NCBI GenBank assembly: GCA_977030845.1
Contig: OZ365116.1
Location: 17,794,001 to 17,858,000 of the forward strand
Direction: 5' to 3'
Source of the DNA: Fimbriosthenelais zetlandica
Taxonomy: Eukaryota
Length of the DNA stretch: 64,000 nt
Both the position numbers and the translations under genes were made by a program. Below are positions 1-64,000 of this stretch, piece by piece. The notes under the pieces were generated by a model. It was not told the origin of the DNA, searched no databases, and saw only the letters and a list, made by a program, of their open reading frames with translations. How positions within the stretch are numbered: position 1 is the stretch's first letter; each line of letters starts with the position of its first letter.

Positions 1-234
1 TAAATCTGTGAGGATGTACTACTGATGAACACTGTGCTTGGTAATAAAGTTTGATTTTGAATGGGAAAAATGAGCTGGAGTTTCTGATAAGTTTCATAAG
101 TAGCTACAGCATTAATTGGATCTTTCATAATGTAATTAATGCATAAGCAAATCCTGTTTTAGAAATGTACAGTGTCATGACGGGGCTCATACATTTTATT
201 AGGGCTGACAGGAGGGGAAAAAGATGATAATTAA

Positions 235-560
235 ATCAAGGTCTTGAGATGTCCATCTCTCTGACTTCATATCAAATTAGAAAAAACAACTCTCAAAGTG
301 TCGAGTAGAAAACGTGGCGCCGAATACCGAGGTTTTATGAAATCGACAATCGCACGTCCGATATTTTCACTCTGTTATCTGAGGGACGAAGACGCAAACA
401 TAATGAGTCGAACCACATATAATAATAAATAAACAGGCACGTCTTTATTTTTCTGCAAAACGAATTGGACATGAGTTTAATACTTCAAAGCCAATTTCCT
501 TAAAATTCTCAAATCAAAGTGTACTATAACCGTTGGATGTCGTTCAATGACCCCGTTTAA
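235..560. mobile_element. Possible fragment or end of a non-autonomous TTAA-flanked DNA transposon
   Basis: Locally CpG-rich block ending ...GGATGTCGTTCAATGACCCCGT-TTAA, reminiscent of termini of TTAA-target DNA transposons (Kolobok/piggyBac-like). No matching opposite TIR and no ORF seen. Confidence 0.2.
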
Positions 561-1449
561 TTAGGAATAGTGATTAATCAGATAAAATCGCACCTGAAAC
601 CCGAGTCTTTGAGCAAGAGTTTTTATCATTTGAAAAGCAAATCGAGTAAAATAAACTGATGCGAGAAAAAAACTAGGTACACAATTATTTTTTCTTTCTT
701 TAACAACTAGGCCTAAAAGTAAGCAGTGCAAAGATTCTTTAAATGGTACAAATTTGAACAAGGGTTTCAAATGACGTCATAAAATATTAAGACATCGATC
801 ATTTTGATATCTTATGTACTCTATAACTTCCCCCAGATTCCTCAAGGCCTGTGAAATTAGGCATGCAAAGGAGGATGGCATTCCTGCAGTAGGACCTCAC
901 GTGTGGCGTCTAGGGAAATGCTTCCCCTGGGATCTTCCGGCAGCAATGAGGGAACATGAAGCTGTGGGTCGATATCCGCTGGGTGTGGCGGGCCAAATGC
1001 CGTGTTTTACTCTGTTTACCTCAATGTATTTTGTGTCAAGGAGTCAATGGCTGCGCTGAGAGCAACAGAAAGAGAAAGCTAGGGCAGAGAAGAAGCGCGT
1101 AGCTAGTACAGATATAAACATGATGCATCTAATGTAGTTCGCTTGGTGGTGGTGGGTGGTGGATGGAAGATGCATGGTGTTTGCTTATTTCATGTTTTCC
1201 AAATTAGGTGGTACGGACTCAAAAACTGTAAAGTGAGCAAAAAAGAAATGAAAATAGAATGAAATAGCATAGATATAAATAATATCATAGCAAATTATAG
1301 TTCAATTAACATGAGTGATATGGATGGAGAATATGTTGTCAGTGGTACAGCAATTGTCTTTATGACTTTCCCTCTAATACAGAAAAAGGGGATTGATTTT
1401 GTATGCAATTTCATCATTTATTCCCTCTACAAAAAGTTGTCACAAATTC

Positions 1450-1455
1450 TTTATT
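1450..1455 (-). terminator. Candidate polyadenylation signal (AATAAA) of the knottin precursor gene
   Basis: AATAAA on the minus strand about 290 nt downstream of the stop codon; a second copy at 1422-1417. Confidence 0.4.
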
Positions 1456-1741
1456 CAATCCAATGAGCACATCACAACCATAAAGGTACCCCACCATGAT
1501 AAAAAGAAAATCCCTAGAATCCAAGAGGAAATGTAAAAAGAGAATGTAAAATCGTGAAATTATAATTACTTAATCAGGCAGAAAGATAAAGACGACGCGA
1601 GTAATCAAGACAATGACATTCATCCATGGAGAACCAAGAGAGATTTATCATAAGTGTTTGACTATTGCTCGTTTTCTCCCGTGATACCTGTCCACCTTGG
1701 ACACGAGCTTTATGTAAGGATCCATTGTATGTATTATGTGC

Positions 1742-2959
1742 TTACAGTCCATATGTATCAGGCAGACAGAGGCACTTCTCCACGCCCTTCAGACAGTAGC
1801 CTCCCAAGAAATTGGCGCATTTCATCCCGGGGCAGCAAGGGTCCCCGTAAGGGTCGCAGCCATTTCCTTGATAGCGACACTGAAATCAAGAAAAAATATC
1901 TTTACTGAAAAAAACACGAGTATACAGACCAAAGTACCACATATCATGGTCACCAATGCATATCAATAGGGCTAAGACCAGTATTTCTTTTTCTAATTTC
2001 CCCCCTTCCTTCCATCCTTTACATTTATCTTTCATTTTCCCCTTCTCTCTTTATCTCTTCTTCACTCCTGTACTCTCTTCCTCCCATTCTATCTCACTCT
2101 CAGTTCATTGTCACAGATGAAGCTCTACTGTGCCAGTAAATGAGCAGTAATATTAACATGGTCAGCTGGGCCAGGTATAAGATCATGTGTATTAGTGTGC
2201 TATGGCAGAGCTGGATCGTGAGTGGAATAATTTTCCCCTGGGCCTAAACATACAATAAGCGGGAAGAGGGGTAGGTAAGGGCACTGGGTGCTAAACTGGT
2301 TTTATATGATGTGCAGGCACTGTAAAAACTATAGCGCAATTTCCTGATCCAGTGCAATACAAGTAATACAGTGCAATACCAGCAATACAGTATTAATAGT
2401 ATAAATATCACCATGATGGCCGGGAAGAACTATCTCACACATCTTTATATATAGAAATAGTGGGTGAATCCACGAGGTTGAAGTTGCCCGCTCTGTGTCG
2501 GACTAGAGCAGGTCATGAGCTTGTCCAATCTGTACAGCCGAGCTGCTCTGTCTGCTCCTAATACTGACACGTGGTGGGATGAATGCGGACAATGTGGCAT
2601 GCCTCAAGTCTATCACTTATACCTTCCTACTAAATGACTCATCATCCCCATATCCCTCAATGTACAACTGTCTTACCTCACCTAATAATTGTCCATTGTA
2701 GGTTAACCCATTGCCTACCACCTCCATACCCATTATTTCACATTTATACTTATATCCATTTTACGCAGTGAGGCATGATGTGACCCCCAGTGCTATGAAC
2801 AGTTAAATTGATCACCTTGAGACCAAATGAACGTTTGATAAGGTCCTGCTGTTGCTGTTGTTGTTGAAGTTGTGCAGGTATGTTCCTGGCTCGGCAGGCC
2901 TGATGTGATAGGAGCAGGAGAAGTGAGAAAGCCATCAACATGTTCACCTTGGCAGACAT
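1742..2959 (-). CDS. Secreted cysteine-knot (ICK/knottin; agatoxin- or agouti-like framework) peptide precursor, 93 aa; coding exons 2959-2816 and 1879-1742
   Basis: Exon 2959-2816 (preceded by acceptor CTCTTTTAG|atcATG; donor AAG|GTGATC) encodes MSAKVNMLMAFSLLLLLSHQACRARNIPAQLQQQQQQQDLIKRSFGLK. It joins in phase 0 via acceptor TTTTCTTGATTTCAG to exon 1879-1742, CRYQGNGCDPYGDPCCPGMKCANFLGGYCLKGVEKCLCLPDTYGL*. Hydrophobic signal peptide, dibasic KR, 8 Cys spaced C-x6-C-x6-CC-x4-C-x7-C-x6-C-x-C. Minus-strand AATAAA at 1455-1450 and 1422-1417. Confidence 0.85.
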
Positions 2960-3289
2960 GATCTAAAAGAGAAAACAACAAATATAGATACACGATTATA
3001 AATTATATATAATTTATATGTAATTAAAGGCCTCACATACAGCCTTAATTCTCGAGAATATACAGAACTTATAGATTATTCATGGTATCATTGATTTAAA
3101 ACTCCTCCTGCAGCCACCATGCATGTCTTCAGCATCCCCTATTGAGCTATGACAGAAGCAATTAGTCTATCTATAAGAAAACAGGAAGGGCCTCAGTTAC
3201 AGACAGATGTTGTGGGGCTACGCAATTTGCGTGGAAGAATGCGAGCAGAGGAGAAAGATGTCAGACAGACATTGACAAGGTCTTCCATG

Positions 3290-3303
3290 GTTATCATGGC
3301 AAC
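3290..3303. promoter_or_regulatory. RFX X-box-like element upstream of the first coding exon of the knottin gene
   Basis: GTTATCATGGCAAC (reverse complement GTTGCCATGATAAC), one mismatch from the X-box consensus GTNRCC-N0-3-RGYAAC; about 330 bp upstream of the ATG. Confidence 0.4.
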
Positions 3304-6300
3304 GGCTGATCAGGTCCCGGATGGCATGTCGCTCCATGGTGCATATTTACCAAAACCGAGAGGAAGCTTATTACTTATACAATATATTTTAGTTGTTTGG
3401 GCGTGAATGTGTGGACATTATTCATATAAATATTTAATGAGAACTAGTATCTTGTGTCTTCTTTAAGAATTTAAAATTTCTGTGGCTCAATTCTTTAAAG
3501 TCCTACGGAATAGAAGACAGTTGTTGCTGCTAAACTTTAGTGGTCCAACCTTTTCACCTGTTTCTTTGCTTGGGGTGAATTGCTTAGCATATTATGGTAG
3601 ATTTATGAGTAGTTTAGATCTATGTTTGCGAAGCCTTCAGGCTGAAGTATAACGTGGCCCTGGACACAATACTTGACAAATATGTGCACATTGTTGTGAA
3701 GCTGCAGGAGCTCAAATGTAATGGCCAAGTGATACGACAAAGTCTGTCTACAGTCAAGGGGCGTCCTCCAGAAATTGTACAGGCAAAACTGACTCTCAAT
3801 GAAAAAGATGAGATTTAAAAAGAGAAAAGACTGTAAAATATCAAAGCAAACACTCATTAGTAGGCGTTTGTAGAAGGAATTATCAAGAAAGAGCTAGAAT
3901 ACTCAGTAGATGTGAGATGTAAAGGTCCACTGTCAGCATTGCATTAGATTAGTGCTGCGTCTACAGAACTCATCCCCAACAGGAGGTATTTACTTACTTT
4001 CAGCTAACAAAAGGGAAATCACATAAAACACGATCTTCACATTAGTAGAGCATACTGCAGAAAACATATACTGACAGAATGCATGTATACAGGACAAGGG
4101 AAAAGACAAGGAGAGACATAGGTGAAAAGGGACAGATTCAGACCTGCATTGTGGCTCATGTGAGATTTATGCGCACATCCCACACACCAAATTAACACTT
4201 GTATGTAGATGCATTTAACTTCAGCATTTACCACTTTCCCAATGAAATAAGAAATAGACAAAAATGCAACAAACATTGTTGTGAATGGTAAACCGGAAAT
4301 ACCATTGCATTGCATTGCCAGACACAAATCATTGAAGTTAATGGATATTTATGGCCCACCATTCCGTTCTGCTTGCATAACAATTGTTCTGGAACGGTAC
4401 CATTGCTAATCCCTGTGCCCCGATGTCCCAGCCAACCCATTTCCATTCATCTATAGGGGTCTCATCCATGATCTATTGTAATGCCCTAGCAGAGACCTGT
4501 CTCAATAAATCACAACACGCAGGTCTCAAGATTAAAGTGTCAGGATCTTTGTTTAATGAACACTTCCAGCTGGTACTGATGTATAATTGCAGTATTTGCA
4601 ATATATTCAAATGTGAGAATCGTGATTCATTCAGGATGCAAATAAAACAACTCATCAGAATCAGTTAAAATTAGAGCAGAGCTGCTTGCACGACCAGAGA
4701 ATGTATCTTTACAAATAGAAATAAAGTACTTGACGAGCTTTTGTGCACTTTGAAGAAGCCACCAGAAGTAAGGTGGCAACTACCGGAAGTGGGCTTGGCC
4801 AATGATTTGGCAGCCATCAGTCTGAGAAGGAGGAGGCCGGCACCTGGGGATCAATGCCAATTACAGAAGTTGGTGGCTCCTAATAAAGACTGGCAAATTG
4901 CCTGTCTATTGAATTAACACTCCACTTATCTCTTTGCTAGGCCATGTTAAAGCACTTCCCTTCCTGGCGTGCAAATAATAGTCTTACATGAGGGAACTGC
5001 TTCTTCTTCACACAAGTGAAAGTATAATATACACTCTTCACAATCAAGTATACCAGCGATGAGTTTCATAATCCAATATCTGTCATGAAATGGACATAGA
5101 ATTATTAAGATACCTAAATTGCCAAAGAAAAAACCCTCTTACAAACAAAGCACTTGTTGGCGTTTCACAGCCAGGCATGTAAGGCAGTGTGGACGATTGA
5201 TCTTGCTTTATCCCGAGTTTGAAGTCCTAACTTATTAATCTTCAATCAGTGCATTTTACAACAGCCGGATGGGATTAAACAGTAATGCCTAATTGAAAGC
5301 TAAATGGATGCAATTATGATTGCTTTGGCTGCTCTTTTTATCAAGCACTTCCAATATCAAGCATCTGTTGAGAACGGCAAGCGCAGGAGAGCTATCAGTT
5401 GGCAGATCTTCTGACAAAGTGTAAATTGGTTACTGTGTCCTAATGAAAAAATATGGAGGCTGACTCTCCTGCTTTGATATCAGATGGAACCAAAATGTGT
5501 TCATGATAAATTCTGGATCGTTTGGATCAAAAGCCGAATATGGGTAATTCAATAATTCCAATGATAGAGTAGAAGCTAGGTATCTGTCAAATAGTGCTGA
5601 ACTGTGACTCAAACATAGAGTCAGACCAGACACTCTGATATCCTGTTCATCTCCATGAACTTACTGGAGGTTCAGAAGACATATAGACTAATAAACCCAT
5701 ATAGGTCCGGATGGTTTATTCCTATTTTGCCCACAAGGACTTCAGCAATATAGTTTTATTTGTCTGTAGGTATACCTGAGTAAGGACAAGCCTGTCCCAC
5801 TAACATTTGCAAGGATTGGAGGAAGCTCAGATTGCCTATGAGTTATCACTGGCAATCAATCCTATGATGTCGAGGATAATTGTCTGATAACAGTCAATTC
5901 GCTGCCTGTCACGTGGCCAATGTTTGCTGCAGTGACTGATCCTTGTTGGCACAATCACTTCCGGGTGATGGTGGGACAGGTTGCCCTCTCACTGGGAGTT
6001 ATCACTCATTCTCATGGTTTCAAACCAAACTTTCATTCTGTTTAGAGTCATAGGAATACTCAACAGAGAAGCTTGTACCTTGGTGTCTCTGTTTTTGAAG
6101 TACAGACAGTATAATCTGATATGAAACTGACGAATGCAAGCAAGAACTCATGGTTTTCTTAAAATTAGCATAGAGAGCCGTCTATGATGACAGGTAATGA
6201 ACGGGGCAATTCACACAAATGTGTCTCCTACAGAAGCCTGCCAGTGGCCAAGTGTTAATGATAACATTATCAAAGCTACTAAAAGACAAACACACCTGCT

Positions 6301-9300
6301 AATTCATTTTGTACCAAATGACATAAAATCCTTATTCTATTATAAAGTAGGACAGGATGGACCATAAGGTGTAAAATATTAATGGAATGTAAACCGGCCA
6401 ATGATGACTGGATACAACAGATGGAGCTTGGAAAACAGACCATACAAGCAAGTAATAATTGCCTTTGTGTAGGAAATGTTATCTAGAGTGTTTATTCAAT
6501 AAGATTTTTGTTGAGCTTGCATGATGGAGGAAGGAAAGAAATCTGCGTGTATCTGGGACGTGATGGAGAATAAAGGAAGCGAGGAAGACAGACCTCGACC
6601 ATAATGAGGAACTATTAACCCTGGCTGTGTCTGATGCTTTGTCAATATTGGTAAGGAACGTGTGGCTTCAGAGTTAGTAGATACAGGGTTAGTTTCTCTA
6701 CTGATGAGGTGAGATAAGATGGAGGCCAATGAAAGGTCAAATAAGGAGCAAATGAAGACAGAATACCAGAAGTAAATGTAGTGCTTAGGTCAGGGTATAC
6801 AGAAGTTTTCCAGTATCGTTAAATTATTCAAGGGACACAAGGGCATCTCAAGAGATACATCTCTTTGGCAGAATCATTCTCGTAGGGGCGTATATCATAC
6901 CCAAGGATTAATTCTATGCGGGTTATAGTTACATTTGTTCAAAAAGTGACGTACATAACAAATGAAGAAGGCAGCAATCACAAAGCGAAGGACATTCTGA
7001 AGGTGGGCCAGGTGTCTACATGTATGTGGTATTCTACAGAGACAGAATGTAATGTATAATTAGACCTGATGGGTTAATATTAAACTTAATGGGATGATCT
7101 GGCTAATGGGAGAGTGAGTAAGAGACATAATGGAAGGTGGGGCTAATCAAAGAAGACGTCATAGCCTCTGCAGCCTCCCTTTCAAGATTCAAATTCAAGA
7201 TGGACAGAACATAGTGACATAAGTATAGACAGTTACAACCATGTTATCATAGGCAATATACCCACAAATGATACATAGCGAATATAAGATTATTTAAGGC
7301 CTGTCCTCAGTAAAATTCAGATAATAAAGTGGACCGTGTGTGTGAAGCTGCAGCACCCTGTCCACCAGACACGAGGCCATGTTATACACAGTCGACTGAA
7401 CAGCCTCGCATGCCTGAATCACTTCTGATTAAAAACCAATCAAACATCAAAGGACTAACGCCGGTTCCACAAAAACCTGGCTGGGAAAAATACAGAGTGA
7501 AAAATGCTACAGCTCAAGGATACGTGAAGAAACCTTTTTCACCTGATTCAGCTCCATGTTCCATGCTTCTAAAATGAAGTGATTCCTCCCCCGGACCTGT
7601 CTGCAGTAGAAGTATGGGATGCATTGGGAACTCTGACCCATAAGTTCATTTGTATATCCCATGCGAATGACCACTGCATGAAGATGAAATCGTTTCATTG
7701 CCACAGGGCATTATAGGGAATTACCATAGGCATTACCGTGGACAATCTGCAGGCATAAATAATATAGGGTCGGCTTATGTGACCAGAATGGATCATAATG
7801 CCATTTTCTCATCAGTTTTAATCTCAAGCCTTTCTCCAACTCCCTTTAAAATCCTTATTAATTATCATCTAAATGCAAGTATGCCACACAGATATTTAAG
7901 GTAATTCTGGCACTGTTTATAACTGACCTCAATATAAATCAGGATTCTCTCATGGGACTGAAGTGCGCAGAGAGCCATGGCATATACACCCTCTGTGCAA
8001 TGAAAGGGATTGCCTACTGGACAAGGAAATGTGCGTTTTTTATGGACGCAGGTTATAGCAAGTAAGCAAATAAAACAAGTCCATCAGTCTTATTTTTAAT
8101 GGCCAAGACAGACCATTGGTGTGAAACGAAAGGACAGGTTGATATGAGAATAAAAGTGCATGGCACACCAAGCAATTTTTGCCAAAGCCGACCATCTCCC
8201 AAGGTTGCGATTAAATATTTTTATATGAAATGGGAAGACATCTGGCTGGAATAAAACACTTTGCCATTCTCATAAAAGTTGGTAGTTATAAAGAACAATT
8301 GCTTTTAGATTAGCAGGCAGGTTATGGCGTGAGCAATAGATTGCGTGTCAATCGTTTCACGTCTATAAGAACAGGAGCACACCATGACCACCTCTAAGAC
8401 AGTCACTTATTCCAGTTCATACCTCAGGAGAAACACGGGCTACAAGTGATGCTTTTTGTTAGGCTTCTGCGGGGATTTAAGGACCATTGCCCCTGACAGC
8501 CATCCCCGTGAAACAGCCAAACTACTTTTTCAATCCATGCGGAGGACAATAGGCAACTGCATGAGAGTCCCTCAGAAAGAAGTAGGTGTCATTTGGCAGA
8601 GACAGATCGCAATCAACTTAAGCTATCTGGGAGCCACTTAAAGACGAAGGAGCAACTCACAAGTAAATACCAGATATTTAAAGAGTATTTCCATACCGAC
8701 ACAGCAAATCAGGCCAGGCCAGGAGCTTCCCAATATATTTTAAATAATTCATGGGGATCCATGTCTGCCATTCGATCTAGGACTCCTCTAACCTCCAAGT
8801 CTATATTAAGTTTCTCATAAACCTTGATCACTTCTCAAAGATCAGAAGTTTGGTGGTAGTCGGTTTCAGATGATCGTATTGGTTTCGTTTGTGCATCCCC
8901 GACTCATTTTCTCAGGATGAGCCAGCAGTGAAATCTGATATTGGTATCAAGTTAGACATCCTTCACAGTGATGGGCTGGTGTTGGTGCCAAACTGTATCT
9001 TTTCTGAGCATTAATTTCAAACAATTTCTGCATATACCATCCATAATTAAGTATCATTTTAATCGCTGACTATTCTACGGCAACACGGGAACAAACTCAC
9101 CTACACATTACATATTCCATACTTCAAACTCTAGCAGGAATACAAGGCTACCCGTTTTCTTAGACTCGAGCCACAAATAAAAAAACGGTGGCCTTCTTTA
9201 CAAAGCAAACGTATAGTGCTCTTTCTAGATTTTGGTGAGCTTTTCATTTCCTGGCCAGGACAATGCGAACCCTGCCCCACTAGCAGCTCAACAACAATAT

Positions 9301-11485
9301 GCACCTCAGCGCTTTATCCCCAACCTGGAGGCACACCAACCCCTCACATCTGTCACCCTCCTAGTGGGCCCATAAAAACTGCCAAAGCCTAATTTCTCTT
9401 GCTGGACTTGTGTAATTTGCGAGGCCCTGGAGTGAAAGAAAATTGGGCTTTTAGTATGAGCATGCGTATGTTCCACCGCATTGCTTATCACGTGTTAACA
9501 TAGGCTAGCTGTGATTGGTTGGAATGTGAGCACATGGCCAGCTTTTAGCTGACGGTAATTATGAACAGGTAGAGGCATAGGGACATTGTTTTGCAGTGCA
9601 AGAGGGCACGTCTGATGGTCCCATGGGCACGCGTGCTTTGAGATGGCCCAGAGGCAATGGAAGCATCTCGTTAAGTAAGCAGTTAGTCGGCCCTAATGGG
9701 GCATTGCTTTCATCTAACAGGCATATATGTATATCTATTATACGTGATTATATTCAATCATCATGTGACCACAGGGCAAAATGAGCAAACCAATTTTGAG
9801 GCCAAACTGGAGAAAATCATTTCAGTTCATCACAATCTCTACACAAAGTAAATTATAAAATTATAATAACTTTCGCAAGGAAATGTTTGCAAAAAAAAAT
9901 TTGAGATGTATCCAATTTAAAGCAAAAAGAAATCAAAACATCTCACAGAAATATCATACACTTTTCATGGGTTCACTTAGCTTAAAGTCAGGGAAGATAA
10001 AAAGCAGTAGAAGTAGAAAGAGGCTAACTTTTTTCAGTAGACAGAACTACATTCAGGAAGCATTTCGTCAGTTCAAAGAGAAATGTATTTTAAAATTAAA
10101 AAGAAATATGTAACCTATACACTTACGTTCTGTTGACGAGAATTATCGATGGGAAATGATACTGCTTAAAGACAAAACTTGATGGGAGAAGATGCGAAAT
10201 TGTGTAGTGGATCTGATGATCTTGATTTTCAAAATGCAGTGCGCTCTTTCTCTCTTACTTGGGCTGCATAAAAGTATGCCTCGACGAAGAGCTCCTGTCG
10301 TTGGGTGAATTGCTGGACCACTCTCACAACTTGGCGCATGAGCAGGAAGCAGCCCATGGAGTCAGCCCTGACACCATTGGTGCACCAACTGCTCCTTTCT
10401 CAGTCCTCATTAACATATAATCTTGTTACTTGGATGCAATTTCAACTGTAAGAGCGGTCAAGGAGGCTTCCAACCAGGATCTGCAAGAGATCAATTTAAA
10501 CATCGCTAAACTACTATAGTTGCACGTTCTTCAGTGACTATACCAAATTTCACCAATCCTTGGACAACATATTTATATTTTGACCTATACTGAAACAGTT
10601 ATTTATAGGTATCATATAATCGAAGATTAACTTACCTAATGAGAGAGAAGACCGATGTAGAGAGAAGTGGCAGGGATGAGCAATGCTCAACCTGGACACA
10701 ACCATCTGAAATATTGCAAATTTCCCTCCAAAACAGATCGGCGCAAAAAGGACGTTTCGCCATCCGATATTTTATTCTATGTGAAGTGGACCACCAGATA
10801 GACCTAAAAACGCTCACGTAGGCCCATTAAAAGAAGTTGGCATGACAACATGTGCAGGCAATTTCCATCCAAAATTTTACCAGCACGACGCATAAGAAAC
10901 GTGAATTCGTAGGTACATTTTCACTCGCGAAACTAATCAGAGATAATGCTCATGACTGAAAATCAAATAAAATGGGCCTACTTCTGACTTCAATAATGAT
11001 TGGAGATAAGTAACACTTGAAAATGCTAGCTCCTCCAGAATATGCAGGGGGTAAAAAACTTCAACATGCTGATCTACATTCAATAAAGGTACCAGAGTAA
11101 GCTACATTCTTTTCCATCTCGAGTAAAAGTCCTGCCCAGATCCCATGGTGACTCTGGTTCCCCAATGACCTCGCTAGGTCTGCCATCTACCTGCCCTCAC
11201 CCATCTATCGTATACTCACTCACTCATCTCAATGACATAGATCAAGGCCTACTGATACATGCTCCTCAATTTATACTTCTCATCTTGTCTCATTTTCCAC
11301 ATAACAACATCATCTATAGCGTTGTATAATTATTAAATATTTCCTAACTGAAGGACGGTACTACAATAACACAGGGACTGAGGATGTATTCGACTCTATG
11401 GAGTATATACATCTACTACAGGCATTGGTGGGGTTGGAGAGTCTTGCTCGACACGTCTTTCCTAATGAATGCAGACTTAAACATG

Positions 11486-13773
11486 TACACTCATAATTTA
11501 AATTCGTGAAGTAGACCTACTTGGACTTCATGTCGTCGAGTCGGTACCTAATCATTCACATGAAGAAAATCCAGGTGCGGCTTCATAGCACGGTAGCAGT
11601 CGTCATTTCAATGATTACATTTCTGGTGATATGCAGGCACTTCTTGGGTTTCCATTTATGGGTCACAGTCTGCCAAATGACGGAGCAGATCGAGGTCCCA
11701 TGATTCTATAAACCTGCAAAATACAAACAATTGTTCCTGATGTATACCTCAGTACACTTTATTTCCATAAATGCTATATATAATAAATTAAAAATATCTT
11801 TAATTAGACTTGGCACGTATCAAGCTTTTTGGTCGCTTTTCCGAAATGTCCAAGAATATCCCGCATCCCCTCTCCCACCCACTCGCATTTTGGGCTGAAG
11901 TAGTAATTATTCTTTGGTTCACAGGGCTGGACACCAATCATCCCGACCCATCACCTTTTCAAGGATCGGCCCTGGTGGGGAGTGTTCTCACCAAGTGGAT
12001 TTACAAAAATCACTTCGGGTGGAGCGTCTGGAAATCCGCAAGATTGGTGGCGCCCTCCTATTCCAAAGGAGGGTACAAATATGTGATGGACGGAAGGGGT
12101 GGGCAAATCCAGAGAGGGAAGGGAAGGGAGAGGGTGGGGGCAGCAAAGAAGGAAGTGAGGAGGAAGAACGAAGGCAAGGAGAGGAAAGAAGGGAGGGGAA
12201 GAGAACTCCCGCTCTCAACCACCCCCTTCCCACCCCGAAACCATACTACTCTTGGATTTCCCACCCTCACACCACCTACTCACCTTTTCACGCTATGTGG
12301 CTCAGTGGCTGTGCCCAATGGTAATTCAAGCTTAACAAATACCTAAGAATCATGTCGCACCACTTGTTTAAATTTCAGATCGAGTTACCATTAAGGTCTT
12401 ACATTTAACGAGGTAAGTCTATGGATTAGGATTGTAGTGTCATTGTTACATCCTACTGCCATGGCATCGGCACCTGTCTTGCATCACGTAAACGCACCAG
12501 GACCTGTTGTGCACCAACCAGTGAGTTTATTTTACATTAAAACAATAAACCTTTCAAATTCATTCAATGATATTCAGTCTTCACGATACATTTTATAACT
12601 GTTTTCAGGTCGGCATGTCTCATGGCAATGTGATACAACAGAGGCCGACACGAAACTGGAACGAGGGTATTTGCGGCTGCCAAGCTGACCCCATATCATG
12701 TACTATTATTTCCACTTTTACTTCTTGAATTGTACCGGTGTTCATTCATTTAAATACAACATAGTAAATATAGGAAATAAAATAAAAACATTTTTAACAC
12801 CCGGAGAAAACTGGAAATTCTAAGGGGGAAGATATATACGCCAAATATAAATTATATAGGCCTACCCACACTGCCTAACTCCTAAGATGAAGTTGATGTT
12901 TGAATTTGCCCGTCTTCTTCTCTTTGTTCCAGGCATCATGACCTTCCTTTGCTTCCCGTGTTACCTCTGTCATATTTCGGATAAGATGGGAGAGGGTTGC
13001 TGCATGACATGCTGGACTCCCTACGGTGTAAGCCTCGCCATGCTCCGCCTGAAACTGAGATTGACGGAAAACATCAAGGTAAGTTAATTATCGTCTCACT
13101 TAATTGATAATAAATATATAGCTTTACAATATTACAAATAATGTATTGGTAGACAACAAATAGCTTTATATTTTTTGTACATTTTATGCTTTTAGAGGAG
13201 GCCCAAAAGAGCCCTCTGAAAACGCCGTGTAAGATTTTTATTACATATTTCATTCCTTACTTTTCCATTCAGGGCGATATGCTCAATGATATTTGCTGCA
13301 GCTGTTGGTGTCCCCTATGCGTCCTCTGTCAGCTGAAACGAGAAATGGACTCCATCGGTCACTACACTTAATTATGATACTCAGTGAATCAATCGAACTC
13401 AGACGAAAACATGAAAAAAGAGTGTTTTTCAAAACTCTTTTAGTTGTTCCGTGAGGGAAGCTTGAAACATAAAAGAGACATAAATACCTTAATTCCGAAT
13501 GACAATCAAAGTGACACAAATTTAAACTAATCCTCATATGATAATCCAAAAATGATTAAAAATGCTACATTATATTATTATTTACACTCATAATTTAAAA
13601 TCATGAAGTGGACCGACTTGCACTTCATGTCGTCGACTCGGTATCTAATCATTTACCTGAAGAAAATCCACGTGCATTTTCATTGCACGGTAGAAGTCAT
13701 TTCAATGATTACATTTCTGGTGATATGCAGGCACTTCTTGGTTTCCATTTATGTGTCACAGTCTGCCAAATGA
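11486..13773. repeat. Co-duplicated upstream block of the PLAC8 tandem duplication (11486-11680 similar to 13583-13773)
   Basis: Two clearly alignable ~195-bp blocks (TACACTCATAATTTAAA...CAGTCTGCCAAATGA), offset 2097 bp, each upstream of one PLAC8-like copy. The 3' UTR starts of the two genes are also alignable. Confidence 0.85.
12461..13371 (+). CDS. PLAC8/cornifelin-family cysteine-rich protein, copy 1 (131 aa); exons 12461-12520, 12609-12699, 12933-13078, 13273-13371
   Basis: Spliced product MASAPVLHHVNAPGPVVHQPVGMSHGNVIQQRPTRNWNEGICGCQADPISCIMTFLCFPCYLCHISDKMGEGCCMTCWTPYGVSLAMLRLKLRLTENIKGDMLNDICCSCWCPLCVLCQLKREMDSIGHYT*. PLAC8 hallmarks: W-x-x-G-x-C-x-C-x-x-D, C-x-P-C, CC-x-x-W-C-P-x-C-x-L-C-Q-x-x-R-E. 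GT-AG introns with phases 0,1,0. The first exon is less certain. Confidence 0.85.
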
Positions 13774-14279
13774 ACAAAAAGAACGTTGGCACTTACCCCA
13801 GGTGCACGATGTTGTACCAATGTGTGGGGCAGATCCAGAGGTTCAGGAATACCCACCCTATAAGGCCATGCTATAGGCTACAAACATTCATATAACCTAT
13901 ATATACATACATTTACTTAGCGCTATAGACTAGTCTGAATTCCATCTCGAGATACCACAGGAGTGTTACTTTTACCATATTATAATTATTAACGAGGTAA
14001 GTTTATCCATCTGAATTGTGTCATTCCAACTATAATGCTTCCTTTAATCTATCTCAAAAACTTCTGCTTTAATTCTGCTTTAATAGAACCCGTTTGATGA
14101 TAGATTATCTTAATTTTTAAGAAAAGAGTAAGAGGAAGCCATGATGGCGGTGGCAGGGATGGGAGTTTCTGCATGAGTTATATTAAATGTTAGCACCTGT
14201 ATTACACAGAAAAACATTTGAATAAGGGTTACAAAATATGTGCTAGTAAAAACGATATTCATTTAAAGAATCGTGGAAC

Positions 14280-15043
14280 ATGTCAGACCATCGCAAAGTA
14301 CGTGATGCACGACAGATGCCGATGGCACCTTATTCGCATCAACACCAGGCGCACCAGGAATATGCACCAAGACCTGTTGTGCATCAACCAGTGGGTTTTT
14401 ATACGTTCATTAAAAAAGTCCTTTCAACGTCTATGACATTAATTCTGCGAGCTACACTTTAAAACTTTTTTGTTCAGGTCGGCATGTCTCATGGCAATGT
14501 AGTGATACAACAGAGACCAACACGACACTGGAACTCAAAACTTTGCGGCTGCTGCGGTGACCCCATATCCTGTACGATTACTTTCCCTTTCACTACCTGA
14601 ATTGTCTTACTTCATTTGAAGATAACAGAAAATTAAATAAAAAACGTTACGATGAAGTGGACCATTGAATTTGACAGTCTTCTTGTCTTTGTTCCAGGCG
14701 CATTGACCTGGTTTTGCTTCCATTGTTACCTCTGTTATATATCTGATAAGATGGGAGAAGGTTGTTGCATGGCATGCTGGTGTCCTCTCGAAATAAGCCT
14801 TCCCATGCTCCGCCAGAAACTGAGATTGACGGAAAGCATCGAGGTAAGTATACTACTATCTAAATTCACTTCTCGTTTAGGCGAGGTCCAAAGAAGCCCA
14901 CAGAAAACATTTTACATATTGTCATTCCTTACTTGTCTCTGCAGGGCAGTATCTGCAATGATATTTGCTGCAGCTGTTGGTGTCCCCCATGCGTCCTCTG
15001 TCAGCTGAAACGAGAAATGGACTCCACCGGTCACTACAATTAA
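14280..15043 (+). CDS. PLAC8/cornifelin-family cysteine-rich protein, copy 2 (149 aa from ATG 14280; alternative ATGs 14316, 14322); exons 14280-14390, 14478-14571, 14698-14843, 14945-15043
   Basis: Spliced product MSDHRKVRDARQMPMAPYSHQHQAHQEYAPRPVVHQPVGMSHGNVVIQQRPTRHWNSKLCGCCGDPISCALTWFCFHCYLCYISDKMGEGCCMACWCPLEISLPMLRQKLRLTESIEGSICNDICCSCWCPPCVLCQLKREMDSTGHYN*. Same intron positions and phases as copy 1; frame intact. Confidence 0.85.
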
Positions 15044-15229
15044 TTATCATACACACTTGATCAATTGAGGCTATCGAACCCAGACGAACAAAAAAAACAT
15101 TTAAAAAAGAGTGTTTTCTAAAATCTACAACTGTTTTACTTGTTCCTTTCGGGGGCTAGACTGATAGACAACGTTAATAATTGGAGGAAGGCAGAATATA
15201 GTTATATAACCTTTGAATGTGTGGTTGAT

Positions 15230-15633
15230 TGGTTTGAGGTTTTGGGGGATGTATTTACTATTGACATATTGACAAATATTCTATGCTGCCATACATTTAT
15301 GTGTTGTATAATGCTTTAGGTAAGTTTTTATTCCAAGAAGGGTATTAACTGTAATATTAAACCATCTAATCTTTTGTATTATTGTATTATCTATTAAATA
15401 TTGGAACATTGATATGATATCCAAGATATTTTTGGTTTGAGGTTTTGGGGGATGTATTTACTATTGACATATTGACAAATATTCTATGCTGCCATACATT
15501 TATGTGTTGTATAATGCTTTAGGTAAGTTTTTATTCCAAGAAGGGTATTAACTGTAATATTAAACAATCTAATCTTTTGTATTATTGTATAATCTGTTAA
15601 ATATTGGAACATTGATATGATATCCAAGATATT
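15230..15633. repeat. Near-perfect tandem duplication, 2 x ~203 bp, between the 3' ends of PLAC8 copy 2 and FDX1
   Basis: Unit TGGTTTGAGGTTTTGGGGGATG...GATATCCAAGATATT starts at 15230 and again at 15433, with only a few substitutions. Confidence 0.92.
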
Positions 15634-16716
15634 CTTGAATAAAATACAAATAATTAAGATGCAACGTCCTTAAACTTTGTCGGTTCTACTTAAATCCGAG
15701 ACATTAAGATCTGCATGTCTGGAGTGCTGGTACACTTATTCCTACCATTATCACAACACCAAGATTAAGATTATAATAAAGTTTTATTGTCAGTTGAAAC
15801 ATACACATGTGCCTGCTTTAGACATAACTCCATCCATTGACATGCATCAGTAACATTATGTGCGAGGTTCCGTCACTAAAGCGCACAAAGGTCTTTCATA
15901 TCTAGTGCGTAACGGTAGGGGGCGGGGTGTTGTGTACTCGATAGTGTTTACAATAGTGTTACAGTGGGGAGGGAGGTAGAAAATGTGTTGTGCGTTATGA
16001 ATTAGAGGAGCGGCAATGATTAAAACTAGAGGAGAGATAATGATTAAAACCCCTTTTATTTTACATTATATTATTATCAAGCAGTAGTGGACTGTAAATA
16101 AAACATTCGTTGGAGAAAATAAAACAGCAGCACATATACATCATCAATTTATGTACCGTGTTATAGCAGTTGGATATCAGACTTTAATAGGCCTGAGGCA
16201 GTTTCTATCGCTTCAAGTATACTCAAGCATAATCAGTATACATGTGGCTAAATGATCCAGCCTTCCTGGTCTCTTTCATACAAACACACATATTCTCAAA
16301 TTGGGTTTTCACGGTGCGTAAATCTCTCATTCAACAGTAATATATTTCTAGAATTGTGAATACCAGGTATTTATTAATGGAATTACAGTTCCAAAATCTA
16401 CATTTGTTCGAGTTCACTTCTAAAAAACCTGGTTCCGCTAAGGGTGTTTTTTGTTGTATTTGATTATACTCATAATATAAGGCGGGTTGACGACATACAT
16501 AAACGGTATTAGGACCTGTATTCATTAACAAACCCGTTGACCGGTATTATCGTATTAATCTTGAAAGGGCAAGTCCACCACAAAAGCATATTACACCGAT
16601 GGTGGATATAGGTGACATGATTGTAGTATGAAGTCACATATATTAATATCTAGATTACTAATGATATAATGTGGGATACTGTTGAATACTGAACATGATA
16701 AAATAATATCTTGTGT

Positions 16717-19623
16717 TTAGGGCTCCCTGGCATCAGCCACACCTTCTGGTACACTCACTTCCCATCCATCCATGTCCTTTGTTACTATTACTTGACAACC
16801 AAGTCGTGATCTGCAAAACGAAAGGGTGAAATATTAAATGACTTTCCAATTGAAGGCCCAAGCCTTTTTAGATGAAAAGCGAACATATAGGAATATGTCA
16901 GAGTATTAGAAGGCAAGAGACATACGTGTCTTGAAGGCCATAAGCGAGGTCTAACATATCAAGTTCCTCATCGGTGGGTTTGTCCGGGATCTTGTCAAAG
17001 TCAGCAGGCTTGAATATGAGATGACACGTGGAGCACGCCAGCGTGCCTTCACATGCACCTGTAAACACAGAAACAATTCACATCACTAATAATATAGATG
17101 TAGAGAAACAGCACTACTGTACTACAGATGTAGAGAAACAGCACTACTGTACTACAGATGAACAGAAACAGCACTACTGTACTACAGATGTAGACAAACA
17201 GCACTACTGTACTACAGATGTAGACAAACAGCACTACTGTACTACAGATGTAGACAAACAGCACTACTGTAGTATAGATGAACAGAAACAGATTAATCAT
17301 TTATTTCACACCTAGCACTACACAACCGGACTCTTAAATATTCCTCCCGCATTTTCAACAGGTTCTCATTAATAACGAGAAATACAAGGGATACACAAAT
17401 CCCGCATATGATAGTGAAGGATGCTTAGGTAATAGCCAGTAAAATAGGTGGGCTCACCATGGCTTCTATTGTTAGACTAGAAACAAAGACACCAGCATGG
17501 TGTTCCCTACCAGAAAAAAGGAGAGTAATACATGATCCAGTGACGTAATATCACTATGATAGCAGCATCCACTATACACCCACATACACATATTTGACAC
17601 TAAAGTGAATGAACCAGGAGGAAGCCGGGTGTGTGATGAGAATAGGAAGCTGTGGGAAGTATGTTGGGCGTTAGTCCTAATCCCTCCATGTGTAGATATT
17701 GTGTCCCACAGGTTTAGACATAAAAGAAATTAGCTTATGAGCCAATCTCCCAGAGAGATGGCCCCCACCCCTATACATAATATTAAAAGGTCAGGAAGCA
17801 GGCCACCCGCCTAAACACTGACGTCAAACATACTCTCTACAGCTCAAGCACACAGGTGCGTTTCTTTAATCTTCGGTGCTGAAAAAACGCAATCCATTTG
17901 GTTTTGAAATGGGATTTTTTCTAAGGTGAATTAGGACAGGAAAAGGAAATAAAAAGTAAATGAAAAGCTACTTACCAAAACCATCTATATCTATATCATT
18001 TTCTATAATAACATCAAGCAAGTTTTCTCCTAGTTTGGCTTCAACACTCTGTTTTTCTCCCTCGGACATTACGAAGTGTATTGTAACTCTGAAAAGAAAA
18101 ACGTATATATTACACTTAAATGTAAAATAAGATTTAGATTGAAACAAGTACCAGAATCAAAATTTCAGTACATATACGTTTTAAATCAGAATTGACTAAA
18201 ACCATTGAACTTTTTAATACTACACATAGAGTTGCGTGAAATTGGATAAAGCAAGGAAAGATCAAGTGAATCTTTCTTCCCCTTAACAGCATATTGTCCC
18301 CCTTTCTCTTTCAGACTTAAGCCATATAACCTCTGCCTTTAACAGTTAATCCCCGGGGTTCTTCCACGACACGTGGGCGTGAGTGATATTTAATCCAAGG
18401 ACAAATAGAAGTGCTCTCTCGCTGAGAGCAGCTTGTGTTATCCTATCTACGAGCTGCTCTCTCCACCACCTCCTCCAACCATGCCAGCCTGCCCGTTCTC
18501 ACCAACTGACCTGCATCTTAACTCTCCCACATCCTACCATAGTCTTGCTCTTATCTGTTTTAATATAGGTTTGAATGAATGGATATCTAAATATAGGGTA
18601 ATACCTTAGAAACCTCATACATAATAAGGCAGGAACTTGTTTAGGTGGGCATTTTCTAACAGAAAGGACAAATCCCAATCATTATCTTTCTTCATTAGGC
18701 CTATTGGCCAAATAAATACCCGCCTTCACTGGCGTTCTGTTGGGACTTTTTATGACTTAAATTCATTCAAGGCACTTGATAATATTTGTTCTAAATGCAA
18801 TAGGCAACTAATTGCATTTAAGACAAGGTAAAGATTTTAATTTTTCATGAAAAGATGCCTGTTCAGCGTGTGATTATTTTTCTATGGCTTGTAAACATGG
18901 AAATCCTATCTCCACAACATTCAACACATACACGTGTCCCCACTGTGAAATTTAAAATGAATTTAAATGAAATTCAATACCGGTACCGTACTTCATATTT
19001 TTACAGATAGGCCTAACTAAACTAACCAAAAATACAAAATACCTGGTGCCAGAGACACATTAATTTTCCCTATTTAGGCTATTATACCTCCAGTCCAGAA
19101 GCCCAGTTACCTTTCCTAAAATGCTAAATATGATGATCACACCATTTAAATAGCCTACACTACAGCTTAGAATAAATTTTACTCTTAGTATTACCCTACA
19201 CTACAATTTACAGTAACAGTGTAATGGCATCTGTTGAATAAATAGCAATAGATTTGGCGATAGGGACTATCAACTTCTGATCTATATCCTAGGCCTACTC
19301 ATTCTACTGGAGTGATTTGTGTCCCTATTGGCTACGCTACTGTCTGATAGTGATAAATCATTGTGATACTGATCATTGCCATTGACATAGCCTATATCGT
19401 ATAGATAGGCCATAGTATTTAGTAGGACGAGTGTATCAAGCAGAACTTACCTCTCTTTGGCTGTCAGTGGTTTTGCAGAACTGAATGTTCTCCTAATATG
19501 AGCGAAGCGTTGAGACTGTACCTCACATTTCTTGCCACATTGACGTAGTGAATTTGATGAGAGATGGAGAGAACGGTAAAAAGCTGGAGCAGCAGCGGCG
19601 ACACGTCTGACAAGGGCGGCCAT
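16717..19623 (-). CDS. FDX1: Mitochondrial [2Fe-2S] ferredoxin 1 (adrenodoxin), 170 aa; exons 19623-19451, 18088-17976, 17058-16926, 16810-16717
   Basis: Arg/Ala/Ser-rich presequence [19 protein letters not shown]..., then [53 protein letters not shown]...[25 protein letters not shown]...[24 protein letters not shown] is the FDX1-type motif (FDX2 has ACEASLAC). All junctions GT-AG and in phase. Confidence 0.97.
17097..17291. repeat. 30-bp minisatellite (~6.5 copies) in FDX1 intron 2
   Basis: Unit GATGTAGA(G/C)AAACAGCACTACTGTACTACA repeated head-to-tail without spacers; variant GATGAACAGAAAC in two units. Confidence 0.95.
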
Positions 19624-20228
19624 GTTGATGTAGTGCCTGCCGTCCTCGCCCGGTGGCGTATAAGAGCAGCGCGCGACCTTCACCTTCACCATCCGACCCG
19701 CATTTTTACTCGTTTTTCGAATAAAAGCCTACTTTTCGACTTGTATGTTTTTTTCGTCCCGTAAATATCATAAAAGAAGTTTCTATGTGACGAGAGTAAA
19801 AAGTTATGATCAAGTGTTTTCCGGAAAAACTTCATAGCAACCAAGCGGGGTGGGCGTGGCACATAAACATTCGCTGAGACCGCGCCATAAAATAGTCCGC
19901 AACTTGCCAGGTGAAGTGAGTCGATTACCACTATTATTTCCATATATTAGGACTGATTAATGTAGGTGCCTTACCTGTGATATTGGTGAAGTTGTATGTT
20001 GGTTGTGAATGCCGTATTTCATATGATAATCCGTTGATTACGCTGACTAAGTGTGGTTGTTATGTTTATGGTCCACCATCTTGTTTTGCTTCACTCGGGC
20101 GGGTCTCAACAGCAACACTCTTTTATTACAGGGTCCGTGAAAGCATATGAAAGCCAGTTGTTATTGAAAGCCGAGACACTTATAAATCTGGACGTAGTCG
20201 GACCTTTCGGCCATCTGAAATCAACAAG
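19624..20228. promoter_or_regulatory. Bidirectional (head-to-head) promoter region of FDX1 and RSPH3
   Basis: Divergent ATGs at 19623 and 20229, about 600 bp apart. Locally CpG-rich; palindromic TTTTCCGGAAAA (19817-19828), forkhead-like ATAAACA/TGTTTAT (19863, 20063), X-box-like GTCTCAACAGCAAC (20103-20116). Confidence 0.75.
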
Positions 20229-23200
20229 ATGACAACCACATTTGAGCAACAAGGAACTTACACATTTGCCAGTCAACCACGGGCAGTCCCTCAACGAAAA
20301 AAGTATAGAGATACATTGGGCCAACAGTAAGTGGTTTAATCATTCATAGATCTCTAGTAGTAGAGCTCTAAAGTTTTATTCATTTAGCAACTACTCTACT
20401 TCAATCAATACTTAAGAAATAGGGCTTCGATTTCTGTATATATTTTCCCCTGCACAGAAAATTATGGGCTTGTGTAAACATGTCTAGATGTACACCTAGG
20501 CTCTATGCTGCAAGCGAGCAACTCGCTGAGTGAATGAGCATCTGATATCCAAAATTATTTAGGGACTTTTCAACCTCCTTATTTTCTGTAAAAGCTAGAT
20601 CTAGTTAGGTACTACTAGCCTAGGCCTACTAGTTTATGAAGAAAAAACATTCAGAACTATTTGTAATTTGGTAAATGGACCTTTTGAGTTCTTTCCTTGC
20701 TTTTAAAACAAGCCTAGGCCTACAAACATAGGCCTACTGTCATACAATATGCCCAAATATTGAAATTTAAAAAAAGTGAGTACTTTAATATTATAATACC
20801 GTCTGAGTACTAACGTTACTTTAATAATACATTGGCCCTGCTATCTAGTAAAATGTACATGATAGATTAATATTTGTATTTTAGAAATGAAGGGGATTCG
20901 GCATATGGAAATATTATGTACGATCGGCGTATCGTCCGTGGAAACACCTATGCACAGAACACACTTCCCGCTGTAAGTAATACGAAAATAAAATAGATCT
21001 AGATAGATCTAAATCATAAATGAAATGAAAATAGCCGCAAGCATTACCCATTATTTGAATGTGATACTCTAGACAAGTTAAAGAATGATACCGAATTGAA
21101 AACAAATGAATGTTTCCACTGTTAGACACAATCTCGAATGAAGATGTTTTTTTAAAAAGTATGTAGGCCTACGGTATATTATTTTTGATCTTTAAAATCT
21201 ATCACAGAGTGCCCAGCCAGATCCTATTGAGATCCAACGTCAGCAGGAAACGAGAAGGCGTGCCATCGCAAGGAAGAGAGCAAAGCAACAATTGAGACCC
21301 AAATCCCCTGACCCAGTGGAAGGCAGGAAGCATATCGATGTACAGACAGAACTCTACCTGGAAGAACTGAGTGATCGCATGGAAGAGGCTGATGTCGAAT
21401 GTCAAACAGATGCTTTCCTCGACAGACCACCTTCCCCACTGTTCATCCCTGCCAAGACTGGGGTCGATATTGCAACACAAATACTCGAGGGAGAAGTAAG
21501 TAACACTGTCTATACATTATACTTCTGTACTTGAGGCAACAAACATGATTACCAAATCAATATGTACAATGAATGAAGATTATTTTGTCACGTTCTAAGT
21601 ATGTCCCTCAGTTTCTAAGCATACAAATTCAGCAAAAAACATTTAATAACGTATTTCTTTTTTTTGCAGCTATTTGACTTTGACATAGAGGTGAAACCCA
21701 TCCTCGAAGTATTGGTTGGGAAGACCGTGGAGCAGTCACTGCTAGAGGTGATGGAGGAGGAGGAACTGTCCAACCTCCGTAGCCAACAGCGAGCCTTCGA
21801 GGAACTGAGGAACGCTGAGCTGGTGGAACAACAGAGACTGGAGGAACAAGAGAGACGACACCGGGAGGAGAAGGTGGGTCACTGTGAAATCATTAATGTG
21901 GTCCTGCTTGCTGCATGGATTATCACATCTAATCAATGATCAGCAGGATGATTAATTATCATTGCTGCTACTGGATTAGGCGCAGTACACTCCATAGACA
22001 CTAGGGGGCCAGACCAGGGATTGTGCGGATCTAGAACTTTGAAAGCGGGGGGATATATATGAAGGGATTGTGAAGGGACGATGTGACGGGTTTATAGTTG
22101 GATGGGATAGGAAGATGCCAGAATTATATGGCGTTAAATTATCACTAAAGACGTTACAGATGTAGATAGAAAAGAGACCATAAGTCAGCGCCATCCACCC
22201 CAGTGGTAGGTAGGTGAACTAAGACTAGCAGATGTAGATGTGAAGGTAGGGAGGGTAGATAAAAAATAAAATAAGACAAACCCGTATTATTTCTGGGTAC
22301 GGAATGAGAGGGGATATCCAGGAAGTTAATGCGTTTTAAATTTTGTTTCTATTCCCAGTAGAAGCTGAGAAATCGGCTCACTAACATTTGATAAACTGCA
22401 AATATTGCACCCATAGACGCCAGTGCTATGTGGTCGCGGTGACTGGCTCCCAAGTGTGATCGAGAGCGTGGCTATCTCCCTCTCTCCCTTCTTCTCTAGG
22501 GCTTGTGCTAGACCCATATACGCCAAGCGTATACAGTAGAAACTACATTACATACACTTAGTGTTGTTCCATGATCAATGGCCGCCGCCATGACACAACT
22601 CTGACTCGACTTCCAAATTTGATTTCCAAACTGGAAGTTTCAGACACCGCATATGACCTCCATATTGACACTAACTGTAGATAACATGTTGATTAGTCGA
22701 AAGCTTACCCGATGAGATACCGATTAGTTGATATTTACGTCGCTATGGATCATGCAAAGTGATGAATGTTTGGGCAAAGAATACTATATATTTACATGCC
22801 TTAACACTGTCATTTTTGGTGTTCCCCAAATCGGGTGGATTTTCTCTTTACAATGATAGGTGAAATTTGCCTCGGTAAATAGAATGAAAGTCACCGGTAC
22901 CGTTTTAAAAGTTGATCTCGCACGGTTGGGAATTGCCTGTGGTACGAGCTAGCCACTGTAGAGAAAAAATCACAAGTAGTGGCGACACCAAGCGTGATGC
23001 ACGGTACCTAGTGAAGGGGCGGTAAGTCAGCGCCATCCGACCCAGTGGCCGGGAGGTGAACTAGTTTGGTTTGGAATTTCCAATGATTTCACTCAATATT
23101 TCCTAATTTCTCAGTACAGACAGCAAATGAAAGTTGTTTCCAGATTTGATATTATATCAACATTTTGTTCTTTTCAGGAGAGGCGAATGAAGCAACAGAG

Positions 23201-26200
23201 AGAGATTCTGCGCAAGGAGAAAGAGACCGCAGAAAAGATCGCTGCCCGCGCCTTTGCTCAGAGCTACCTCTCAGATCTTGTACCCTCTGTTTTCGGAACT
23301 CTTTCAGACAATGGTTACTTCTATGATCCTGTTGAAAGAGGTAAGCAGTTATACTTGACCTGCTCCTTCCTAGAAATGCATTTTCTAGATATTGTGCTTG
23401 AATGAAAGATTTCATAATTGGCAGTTGGAAATTTTGGAATTCTACCTTTCTTGGATAATTTCAGGGCATTTCATTAACTAATAACGTCCGTTCATTTTAA
23501 TTTAAAGGAATAATTCTACATTGAAGCATGTATCAGTATAATAAGACATTGTTATTTAATTTTCAGATGTTGAGCAAGGTTTCCTGCCCTGGTTGATGGG
23601 TGAGGTAGAGCAGCATCTGGACCGTATAGTGGAGGGCCGGGCAGTGCTGGATGGCTTGTTGAGAATGATTGTTACTCAACGTATGGAAGCCTATGAGAAA
23701 CTGAATGGTGGACCAGTCCAGATCAAGACACCCACTGCTGACACTGAACAGTCTCAAAATGCCACTGTAAGTTCTCTATCATAATGTCCACTACTCATTC
23801 GTACTCATAAAACAGCCAGCAGATTGAAACTATGAAGCTCATAATCCAAAATGCCACTTCATGTAATAGAAGGACGTTTAATTGCTTTGAAAAATAGTCA
23901 TAGAACCTGAAGTGTTAGAGAGATGATAGTGACATGCAAGAATCACATTGGTTCATGGTTCCTTATGACTTGCATAGATTATGAATTACTTATGTGACAG
24001 TAATCAGGGTGCCGTCTACGCCCCCAGCCTCAGGCTTTACCGGGGTTACCATGGGTTACCATGCAAAGACACAGAGAAACGTCTGCTCAGACCCGGTAAC
24101 TAGGGACGTAAATGGGTTGACTCTTACACATTGTCAAAACATCCAAGTCTGGTTTTAAATGTGATGATTATCTTCCACCTTGCATGTATTCATGTTAGGG
24201 GTTCCTTATAGGGTATAGTTCCTCCTATCCTCCTCAGGGCTAATTCAATCTTTTGGCATTCCTTGTATTAACAATTTTGATTAAATCTTAGCTTATATTA
24301 TTTCTGATGGGTCTGGCTAAGGTAATTAACATTTGTTTTCAAATTGAATAGACTAACTCTATGGAATTTCTGCCACAAAAGAGGCAGTCGAGTTATCAAA
24401 ACTATGAATTAACAGCCTCGCGGATGGATGGAGTCAGGTGGTCCTAAATAATTAGCAAAAAAATACAGTTATTTGCCATTAAAATGTGGGCCGGTTAAAT
24501 GCTTCTGCGTGATTCTTGGCAATTAGTTTACACTTGCCTTGATATCATTTGAACCCTACTTGATCCCTTACATATGGTGCGTTAATCAGGTACCATGGTT
24601 ATTTACCCCCACCTTCCTCCCTCTCACCTTGTCAATTAAAAAATCAGCCTGACTTGATTAAATTCTGACACTCGGTGGAAACAAAAGTGACAAGTTATTC
24701 TTTCATAATGCAAGAGTACATTATGTCAGTCCCACGCCGTCTCCCTTAATGCTATTAATTCTAATTGCCTTAAAATGTATTGTGAAAAGATCATCAGAGG
24801 GGAATTATGACGAGTGTGTTGTAATAAAGCCCAGGGGCATTTTGGGAGCATTCCATTGAAAGTTATTAACGCTGCTTATTATAATATTGAACAGTGAAGA
24901 CACCGCTGCCTGGACCTGCCTCACGGACACCCATGGTACACATTGTGCGATCTGCATCTAAGATTGAAATCTTTTGTGTGATGAGGTTCAAAGTGTGACA
25001 AAGGTAGAAGAAAGGATGGTCCGGGTATATGCCTCAGGCTTTATGCTGAGGGGGGAGGGGTAGCAATAGGCGCCCTGAAGATGTGTTGACAACAAAATGT
25101 TGAATTAGGAAGAGGCTGACAATGGGCTAATGATAAGCGGCGCATATTGTGAGGGCCAGGGGTAAAGCCAGTATTTTGGTAGGCCTGTGAAGATGGGCCG
25201 GGGGGGTGGGAGCCTGTAACTCCCACTCACACCAAGTGTTCTCCACTAACGAGCTGGACTTTAAATAAAGGGGGTGGCTACCATATGAGAGAAGCAGGCA
25301 CGTGGGCTGGAGGCCCTTCTCTCACCCCAGCCCACTGATGGGGGGTGTTATTTATCCCCATTACAGCCACTTTAATAAAAACCCTATACCCCATACACAT
25401 GAGGCCTTTTTTCCTCACCCCTCGGCCGCCTCGGCCCACTTAAGGACACAAACCACTGACCACTGAGTAATTGGCAGTTGTCAGAAAAAGAGTTGGCTGA
25501 TTATCTTTGAGTGGGCAGTGGTCAAGTTGAGCGGGCTGACCATATTCGGCATGGTCAGTCTCCCACTGTTACCATTGTTACCGCAGCTCAGCCAATCACT
25601 GACCACTAGTAGGCATATAGCGTGATGTATGGTATAGGGAGGAAGTGACCAAGGTGTGATAATAAGTGCATGCCAGAAATGGTCATTTTAATATATCAAA
25701 GAGCTTAAATGAAAAGGGACCTATATTTTGTTGAACACAGACAATGACCATACTGGCCATAGAAATATATTTCTCAACCTATCTCCCGTCAATCTAACAT
25801 CTAATATCTTTAGATCGGGACGAAATTTTCATTTATCGATTAATTATTTTCTATTTTTGACAGAGACATTAACTCCTTCTTGTGTGATAATGCCCGAGTG
25901 TAAATTTCTTTTTCGCACTGTTCTAATTTTGAAATTTTTATCAAAATCTAATTTTGATATTGCTGATTTCTTTTGTGAATGAAACTACATGGCAAGTAAC
26001 ACATGTTTCTCGGTTGTCATCGCAGCCTCTTTGAGACACAATAAATATGGGTAAGTTCTTCTACACCGTGACAGGATGGCTATCTCTGGTCCACGAACAA
26101 AGCTACTTTTAATATACTACTATGGGTATATTGTTTCCAACAGGTGTCGGGTGTGCCTAGCCTAAGTTTCATACGAAGACAAGAGATGTCTGATTTTGAT

Positions 26201-29200
26201 ATTTCCACTTGAACATGCTAGATCTTTCTCCATGTATTATAGTTACAAGTAGTTTTGTCCGTGGTTCATATGACTTATATGATACACCCGTCCTGTGTGT
26301 GCAGATGTTTTGATGCAATGTTATACACGTCAAATAGTCGTGGGTTCAAGGAAAAAGAAGAAATGTAATTAAAGCAATTGACAATGCCAGGTATGGTTTC
26401 ATGCACATGTACAAGTGCGTGGCGGTGGTGGAGTTAATACATTGTTACCGTAATATTAACATGTCGGTGTGCGCTGTATAATGTTTTCTGGACACGGGAT
26501 GTGTATTGGGTGGTATAGAAGAGCCGGCTCAGGTTGTCGGCAGCCGACTCCGCCCGCTGACAATCGGCAGGAAGGAGAGGCTGCCGCTCGCTGTTTGCCC
26601 GGGCGTCAGTTGCACTCCCCATAAACACCTCTGTCCTCACCTTTAATGAAAATTCTCCCCTCTTATAATGTCAGACCACACAAGGGGCTACCATCCCCAT
26701 CTCACACACGAAACACACCATCTGCAACTCCCCAATCCTACATCTTTACCCATTTATTATTTGTCGTCCCTCTAAACATTGTATTTCTTTAAATATGTAT
26801 CGATACAATGTCACATATCCAGTATTTTCTGTACAAGCATAGATTTGATACAATGATTTTACCCTGGTGAGTCAGATGTGCCTACTATGGCACCTGGGAC
26901 GAGGGTAGAAGGCGGGAACTGTTACAAAGCAGTTTTAATTAGCTTTTAAAGAGGAGAGCAGAGTTGCTTATTGTGTTTGCTCGGCGGCTTTGTGAGTATT
27001 GGTGTCGATATAGCTCTCTGTCTTTTCGGTAGGGACAAGGTTTTTGCTGGGCTTGATGGTAGGAGATGGGGAGGGGGGTGAACGTGAGAAACGTCAGGTG
27101 CATTGGTTGCGGGGTTAGAGGGTGGGGGGAGGGGTGTTCACTGTGTCAGGTTACCAAAATGTAAAGGGGTGGGCACAGAAAAAGACGTGGCACGAGTTCC
27201 CCATCACCTAATCCCCCCGATACATATATCTTATTTTTTCCCAGTCCCTCAACACCCACTGCCCCACCCACCCCCGATCACTCCCCCATCAGTGTCCTAT
27301 CATAATCATATCAGCTAATACAGGCCCGTCCATTGTAACATTCTACAACCCTCTCATTTGTCTCTCGTACAAAGGGAAGCCATTTATCATCTTTTTGCAG
27401 CAGTCTTTTCGGTCTCACGCTCTTCTTTTGTTACTATATGAAATAAGTTTAAGTAGTCCAAAGCTTGTAACAAGGTGGTACATGGCATGCCAAGTTTAGT
27501 AAGAAGATATTCATGAGAGGCTTTAAACAAAACCTATGTACATCTCTTACTTAGAAACATATGAGAGATCTGCCATTACAGCTCACTGTGGCTGTTGGGT
27601 GTGAATTACCCGTCTTTTATATCTCTCACTTGTGACAAAACAGTTGAGAACACGGCGCTGATTAGCCCTGTCACCTGTTTGTCGTCACAAGCCTTATGTG
27701 GTGTCAAAAAGCACCAATTAGATGGTCAGTCGTCCATTACTCCTACACCCAGCCATGTAATGTAAACCCCACATTGTGTAATACCAACCCACCAGGCATC
27801 CTCACCCAAAAAAGGCCCTATGGCCGAGGGACATGAGTTGACACTTTACAGGGCTTTCTTACCCTCATTGTCCCTCGCCAATTGCCCTTCAGGTAAAAAG
27901 GGCCATTGAGTGAGGGCTTTTCGATGGTACACGCACGACCTACCCCTGGGTTTCCAGTGGCACCGGGTGAAAAGTTGTACAAAGGAGGTATGACCCGAGG
28001 TCTCTCACTCCAACATGGAGAGAGTTCCCTATTAGAAAGCTCCAATATTGCCAATAGAGAAGAATACAGGTTTGAAAAAACAGCCTGGCGCGTGGATACA
28101 AATAAGGTCCTGACCTGGTGGTGCCGGGGTTAGATTAAATTATATAGATGGGTGAAGGGTGTGAGAAGAGGAGCGTGCGCTGCCAGAAGGCCAGTCCTGG
28201 CTGGACAATAGGATGAGAGGCTTATTATAATGTATAGACCAACAACATGTGTCTGTGGCAGGAGGAGGGGCTGAACCAATATAACTCCCTGGCTGAAATT
28301 ACAATACACACTCATTTCATCATTATAATGGACATGGCTTGCTTGTCTCAATATGGAAAATATTAAACATTGTAGGAATCATGTGTAATAGAGACCTTCC
28401 AGGTCGCTTGTGTATTTATTTTTCCCCATGTATATAAACGTTTTGGGATATAGTCATTGCTGTTTGATGTTGGGTGTTCCCTTTACACGTGGCATTTTGT
28501 ATTGTACTTACCCCGTCTCTTTGTATCAAACACTAATTTTATATGTGTGTTCTATATCTACCACCAAGTGTTTAAAAATAAATTTTAACATTATGTTAAG
28601 TACCTTACTCTAATAGTTAAGTTGGTTGAGGTAGAGTTCAAAGGGATATAAATATTCTGCGGAAAGACGGCAACAATTCAACAAGAAACAGAGCATGTGG
28701 TGATTATCCAAGTGAATTAAGAATTCTGGGACTTAGTGAGTGGATGCAGTTTATGCATGGTTCACTTTAGGTGTCAGTCACTCAAGTATGTGACCCACTT
28801 GATGTGCTATTTATATAATCGGGCCGGGTAGAGCCGGGTAGAGGCAATGCCTGTACCATTGTAGGAATGTGAGCACCGCTGGTGTAGTGGTATCATGCAA
28901 GATTCCCATTCTTGCGACCCGGGTTCGATTCCCGGGCGGTGCAAAAGTGTTTTTTTTTTTGTTTTTTTTACTAGAATCGCACCTGAGCGATCTCCCAAAA
29001 ATGTTATTGCATTCTATATCAAGTGTTTTTATCAATTAGAAAATTTAGTGTACACGATACAGAAATCAGAGTCTGTAATGATAGGTTCATTTGTTCAATG
29101 TGTTTAACTGCTGTTGATGTTATTGTTCATTTACTGAGATATTAACTATCTGTTACTTATTGACTTCAGGCTGAGCCAGCACCACCAGCTCAGGAGCAGA

Positions 29201-29313
29201 CAGAAACCACTCCTGCTGCACCTGCACCAGAGGAAGCTGCACCAGCTGCTGAGGAACAAACCACTGCTGAACAAGAACAAGCACCAGAGGAGGCACCTCC
29301 AGCTGAAACCTAG
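20229..29313 (+). CDS. RSPH3: Radial spoke head protein 3 homolog (axonemal AKAP), 394 aa; exons 20229-20326, 20885-20972, 21208-21495, 21670-21873, 23178-23340, 23567-23766, 29170-29313
   Basis: Conserved segments YTFASQPRA, YGNIMYDRRIVRGNTYA, GRKHIDVQTELYLEEL, QTDAFLDRPPSPLFIPAKTG, LFDFDIEVKPILEVLVGKTVEQSLLEV, KIAARAFAQSYLSDLVPSVFGTL, FLPWLM. All junctions GT-AG and in phase. The last exon encodes an A/P/E-rich tail (AEPAPPAQEQ...PPAET*) and is the least certain. Confidence 0.95.
22181..23064 (+). mobile_element. Pair of related ~40-bp repeat ends (22181-22222, 23023-23064) in RSPH3 intron 4, possibly Helitron-like 3' termini
   Basis: TAAGTCAGCGCCATCC-ACCCCAGTGGTAGGTAGGTGAACTAA versus TAAGTCAGCGCCATCCGACC-CAGTGGCCGGGAGGTGAACTAG|T. 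Imperfect GC-rich hairpin followed by CTRR. No transposase ORF. Confidence 0.3.
24045..24059. promoter_or_regulatory. RFX X-box in RSPH3 intron 6
   Basis: GTTACCATGGGTTAC; the reverse complement GTAACC-CAT-GGTAAC fits GTNRCC-N0-3-RGYAAC. RSPH3 is a motile-cilium gene, a class regulated by RFX and FOXJ1. Confidence 0.45.
28873..28943 (+). tRNA. tRNA-Gly(CCC), intronless, inside the last intron of RSPH3
   Basis: GCACCGCTGGTGTAGTGGTATCATGCAAGATTCCCATTCTTGCGACCCGGGTTCGATTCCCGGGCGGTGCA: acceptor stem GCACCGC/GCGGTGC, anticodon stem CAAGA/TCTTG with CCC anticodon, B-box GGTTCGATTCC, followed by a T-run. Confidence 0.97.
28950..28960 (+). terminator. Pol III oligo-T terminator of tRNA-Gly(CCC)
   Basis: T11 run starting 7 nt after the discriminator base. 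Confidence 0.8.
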
Positions 29314-31836
29314 ATACACTATTATCTACCCGTTACAAGGGACAACATTAAATTATTTTATGACTAAAAAGTTGTTACCTCAGAAATAATAATATAGATC
29401 TATACATCTTTGAAAGTGAAAAAATAGCCGAAACATTCCATTATCAGCTGGAAAGAAAAAAAAATCTATTGCTGTATTATTTAAAAAAAACTGATGTTAT
29501 TTCTCTTTAGCAAGGTTGCCTCCCTGGTAAAAAGGAAACTACTGAAAATGTCTACAATTTTATAATATTATTATACTGGAAATCTCCTGAGGCTATCAAT
29601 TATTTATGGGATAGAATGTTTCCATCAATTCTTGTATATCTATTAGCATACAAGATGAAAATGCTGATGAAAATCCCATAAGGTTTTTAATGTCAAATAT
29701 GTGATATGTCAATGAAGCAGTATTGGATTATAAGGGACGCCCTGCTAGCACCTATGTTTCCTGTTCTGATATGAATTCATCTGGCTCTACCAGTGAATCA
29801 GAATTTTAATATTTAAATTGCAGATTTCCCCCCAAAAGGTCTAAAAACTTGTGATATAACATGCATTATTCGTGACGTGATACAATCCTGTAAATACTGT
29901 TATTTAAGCTGGAGACTTTTTTTGTCTCGTCATCCCTGTCTGTGTTTTCTAAATAAAAACAAGCCTGTTTACTCCTGCATAATTCACCCCTTACTTTTAT
30001 ACATTGTAAAGCACGTTCTTGAGGTGCAGGGATATTATTAAAAATAAAACTGTGCATGGCATTACAACTATCATGTAGTTGATCTTAGCCCGGAATATTG
30101 GAAAATAAAAAGATTTTCAGCCCAGAAACTAGTAGCTTCTTGTGATGTTTCGGCCAAACTAATACGTCTTTGACATTCATTCTGGGGCCAGTTAAAGAAT
30201 GGCAACATAGTCCTGCATCCCACCTCGTAAAAGACAAATGGCATGGATTTCAGAGGGCGCGACAAGCGACAGGATGTCGTCTGGTAGTGTGTGTCAATGG
30301 GGGCTGGTGACTGTTGTCCTCGGACGACTGGTCCGACAAGTGGCTACGGTCGTCCGCAATAAAACAATACCCCCAAACACATCTCACCAACTTCAGCCTG
30401 GCAGGGGCAACCCCTTCCAAATCCACACTAAAAACTGCCCCTTGCCACAAGTGTATTAAAATGAAACGGCTGCCACAAATTCAGAAAATTTACCTGAAAT
30501 ATTGGCAGTGGAGGGGGAGGGGGGGGGGGGAGGAAAGTGTTATAGGTATGGAAGTGACCATCTATTTTATAGGGTTGGCTTCTGCAACTCAATGGTCAGC
30601 CTGTGTAACTGAATTGTTTCGGCGTGTGGGGGTGCTTTGAGCCACATAGCTTTGGTATACTGCATTGCGAACAATGTCTGCATTTATGCATTGCTTCTTC
30701 AGTATAGCTTCATGATGTCCGTAAGTTAAATATCGTGATCATTATATTAGACTAAGTCTTAATCATATGTATATAACAACCTGTTCCTGGGAGAAACAAG
30801 TAAGTATTTACACATGAGCCATGTTAGGACATGACAGGAAGCTGTCATGGGAAACAAGAACTCACCTCGCCATCTCCAGCCTTCTCCTCTCCTTCTCCCT
30901 CTCCTCTATTGGCACAGGAAGAGCTTAAGAGGCGATTTGCATCCCCCTATTTACCTTCACCAGCGCCCTCTCAGGTCCTCCCGACCCCTCACCGCTACTT
31001 CCGGTGACCAGCGCCATCAAACGGCCGTTTGTTGGACTCACAAGATGGCCTTCTTCCTTTACTGTTTATTTCCCCCATTGAAAAGTTTTCACTTTTCCAT
31101 TAAGATGAGAAAGGCGCTGTTCATGAAAGTCAACAAGCCATGCTCTTGTGGGAAATAGTAGTCTGCATCAATATATAATATTTAACGACTTGTGGGTCTG
31201 AGGTGAGGACTGAGGTGGATCATCATGATGTTTGATGAGGGTGAATCATTGACATCTTATGTGGGGAGATTTACATTATAAAACGAGCACACCTCAACAC
31301 AAAAGATTCACAATAGCTGCGTGTCACCACTGTGACTTGTTAATCTCGTATGACATCACAAAGTGTATCTGATTCTAATGGCAAGGCAATAAGAGCCCCA
31401 GGCATTTTCCATACCAAACAATCTTGCATGAAACTTAGTTTCAACTACTGTAGTTTTGAAGCAGTATGGATTGCATTCCTTCCATCACCTACATGTTTCT
31501 GTCGAGTACTTGGGAGATAATTTATGAATTCCACATGCACCAGCGATCTTCACTTTCCACACTCATTATAATTCAAGGTCGAGGTGTGAAGACCAGGGGC
31601 TGGAGAGTGTGTAGTAGGACGTGAGAGGAGTAGAGGAGGCAGGGTAGAGTGTCCCTCCAGTGATTGACCAAACACCATGGAGGAGACTCCTGGTCTCATC
31701 CTCTACTCACTCAGGGTGGTGGGCACACATGATCCTAGAGCACAAGGTCAAGGTGGAGCTGATATAGGCTTTATATAGTCTCCTGAATAATGCATTATGT
31801 CGTACCTTTACTCTTAACCTGTCACAAAGAGGCGAA

Positions 31837-31855
31837 CCCCCCCCCCCCCCCCCCC
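31837..31855. repeat. Poly-C homopolymer (C19)
   Basis: Direct count; G-quadruplex-capable on the minus strand. Confidence 0.9.
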
Positions 31856-34800
31856 ATCACCTTGTAGTCTACCTCATTCCATTTCCGACCATCTACCAGC
31901 CCGATGATATACTTCTAGGCATATCTTTCCAATACGACTTGTTCGTTCTTTTTAGATTTAATTAGATTTCTTTTCATGTTTGACAATTAAATTAGCCTGA
32001 TTAAAATTCCAATGTGTCATTATAGAGATCAAAGCCTAAATATATCCCCGACAAGAGCCACCAATTAACATGAGGCCCTAGAAGGCACCGACTATGAATA
32101 TAGTCCCTCATCCTTTATTTCCCCTGAAACAATTCATCATTGAGCCATCCTGACTCCTTCGATCCCGGCCCTCCTGTCATGCAGCTGATCAACATCTCAG
32201 CTTTTACATTGCGGAGAACTGTTTAAAAACCTTCTAGTAATGAAGCCAACGGCTGCTACGGTTCTCAACGCTAACCCACCGCAACATGTGGTAATCGGAA
32301 AGCCAATACTGTTATTTGATGTGCTTCAAAGGAGCGCACAATAATGGTTGGCTGAGTGAGACTGGGTGAGCGATCAGAGCTCCACCAGCCCCGCCTCCCC
32401 CAGCACCAGGTGTGTGTGATTGACAGGTTAGGAGAAGCATTCTCTTCACCCTTATCTATACACCACTATCAAATATCGTGTTCTCCTTGTTTGGCAAAGC
32501 TAGAAACATCTTGTGTTTTGTAGAGATCTTTCTCTGTCAATGATATCATTGTCAGTGACGGTGAATGGCAGTTTAATGTCTGTGGGATTCTGACCATGTT
32601 CAGTTTCAACTAATCGTGACTTATGGATTTTATCCTGGTTACTGGTATGAGAGCGCAGGTGTCATTTGTACCTGGCGTAAAATCTAATGTTTCCTGAATC
32701 AATTAGCAATTTTTCGTTACTACTTGGGTTTGCTTTGCTCTCTGCCATTAATATTATGATTGTTGAGTTCTGAAACTAAATGCCTCGCTCAATTTTGCCC
32801 TCATATTTTGGGAGAAAAAATAAAGATAGCATCCTAAATACATCCTAAAATATTTGAAATCATTCCATGAAGCCATGAAATCAATGTAGCTTAACATGTA
32901 AATAATTATTATTAAGATATACTTATACATAGATTCAATATACACAGCTATATAGTCCGACATATTCCAAGCAGAACAAGCCAATGAACACACCCAGTTT
33001 ATCAAAACCGTGACGCTATCAGCCAGAGAGATAACAGAGGGACACTAATTCCTACCTGGGTACATGCTCCAGATCTGATCTATCAACACATTAAACCAGA
33101 TGCACAAACACTCCAAATACCCGGGACATCAATGACGTGCCCAATGCTCCCATATATTGCTGTACTCCTCTTTCACTCAAGTCAGTAGATAGCGGTACAA
33201 TGGGAAAGGCTCTCTACATGCTGTATAGGTGGAGGTCAGTTTGGCACTGTTGATACACAGTATTTCCCTGTTTGATTTCAAGCTAAGTCGCTGAATGTGG
33301 GGCATATATATGTACTAGTTCTTCAGGTCCGGAAGCGGGTGTGGAAAGAGGGCTAGGTAACAGGGTGAGAGTGTGATGTTTAAAGTCATTGTCAACAAAT
33401 GATCTGTTGATAGTAGTGTAGATAGATACCTGTCAGTACAGAGGGAGTCAATCCATGTCACCATGGAAGAATAGAGCACGGGTTGACATGAGGACTCGTG
33501 CTCTATGGCATTTAGGGTTTTTTGGGTGAGGCGAATTGGGTATAGAGCACCGAAAAAGGACTTGTAGTGTACTAAAGGGCTCTATAGGTTTACTGAATAG
33601 AATGCATAGGTAATATGCTAAAACATCTGCTATATCTCTATTTGCATATTGTCATTCCTCCATATATTCTTTCGTAATATTCTTTTCATATTATATATGA
33701 AATATAGGATCAAATTATAGTCTTTGTGAACCATCTATACATCTCAGCTGGTACTTACACATCAATGTACATAGGGTGATGAATATGTTTAGGTGGGACC
33801 TGTGTCACTACATAAGGAAAGCTTTTATCCTCATTGTATCTTACAATCGTGATCATAGCCCATTAAGATGTCAACCTACTCGACATCTTCATCGTCAGCT
33901 CTCGTCAACCAGTCGGCCTCACCTCTCCCCACCCCGACCTCTTACTTCTTGCTCCATGCCATTTCATACCATGTAATTTTGGTAAATTCCCCCAATAATT
34001 TTGGGGTCTAATTTTGCCCCCGTCTGAGGTTTGTTTCTAATGGTTTTTGTTACCCAAGGGGGAGAGGGTGAGTGGATGAGTGGTGGGTAGAGATGGGGAT
34101 TGTGGATGTTTAAGTTTGACAGGTCGTGCACGCCACATGAAGGTGAGAAGAGGGCGTCATGCCTGGGTAAAAGGACATGGCTGCAAGCATGGAATGACCA
34201 CATGTTCACAGGACACTAGTAAAACCACCTGGTAAGGCCACACGCAATGACCAGGGCCTAATACTGATAGGGTCAGCCTAGTGGTCATTGTGTCGCTGGT
34301 CAATTCAAGATTGAATATTTGTATGCATTTGATGTGCATGCATGCAGGCCAATCTCATGCGATGATGGGGCATATAGAAATATAGAGGCAAACTTCCAAA
34401 TGGTGCGTGGGTGCCTTGATTGGAGAGCTATTGTGAAACACTCATGTTGGACAATACCAGTTCTCCATCATTATGGACCCTGCCTTCATCCCCCGCCCCC
34501 TATTCATCCCCCCAACCGTTGCCTGATGGAGACTCATTTGCCAATCTTTCCCAACAAACCCCATGACATAGGGACATCACCCACCATCTCCCAACCTGCA
34601 CAAAATTGTTCCAACTAGCCCCCCTACCTGTAAGAGTGTCCCCCCAGGGCCCTTCTATATAGCTGCCTCCCTCGCTATACCAACTCCCATAGATACTGCA
34701 CGAATTAGTCTCTGGACAATCTTTTAAATTAGCAGGCGGTGGAGGCATTAGACGCTTGTGTGGTCTTGTCAGCCTATAGATCTGGCCACTTGTACCCTGG

Positions 34801-37800
34801 GGCATGTCTGTAACAATAAGAAGTCTCTCAGTTTTCTCCTTCCCTTTCATTGGCAGTGTGTAGTTACGTGCTGAGACCACTCGTGACGAGGCTTTAGTCA
34901 CTGTATCAATGATTAATGTGAGGTGGGATGGACAACCGTGTCTGAGCCACCTCGCAATCACCAACTCCCCATGTTCAGGCCTCATGCCTCATGAGTACAT
35001 GCGGTACGGAGAATTATCATGTCGGTGGGTGAAGTCCATGTCATGCTATCTCCAAATGACAGACCATGATGCGATATACGTCATCCCAACCCCACGCGAC
35101 GTACGTTAATGCGGCACTCTGTGTACGTCAGTGTGTATAAGTAGAGGTGTGAAAGCAGGCCTGGGGGTGGTGTGAGGGGTAGAGGGGGTAGATACTATCA
35201 CCTCACCATACAACCCCCCTCACCAACCTGACAACTTGCCTGCTTCTGATCCTTATCATACAGACCTCAAGTCACTGCTTGATTGTATCACTTTTCACCT
35301 GTAAAGCCTCCAAACAACTTTTTGGGACACTTTATCATTCGTTAAGTGGGGAATAAAAAATATTGAATGGAAAGGATTGCCAATATATACATGCCAATAT
35401 AAATGTCAGTACATATATTGTATTCGGTATTGAGAGCAAACGTCCATCAGAAATTCAGAAAGGTGATGAATTAAATATGGATTATAATTCCATACTGTGA
35501 CGTATTTGAGAGAATTGACCTGGCATGCATGTATATACAGAGCATTGCTTGCTAACTTAGCATTCATTATAGACCTACATAAAGGCTAGAGAGCCTGATT
35601 TAGTTAAAGCTGCAGTCGCTCCCTATGTCAGCTACAACCATCTGGTCACGATGCTGCGCCTATTTTGCTCTGCCCTGGCCGTTTTGGCCCCGGATGCGTT
35701 AAACTGCCAATTAATTGGTGGCTTTGACAAGATAATTAGCACAGAATCAACAAGAAGAATGAGAGTATTTGGAGTTTGCATGACCAGTGCAAGAATGGAG
35801 GCCAATTGCCCACACGACAGGCAGCGGGCCAGTTGCTCCAGAGGCTGAGCACAAACGGCAATGATGCTCCAAACAGCACTTCTCAAGGCAAGGGTCATGA
35901 TGATCATTGCACGGAACTTTTTACACAGGAATTGGCATTGAACTTCCTATAGGTTTTTGGCCGCGAACGTAAATATTTTCCGAAGACAATATAATTTTTT
36001 CTCTGGGTTGCAACACGTGGTTGACACACTCTGAAGTTACCATGACATAATGCTAGGATGACAAGTGATGATGCAGCAGGCCAATAATATACTACCTGTC
36101 TATCTACCACTAACAACCATGTCAAACGCCAGACACACACCTCTAATTCACCCTCCTTACTCCCCTCCTCCTACACCTCCCTCCTCTCCCATCTATGGGT
36201 GGTATAGTGCCTAGTGTCTACCTTTAAACACCAACTAAACAAGGGAGACATATGTTTGAAGGCATCGTAAAAGTCATGCCTATGATGGTTATGCTAGAAA
36301 AAAATGTCCGTAATCGCTGGGCAATCAGTATCATGAATATATCGAGTGACACACGTTGGACGAGGTAAACGGGGAGGTTTTGTTCTGGTGTTTTGCACTT
36401 TCCATAGCATCGCAACCAGTAGACTACACACATACAGGCAATTTCTGTCTGATCTTATCTGAGCAACGAAAACACTGTACTTAAAGGCTCCGTCTCTTGT
36501 CCATTTAGGTAATTTGATATGTTAATGACACCCAAACTATGGCGAAATTTCATCAATAATACAACGATTGAGCTTGGTGTTCTATTGAGAATCGTTGCTA
36601 TCCACATGTTGGGGTGGTTATGGACTGCAATTTGCGGAATTTACAGAGGTGGACATGAACGGGACTGAGGGAGCATAAATCTCACTTTTAAGTAGCTTTT
36701 ATTCGCTACACACTCGTTGATATAGTCCTTGCAGATGTGCACAGACAGCTATTCACAGCTGACAGTGAATGATATAAACTTTCTGTACATGGACGACTTC
36801 TGTGTATCAATCATTACAAACATAAAATACTCAACAATATATAAAGTCAACTTTGTCTCACCAATAGGTAAAAATGACAGTTATTTCTATAGAGTTTCAT
36901 GTATAGAAATATCGCAATAATTTCCCCCGGTAACTCTACAAGCTCTGGGGACAGAATTCTCTACACTTTCTAATATCTTTAAGCCAGTTGAAAGGCTGTT
37001 TGTCAAGTAAATTGAATAGACAACTTCAAAAGGTGTCCGGTCAATAAGGCCTCGTGTCTTGGGAAATTCAATATGCTTCCAAACCCTTAAAGTACACGCT
37101 GGGGAATTTCAAATAGTTTCCTGGTTACCGAGGCCAGCTTTCACCACGACTATGATGTCCTCACCATACTGATATTCCTTAGCAATGGTATATTCTCTAA
37201 AAAATATATTTCCAGGAATTATAAATCAATTAGCTCCTTATATAATCTCAATCATCTAATAAATCTAACTTACACATTACCTATAACCCTTTAGAGATAA
37301 GACAAGGCCATTCTCTGGGCATGTGTTAACTTATTATCTGGCCATTATCTTTGGAGGGGAAACATTCAACTTTTCAAGGGCACAACTTTCATGAAGGGCA
37401 AATAAACGAGGACCGTTGCAGACAATCGCGGCTGTGCGGTATGTCCATATGGCCCAAGTCAAATCAGTTTGCATTAGAACAAATGAATATGTGATGAGAG
37501 CCCTTGAAAAGCCCTTCAAATCTCGGTTCGGGTATCAACAGTATGTGTACTTTTTAACTGGACTGGGTCCTCACCAAATGAAGGCTTAGTATACATAGGC
37601 AGCCCAGGCTTGACATTGTGACCTTTGGTATAGGAGATAGGGTAATAGCCAGGCAGATGGGGTGCTAGAGGAGATGGCACACATTTAACAAATGTTGGCC
37701 AAGAGATTGGAAAATTTAAGCCATTGGAAAACAGTGTATCTTTAGGATTTAGATATGTAAAATACAAGTACATATGGCTTTCATGCGTGTGCCGTTCTGT

Positions 37801-40800
37801 TATCTTGCACGGGGTTGTCATTGAATGAGAACCAAGGGCCTCTTTTAGTGTTTAAACACGGCCATCTCAGGCGTTTCGGGGCAAATGAACAGAAAGTTGG
37901 CTTTACTTTTATGTTTACGTCTAAGACATAGGACATAGATGATACCAACACGATATGAAGCTCCTTTTTCTGTATTCTATCTTGCACGTTTTCAGTGATA
38001 AGAGCCCGAAATAGGGTCATTCAGCCTACGGCCTCTATAATACAATAACTCTGTTATACAGAGCAGAGTACATTAATTGATTACTGGAAACAGAAACGAG
38101 CAATTGATGAGCAATTGAGTATGGTAGGCTTCAGGTATATGTGCTCAGGACTGTGATCATGTTTGTCTTGTGTAACAGCTAGGCAAACAAACTTCTCAAC
38201 ATTACCACAAGTCTGTACAATATCATAATCATTAATTAATTCCGTAATGATCGCAACTATCATAATGATATAGTGACATTTCCCAATATACTTGGCAATT
38301 AGTTATGGAGTTGCATCATTATAAAATAATTATATATAAAAAGGGGCTATAAGGGGTGAAGTAGTGGGGTGGTATGGGTGGTATGGGTGGTCACCATACT
38401 TTTAGCGGGTGTTACAGGGTGGATGGAGCTACCAGGAGGTGGAGGCAGGCAGACAGGTGCCTGTCCACGTCTGATCCTGGTATCAGTCTATTAAATCAAC
38501 TTGATCAGGTGAAGGCTGGACAAACACTCCACAGATGCTCCCCACTCCCACTGGAGGAATAAACACACACAGGACGAGCATTTAATATCTAATCAATGTT
38601 TTGATTTCAACTGCTCAAAATGAACAAATTGAAGGTAAATGAAACTATTATACAATATAGTTGTGGAAATTTCAGCTCAAGTATTGCAGGGAAAGTTCAG
38701 CTTATTAGGCTAAATACATGTACATCTGTGACCTATACATGTTTGTAGCTTCATCAATTTGTGAATCATATTGTATAATATAAGGGGCTAACTTCAACCA
38801 CCAGTCCACACACCAGTTGTCATATATTATATTAATTTTCTGCTTTAGGTATCTTTAATAAAGAGCCTGTAGTCAGAGGTCAGCCATGCGTATCAATACT
38901 TGTATGTTTGCTAGTTGATGTAAGCTCGGAGAGGGTGCACATGGTGGTCGTCTCACCAGACCTGGTGCTAATCCAACTATTCAGTATCTAAATAATACAT
39001 ACAAGATAGGGATTTATCTTGATCTATATAGAAATTGTACATCACGATATCTAAGTAATTCTAACCCTTTCACTACAGGCAAATATAGTTTGCTACATTT
39101 TCTAATCCGCCAATTAAAAATCCCATGATCTATCCATTGGATAGAGGCCCTAAAGCCAGTGTCACCCTTGACAAACCCGACACACCTGTTGGCCGGGCCG
39201 GGACTCTTCACTATTGATTTACCCGCGTCAATATGGCCTGAAAAAGCTAAGCTCTCCAAGTCAATAAGTGCAATTGTTTAGCACAGAATAAAGCCAACTG
39301 TTGCCGACATGTGGTCTGGAGACTGCTTCAAGGAGGGTTTAGCAGGCTCGTTCATATAATTACACACTGCTCTCACAAACGTGTCCCCTACTTGTCATTT
39401 TAAAAAGATATAGTGTTATGTAATACAGCGTGAATTGCATATATGAAAACTAAACATATTTCTCACTTATTTCTCACCATAATCAACAGAACAATGTTGC
39501 AGTTAAAAGTAACTGTTTGCAGATGGATTTGACCGTTAGTAAGTAACCGGTGCCTGTGACAACCGTTCAATCTTGTACTACTTACAGGGTGCTCACCCCG
39601 ACCCACCACAACCATCACCTCTGCTGTAAGAAAGCTCACCACAATGAATCGCCCGTCTCTCACACACTGACGCGCGCAGGACGCCTATTGTCTGATTGGT
39701 AATAATCAGTCAAGCTGAAGAAAATTGTTTCAGCAACACCTGACAATGCGCCATTAAGACCACAGCCTGGCGGACTGCTTGCCGGTCTCACAGCTGTATA
39801 TGGGAGGTGTATGGAGGGGGAGATGGGGAGGCAGCATGGCGGCCTGCACCCCGGTAGATAGCGGACGGTAGGCTGGGTGGGGCGTGGTCCGCCTCTCCCA
39901 GGGCCCTGAACTGTTTTGTGCGCCACACCAGGGCAGTTCCCACGGCATCTTGTTGCCTGACAATGTTCACTGGAGCGCGGAAAGTCTTCAAGTACGAGAA
40001 GATCTAATGTCTAAGGGCCTTGATTCCACACCCGACTTTTTAAAGAAAAGGGCGGTGGGTACAAAGGGTTGAGGGTTTAATACACCAGGTCGGGTTTCAA
40101 TGTTTAGGGATAAGGAACACATGAAGTCAACAGTCATGGTGTTAGACATTAGACATGCGTGATTAGAGGGTGTGACAAAGTCCAATAAAGCTATATGATA
40201 ACATGCACTGAAAGGCCGTCTGTGGGGCATATTACTATAGAGTTCGTGCATTATAAAAACTCGTAAACATAATCGTCAGTGTTAAGTATTGTGTAATTCA
40301 GTGAATTATTATTGCTAAAACTCACACGATGGTGAATTATGATAAGACTGACCTCTGAACTATGTATAACCATGTATGTTAAACAGGAGAAAACATGTGT
40401 CAGCTTAAATTTGAAAAACCAGCCTGACAAAAATCTTACTTTTTGTATACTACTCATGGACCAAATGTCTATAATGCCTGACCCTTGGTATAAAGCACAT
40501 GACCCTGGTCAACATCCCCTTTCAGTGAGTCTGAAATACATGTATCTAAGGAGTTGGATATGGAAGATGAATTCATAATTACAGAAAACGAGTAGGTCTA
40601 AAAGAAGTACATGTAGTTATTGAGTGGAGACTTTTTCTGAGTACATTCCACGTGAACCAAACAAACATAAAATTGTATTAACTGTAAATGTGCTTACAAC
40701 AATGACCAAACAGAGACCAAAACATAATGACTTAAACATCGGTAATTAACTGAAAACTACTGTCACGTTCCTAAATAATAGCTCTTCAAATCCTATCACA

Positions 40801-43800
40801 TTGTTATCAAATTCTGTCAACACTGGCTTGAACCCATAGCCTAATTGCCTCAGTCCTAGCTAGGTATGAATTAATCAGAAATCGACTGAAATGAATGCCT
40901 TATTACAGGGCTATTATCTAATGATTCATTACACAAGATTCTGATTTAATCGCGATGATATCAGCTGAATTTTTGCGAAGGGCAGTGGGGGAATAACCTT
41001 TGCTGCTCGCTGGGGTGTGACGGTCTCATTCATTCGCGCCCATCCGATGCCTGGACACGCTTGGCTTGTGTCGCACAATCAGAGTCAAGGCTGGCAATCT
41101 TGTCAGCCAGCCAAAACCATGTTGTGCTTTGTAGAAGCCAACGACAATTTCGCGCCGTCATTTTTTATTCACGCCACTCATGAGGAACGCTACCCGCGGG
41201 TATATTTGATTTAATTAAAGAAATTAAAAGAAAGTTAAACAAATTGCCAACTTCGATAAAAATCGACTCTATACATATTATAGTCAATTCTTCAAATAAA
41301 ACATTTTGAATCCCAAACTTTCTCAAAACGTTGCTATGTAATTTAAATGGAGTTACGATTTTATTTTCCATGATCAAACAAACTTTCATAAGGTTCAAGT
41401 ACCGAGTGATCATGTGCACATGCGACATAATTAGAAAAAATGCACGTGCCTTCTATACGAAGGTAACAAACACGTTTTCAAAGCTAAATGCCCTTCACAG
41501 CCGAGAATGCTTCAGAAAGGGAAACATGGACGTCACTTATTTGTCGTTCAAGGCCAGAATCTATTGCCAATGTTTATTTGATCACACGTAGATTGCATAT
41601 TAACTACCGATTGATTGGATCGGGTTTACAGTCGGCCGACGTTCACCCGAGTATAGATTTTACCGAGTAAACGTTGCACGACTCCCCCTTGTTTGATCAA
41701 GCTCGAAGTGTCGCCTTCTGTACATGCGTGGAAAGCACCCGCGCATGCCCAATTGTCACCTCCCTAAACTAGAGCGACGCCGGACATCCGGTCTGACATA
41801 AGCTTGCATCCTGGCAACTAACACTTCCTCTCACCTTCAGTGACCTTGGATTTTAATCTAAATTTCCAAGGGTTTTCACTCTGATAGGGAAATGGCCAAG
41901 GGCTAACAAGGGGTATGGGGGCAAGTGGAGATGTAGAAACGCATTTCCAGTAAAGAATGGTCTTTCATTTACACATGTATCTCCTGTTTAGTTTCCCTGC
42001 AACATGTGTCGCATGAGAGCTAAGCCTGCATCACTTGAGCCGATCATATAAAACCTTTTGTTGTCTCATTGGGCGGAGTGGCGTTGGTTTAGTATCATTT
42101 TTTCCTATTTAACACACATTAGAGGTCAGGTCTTATTAAAGACACAGCGACCTTTGAATGTTAAAATTACAACACAGTAAATTTCTCATTTGGAGTTCCT
42201 TTTAAGCGCACACCTTGAGAGTTCCCATCGCCTGTTTCTCATTTGCCACCCCTTCCTCCCTCCCCTAGTAACATTTTGGTTGAGTATCAATCGTGTGAAC
42301 CCCTCATTTCAGGCTATGGGAGGGACTCAAATGGCTGTTTTCTCCGCCAACCTCTGACCTCCAGAAACTTGACAATAAGGGAGTAATATGCGGGCCTTCC
42401 CTAGTCTTAAAATATCTACCAATCAGATGCGTTATAAAGGGGAGATTAAGTTACAAGATCAAAGTTCTGAGTATGAAAGGGTACGGCGGAGACCCACCCC
42501 ACCCCTCCTGACTCGAGCAAATAGGGCGCGCGTCAGAAAGTATTGGCTGCAAATGGCATTGTGCTTCTGGAATTAGAGACTGCTGATCGTTCTTACGGCA
42601 GAAAGGTCATTAGAATTACATGGCTCAGATGAAGCCCATGGGCTGGGTAAAGTCCTGTAAAACATTGTACATTCTCATCTCGTATGGAACCATCAATGAA
42701 AATGTCATGCATATGAATGCAAATATGGATCAAATCTAGATCTAACTCCTCGATCATCTATGGATCTTCAATTTGTGTGTTCATTCTATACGGAATAACC
42801 ATCAGATGGATGTACATGACCAAGACTGTATCTTCAATTTAATAAAATACAAATAAAGTTGAAGGGAGCAGGTGAAACCATGACTAATTACAATGCTGAT
42901 TTCCACGTCCACTCCAGGAAGCTTTCCAAACGTGTAACAGATTTTTTAAGCAATCTTAAGTGGAGTGTGTAGAGAGGTAAAAGGAGGGGTTTTGTTAGTA
43001 ACTGATGGCGTGAAGTCAAACACTTTACCATGTTTACCACTCCATCTCCTTCACTCTTCACCCCCAGACCTCAATGTATCAAAAAACGGACTGAACGGAT
43101 CCCAGATACATTAACCACACTCTCCAGTAAACCACAATGTGGCCTTCCCTGTAAACACTCCATCACTCATTCCAAGTCAATGAAAGCTCAATAAGAGGTG
43201 AGGAAATAGCCGGGAGAACACAGAGTGGAGGTGGCATGATTGCTGGGTCGAGTGGCCTATCGCTTTCTTTCATGTGCCTCCGCGCCCCAGGTGCGCCTGG
43301 GAATTTCGGTTGAGAGTCAAGGCAGAGGAAGAAGGAAGCAAGGTCATGGGTGGGTTGTCACTATTATTCTACGTTAATGAATAGGAAGAAGGAGACTTAG
43401 ATAGATGCACTTGTGTAATCTAAACTTAATATACTTCATCTAACCATTGAACAAATTTCACCAATTTCTATAAGCATTACTCAATGCTTCAGGGCAATTC
43501 ACTTATGAAATGTGAATATTTCTGCATATATTCTGGTTACGACATTAGTGGGTCTAAGCATTTATTGCCATGAACATATAGGCACATAACAAAACCATTG
43601 GGAATTTTGATTAATGTGGGTTGTCAGCGTTAAATATTCATATAGAGAAAGGAATGATAAGTCAGCTTTGCTATAGGAGTCTTCCACATTGAACGTGTTA
43701 ACCCACATGATGAATGATGTTCCCTTTGCATGCAAGGCATTGATACTACGCGATATCATCGGTCGATTAATAGGCGACCATCCCCTGGTCCCATTCAACA

Positions 43801-46319
43801 CTTTTTCTACCAGTATAGATGGCTATCTATAGTATCAAGGGTGCTCAATGAGAATTGATGGTATATGAGATAAGGTAGGGTACTTGTTGTACATTACCAG
43901 GTTGGTTATAAGGCCTTGGTCGCCATGAGAGGTGATATGCTGCGTTTGATGCCAAAAAAATATATACGAACCACAACTTCCTTATTCTACAGGAAATGAT
44001 TGTTCCTGTAGGCACCTGGACGCATGGATATCCCCTTAACAAGGCGAACAAGTAGGGAGACATAGTTTTTTGGAATTTTCAAAGGTTTTAAGGAAACATT
44101 TTGGTAAAATTTAGCAAATATTTATGTATTTGTACTTCAATCGTGAAATCTGCAATGTTTTGAAGTAAATTTCCAGAAGCAAAAACATTTTCTTTCAACA
44201 AAGGGATCAAAAGATTTTTCCATCCAAGGGTTAGGATTTTCTTCGGGGAGAACAAACAACTGAAGGTTTTTGGATGGTTTAAATCCTTTGAATATTAATC
44301 CCTGGCTATTAATTATGCTCTCAATGATCATTCATATGTCAATCATGGGGCTGAAGCAAGGCCTTTTATATTCGAGCTTCTAGGAGCAAGTGCCCCCTCG
44401 AACTATATCAGAAGATAAGCTAGCTGATATACCCAACACAGAGAGCACCTGTTCGTGGATATTTCCAGGATAATATGCTTCCTACCTGGTATGTTGCCAA
44501 CAACTGGAGTTTTCACCTGTCTGTCATGGAGGGCGTGAGACCACGGTCGGTTGACTCCAGGGCTGGCTCGGCTTGTGAGTCTCCAATGAAGCACGTAGTT
44601 GACACGTTCTATTGGCCGCCACAGACATACGCCCCATCTCACAAACTCAAGAGGTGTTCCCAGCTCTGAAAAATTGACAACATAAACACTGTAGCACTTG
44701 CTAAACCTCCAGCTTTTGTTTAGGGGTTTGGAAGCAACTCAGAAGATTTCATACGAGATTTGTATCCCATCATCTAACCTTAAATGTTCTGCTCTCGTAC
44801 TCTATGAAAGTAATCAGTTATAATAGAATGAAAAAGATCAAAATTAAAGGTTTTTGGTAATCCGTAGAATGGATATAATGCAACAGGCCTAATACATCCT
44901 AATTTACATTATGAGAGAGTAGTATAGGAAAGTGAGACTGTTTCAGGTCTGACATTATACTGACCTTAATTTTATTGTTTAAATTTTGGCACAAATTCCC
45001 CGGGGATTACTAGCAACGATCACGTTACATCTCAGCATGAGGACATTTCTGCAATTAAGAATAAGACGTGAACAATATATTGTGAAGAAGTGTGCAGTCG
45101 GTTGGAGGCGGAAGCACGTGGTGCACCACTTGAGTGTGTATGGCGCACCTTTGAGGCTGGACTTGTCATTGTTTTAACTCATGTCCAGTCTGCGGGAGTC
45201 CAGGCTTGGAGTGGTGAGGAGGAGGGGTGAGGACATGGCCATCTCAAACCCTCACTACTGGACGCTAGCCAGTTATACTGAGAGTGAACACATGGGCCAC
45301 CCATTGACCATGTACTTCACTTATAAGTGCTCATTTCAAAACCAACCCCTTAGCGATCTTCGGACAGTTATCATAATTAATTTAATATTTAATATTGGTT
45401 AAAATAAATTCCATGAATCTATTCAAAAATATATAAATTCGGACCTGAAGTCATATAATTTGTTTATGTACGAGGCATTCGATGAAAAACGATAAATGTA
45501 TGTTCAGAAAAGCGCCCAGTTAAAGCTGCGTGGGCACATCTTGAACGTGCGCCGTTTTAATAAGTTTGAAGTGGGGCGAAGAATGAACGCTCGTGGTCAG
45601 CCTTTGGTCTTCCTGGCCATCGATACAAGTGCTTTTGTCATCAAAAACTGGGAAAAATTGAGAGCCCTCCTTCCCGGGTGGGGATTCAACTGATGAAGGT
45701 ACTTAGCCAAGTATCAGTCTTTTTGTCGGCGCTGCTTTACCATTGAAGCCATCCCCACGCGCGACAAATACAGATTAAGAAATAATTTCAAGTTGGAAGA
45801 GTATTAATAACAAAAGACTTCACACTGGTTGTGTTAATATACATCTATATGTCTGTGTCTCATAATGTGGTTCACTGAATCTACAGGAAAGGTGGCAATT
45901 AGCAGGCCGCTACTGCTCAAAGGGTGATCAAAGACATTTAAGAGTGATTGTTAATTTTCTAGTTTAAGGGGTAAGAGCAGGGATTCTGCCCCACGGCTAC
46001 AGAAGGGCTTCATTAGGGCCTATCTCTCTATAAGACAACTCATTGTAAATATTATAATGATCTGCCATTTGAAGTCCAAGAAAGGGACTTTACAGAGAAG
46101 AGAGAGAGGGAGGGGGCGGGGGATCCTCCCAGGGCAAATATTTTGTTCTCTTCCAAATCACTATGAATGTCTCTTTGAGACTGGATTTTGGTTGACAATG
46201 GGAGGAAGGGCCTCGCATATTAGGACCTATTATGAGTCGGGGGAAATCAGGGGTATTCCACTGTGAAGGAACACGGGCTAAATTAGCCTGGGCCTTCCTA
46301 ACGTCAGGGTAGAGAAAGA

Positions 46320-46881
46320 GGTGTGTGAGCGTGCCCCGCCCACTGCCGCATGTGCCCTGGGAGTGGTGGTGGGGGTGTGCTGTATTGTATGTGGAGGGAG
46401 CACCTGGTCTGAGGGCTCTATAGTGTATGGTGGTGGCGCTGGGTGGTGGTGGTGGCATGTAGGCAGAGAGAGAGAGGAGAAGAAGCAGTTGGATAGGCAG
46501 AGAGCAAGTACCACCAACTCCCCCACCGGTCTCATAAGAGGTGGCGGAGGGCGGGCTGACATGACAGAACCAGCCAGGCTGCCGTGTGATATACATGTGG
46601 CACCAGTAACCACCTCATCCCAGTACACCACAGAGAGCCACATCATTACAACATACATTAACTCAGGCACTGGAGGAAAATATCTAACATCAATTTCGTT
46701 GAGGAAAAATTACAGATATTCTGCAAGACATTAACAATTATCTTCGACGATTTTGTCATGAAGAATTCCAGTTAATTTCTCAGAAAATATTGGACAATTT
46801 CAGGGAGAAATATTTTCTGAAAGGTCTATCAGTGGACCTTGTATCATTGGGGTTTTTACACCTTGAATATTAGGGACCAAT
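46320..46881 (+). promoter_or_regulatory. Putative proximal promoter and 5' UTR of PRDM13
   Basis: GC-rich region with GC boxes (CCCCGCCC near 46335, GGGCGGG near 46548) directly upstream of the first in-frame ATG at 46882. TSS not determinable. Confidence 0.5.
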
Positions 46882-49800
46882 ATGTATCCTACTGGAGTCA
46901 GTGGGAGGCACCTAGGAGGAGGTACTGGAGGAGGTGTTACAGCCATGCGTGCTCACCCTCCAGTCAGATCTTCCACCCACCCTCACCTCAGTCCTCCAGT
47001 ACGTCATCATAGAAACCACCCACATCATCATCATAATACCCATATAACACCTGGAGGAGCTGGACGACGGGGGGGATGTCCTAGTCCTCGTCACGGGATC
47101 CACTCACCTCCAGGCGGCATGCCTTCCCCACCACGAGCCGGTCTCCCATCCCCGGCCTCCACGGGCGGCGGTGGCGGGGCGGGCGGCGTGACGGTGCGTG
47201 CCGCCGGGGATGTACCGGCCAGTATTACAGTAGGCCCCTATCTCTTCGACCTGGCACTCGGCCTACACATGTCCGACACCAGAGCACCCGCAGATGTGAT
47301 CCAGGTGAGTGTTTCTATTACTCTTTTTCTTCGTTTTAACCCATATTTAACGGGGCGTAAGTTGTAGACAAGAGTATATTTCTTTTACAAGTTCTCTGGT
47401 TAAAAGTGGTCGCGTCCTGAACAAAGTGGTCCTCCTGGCGAAATAATTGGTCGCGGCGCGACTGATCAAAGAAACTCAGCTGATCAAAAGCTGGCAAAGG
47501 TTAAAAAACTCAAGACAAACAAGTAGGCCTATATATATGTACTGTATGCCTGTATAAGGCCTAAACAATTTACATACTCCAGCTTAAGGCCGCATTTCAA
47601 AAATACAAATATTGCGCCCAACTCATTATTCAAATTGGTTAGGATAATTTAACTTCCATTTACATTAAATTTTATATGACTAGGCCAAGTTCAATTCATC
47701 CTAATATTTTGATCCATTCGCCAGTATTCCAGAAATGAATCTTATATAGGTCCTATACCTTTAATCCATTAAATATTTCATTATAGAAATAACAATGTGA
47801 TTGCCGCGACGCGACGTGATCCGCGTCCATTGTCGTTACCACTTCTCAAAGTCTCATGTAAAGGGCACTGTATTCAGTCGTATCAGATCTCTTGTGTAAA
47901 ATGATGGTGCTAAATTGTCATTTATTGCTTCGTGGCATGAACATATCTACATGTATATGGTATATGATAGTATGTAGCCTCGCGCCTCTACACCCCACTT
48001 TGTGTATACTACTGGCGCGCCGCGTCCCGCATTTATATACAGCGGTCACTGCTACTATGATAAACATGCAGGGCAGGCTGATCCGCGCTGAGATAAACTC
48101 CTTATCCCCAAACCCATTCCACTGAGAAACCTCAACTCACGTTACATCCATGCCTTCCCTCCTCCATCTCTTTTCTAAGGACATTTTAGTGCAGATGCTT
48201 CGACAGTTCTTGATGTTTCTATGAGCAATTCCTTCCCTAATTTTTGCTAAAATCAAATGGCGCAATCTGTTTGGCGCTCCCTTCTTCCCGAATTTAAATA
48301 TTTCTTTCCAAAAGGTCTGTGAACCGATTACATGGTCATTTGTAATCTATCAAATTTCTAGTTCCTCTGTTCATTTATGATGCTCATATAGATTTTTATC
48401 CTCCACCCGCGGGGGTATTTTGCGTCCAGCACAACTCCTCTCTCTGATTCAGATTCTTTCTCCGTCTCTATCTCTCTCTATACATGATCTCTCTCTCCGT
48501 TCCCTATCTGAATATCCCTTCCTAACCACCATTCATGAGTTATTTGATTTATGTCTTATACTTACTGGTAGATATTCAAGTCAGCAGGGTGTAAGACTGG
48601 AAAGAATGAGACATCCCTAAAGCCATGATGTGAACGTGCCTGGCTTACCCCTACAGCTTTGTAGTGAGGACAATAGCATTGTTTTACAGCCTATAGGCTT
48701 GTGGGCACATATATACACACCGACGTGAGCTGCCCCACACCACCATACAGGGACAAACATGTATATAAGTTCATGCCCCGCCAAATCCACAGCTCTATGC
48801 ACAATAAATAATGTGCATATAAAGGCGTTCAGGACTTCTGACATTAAAGATCAAATACCGTATTGTTATTCATAGAATCATTTGTATGAAAATCAATTGA
48901 TATTTATGGATCGATATTCTTCGATCACCGTGAAATTCACTGATCATAAGATCGAATGGGGGTCTAGGTCCGACCATTTATAAGTCAGTTAATGTTGGGA
49001 ATTGTGGGGACGATCTGCCTCCAATTGCAGTCTCCCTTCTAAAGATCCACTGACTTTTTTCAAGCAGCTTGAAAGCTTTGGCACCTTAAGTTTCTCCTTC
49101 ATAAAAGTGAAGCCCACACCTCTTGTAAGGCAAGAAGGGTAGTGAAACGTGCTTCTGTATCCATTTTCATCCCTCAGCCTCCTACCAAGGCCGACGCCGA
49201 CATCGAGTGTCTCTGAAAATCCAACACTATCCGCCAACCTCTGTCTGCTAGCAAACACCCCCTGTACCGCTAGCACACTCCCTGACCGGTACCAGTTACA
49301 AGAGGAACAATACTGGCACCTAACCACAAGTTTGTACGGCCTGCAGACTTTACATAGTAATAAAGACACAAGAAAGGGATCTGCCACCCCCACCCTTGAT
49401 GGTCGAGAATGGGGCGACGTGATCGCGCCGCCAGAGCTTTTACCAATAGCGCCGCACTACATTTACCTGGTATACATGTATACATGCAGCCCCCGCACAA
49501 GACGGTGGTAATGGCCTACCATGCCTCTACATGCCCTTCATGGCATTGTAAATATGCTACAAATAGGAACGCCTTCGCATTCATGATATTCATGTATCCG
49601 AAAGGAAATGTGTTCATGTCAAAAAGGGGGAAACATGCCTTTCCAATATTTTTTTGGGCATGGAAGTGAAAATGTGTGTCCTGCATACACAATTAATGAA
49701 GTGGGGTCCTTGTGCAAGGAGCAGGTTTGTCCTCAGATGCGAGTGATATAGAAAATGTAGAGAACAGATTAGTATATAAAATTTCCAGTCCATGCAGCAA

Positions 49801-52800
49801 ATAGAGGAAATTTGTGAAAATGCCCTCAGCACAAATGTCTCAATCATGAAGGAACTCTTCCTTGTCTGAAACATCATCAAAAGCGGCCCACAAGACCATG
49901 ATAATTTGTACAGGGCCACCCGTTGGCGACAACACCCCTAGACATGAAACGATTAGTGGGAAGAGGACAGGGGATGGTCCTGCCCCCACACCCCACCGTA
50001 CAAGTACAAGTAGCTCCCAATTATTACCCGACTACTTACAAACTCGTTACAAGTAGAGAAAAAGGGTCCAAAAGACCACACATCAGGCTAACTTCATGTT
50101 GTCCCCAGGCAATACACGCTCTCCACCTACTCTCCCCCGCTCTTATGACACCTTTTCTGTGAGGTTATTCTGGTAGGACATATATAATATCCCACCCTTT
50201 ATTCACCGCCGGAGGGCTGTGAGATATTCCTCTTTTTAAATGAACCATGGACGGCAATTTAAATGTCCCTTCTGAAGCCAAATTTAATTGATTTTTCCCT
50301 CGATTAAATGGATAGTATTGCATTTAAAATGAATAGAAAAAAATGCTATATACAGTGTCCTCGACTGTACCATGCAATGGACACGTACTTGTGAAATATG
50401 TAGTGTTTTAGTCCATGGTTATATAGTGATAACTATGGGACCTTTCTTTCATGCTGAAGCCGCAGGCCATTGACCATATTGCTCTCTGTGTAGCATTGCC
50501 TCGGCAGCAAGTAGCTGCTGTAAACCACAGCATGCACAGGGAACTTGAAACATCATGGAACATTGTTATAGAGAGAGCAGTAAAACTTTAGCCCTCTATA
50601 TCTTATATCCACCCCAATGGAATAATGCATTGGATCTGTTAAAAAATGAAAAGAAAATTGAGAACACTAAGTCTTGTGAAATTCTGAGAAAATCAAATCA
50701 CCCTATATACACTGCCCACGACACTGAATGAATACATCGCAAAGTAGGTTTATCTTCATGTGTATTTGACTAAAACACAAATATATTTTCTGAGGGTAGT
50801 TTTTAATTTCCCTCAACAAATTTCCCAACAGGATATAACCAATAAGTATACGTTTATAAAACGTTCACATGTTATGCCAAAAACCTGGCATCTCTACCAA
50901 CAAAGTAACCACTGAGAGGAAGTCCAACAAATACAGCCCTCAAACACACACACTCATCAACAGCATCAACTCATGACCTGTACCCCCACATTTTTCACCT
51001 GTCCTCTTAGGATAGAAGTAGCTAAGGCGCCTTTTCTATATACCTGCCTCAAAGAAAGGGATAAAAGAGGGAGAGGGGGAGCAGAAGTAGGAGGGGAGAC
51101 ACCTCTCCCTCTTTTTCCAAGCAGTGCCGCTCCCCAAGCCCCTGAGCGGCATCAGAGTCAAGTACATCTCAGCCCAGTAAAGCCGATTACCCACCCCCAT
51201 TACGGTCTCGTATCACCCGGCACATATTTTCAAAAGATATTAGTGTAATCTAATTGAATTAAATCTGGTCAAATTTGGATAACATGACCAGCATGGCTGA
51301 GGGGTGCAATATGAAGCCCTTGTGGAGAGGAGGGGGAGAGACATCTAAGTCTATGGTATATACTGGAAGGGGGGTATACATAGTGGAAGAAGCGAAAGAA
51401 GGATGGAGAAAGGAGAGGGGAAGAGAAAGGGGTAAAGGTTAGGGGACTCCAGCTCCGCATTCTAACAACTTGACTGAGTTATTTGCTGGGATGACATTGG
51501 ACCTGCTGTGGCGGCGGGTAAAGCATGGCTTGAATCGGACCTCACAAGTTCATCTCGTGCAAATTCATAACTCTGTTTTCCCAGAGGGGAGCGTTGTTTT
51601 CATACAGTGGCCGATTCCATGTTGAATTTGACGCCTTGTGCGGGCAAGGCGAGGTTTGTCTACCTGCCGCTCTTTTTTTGTCCCATGTTTACGAATGTAT
51701 TTGGTTGGAAGCTGCTTTTACTGGTGGTGTCTGGCGGTGGAAGCTGGGAGGGCCATAAGACATCATATATATGGACATCATATAGACAAACCAACACTGA
51801 GAGGGATTTATTATATAGCCCTGTAGATGGAGCACCATCTCTCATATAATGATTCTCATATAATATGGGTACTTTCTGTGAGAACTATATGCATGATTTA
51901 CCTTGATCACTCATTGAATGAACAACTCTGGGCATTACAATAAGAATCAGTAAAATTAGTTGACCACAGATTTAAGCTGATTTATACACTAACAAATCGT
52001 GCGCCTAAATCGTACGTGTTTTCTCAAAGCACCAGAACCACATCATATGAAAGATATAAAACAAACTAGATACGTTTTTGTGCTTCTTCCCGCTTGCTCC
52101 TCCCCTCCCCCTCTTTAAAGTTTGGTGCCTGGTTGTGCAACACAAAGCTGCAAATAACAAATCGCCGAGTCACGAACACACGTGCAACACCGTGGCACAT
52201 CAATCCCAACCTCAAACAAAGTTTCTGTCAAATCCATGTACTCGAAGGCATTTGCCGGAGATTTTTATGCGAGCCGTGCGAGGCAAAACAACCAAAATGC
52301 GCTGAGAAATAACAAGAAAATTTTCCCGAGAGGTCATTATACCAACTTCTCCAAGTCTTTAGACAAACAGGAGCTGGGGGATATTTTCTTCGATTTTCCT
52401 TCATCTTCCCCCATGCACGGTATATATACAAGTCCAATTTATTCATGGCATACATGACGTTTGCACCAGACAGATTTAGTAAACAAGGGCCGTCCCTATT
52501 TAGTTGGTGGATATATAAAGGCCTGCCAAGACCATGCATGTGAATTCAAACCTCAACATATAGCCAGCTATAAGATGGTGGCTTTTTTTATTCATCCTGA
52601 CTTGAGGGATATGTTTTCCCCATCGTTCATCATACATGTATATGATGAATAGGAATCCAATAGTCACACCAGTGAGAAAGTATGCCTTTCACAGGGCCAT
52701 AAGCAGGTGTCAACGTGGCCTGCATTAAAAGCAATATAAGTTTAGACCAAGACACACATCCAACATTGTCCCCCTTCTCCCTCACAACCTTCTTCATGGT

Positions 52801-55800
52801 AAAGTTCTCCAGACATATAAGGTATTTAACACTCGTATGTGTTATCAAAAGCATCTGGCCTACTTGACAAAATGCTATTTGTTTCCTATTGAATTCCCTG
52901 CCATGGCCGTTGGTTTCGATGGCTATTTCTCCTCCCTCTTTTCTCACTGTAAGCATTGGGGTGTAGGTGTATAAGACTGGGAGTTAGAACAATGTCTGGT
53001 CTATCTGCAGTCATCGTTGCATATGGCAGAACAATACATGGTTGCTGTTGATCGGTAACGGTATAACTTAGGACCAATCCATATCAAGCCAAAGGTGCCG
53101 ATACTCAAGATGGCCTCCCAGGGGTAGAGCGGGGTGTATGGGACTTGAAGCCATGGGTAAAGCCACCCTGATGCCATTCCCCGGGGGCATTTCCCTTGTC
53201 CGCAGGCATTTGGAGAGGTCCGCAGGGACAGTCCCATACCTGTATGACAGGGACATTTCTTCTACCTGGCTGCAAATTAAGAACTACTACAGAAAGAGAT
53301 GAGAGGTGCTTATGAAACGGATATAGGCACAGGTGTCAAAGCTTATGTTGAACAATCACAAACCCATATCTGTTGGGAATAAGGACCGCACTGTTTTCTT
53401 TTTCTATTATTATTTGCTTTCAAGAGGTTTGTTCTATTGCACCAATACCGTTGCAACTAGTAGAGAAATTGGCCTTCAGGTCTCATGCAAATATTTTAAT
53501 AATAAATATTTTAAATAATATTTATTCATATATTAGATAACGGTCACTAAGTTTGAGGGAGGACGGGTTGGTAAAATATCCATCTGTTATAAAATCATCC
53601 AGATATTCTTTGTTTCACAACCTGTCGCCTTATTATCGACATAGGACAAAAATAAAATGGGTATACCCCCTGCCCTAACTCCACACTTCCACTGTGCATT
53701 TGTAAGTCCCCCTCATGTCCCACCCCTACCATGGCCCTTCACGTGTCATCATATGGACGAGATCCCCCGGTCTATAACCAGGAGTAGGCCTCCAGGTGTT
53801 GGTCAGCGTGTCCGAGCAGTGTCCGGCCACTTAAAGCACAATGGCGCAATGACCAGACAACAAGCCTACAAAGCTTGACCACAGAGGGATGCCCCTCACT
53901 CAAGTGACCATTGATGGGGAGGGCTGGGTGGAGTGGAGTTAATACATTGGCGGTGTGCTCTGATGCCCTTAAATTAGTTATGTAAGCACTTTCTCCAACA
54001 ATGGGATAATAGAGGGGGTTGTAATAGACCTATTGCTGAGTATTCATTCATATCGCACCTATTGGTATAACGGCAGGCCTGGGTGTTATATATGGAGCAT
54101 TCATCCTTTCACTAACTTTACATTGTAAAGATCTAGTATAGCTGGGTTGTGTAAGTAATATATCCGGTTGTCAGTTATAATATAGCCACCTGATAATGAT
54201 AAGACATATATCAATGGATGGCAAGAAATATTTTCATTTGCAGACTTTAATATCTGTGAATTGAGTGAAATTTTCCACCAGTTATTTGTCTGTGGTGAGG
54301 TGCAATATGCAGCCAGGCATGACTGAGAGCCGCCGCCGACTATTTACCACCGGGCCATCTTATGCTGCTCCTGGTGTATATGATTAACCTTACCAAGACA
54401 CAGGGCCCCACAAACAACATGATAAAATGCATCAAATCATGCTGGTACCCTCCTCACAATTTATGTGGATGCCACACACATATATATGTGCACACATAGG
54501 GACACACGCTGGTATAGAGAGGGATGTAGACATACATATAGCAGCACATGCATGCTAAAAGAGGTGGAGCATTCACCAATGAACACTTTATGAGTACTTC
54601 TGACAAACTGAAAATGCTCAGAAAATTAAGAAAAGTTCAGAAAAGTAAACTTGAAAGGTTCAAAACTTCACATTGATAACACTGGAATCATCAATTTCGT
54701 AAAAAATGGAAATGATTGATTACAGAAATCCGTCTGGAAACACTTTTTGTATACTTTAGGGAAATGTAACCCCAAGGAATATTTTTAGACTACAGACAGA
54801 TGCAAAGGAAAGGATGACTTTGTCTCCAAACAGAAAAACCACTTTAAATGAGAGTAAAAACTGCTGGGAAAACAACAAAAGGCCATGGTGAGTGGGAGGA
54901 GAATCATGAAGCGCATATATAATGTATGTGAGAGGCGGTGTATGACAAAACCAGAGGCTGTCCTCCCTCACATAGTTCACCCGATTACAACGACGAGGAG
55001 AAAATGTAACATTTACCCTCAAAATAAAACTGACATTCTCCTAGTCTCCAATAACAATGTGCAACACTATTCTCTTGAGCACTATTTTCTCAGTGTAACA
55101 CTATCTTTTGATCCTTTAATCCCTCGCAATACCACTTGGATAATGGCACCATCCGTGAGACAACAGAGTTAGGCGCCCCATTCCTAAACAAGAGGGAATT
55201 CCAAGTGTCCCCCAGTCGACATTGTTCAAATCTGTCTCTCAATGGAAGCGTTTGATATTGTGACCACGGTGTCTGACTCGCCCACAATGCTCTTGTTTGC
55301 CTTGGCTTCCGCTACCAGACGGATTTTGCCGCGTGGGGTCGCGGGGTCAGGAGGATCGCATTGTGCGGGGGTGCCAAGGGCAACCGGCCGGATGAGGGCT
55401 TGGGCAAATGCTTGTGACATGTGCAAACGGCACGGGGTCTTTTTCACCTGATCATCTGAAGGCAAACGCCTTCACATGGCCCTCCCCATGTCAATCATAA
55501 TGGTGGAGGGGAGAAGAGAGGGGCAAAATCCGGATGTCGCATGAACCCTGCTCCCTATTATGGCCCTTCCATGGGGTCTCTTTCATGTAGAGAGGGCCAG
55601 TCCAAGTTCACATGTAACAGGAAGCCCAAACAAGACACTTCCTCTCCCCAAAATAGCCAACTATTCCAGGCATTTCATCCATGGCATTTTTTTTAACTCG
55701 AAAGTCTTTGAAATCATGTCTGAGTTATTGATATATCAGAACAACCTACCTTTTTCATGTGGGATCACATTCATCAATATTAAATGGCCAACATGAATAA

Positions 55801-58684
55801 ATATACAACAGAATATAACAGATGTTCACATGTTTGAAAATTATTCACTTCTTGTCTAGAAACCTTTAGATTTTAAGACCTTAGATATAATGATTTAACC
55901 ATGTAGTATAATTTGATGTTTTACCTTTCTCCAGGCCCGGCTGTGTGGAGGGACTCTGGTTGTAGAGGGGGAGACGAGTCCTCGGTGGTTGGCTTATATC
56001 CAGGCTGCCCGGGACCGCCACGAACAAACACTAGAGGCCTTCAGAGACCCCAGAGGCTTCATCTTCTACAGGTGAGTCTACAATTTAAGAAAGATGTCAT
56101 TAATAAATTATACATATGAAATACCGAATTAAAATTACAGAGAGAAATTGTCTCTGAATTAAAGTGTCACTTGGATAACTATCACTGTCAGAATAAGGGA
56201 ATTTATTTTATATTTTCACTTTTCAGATCTGTGAGACCACTGCGGGCAGGAGAGGAGCTATTAGTTTGGTACGGTGATGAACTCGCCAGAGAGTGTGGTA
56301 TCCCAGTCCTCACTCCTACACATATTAGAGGTAAGTTAAGCACTTATAATGTTACAATAATTTTGATCACTGTTATTCCCTGTTGATTATATAATATTAC
56401 CCTGAGTTTATGGTCATTTCTTGGGTTAGTGCCCTCGCTTGGACGTTCTTGGTCATTTCATTGGCCAGTACCCTCACTTGGACGTTCTTGGCCATTTCTT
56501 GGGTCAGTGCCCTAGCTTGGACGTTCTTGACCATTTCTGGGGTTAGTGCCCTCCCTGGCCCAACTATAGCACCTTTCATCAGACCTCAATTTGTCATCAC
56601 CCACCATGAGAATGTGTGATGTTCATGCAATGATAAATAGCATGTCATCAAGGATATGACTGATCATAGCATGACATGTTTCAAACCAGGACCTCATGTG
56701 GCATTCTCACATACACATGCAATCCTGGAGAGTAAGACGATATGATCCTCTTAATATAGTTGCGGTGCATACCGCAGATACGGTCTGTCTCTAGGCTAAC
56801 ACACACCTGAGTTGTCCCCCTACCTTGTATTTACTCTGGGAGAATAGGATGTCTTGGATGTTTTCACTTGTCATTATACTGTATATTAGCACAAAGCCCT
56901 GACAGATCTTGATACATTCAGTTGTGCATTCATGTGAAAATACTTTGCCCGTTTGTTGCGTGGTTCTGTCATTCCCAACAACTGAGTATACAGTTGGTGT
57001 TTGCATACAGCCATGTCCCAGGGGTGAGGTGCCTTCAATTGGGCATAAATTAAGTAAGCTCACCAGGGTCTTATTTGCCGAGGGATTGGGGGAAAATGGT
57101 ATTTCTGTAGTGATTTTTTCCAAATAATTTTTGACCTAATATATTATTAAGTATGGGATTGCCTGTAAACCATCGAGCCAGCATAAACTGGGGATATGGG
57201 TGTATCCTCTTATTGAGGATCCAATATTGTTCTGTATGATTTTTCATATATCTATGATGTTTGATTTTTCAGGGGATCAACAATATGTTTGCAACACGTG
57301 CAGCAAGTCTTACAAGCATCCCAACTGCCTCAAAGCCCACATGAGGTTCCACTGTTCAGCTCCAACAAGACTTGACCTTTTGGTTTCAGCAAGATCAACA
57401 GATCCATGGTTACAGCTGACTCCAAGTCCCCCTAGACATAGCCTGGATGTCCTCAGGTCTCCAGAGAGGCCTTCAATCTCCCCACCCTCCACCACATCCT
57501 GTCCCTCTGGTCCAGTCAACCTCAAGATAGGCGAGGGGTCTGCTTTCAAACCTCCAAAGAGGGAACCAGAAACAATGAGACAGTCGCCTGACAGCACAAG
57601 AGATCTGCCTGACACCATGCAAGAAAGGAAAACAGAGGCGTGTATCAAAGAGGAGATTCCCACTACCACAACAGAGAAAAGATTTGAGGTGCCATCCCCT
57701 TCAAAGGCCGTCAGTCTGAAAGATGTCGCCTCAAAGTTCCCAGCAAGAACAGGAATGTCGGCAAGCGTCCCACAGCCCTTTCACATTTTCAACCATATTC
57801 ATCCACCTCACTTCCCAATGCCCATGGACAATCACACTGCTCTGAAGTATTACTATGCACCTTATTATAACAAGGTCCATGGGAATGGCACTAGTCAGTT
57901 ATGCTATAGCAGAATGCTAAAGCAGTCTGCCTTCCCAAATGGTTATCTTCACGGTCCAAACCCCTATTTTCCATTTGCTGGTCAGAAAATACACTCTACC
58001 CCGAACAGGGAGAATACAAATATGAGTGAAGCAGTGAAAACTTCTCCCCATCACAACATGGAGGCTTCACCTGATAGTGCTTGCCTACCCTTTGCATTTC
58101 CTCTTCCATCAGAGAAAGCAGGCGAGCCTCTCGACCTCCTCCCTCGCTCCCTCTACATGCATAAATCCAGGAAGGGTCATCTGTGTATATACTGTGGTAA
58201 ACTCTACTCCCGAAAATATGGCCTCAAGATTCACCTTCGGACTCATACAGGTTACAAACCATTGAAATGTAAAGTTTGCCTGCGTCCATTTGGTGATCCA
58301 AGTAACCTGAACAAGCACATTCGGCTGCACGCTGAGGGAGACACCCCCTACAGATGTGACTATTGCGGCAAGGTTCTGGTGAGGAGGAGGGACCTTGAGC
58401 GACACATTAAATCTAGACACCCCAACGAAGCTGCTAAACTTGGAGCAGCTGATTCAGAAGTGAGCAGTTCAGGGAAGCAGAGTGATCTGGATGGAAGTGC
58501 TTCACCTGAGCTTGAACATAACGCCCTGTCATCAGGAGAATCTGTCGGCTCGCCGACATCTTTCTCTGACAGTAAAGATTATATTGATGTCGACGATGAC
58601 ATGGAAGACGATGATGAGAGAGACGAGGAAGACGATGATGATGACGAAGATATTGATGTCACAGAAATAGAGGTCGTGGCATAA
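46882..58684 (+). CDS. PRDM13: PR/SET domain zinc finger protein 13, 691 aa; exons 46882-47304, 55935-56071, 56227-56330, 57273-58684
   Basis: PR domain ...DVPASITVGP...RWLAYIQAARDRHEQTLEAF...IFYRSVRPLRAGEELLVWYG, directly followed by ZF1 (YVCNTCSKSYKHPNCLKAHMRFHC). Three C-terminal fingers HLCIYCGKLYSRKYGLKIHLRTHTGYKPLKCKVCLRPFGDPSNLNKHIRLHAEGDTPYRCDYCGKVLVRRRDLERHIKSRHP are nearly identical to vertebrate PRDM13 as recalled. Four exons, GT-AG, phases 0,2,1. Confidence 0.95.
56411..56553. repeat. 39-bp minisatellite (~3.7 copies) in PRDM13 intron 3
   Basis: Unit TGGTCATTTCTTGGGTTAGTGCCCTCGCTTGGACGTTCT at 56411, 56450, 56489 and partial at 56528. Confidence 0.92.
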
Positions 58685-61600
58685 CATATCCATTTGGTTT
58701 CAGAACCAAGCTTTGCACAATAGAGACTATGAAGCAATGAACTTACACTTGAATACAATTACTGCTGTCTGTCACATTATTAATGTATATTTTTCCTGCG
58801 TTAGTGAACCAAAGATTTTCTTGTCATTTTCTATTTATTACGTAGGCATAATTCACTTGAAAATGTAAATATTAACCAACTTTAAGGTCCTGCTGAAAAT
58901 ACACTTTCGAAGTGTTAAATCATTGGCATATATTTTAACGCCAATATGTAAATATATTAATTTAATGAAAAACTCTGTAGTTAATGCTGCAAAAGATGTG
59001 CCTTAATTTATGAAAAAGATGTAAGTTATTCATGATATGTGACAGGGATATCCACATTGATTAATATTCAAAACCAAATTCATTGATTCACTCTAAAGGT
59101 GTTAACATATACCTCCCCGTATTCTATGTAGAATATATACATTATATATATTTTCCTGTTTAAGAATCTCAGTGAAAAATCTCCCTACGCAAAGACAACT
59201 GTATCTGAACTTCTAATGTACATTAATATATTGTAGTCAATAATTGGTTAAATCATTCTGGGCATAATAATTGATGAAATAAAATATAATTTTATCGAAT
59301 TTGTTTCTGGACATTTTTGCTATTTTCGAATTATTAGCAATCTCAGATTGAAATCGCGTGGTGTGAAGGGCATATGTATAAGCTGTTAGTATGTAATAAG
59401 ACTTGGCCATTCTAGCAATTGCTTTTGTAGAGCCCCTGGCAGACCGCCCAATGGACACCCTGTCACATCCCAGGGTTTCATTATAAACGTTTCATCTCAG
59501 TAGGGGCTCCCACACGTTTAACACTAAAGCACTCCTCCCACTCTGTGTTCAAGAAGGTATAGAGAGCTTTAGAGAAAGGGCTGCAAATAAGCATCTTTAA
59601 TAGGCGGGCTATGTCGCTTTGACAAAAGAGAAAAGGGCCAATCTTGGAAAGGAAACGGACCATGCCACATAGGGGTGGTCATGGCAAATTGGCCGGAAGG
59701 CCCTGAAGGTGACTTTGGGACCCGAAGGGCACAGGGATGAAGGATAAGAAAGGAGAGCCTGGAAGAATCCCGCACAGGGGAGTACTTCATAATAATGAGC
59801 GGTGGTTCTTTTTTGAAGAGGGGATAATGATTGGGAAATAACAGGAACATATGGAGCAAAATGGATACATTTCACGGTGAATATCTACAGACTTTCTGGC
59901 TGAGTTTCCACCAACCACTGTATACTGCTCATAGGCCTTGTAGGGACTCAGTTATTGTTTGTAATTATCCAAACTTCACAGACTTTTGAAAAATAATGAG
60001 GTTTTTTTTAATGCGTAGCACTATGTTAATTCGGATGAAAAAAGTTAAAAGGGTATGCATTAAAATGATCCGTATGATCAAAATACCAGAGTTGCAATCG
60101 TGTATGAAATGCTACCCACTCAGGGCTTGATACTTTCTTTCAGTATAAATCAAAAGAAATATGTCCATAACCATTTCACAATCCTTGATATTCCTTCATC
60201 ATTCCATTATTAGAATTATGTCTGAGGAATTGCTTGTGTTTTCAAGGCCTTAAAAGGAGAAATAAAATTGGAGGAGTTTAAAAGGCCTGTCGGAACCCAG
60301 ACCAGTGTCATGCATGACATAATGTAAGCCTTCACTAACAGTGTATAGACGTGCGCTGACTGGTGGGCATCTCTTCCTGGCCACCCACACCAGTATAAGA
60401 CAATGTCCTATTGACAGCAATCCTATATAATACACACTCACCTATATTATTACAACTTTATACATTATGACAGAAGGTCCAACATCTGCTTGCCTACAAT
60501 TGCCAGTAATTTAAATTACTACATGTACTTATGACTCAACTTCTTCATACCAATAGAAGTAACAAGTATTATTCTGAAAAATATAAGCCAGCTTTGGTTT
60601 TGACTTTGTCATAAAAAAATAGATCTAGCTGGAGGTGGATACTATGTAGGTAAGATGGTCACAGAGGACGACCCGGGCACACAAAGCTTAAGTCAAAACC
60701 ATTATTTAATCAACAGATCAAGACTGAAGTGGCTGCAGTTCCTGGCCACCCGTGAAATTCTCACAAAATATGAGATATCACAACAAGAGATTGCCTCATG
60801 TAATACCGGTCTGAGAACCGGGCATCCCCAGAAGAAACAATAACTGGTGCTTACAGGCACTTCATGTGGAATCGAAAAAGGAACTTTGGTGCATACAACA
60901 TTCTGGTTATTAGCTACATGTTACAGTTAGGATGCCGGGGTGTCTGGGTCAATGCTTTTGCTGATGAAAAGGATGAAAACCAGAGACAAATGCATTAAGT
61001 AATCCATCATAATTCAAAGCAGCATTGCCTTTTCTTCATCTTATCTCTAAGCCACTGTGCTGTCTCACACGATATTAACAGCTTTGTTACCAACAGTTCA
61101 CAATCGATATCAACATTCTTTAAAGATAATAAACCATAAACGGTGACAGCAGCAAACAATGACTTGTTCATTGGAGAGGTAATGTCCTTGCATGTGCAAT
61201 TTCGCTGCATTATGACAGGTCGCATAAACATGCATGCGAACATGGTGTAAATTTATATAGACGTTATAAGGTAACAAAGTATGCTATATACAGCGCGTCT
61301 GGCATGTGTACAGCAGATTCATCCTACACTATGATAGCAGAGGAGAATAGGAACTGGTTGGGATGGGAAATATAGAGATAATGAGTTAGTGGTACTCAGG
61401 AATAAAGAGAACTTGGAGAACAGGTGTAGGTAATGAATGGAATTGAGTGGCATTCTTGGATGGGTGGTATTATGTGGCAAAATATGGAGGGGAAAACACC
61501 AGGCAACAACCAGCCGAAGTGCACACTCCCATGAAGGCTATTCTTGTCTTGTCTTCTCCTACAATGGCCAGCCTTAATTTGTTCTGAACTCTGGCCAACG

Positions 61601-64000
61601 GTGTACCCAGGCAGAATCCACCTACAGGGTGGAACAACATATCTTACTTCTTATGGTAGGCCTAAATTATATTTCCTGAATGAACATCAGTTTTTATATG
61701 TGGGTAGTTTTTTTGTATCCACCTATCTTTTCATGAAACAAAATGCGGGAGGAATATATTTTCTTTAACTTTGTAACGAAATGATGCAAGAAATTATGGC
61801 ATTTTTTAAAATTATCTAAAAGCATACAATTAATTATTAGCAAGTCATGTTCAACCTGGGCCTTTGCTTATTATTTTCTACAATTAATCCTAACTTAATC
61901 AATGAAGTAAAATAATCAAGAATTCCCTTTAATAATTTCTATTTCTTTTTCAATTGTTGGCATTTTTCAGTTGAGCATGAGGGCCGATCCTGTAGGAGTG
62001 AATCTGTCGCGGACAGACCACAGCACCCCCTAGCTCGGCCAACAGTCACTAGTATTCCCATTGGCTTCGGACCAACTGTGGGGTTTGTTGTATTGTTGGC
62101 TCTTTTCAAGCATGTAAGTTCGATTTCCATGCTATAGTAGTCAAACACAGTCACCCTCGACATGGCATGGAGCGAGGACTACTCGTCGCAGACATATTGT
62201 TTCCCCACCACAATTGTGGGAGCGACCGAGAAGCATCGCTTCCATGCATTATAATTAGCCCACGTGCGTGGCTTCAGGCTACCATCGCCTTGTCGCGGCT
62301 GTGGCGACATCGCTGGCGTGCGGGCTAGCATGCATGTCATTCACTCATTGTTCACTCATTGAATGTCCCTCCCGCGGCGAAACAAGTGCCGTGTAAATAG
62401 TTGAATTAATTGTGTCATGTATTCGCTCGCCGTGTTAACTTTTTGCTTAAAGCGCTTTTTTATTGTCCAAGGAGTGTGTGCTTAATATTTGATATCTGAT
62501 TTATGGTTTAAAGCTGGGATTTGTGGCAGCATATGCAGACTATTATAAGGTGAATACACGGAGAAGAAATTAAAGCTGGAACTACTACTGGTCTATCATT
62601 ATCAATGTATGGTGGCTCAATAATGATGGCCCTCAGAGAGAAATTACTTTCATGAATTCATTATGGCATTTCCTTTAATTCCTTTTAGTGAAATAATGGA
62701 AAATACTAATGGATTTGGTCACTAATCCCATCAAGGAAATATAATAATTTATAATAGAATGTAGCAGTCAAGTCAGACACCCATTAAGGTATCTGTTTTA
62801 TCGTGATCTCTCATTTTAAGCTTGAGAAGCCTGACATAGACGGCCTAATAGGATTAATGTCACCACCACCAGCGCTGTCCACTCACCCCTAATCACCCCC
62901 TCCCTCAACCGGACATGTTATGACCAGCCAAAAATGACCGCGGTCAAACCACACGCACCACACTCCATTTCTCCTCCTCACGAAGGAAAAAAAGAATCAC
63001 GTTATTAACGCTGACTGGAAGCACAATTACTGCTGTCCTCGCCATGCTAAGGTGTTAATGGGTGGTGGGTGGGTGAATATGGAGTTGGGGGAGAAGAGGT
63101 GCACCTCTTAAGATTTTTAATGAGAACAGGGCATATCCTTTAAATCTTCTGTGATTCAAATCCTCTATAGATTTTTACTTGTATTTGCAACCATTAATAA
63201 AGGTCATCTAGATATTAAGATATTATTTATGATTAGTTTATCTAGATAGGATTCTCCATTTTATTGTGATCATCCCCTGGAAATGTGGTGGGGCGTTTTG
63301 TAAGAGAATTGTATTAAAACACCTGCTCCCTATAACTGAATAAATGTTAGTAGGAGATCACCCAGAAAAGGAGAGCCCTTCACCTATTTTTTCTTTCTTT
63401 TAGCCCAGCATGTTGAGGGTAGGGGTGGAGGTGGGGTAGGGGGATGGGGTGAGTGTGGGGAGTTGACACTGTACTCCCCACGTGTCCCTCCGCCTAACAC
63501 GGCAGTAAAATACCTTATTGTCCGCCACAACCCCCAACAGGTGACACCCGAGCGCACGTCATAACAATTACACACCTTGATTAACACAAATTGGCACAAG
63601 AGTTTCGTTCATCATTGACGAGCCCGGCCCCTGGGGGACGACGTGGGTCGGCCTAGTGGAGGTGCCAGCCAAAAGTAACCTCACCTTAGCCACCCTGGCT
63701 ATTGTTACCCACTTTTGGCGACCATCCAGAATGTCCACTTGGTTGCCACGCGCATTATCGTCTGCTACAAACATGACGTCAAACCTGCCTGATTTCTATT
63801 GCCTTAGTTACCGACACATGATACTTTATATTTACAGGTTGAGTGAACGTCACGCTCACCCAACCTTTAAATCTCAATTAAGAATCATGACAGTCTCAAT
63901 TAATAATCAAACACAATTACATATAACCAATTTCATTCAGGACATAAATAAATAAAACCAGCATAACAGAAAATGTTAATGCTAATCAATGATATAAATG

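Follow-up and report, generated by a model that had tools for sequence, protein, structure and literature searches.

The minus strand of the 64-kb stretch of Fimbriosthenelais zetlandica DNA analyzed here (the window) carries, between positions 2959 and 1742, a two-exon gene that is very probably orthologous to CLCCY, a proneuropeptide gene of lophotrochozoans, and the product of which would be processed and secreted as a neuropeptide or hormone. It agrees with CLCCY in its similarity to the type member, in the Cys framework, in the layout of the precursor and in the phase-0 intron before the codon of the first Cys (Cys1). Coding exon 1 (2959–2816, minus strand), determined by direct reading of the sequence (minus strand of 1500–3300), by its translation and by alignment with Platynereis CLCCY, consists of 48 codons, from the ATG at 2959–2957 to a final AAG. 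It encodes a predicted signal peptide (residues 1–24; 2959–2888, minus strand), a glutamine-rich propeptide that is not conserved in the alignment with Platynereis (residues 25–41; 2887–2837, minus strand), a dibasic KR (residues 42–43; 2836–2831, minus strand) and the first five residues of the mature peptide. The signal peptide, as read from the translation, has a basic n-region, an 11-residue hydrophobic core and small residues at −3 and −1; its cleavage is predicted near residue 24, the exact point being uncertain by 1–3 residues. Within the propeptide, the glutamine run (2878–2846, minus strand) is encoded by a low-complexity CAA/CAG repeat that is not kept in relatives and the length of which may differ among individuals.

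Exon 1 is directly followed by a donor GT at 2815–2814 (reading GTGATC). The intron (2815–1880, minus strand; 936 nt, GT..AG) ends with a pyrimidine-rich tract and the acceptor AG at 1881–1880, and the 2816/1879 junction is in frame and of phase 0. Exon 2 (1879–1742, minus strand) opens with TGT at 1879 and comprises 45 codons and a TAA stop (1744–1742). The spliced product is a 93-residue prepropeptide with no stops or frameshifts, all eight Cys of which lie in exon 2, at exon positions 1, 8, 15, 16, 21, 29, 36, and 38; assignment of this exon to the 8-Cys domain rests on its translation, the family alignment, Pfam, and AlphaFold. Counted from the translation, acidic and basic residues of the mature peptide are about equal in number, so the peptide is near neutral. 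Its C-terminus reads YGL-stop, without a basic residue and without an amidation signal. Two AATAAA polyadenylation-like signals, recognized by consensus match only, lie 286 and 319 nt past the stop codon (1455–1417, minus strand). A hidden prepropeptide gene composed of these two exons had been proposed in the first-pass annotation; we found it in frame, intact and homologous to Platynereis CLCCY, and the 50-residue peptide quoted there, its Cys spacing and the lack of a C-terminal amidation signal were exactly as claimed. It had also been stated that exon 2 is absent from the open reading frame (ORF) track, and indeed no ORF in the list for the window ends at 1742. The exon is missing from that list because an in-frame TGA stands two codons upstream of the Cys1 codon and the first start codon of this frame is internal.

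To identify relatives, we searched the exon-2 peptide exhaustively with HMMER against 1.84 billion representative proteins and obtained 12 homologues. A word-indexed protein search with the same 45-aa exon gave no match, and the family was recovered only by the exhaustive search. The top match was the CLCCY neuropeptide precursor of Platynereis dumerilii (AHB62377.1; KF515938), with 64% identity over 45 aa and an E-value of 3.7e-13. The other matches came from Ridgeia piscesae, Capitella teleta (two genes) and metagenome contigs. One of the Capitella proteins (ELU03629.1) is also present in the original 2013 CLCCY alignment, and one metagenome ORF is nearly identical to an Alvinella EST of that alignment. 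The joined precursor aligned end to end with the 92-residue Platynereis CLCCY (residues 4–93 vs. 6–92; 42% over 92 columns; pairwise E 2.6e-28), and the collinearity of the two species thus extends to the signal peptide, the propeptide, and the basic site. The two precursors (93 vs. 92 aa) have the same order of elements, i.e., signal peptide, short propeptide, KR, and a single Cys-rich peptide, with identical spacing of the eight Cys and a Y-G-hydrophobic end lacking an amidation signal. They differ in the propeptide, which in the window gene is built of the glutamine run and is unrelated in sequence, and in the distance from KR to Cys1, which is three residues in Platynereis and five in the window gene.

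An alignment of the window peptide with its 12 homologues gave the framework C-x6-C-x6-CC-x4-C-x7-C-x6-C-x-C. The eight Cys are invariant in all 13 sequences, together with Q4, M19, and E34, while P10, N23, and G32 are nearly invariant; the window peptide carries all six of these non-Cys residues. Orthologues without the Cys framework, named beforehand as evidence that would count against the gene, thus did not appear. The seven-residue spacing between C5 and C6, which had been considered unusual, is conserved throughout the alignment and is therefore part of the family framework, a hallmark of CLCCY rather than an oddity of this gene. The CLCCY sequences given in the supplementary files of PMC8557429 do not include the window peptide. 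A basic residue stands just before Cys1 in six of the nine sequences for which the upstream residue is genuine; Lys at this place is common in the family and might serve as a second, monobasic cleavage site. Two C-terminal subgroups could be recognized: Platynereis, Ridgeia, the Alvinella-like ORF, and the window peptide end in Y-G, and both Capitella genes and the homologue P0129 have a longer tail with R-x-G-R/N. In several relatives a G followed by K or R near the C-terminus forms a possible amidation signal, absent from the window and Platynereis peptides.

The joining of the two exons is justified by the introns that relatives share. At both Capitella loci (P0128/L003 and P0132/L004) a phase-0 intron lies immediately 5′ of the Cys1 codon, as in the window gene, and in the annotation of Ridgeia (L002) the intron, also of phase 0, is placed three codons further upstream. 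Two metagenome loci (L005, L006) have a pyrimidine tract and an acceptor-like cag abutting the Cys1 codon. A second shared signal was found at the other end of the coding region. In Ridgeia, at both Capitella loci and in the window, a pyrimidine tract and an AG precede the ATG of the signal peptide by 0–5 nt; in the window this likely splice acceptor is at 2964–2963 (minus strand), 3 nt 5′ of the start codon. Such a tract and AG just before the start codon imply an upstream non-coding exon, and on these signals the CLCCY family, the window gene included, probably has a non-coding 5′ exon. In the Capitella gene models (L003, 6001–6180; L004, 6001–6063) an annotated first coding exon precedes the exon that opens with ATG and the signal peptide. 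By this annotation the N-termini are extended by 60 and 21 residues, probably through 5′UTR sequence being called as coding.

Since exon 2 lacks its own start codon, it could be suspected that the model is a chance combination of ORFs or a dead pseudogene. We assign next to no probability to this. The similarity to a named orthologue and the full-length collinearity described above speak against it, as does the fact that all residues invariant in the family are intact, without stops or frameshifts. The splice signals are canonical and common to relatives. Moreover, a six-frame search of the window for the strict 8-Cys pattern gave a single occurrence, and none of 100 shuffles contained it.

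Elsewhere in the window (~41% G+C, no N), a PRDM13-like gene was observed at 55923–58684 (plus strand), with PR/SET-domain exons at ~55923–56066 and ~56219–56335 and a large last exon at ~57263–58684 (plus strand) that encodes C2H2 zinc fingers and an acidic tail. Its best full-length matches were nemertean and molluscan (cephalopod) proteins with 44–47% identity, and the zinc-finger part was 60–87% identical to annelid proteins. These matches place the genome among the lophotrochozoans, probably in an annelid. A tRNA-Gly gene (anticodon CCC; 28873–28943, plus strand; 61 bits with the Rfam tRNA model) was the sole Rfam/ARAGORN match.

CLCCY was named as a lophotrochozoan proneuropeptide family in 2013 by Conzelmann et al. 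(PMC3890597). Therefore, the suggestion that the peptide may represent an undescribed family does not hold: at 64% identity to the Platynereis member, it is CLCCY. Mass spectrometry (MS) in that study revealed a 19-residue propeptide of Platynereis that reaches from the signal-cleavage site up to KR (PMC3890597, supplementary file 9), and its N-terminus fixes the site of signal-peptide removal in this species. The detected propeptide stops exactly at KR, and by this analogy the KR of the window gene, already noticed in the first-pass annotation, is a putative prohormone-convertase site. Stage-resolved expression values are also listed for Platynereis CLCCY, and in 3-day larvae an in situ signal was reported in a survey of proneuropeptide expression (PMC5747525). 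CLCCY-like contigs are annotated in an earthworm nerve-cord transcriptome (PMC5688751), and the family was later found across Lophotrochozoa, including molluscs, brachiopods, and phoronids (PMC6425005, PMC8557429, PMC8398477). The label neuropeptide is based on the precursor architecture and on the expression in Platynereis and earthworm. By analogy with these relatives, the window gene most likely encodes a processed, secreted neuropeptide or hormone. In the accessible text of the papers that name CLCCY, we found no report of its receptor, function, or structure, and no mention of its fold or of a link to toxins; a review of toxins that mimic neuropeptides contains no pair resembling CLCCY.

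We also compared the peptide with other Cys-rich signaling peptides. The CCWamide/agatoxin-like peptide (ALP) family (U8-agatoxin) likewise consists of protostome peptides with eight Cys, a short precursor, a Cys peptide encoded in the last exon, and a probable knottin-type fold. The Cys domains of the two also start in common, with C-x6-C, then D-P and an aromatic residue, as might be expected if the window gene were a divergent paralogue within that family. In CCWamide/ALP, however, C6 and C7 enclose an aromatic residue, the C-terminus is aromatic and amidated, and the basic site is interrupted by a phase-2 intron, and it is these features that define the family (Thiel et al., 2021; PMC8557429). 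None of these three features is present in the window gene: its C6–C7 loop, LKGVEK, has no aromatic residue, the peptide ends in YGL-stop, and the intron is of phase 0 and lies five residues past KR. In addition, the gap between C5 and C6 is seven residues instead of one. A profile comparison with the Platynereis CCWamide peptide in hhalign reached a probability of only 13.7% and did not bring the Cys into register, and the papers mentioning both CLCCY and CCWamide handle them as separate families. We thus rejected membership in CCWamide/ALP and regard a divergent paralogue within that family as very improbable, although a deep paralogy of the two families is conceivable.

The AgRP/ASIP peptides resemble the window peptide in the start of the Cys pattern, C-x6-C-x6-CC, and weakly in fold, ASIP being found at rank 32 of the Foldseek matches. 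The AgRP/ASIP (Agouti) framework has 10 Cys. As the window peptide has eight and gave no match to Pfam Agouti even at E ≤ 10, it was rejected as a member of this family. The loop that had been matched at first reading to the RFF-bearing loop of AgRP reads LKGVEK in the window peptide; this and the missing Agouti match bear out the earlier view that the peptide is not a typical melanocortin antagonist.

To characterize the 8-Cys domain further, we scanned it with Pfam models and modeled its structure. The exon-2 peptide reached 21.7 bits with Toxin_12, marginally above the cut-off of 21, and the match covers only residues 1–29, i.e., the first six Cys. With the Conotoxin model (PF02950), which we take to represent O-superfamily conotoxin precursors, exon 2 scored 13.5 bits, below the cut-off of 25.1, and exon 1 gave no match (the exons were scanned separately). 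The Platynereis orthologue exceeded the Conotoxin cut-off (28.2 vs. 25.1). Among nine family members, five matched Conotoxin and four Toxin_12 at E < 1. The pLDDT of the AlphaFold2 prediction was 70.7 when the single sequence was used and 85.0 when the family alignment was supplied, and the model contains a beta-hairpin of residues 19–22 and 37–40. In a Foldseek comparison with the PDB, most matches, the best one included, were inhibitor cystine knot (ICK) peptides (mu-agatoxin, double-knot toxin, remipede Xt3a, agelenin, psalmotoxin, tachystatins, and asteropsins) with TM values of 0.5–0.75. Every E-value was ≥ 0.5, as is usual for so small a domain, and a few IGFBP, colipase, Dickkopf, and cellulose-binding-module entries appeared at lower ranks. 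Sequence searches of the PDB, whether by the peptide or by the family profile, returned only non-significant ICK toxins of spiders and remipedes, solved toxins having E ≥ 0.07. Taken together, the Pfam scores, the AlphaFold model, and the Foldseek matches make a knottin-like fold of the CLCCY domain plausible, in line with the 8-Cys knottin-like peptide proposed at first reading.

These matches raise the question of whether the peptide is an ICK toxin, used in venom or for defense to block the ion channels of prey or predators, and not an endogenous signal. Among PDB sequences and folds, it comes closest to toxins of spiders, remipedes, and sea anemones, and the Toxin_12 score barely over the cut-off and the Conotoxin matches in five of nine family members point the same way. 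On the other hand, we found no second copy, paralogue, or further knottin exon within the 64-kb window. Toxin families are usually expanded and fast-evolving. The window gene is single-copy in this stretch, and non-Cys residues of the family are invariant across lineages that include the non-venomous Capitella and Ridgeia. The in situ signal in Platynereis larvae (PMC5747525) and the CLCCY-like transcripts of the earthworm nerve cord (PMC5688751) also argue for an endogenous peptide. We therefore consider a toxin improbable, with a small residual chance.

We also compared the peptide with the six-Cys ICK toxins, i.e., Toxin_12 of the huwentoxin type and Conotoxin. The first six Cys of the window peptide, C-x6-C-x6-CC-x4-C-x7-C, fit both models. 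Unlike these toxins, it adds two Cys (C-x-C) in a conserved C-terminal extension, and CLCCY is a conserved, endogenous gene, single-copy within the window, for which larvae of a non-venomous annelid relative gave an in situ signal. It is conceivable, though rather unlikely in our estimate, that CLCCY peptides are endogenous neuropeptides with an ICK fold and that their six-Cys core is homologous to that of conotoxin- and huwentoxin-type toxins. If so, CLCCY would be the native lophotrochozoan signal from which such toxins arose or which they imitate, and CLCCY peptides might act directly on an ion channel and not on a GPCR.

The presence of tachystatins A and B and of Alo-3 among the weak Foldseek and phmmer matches could be taken to indicate a secreted antimicrobial or immune knottin of the tachystatin or Alo-3 type. 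Antimicrobial peptides are commonly of a cationic type, but the mature window peptide is near neutral. The matches in question were also no better than those to neurotoxins. Weak expression of oyster CLCCY in visceral ganglia (PMC8398477) would agree with such a role, whereas the precursor is of the prohormone type and its processing at KR was confirmed in Platynereis (PMC3890597). An antimicrobial function thus appears highly improbable, and the CLCCY neuropeptide or hormone is retained as the preferred interpretation.

In the course of events that we propose for this neuropeptide or hormone, the signal peptide would be removed near residue 24 and the C-terminal domain would fold oxidatively into a mini-protein of knottin-like shape held by four disulfides. 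Cleavage at KR by a prohormone convertase would then give the glutamine-rich propeptide and a non-amidated peptide of ~50 residues. The mature peptide would be stored and then released by neurosecretory cells through regulated secretion, and would signal as a neuropeptide or hormone via a receptor, either a GPCR or an ion channel.

The gene is one more CLCCY orthologue, probably unannotated, for an orphan neuropeptide family and does not found a class of molecules of its own. It illustrates that, in genome annotation, short peptide genes with two exons slip past ORF-based tracks. To the description of CLCCY, our analysis adds the prediction of a knottin-like domain, a conserved phase-0 intron before Cys1, probably also an intron in the 5′UTR, and the observation that CLCCY lacks the tested defining features of CCWamide/ALP.
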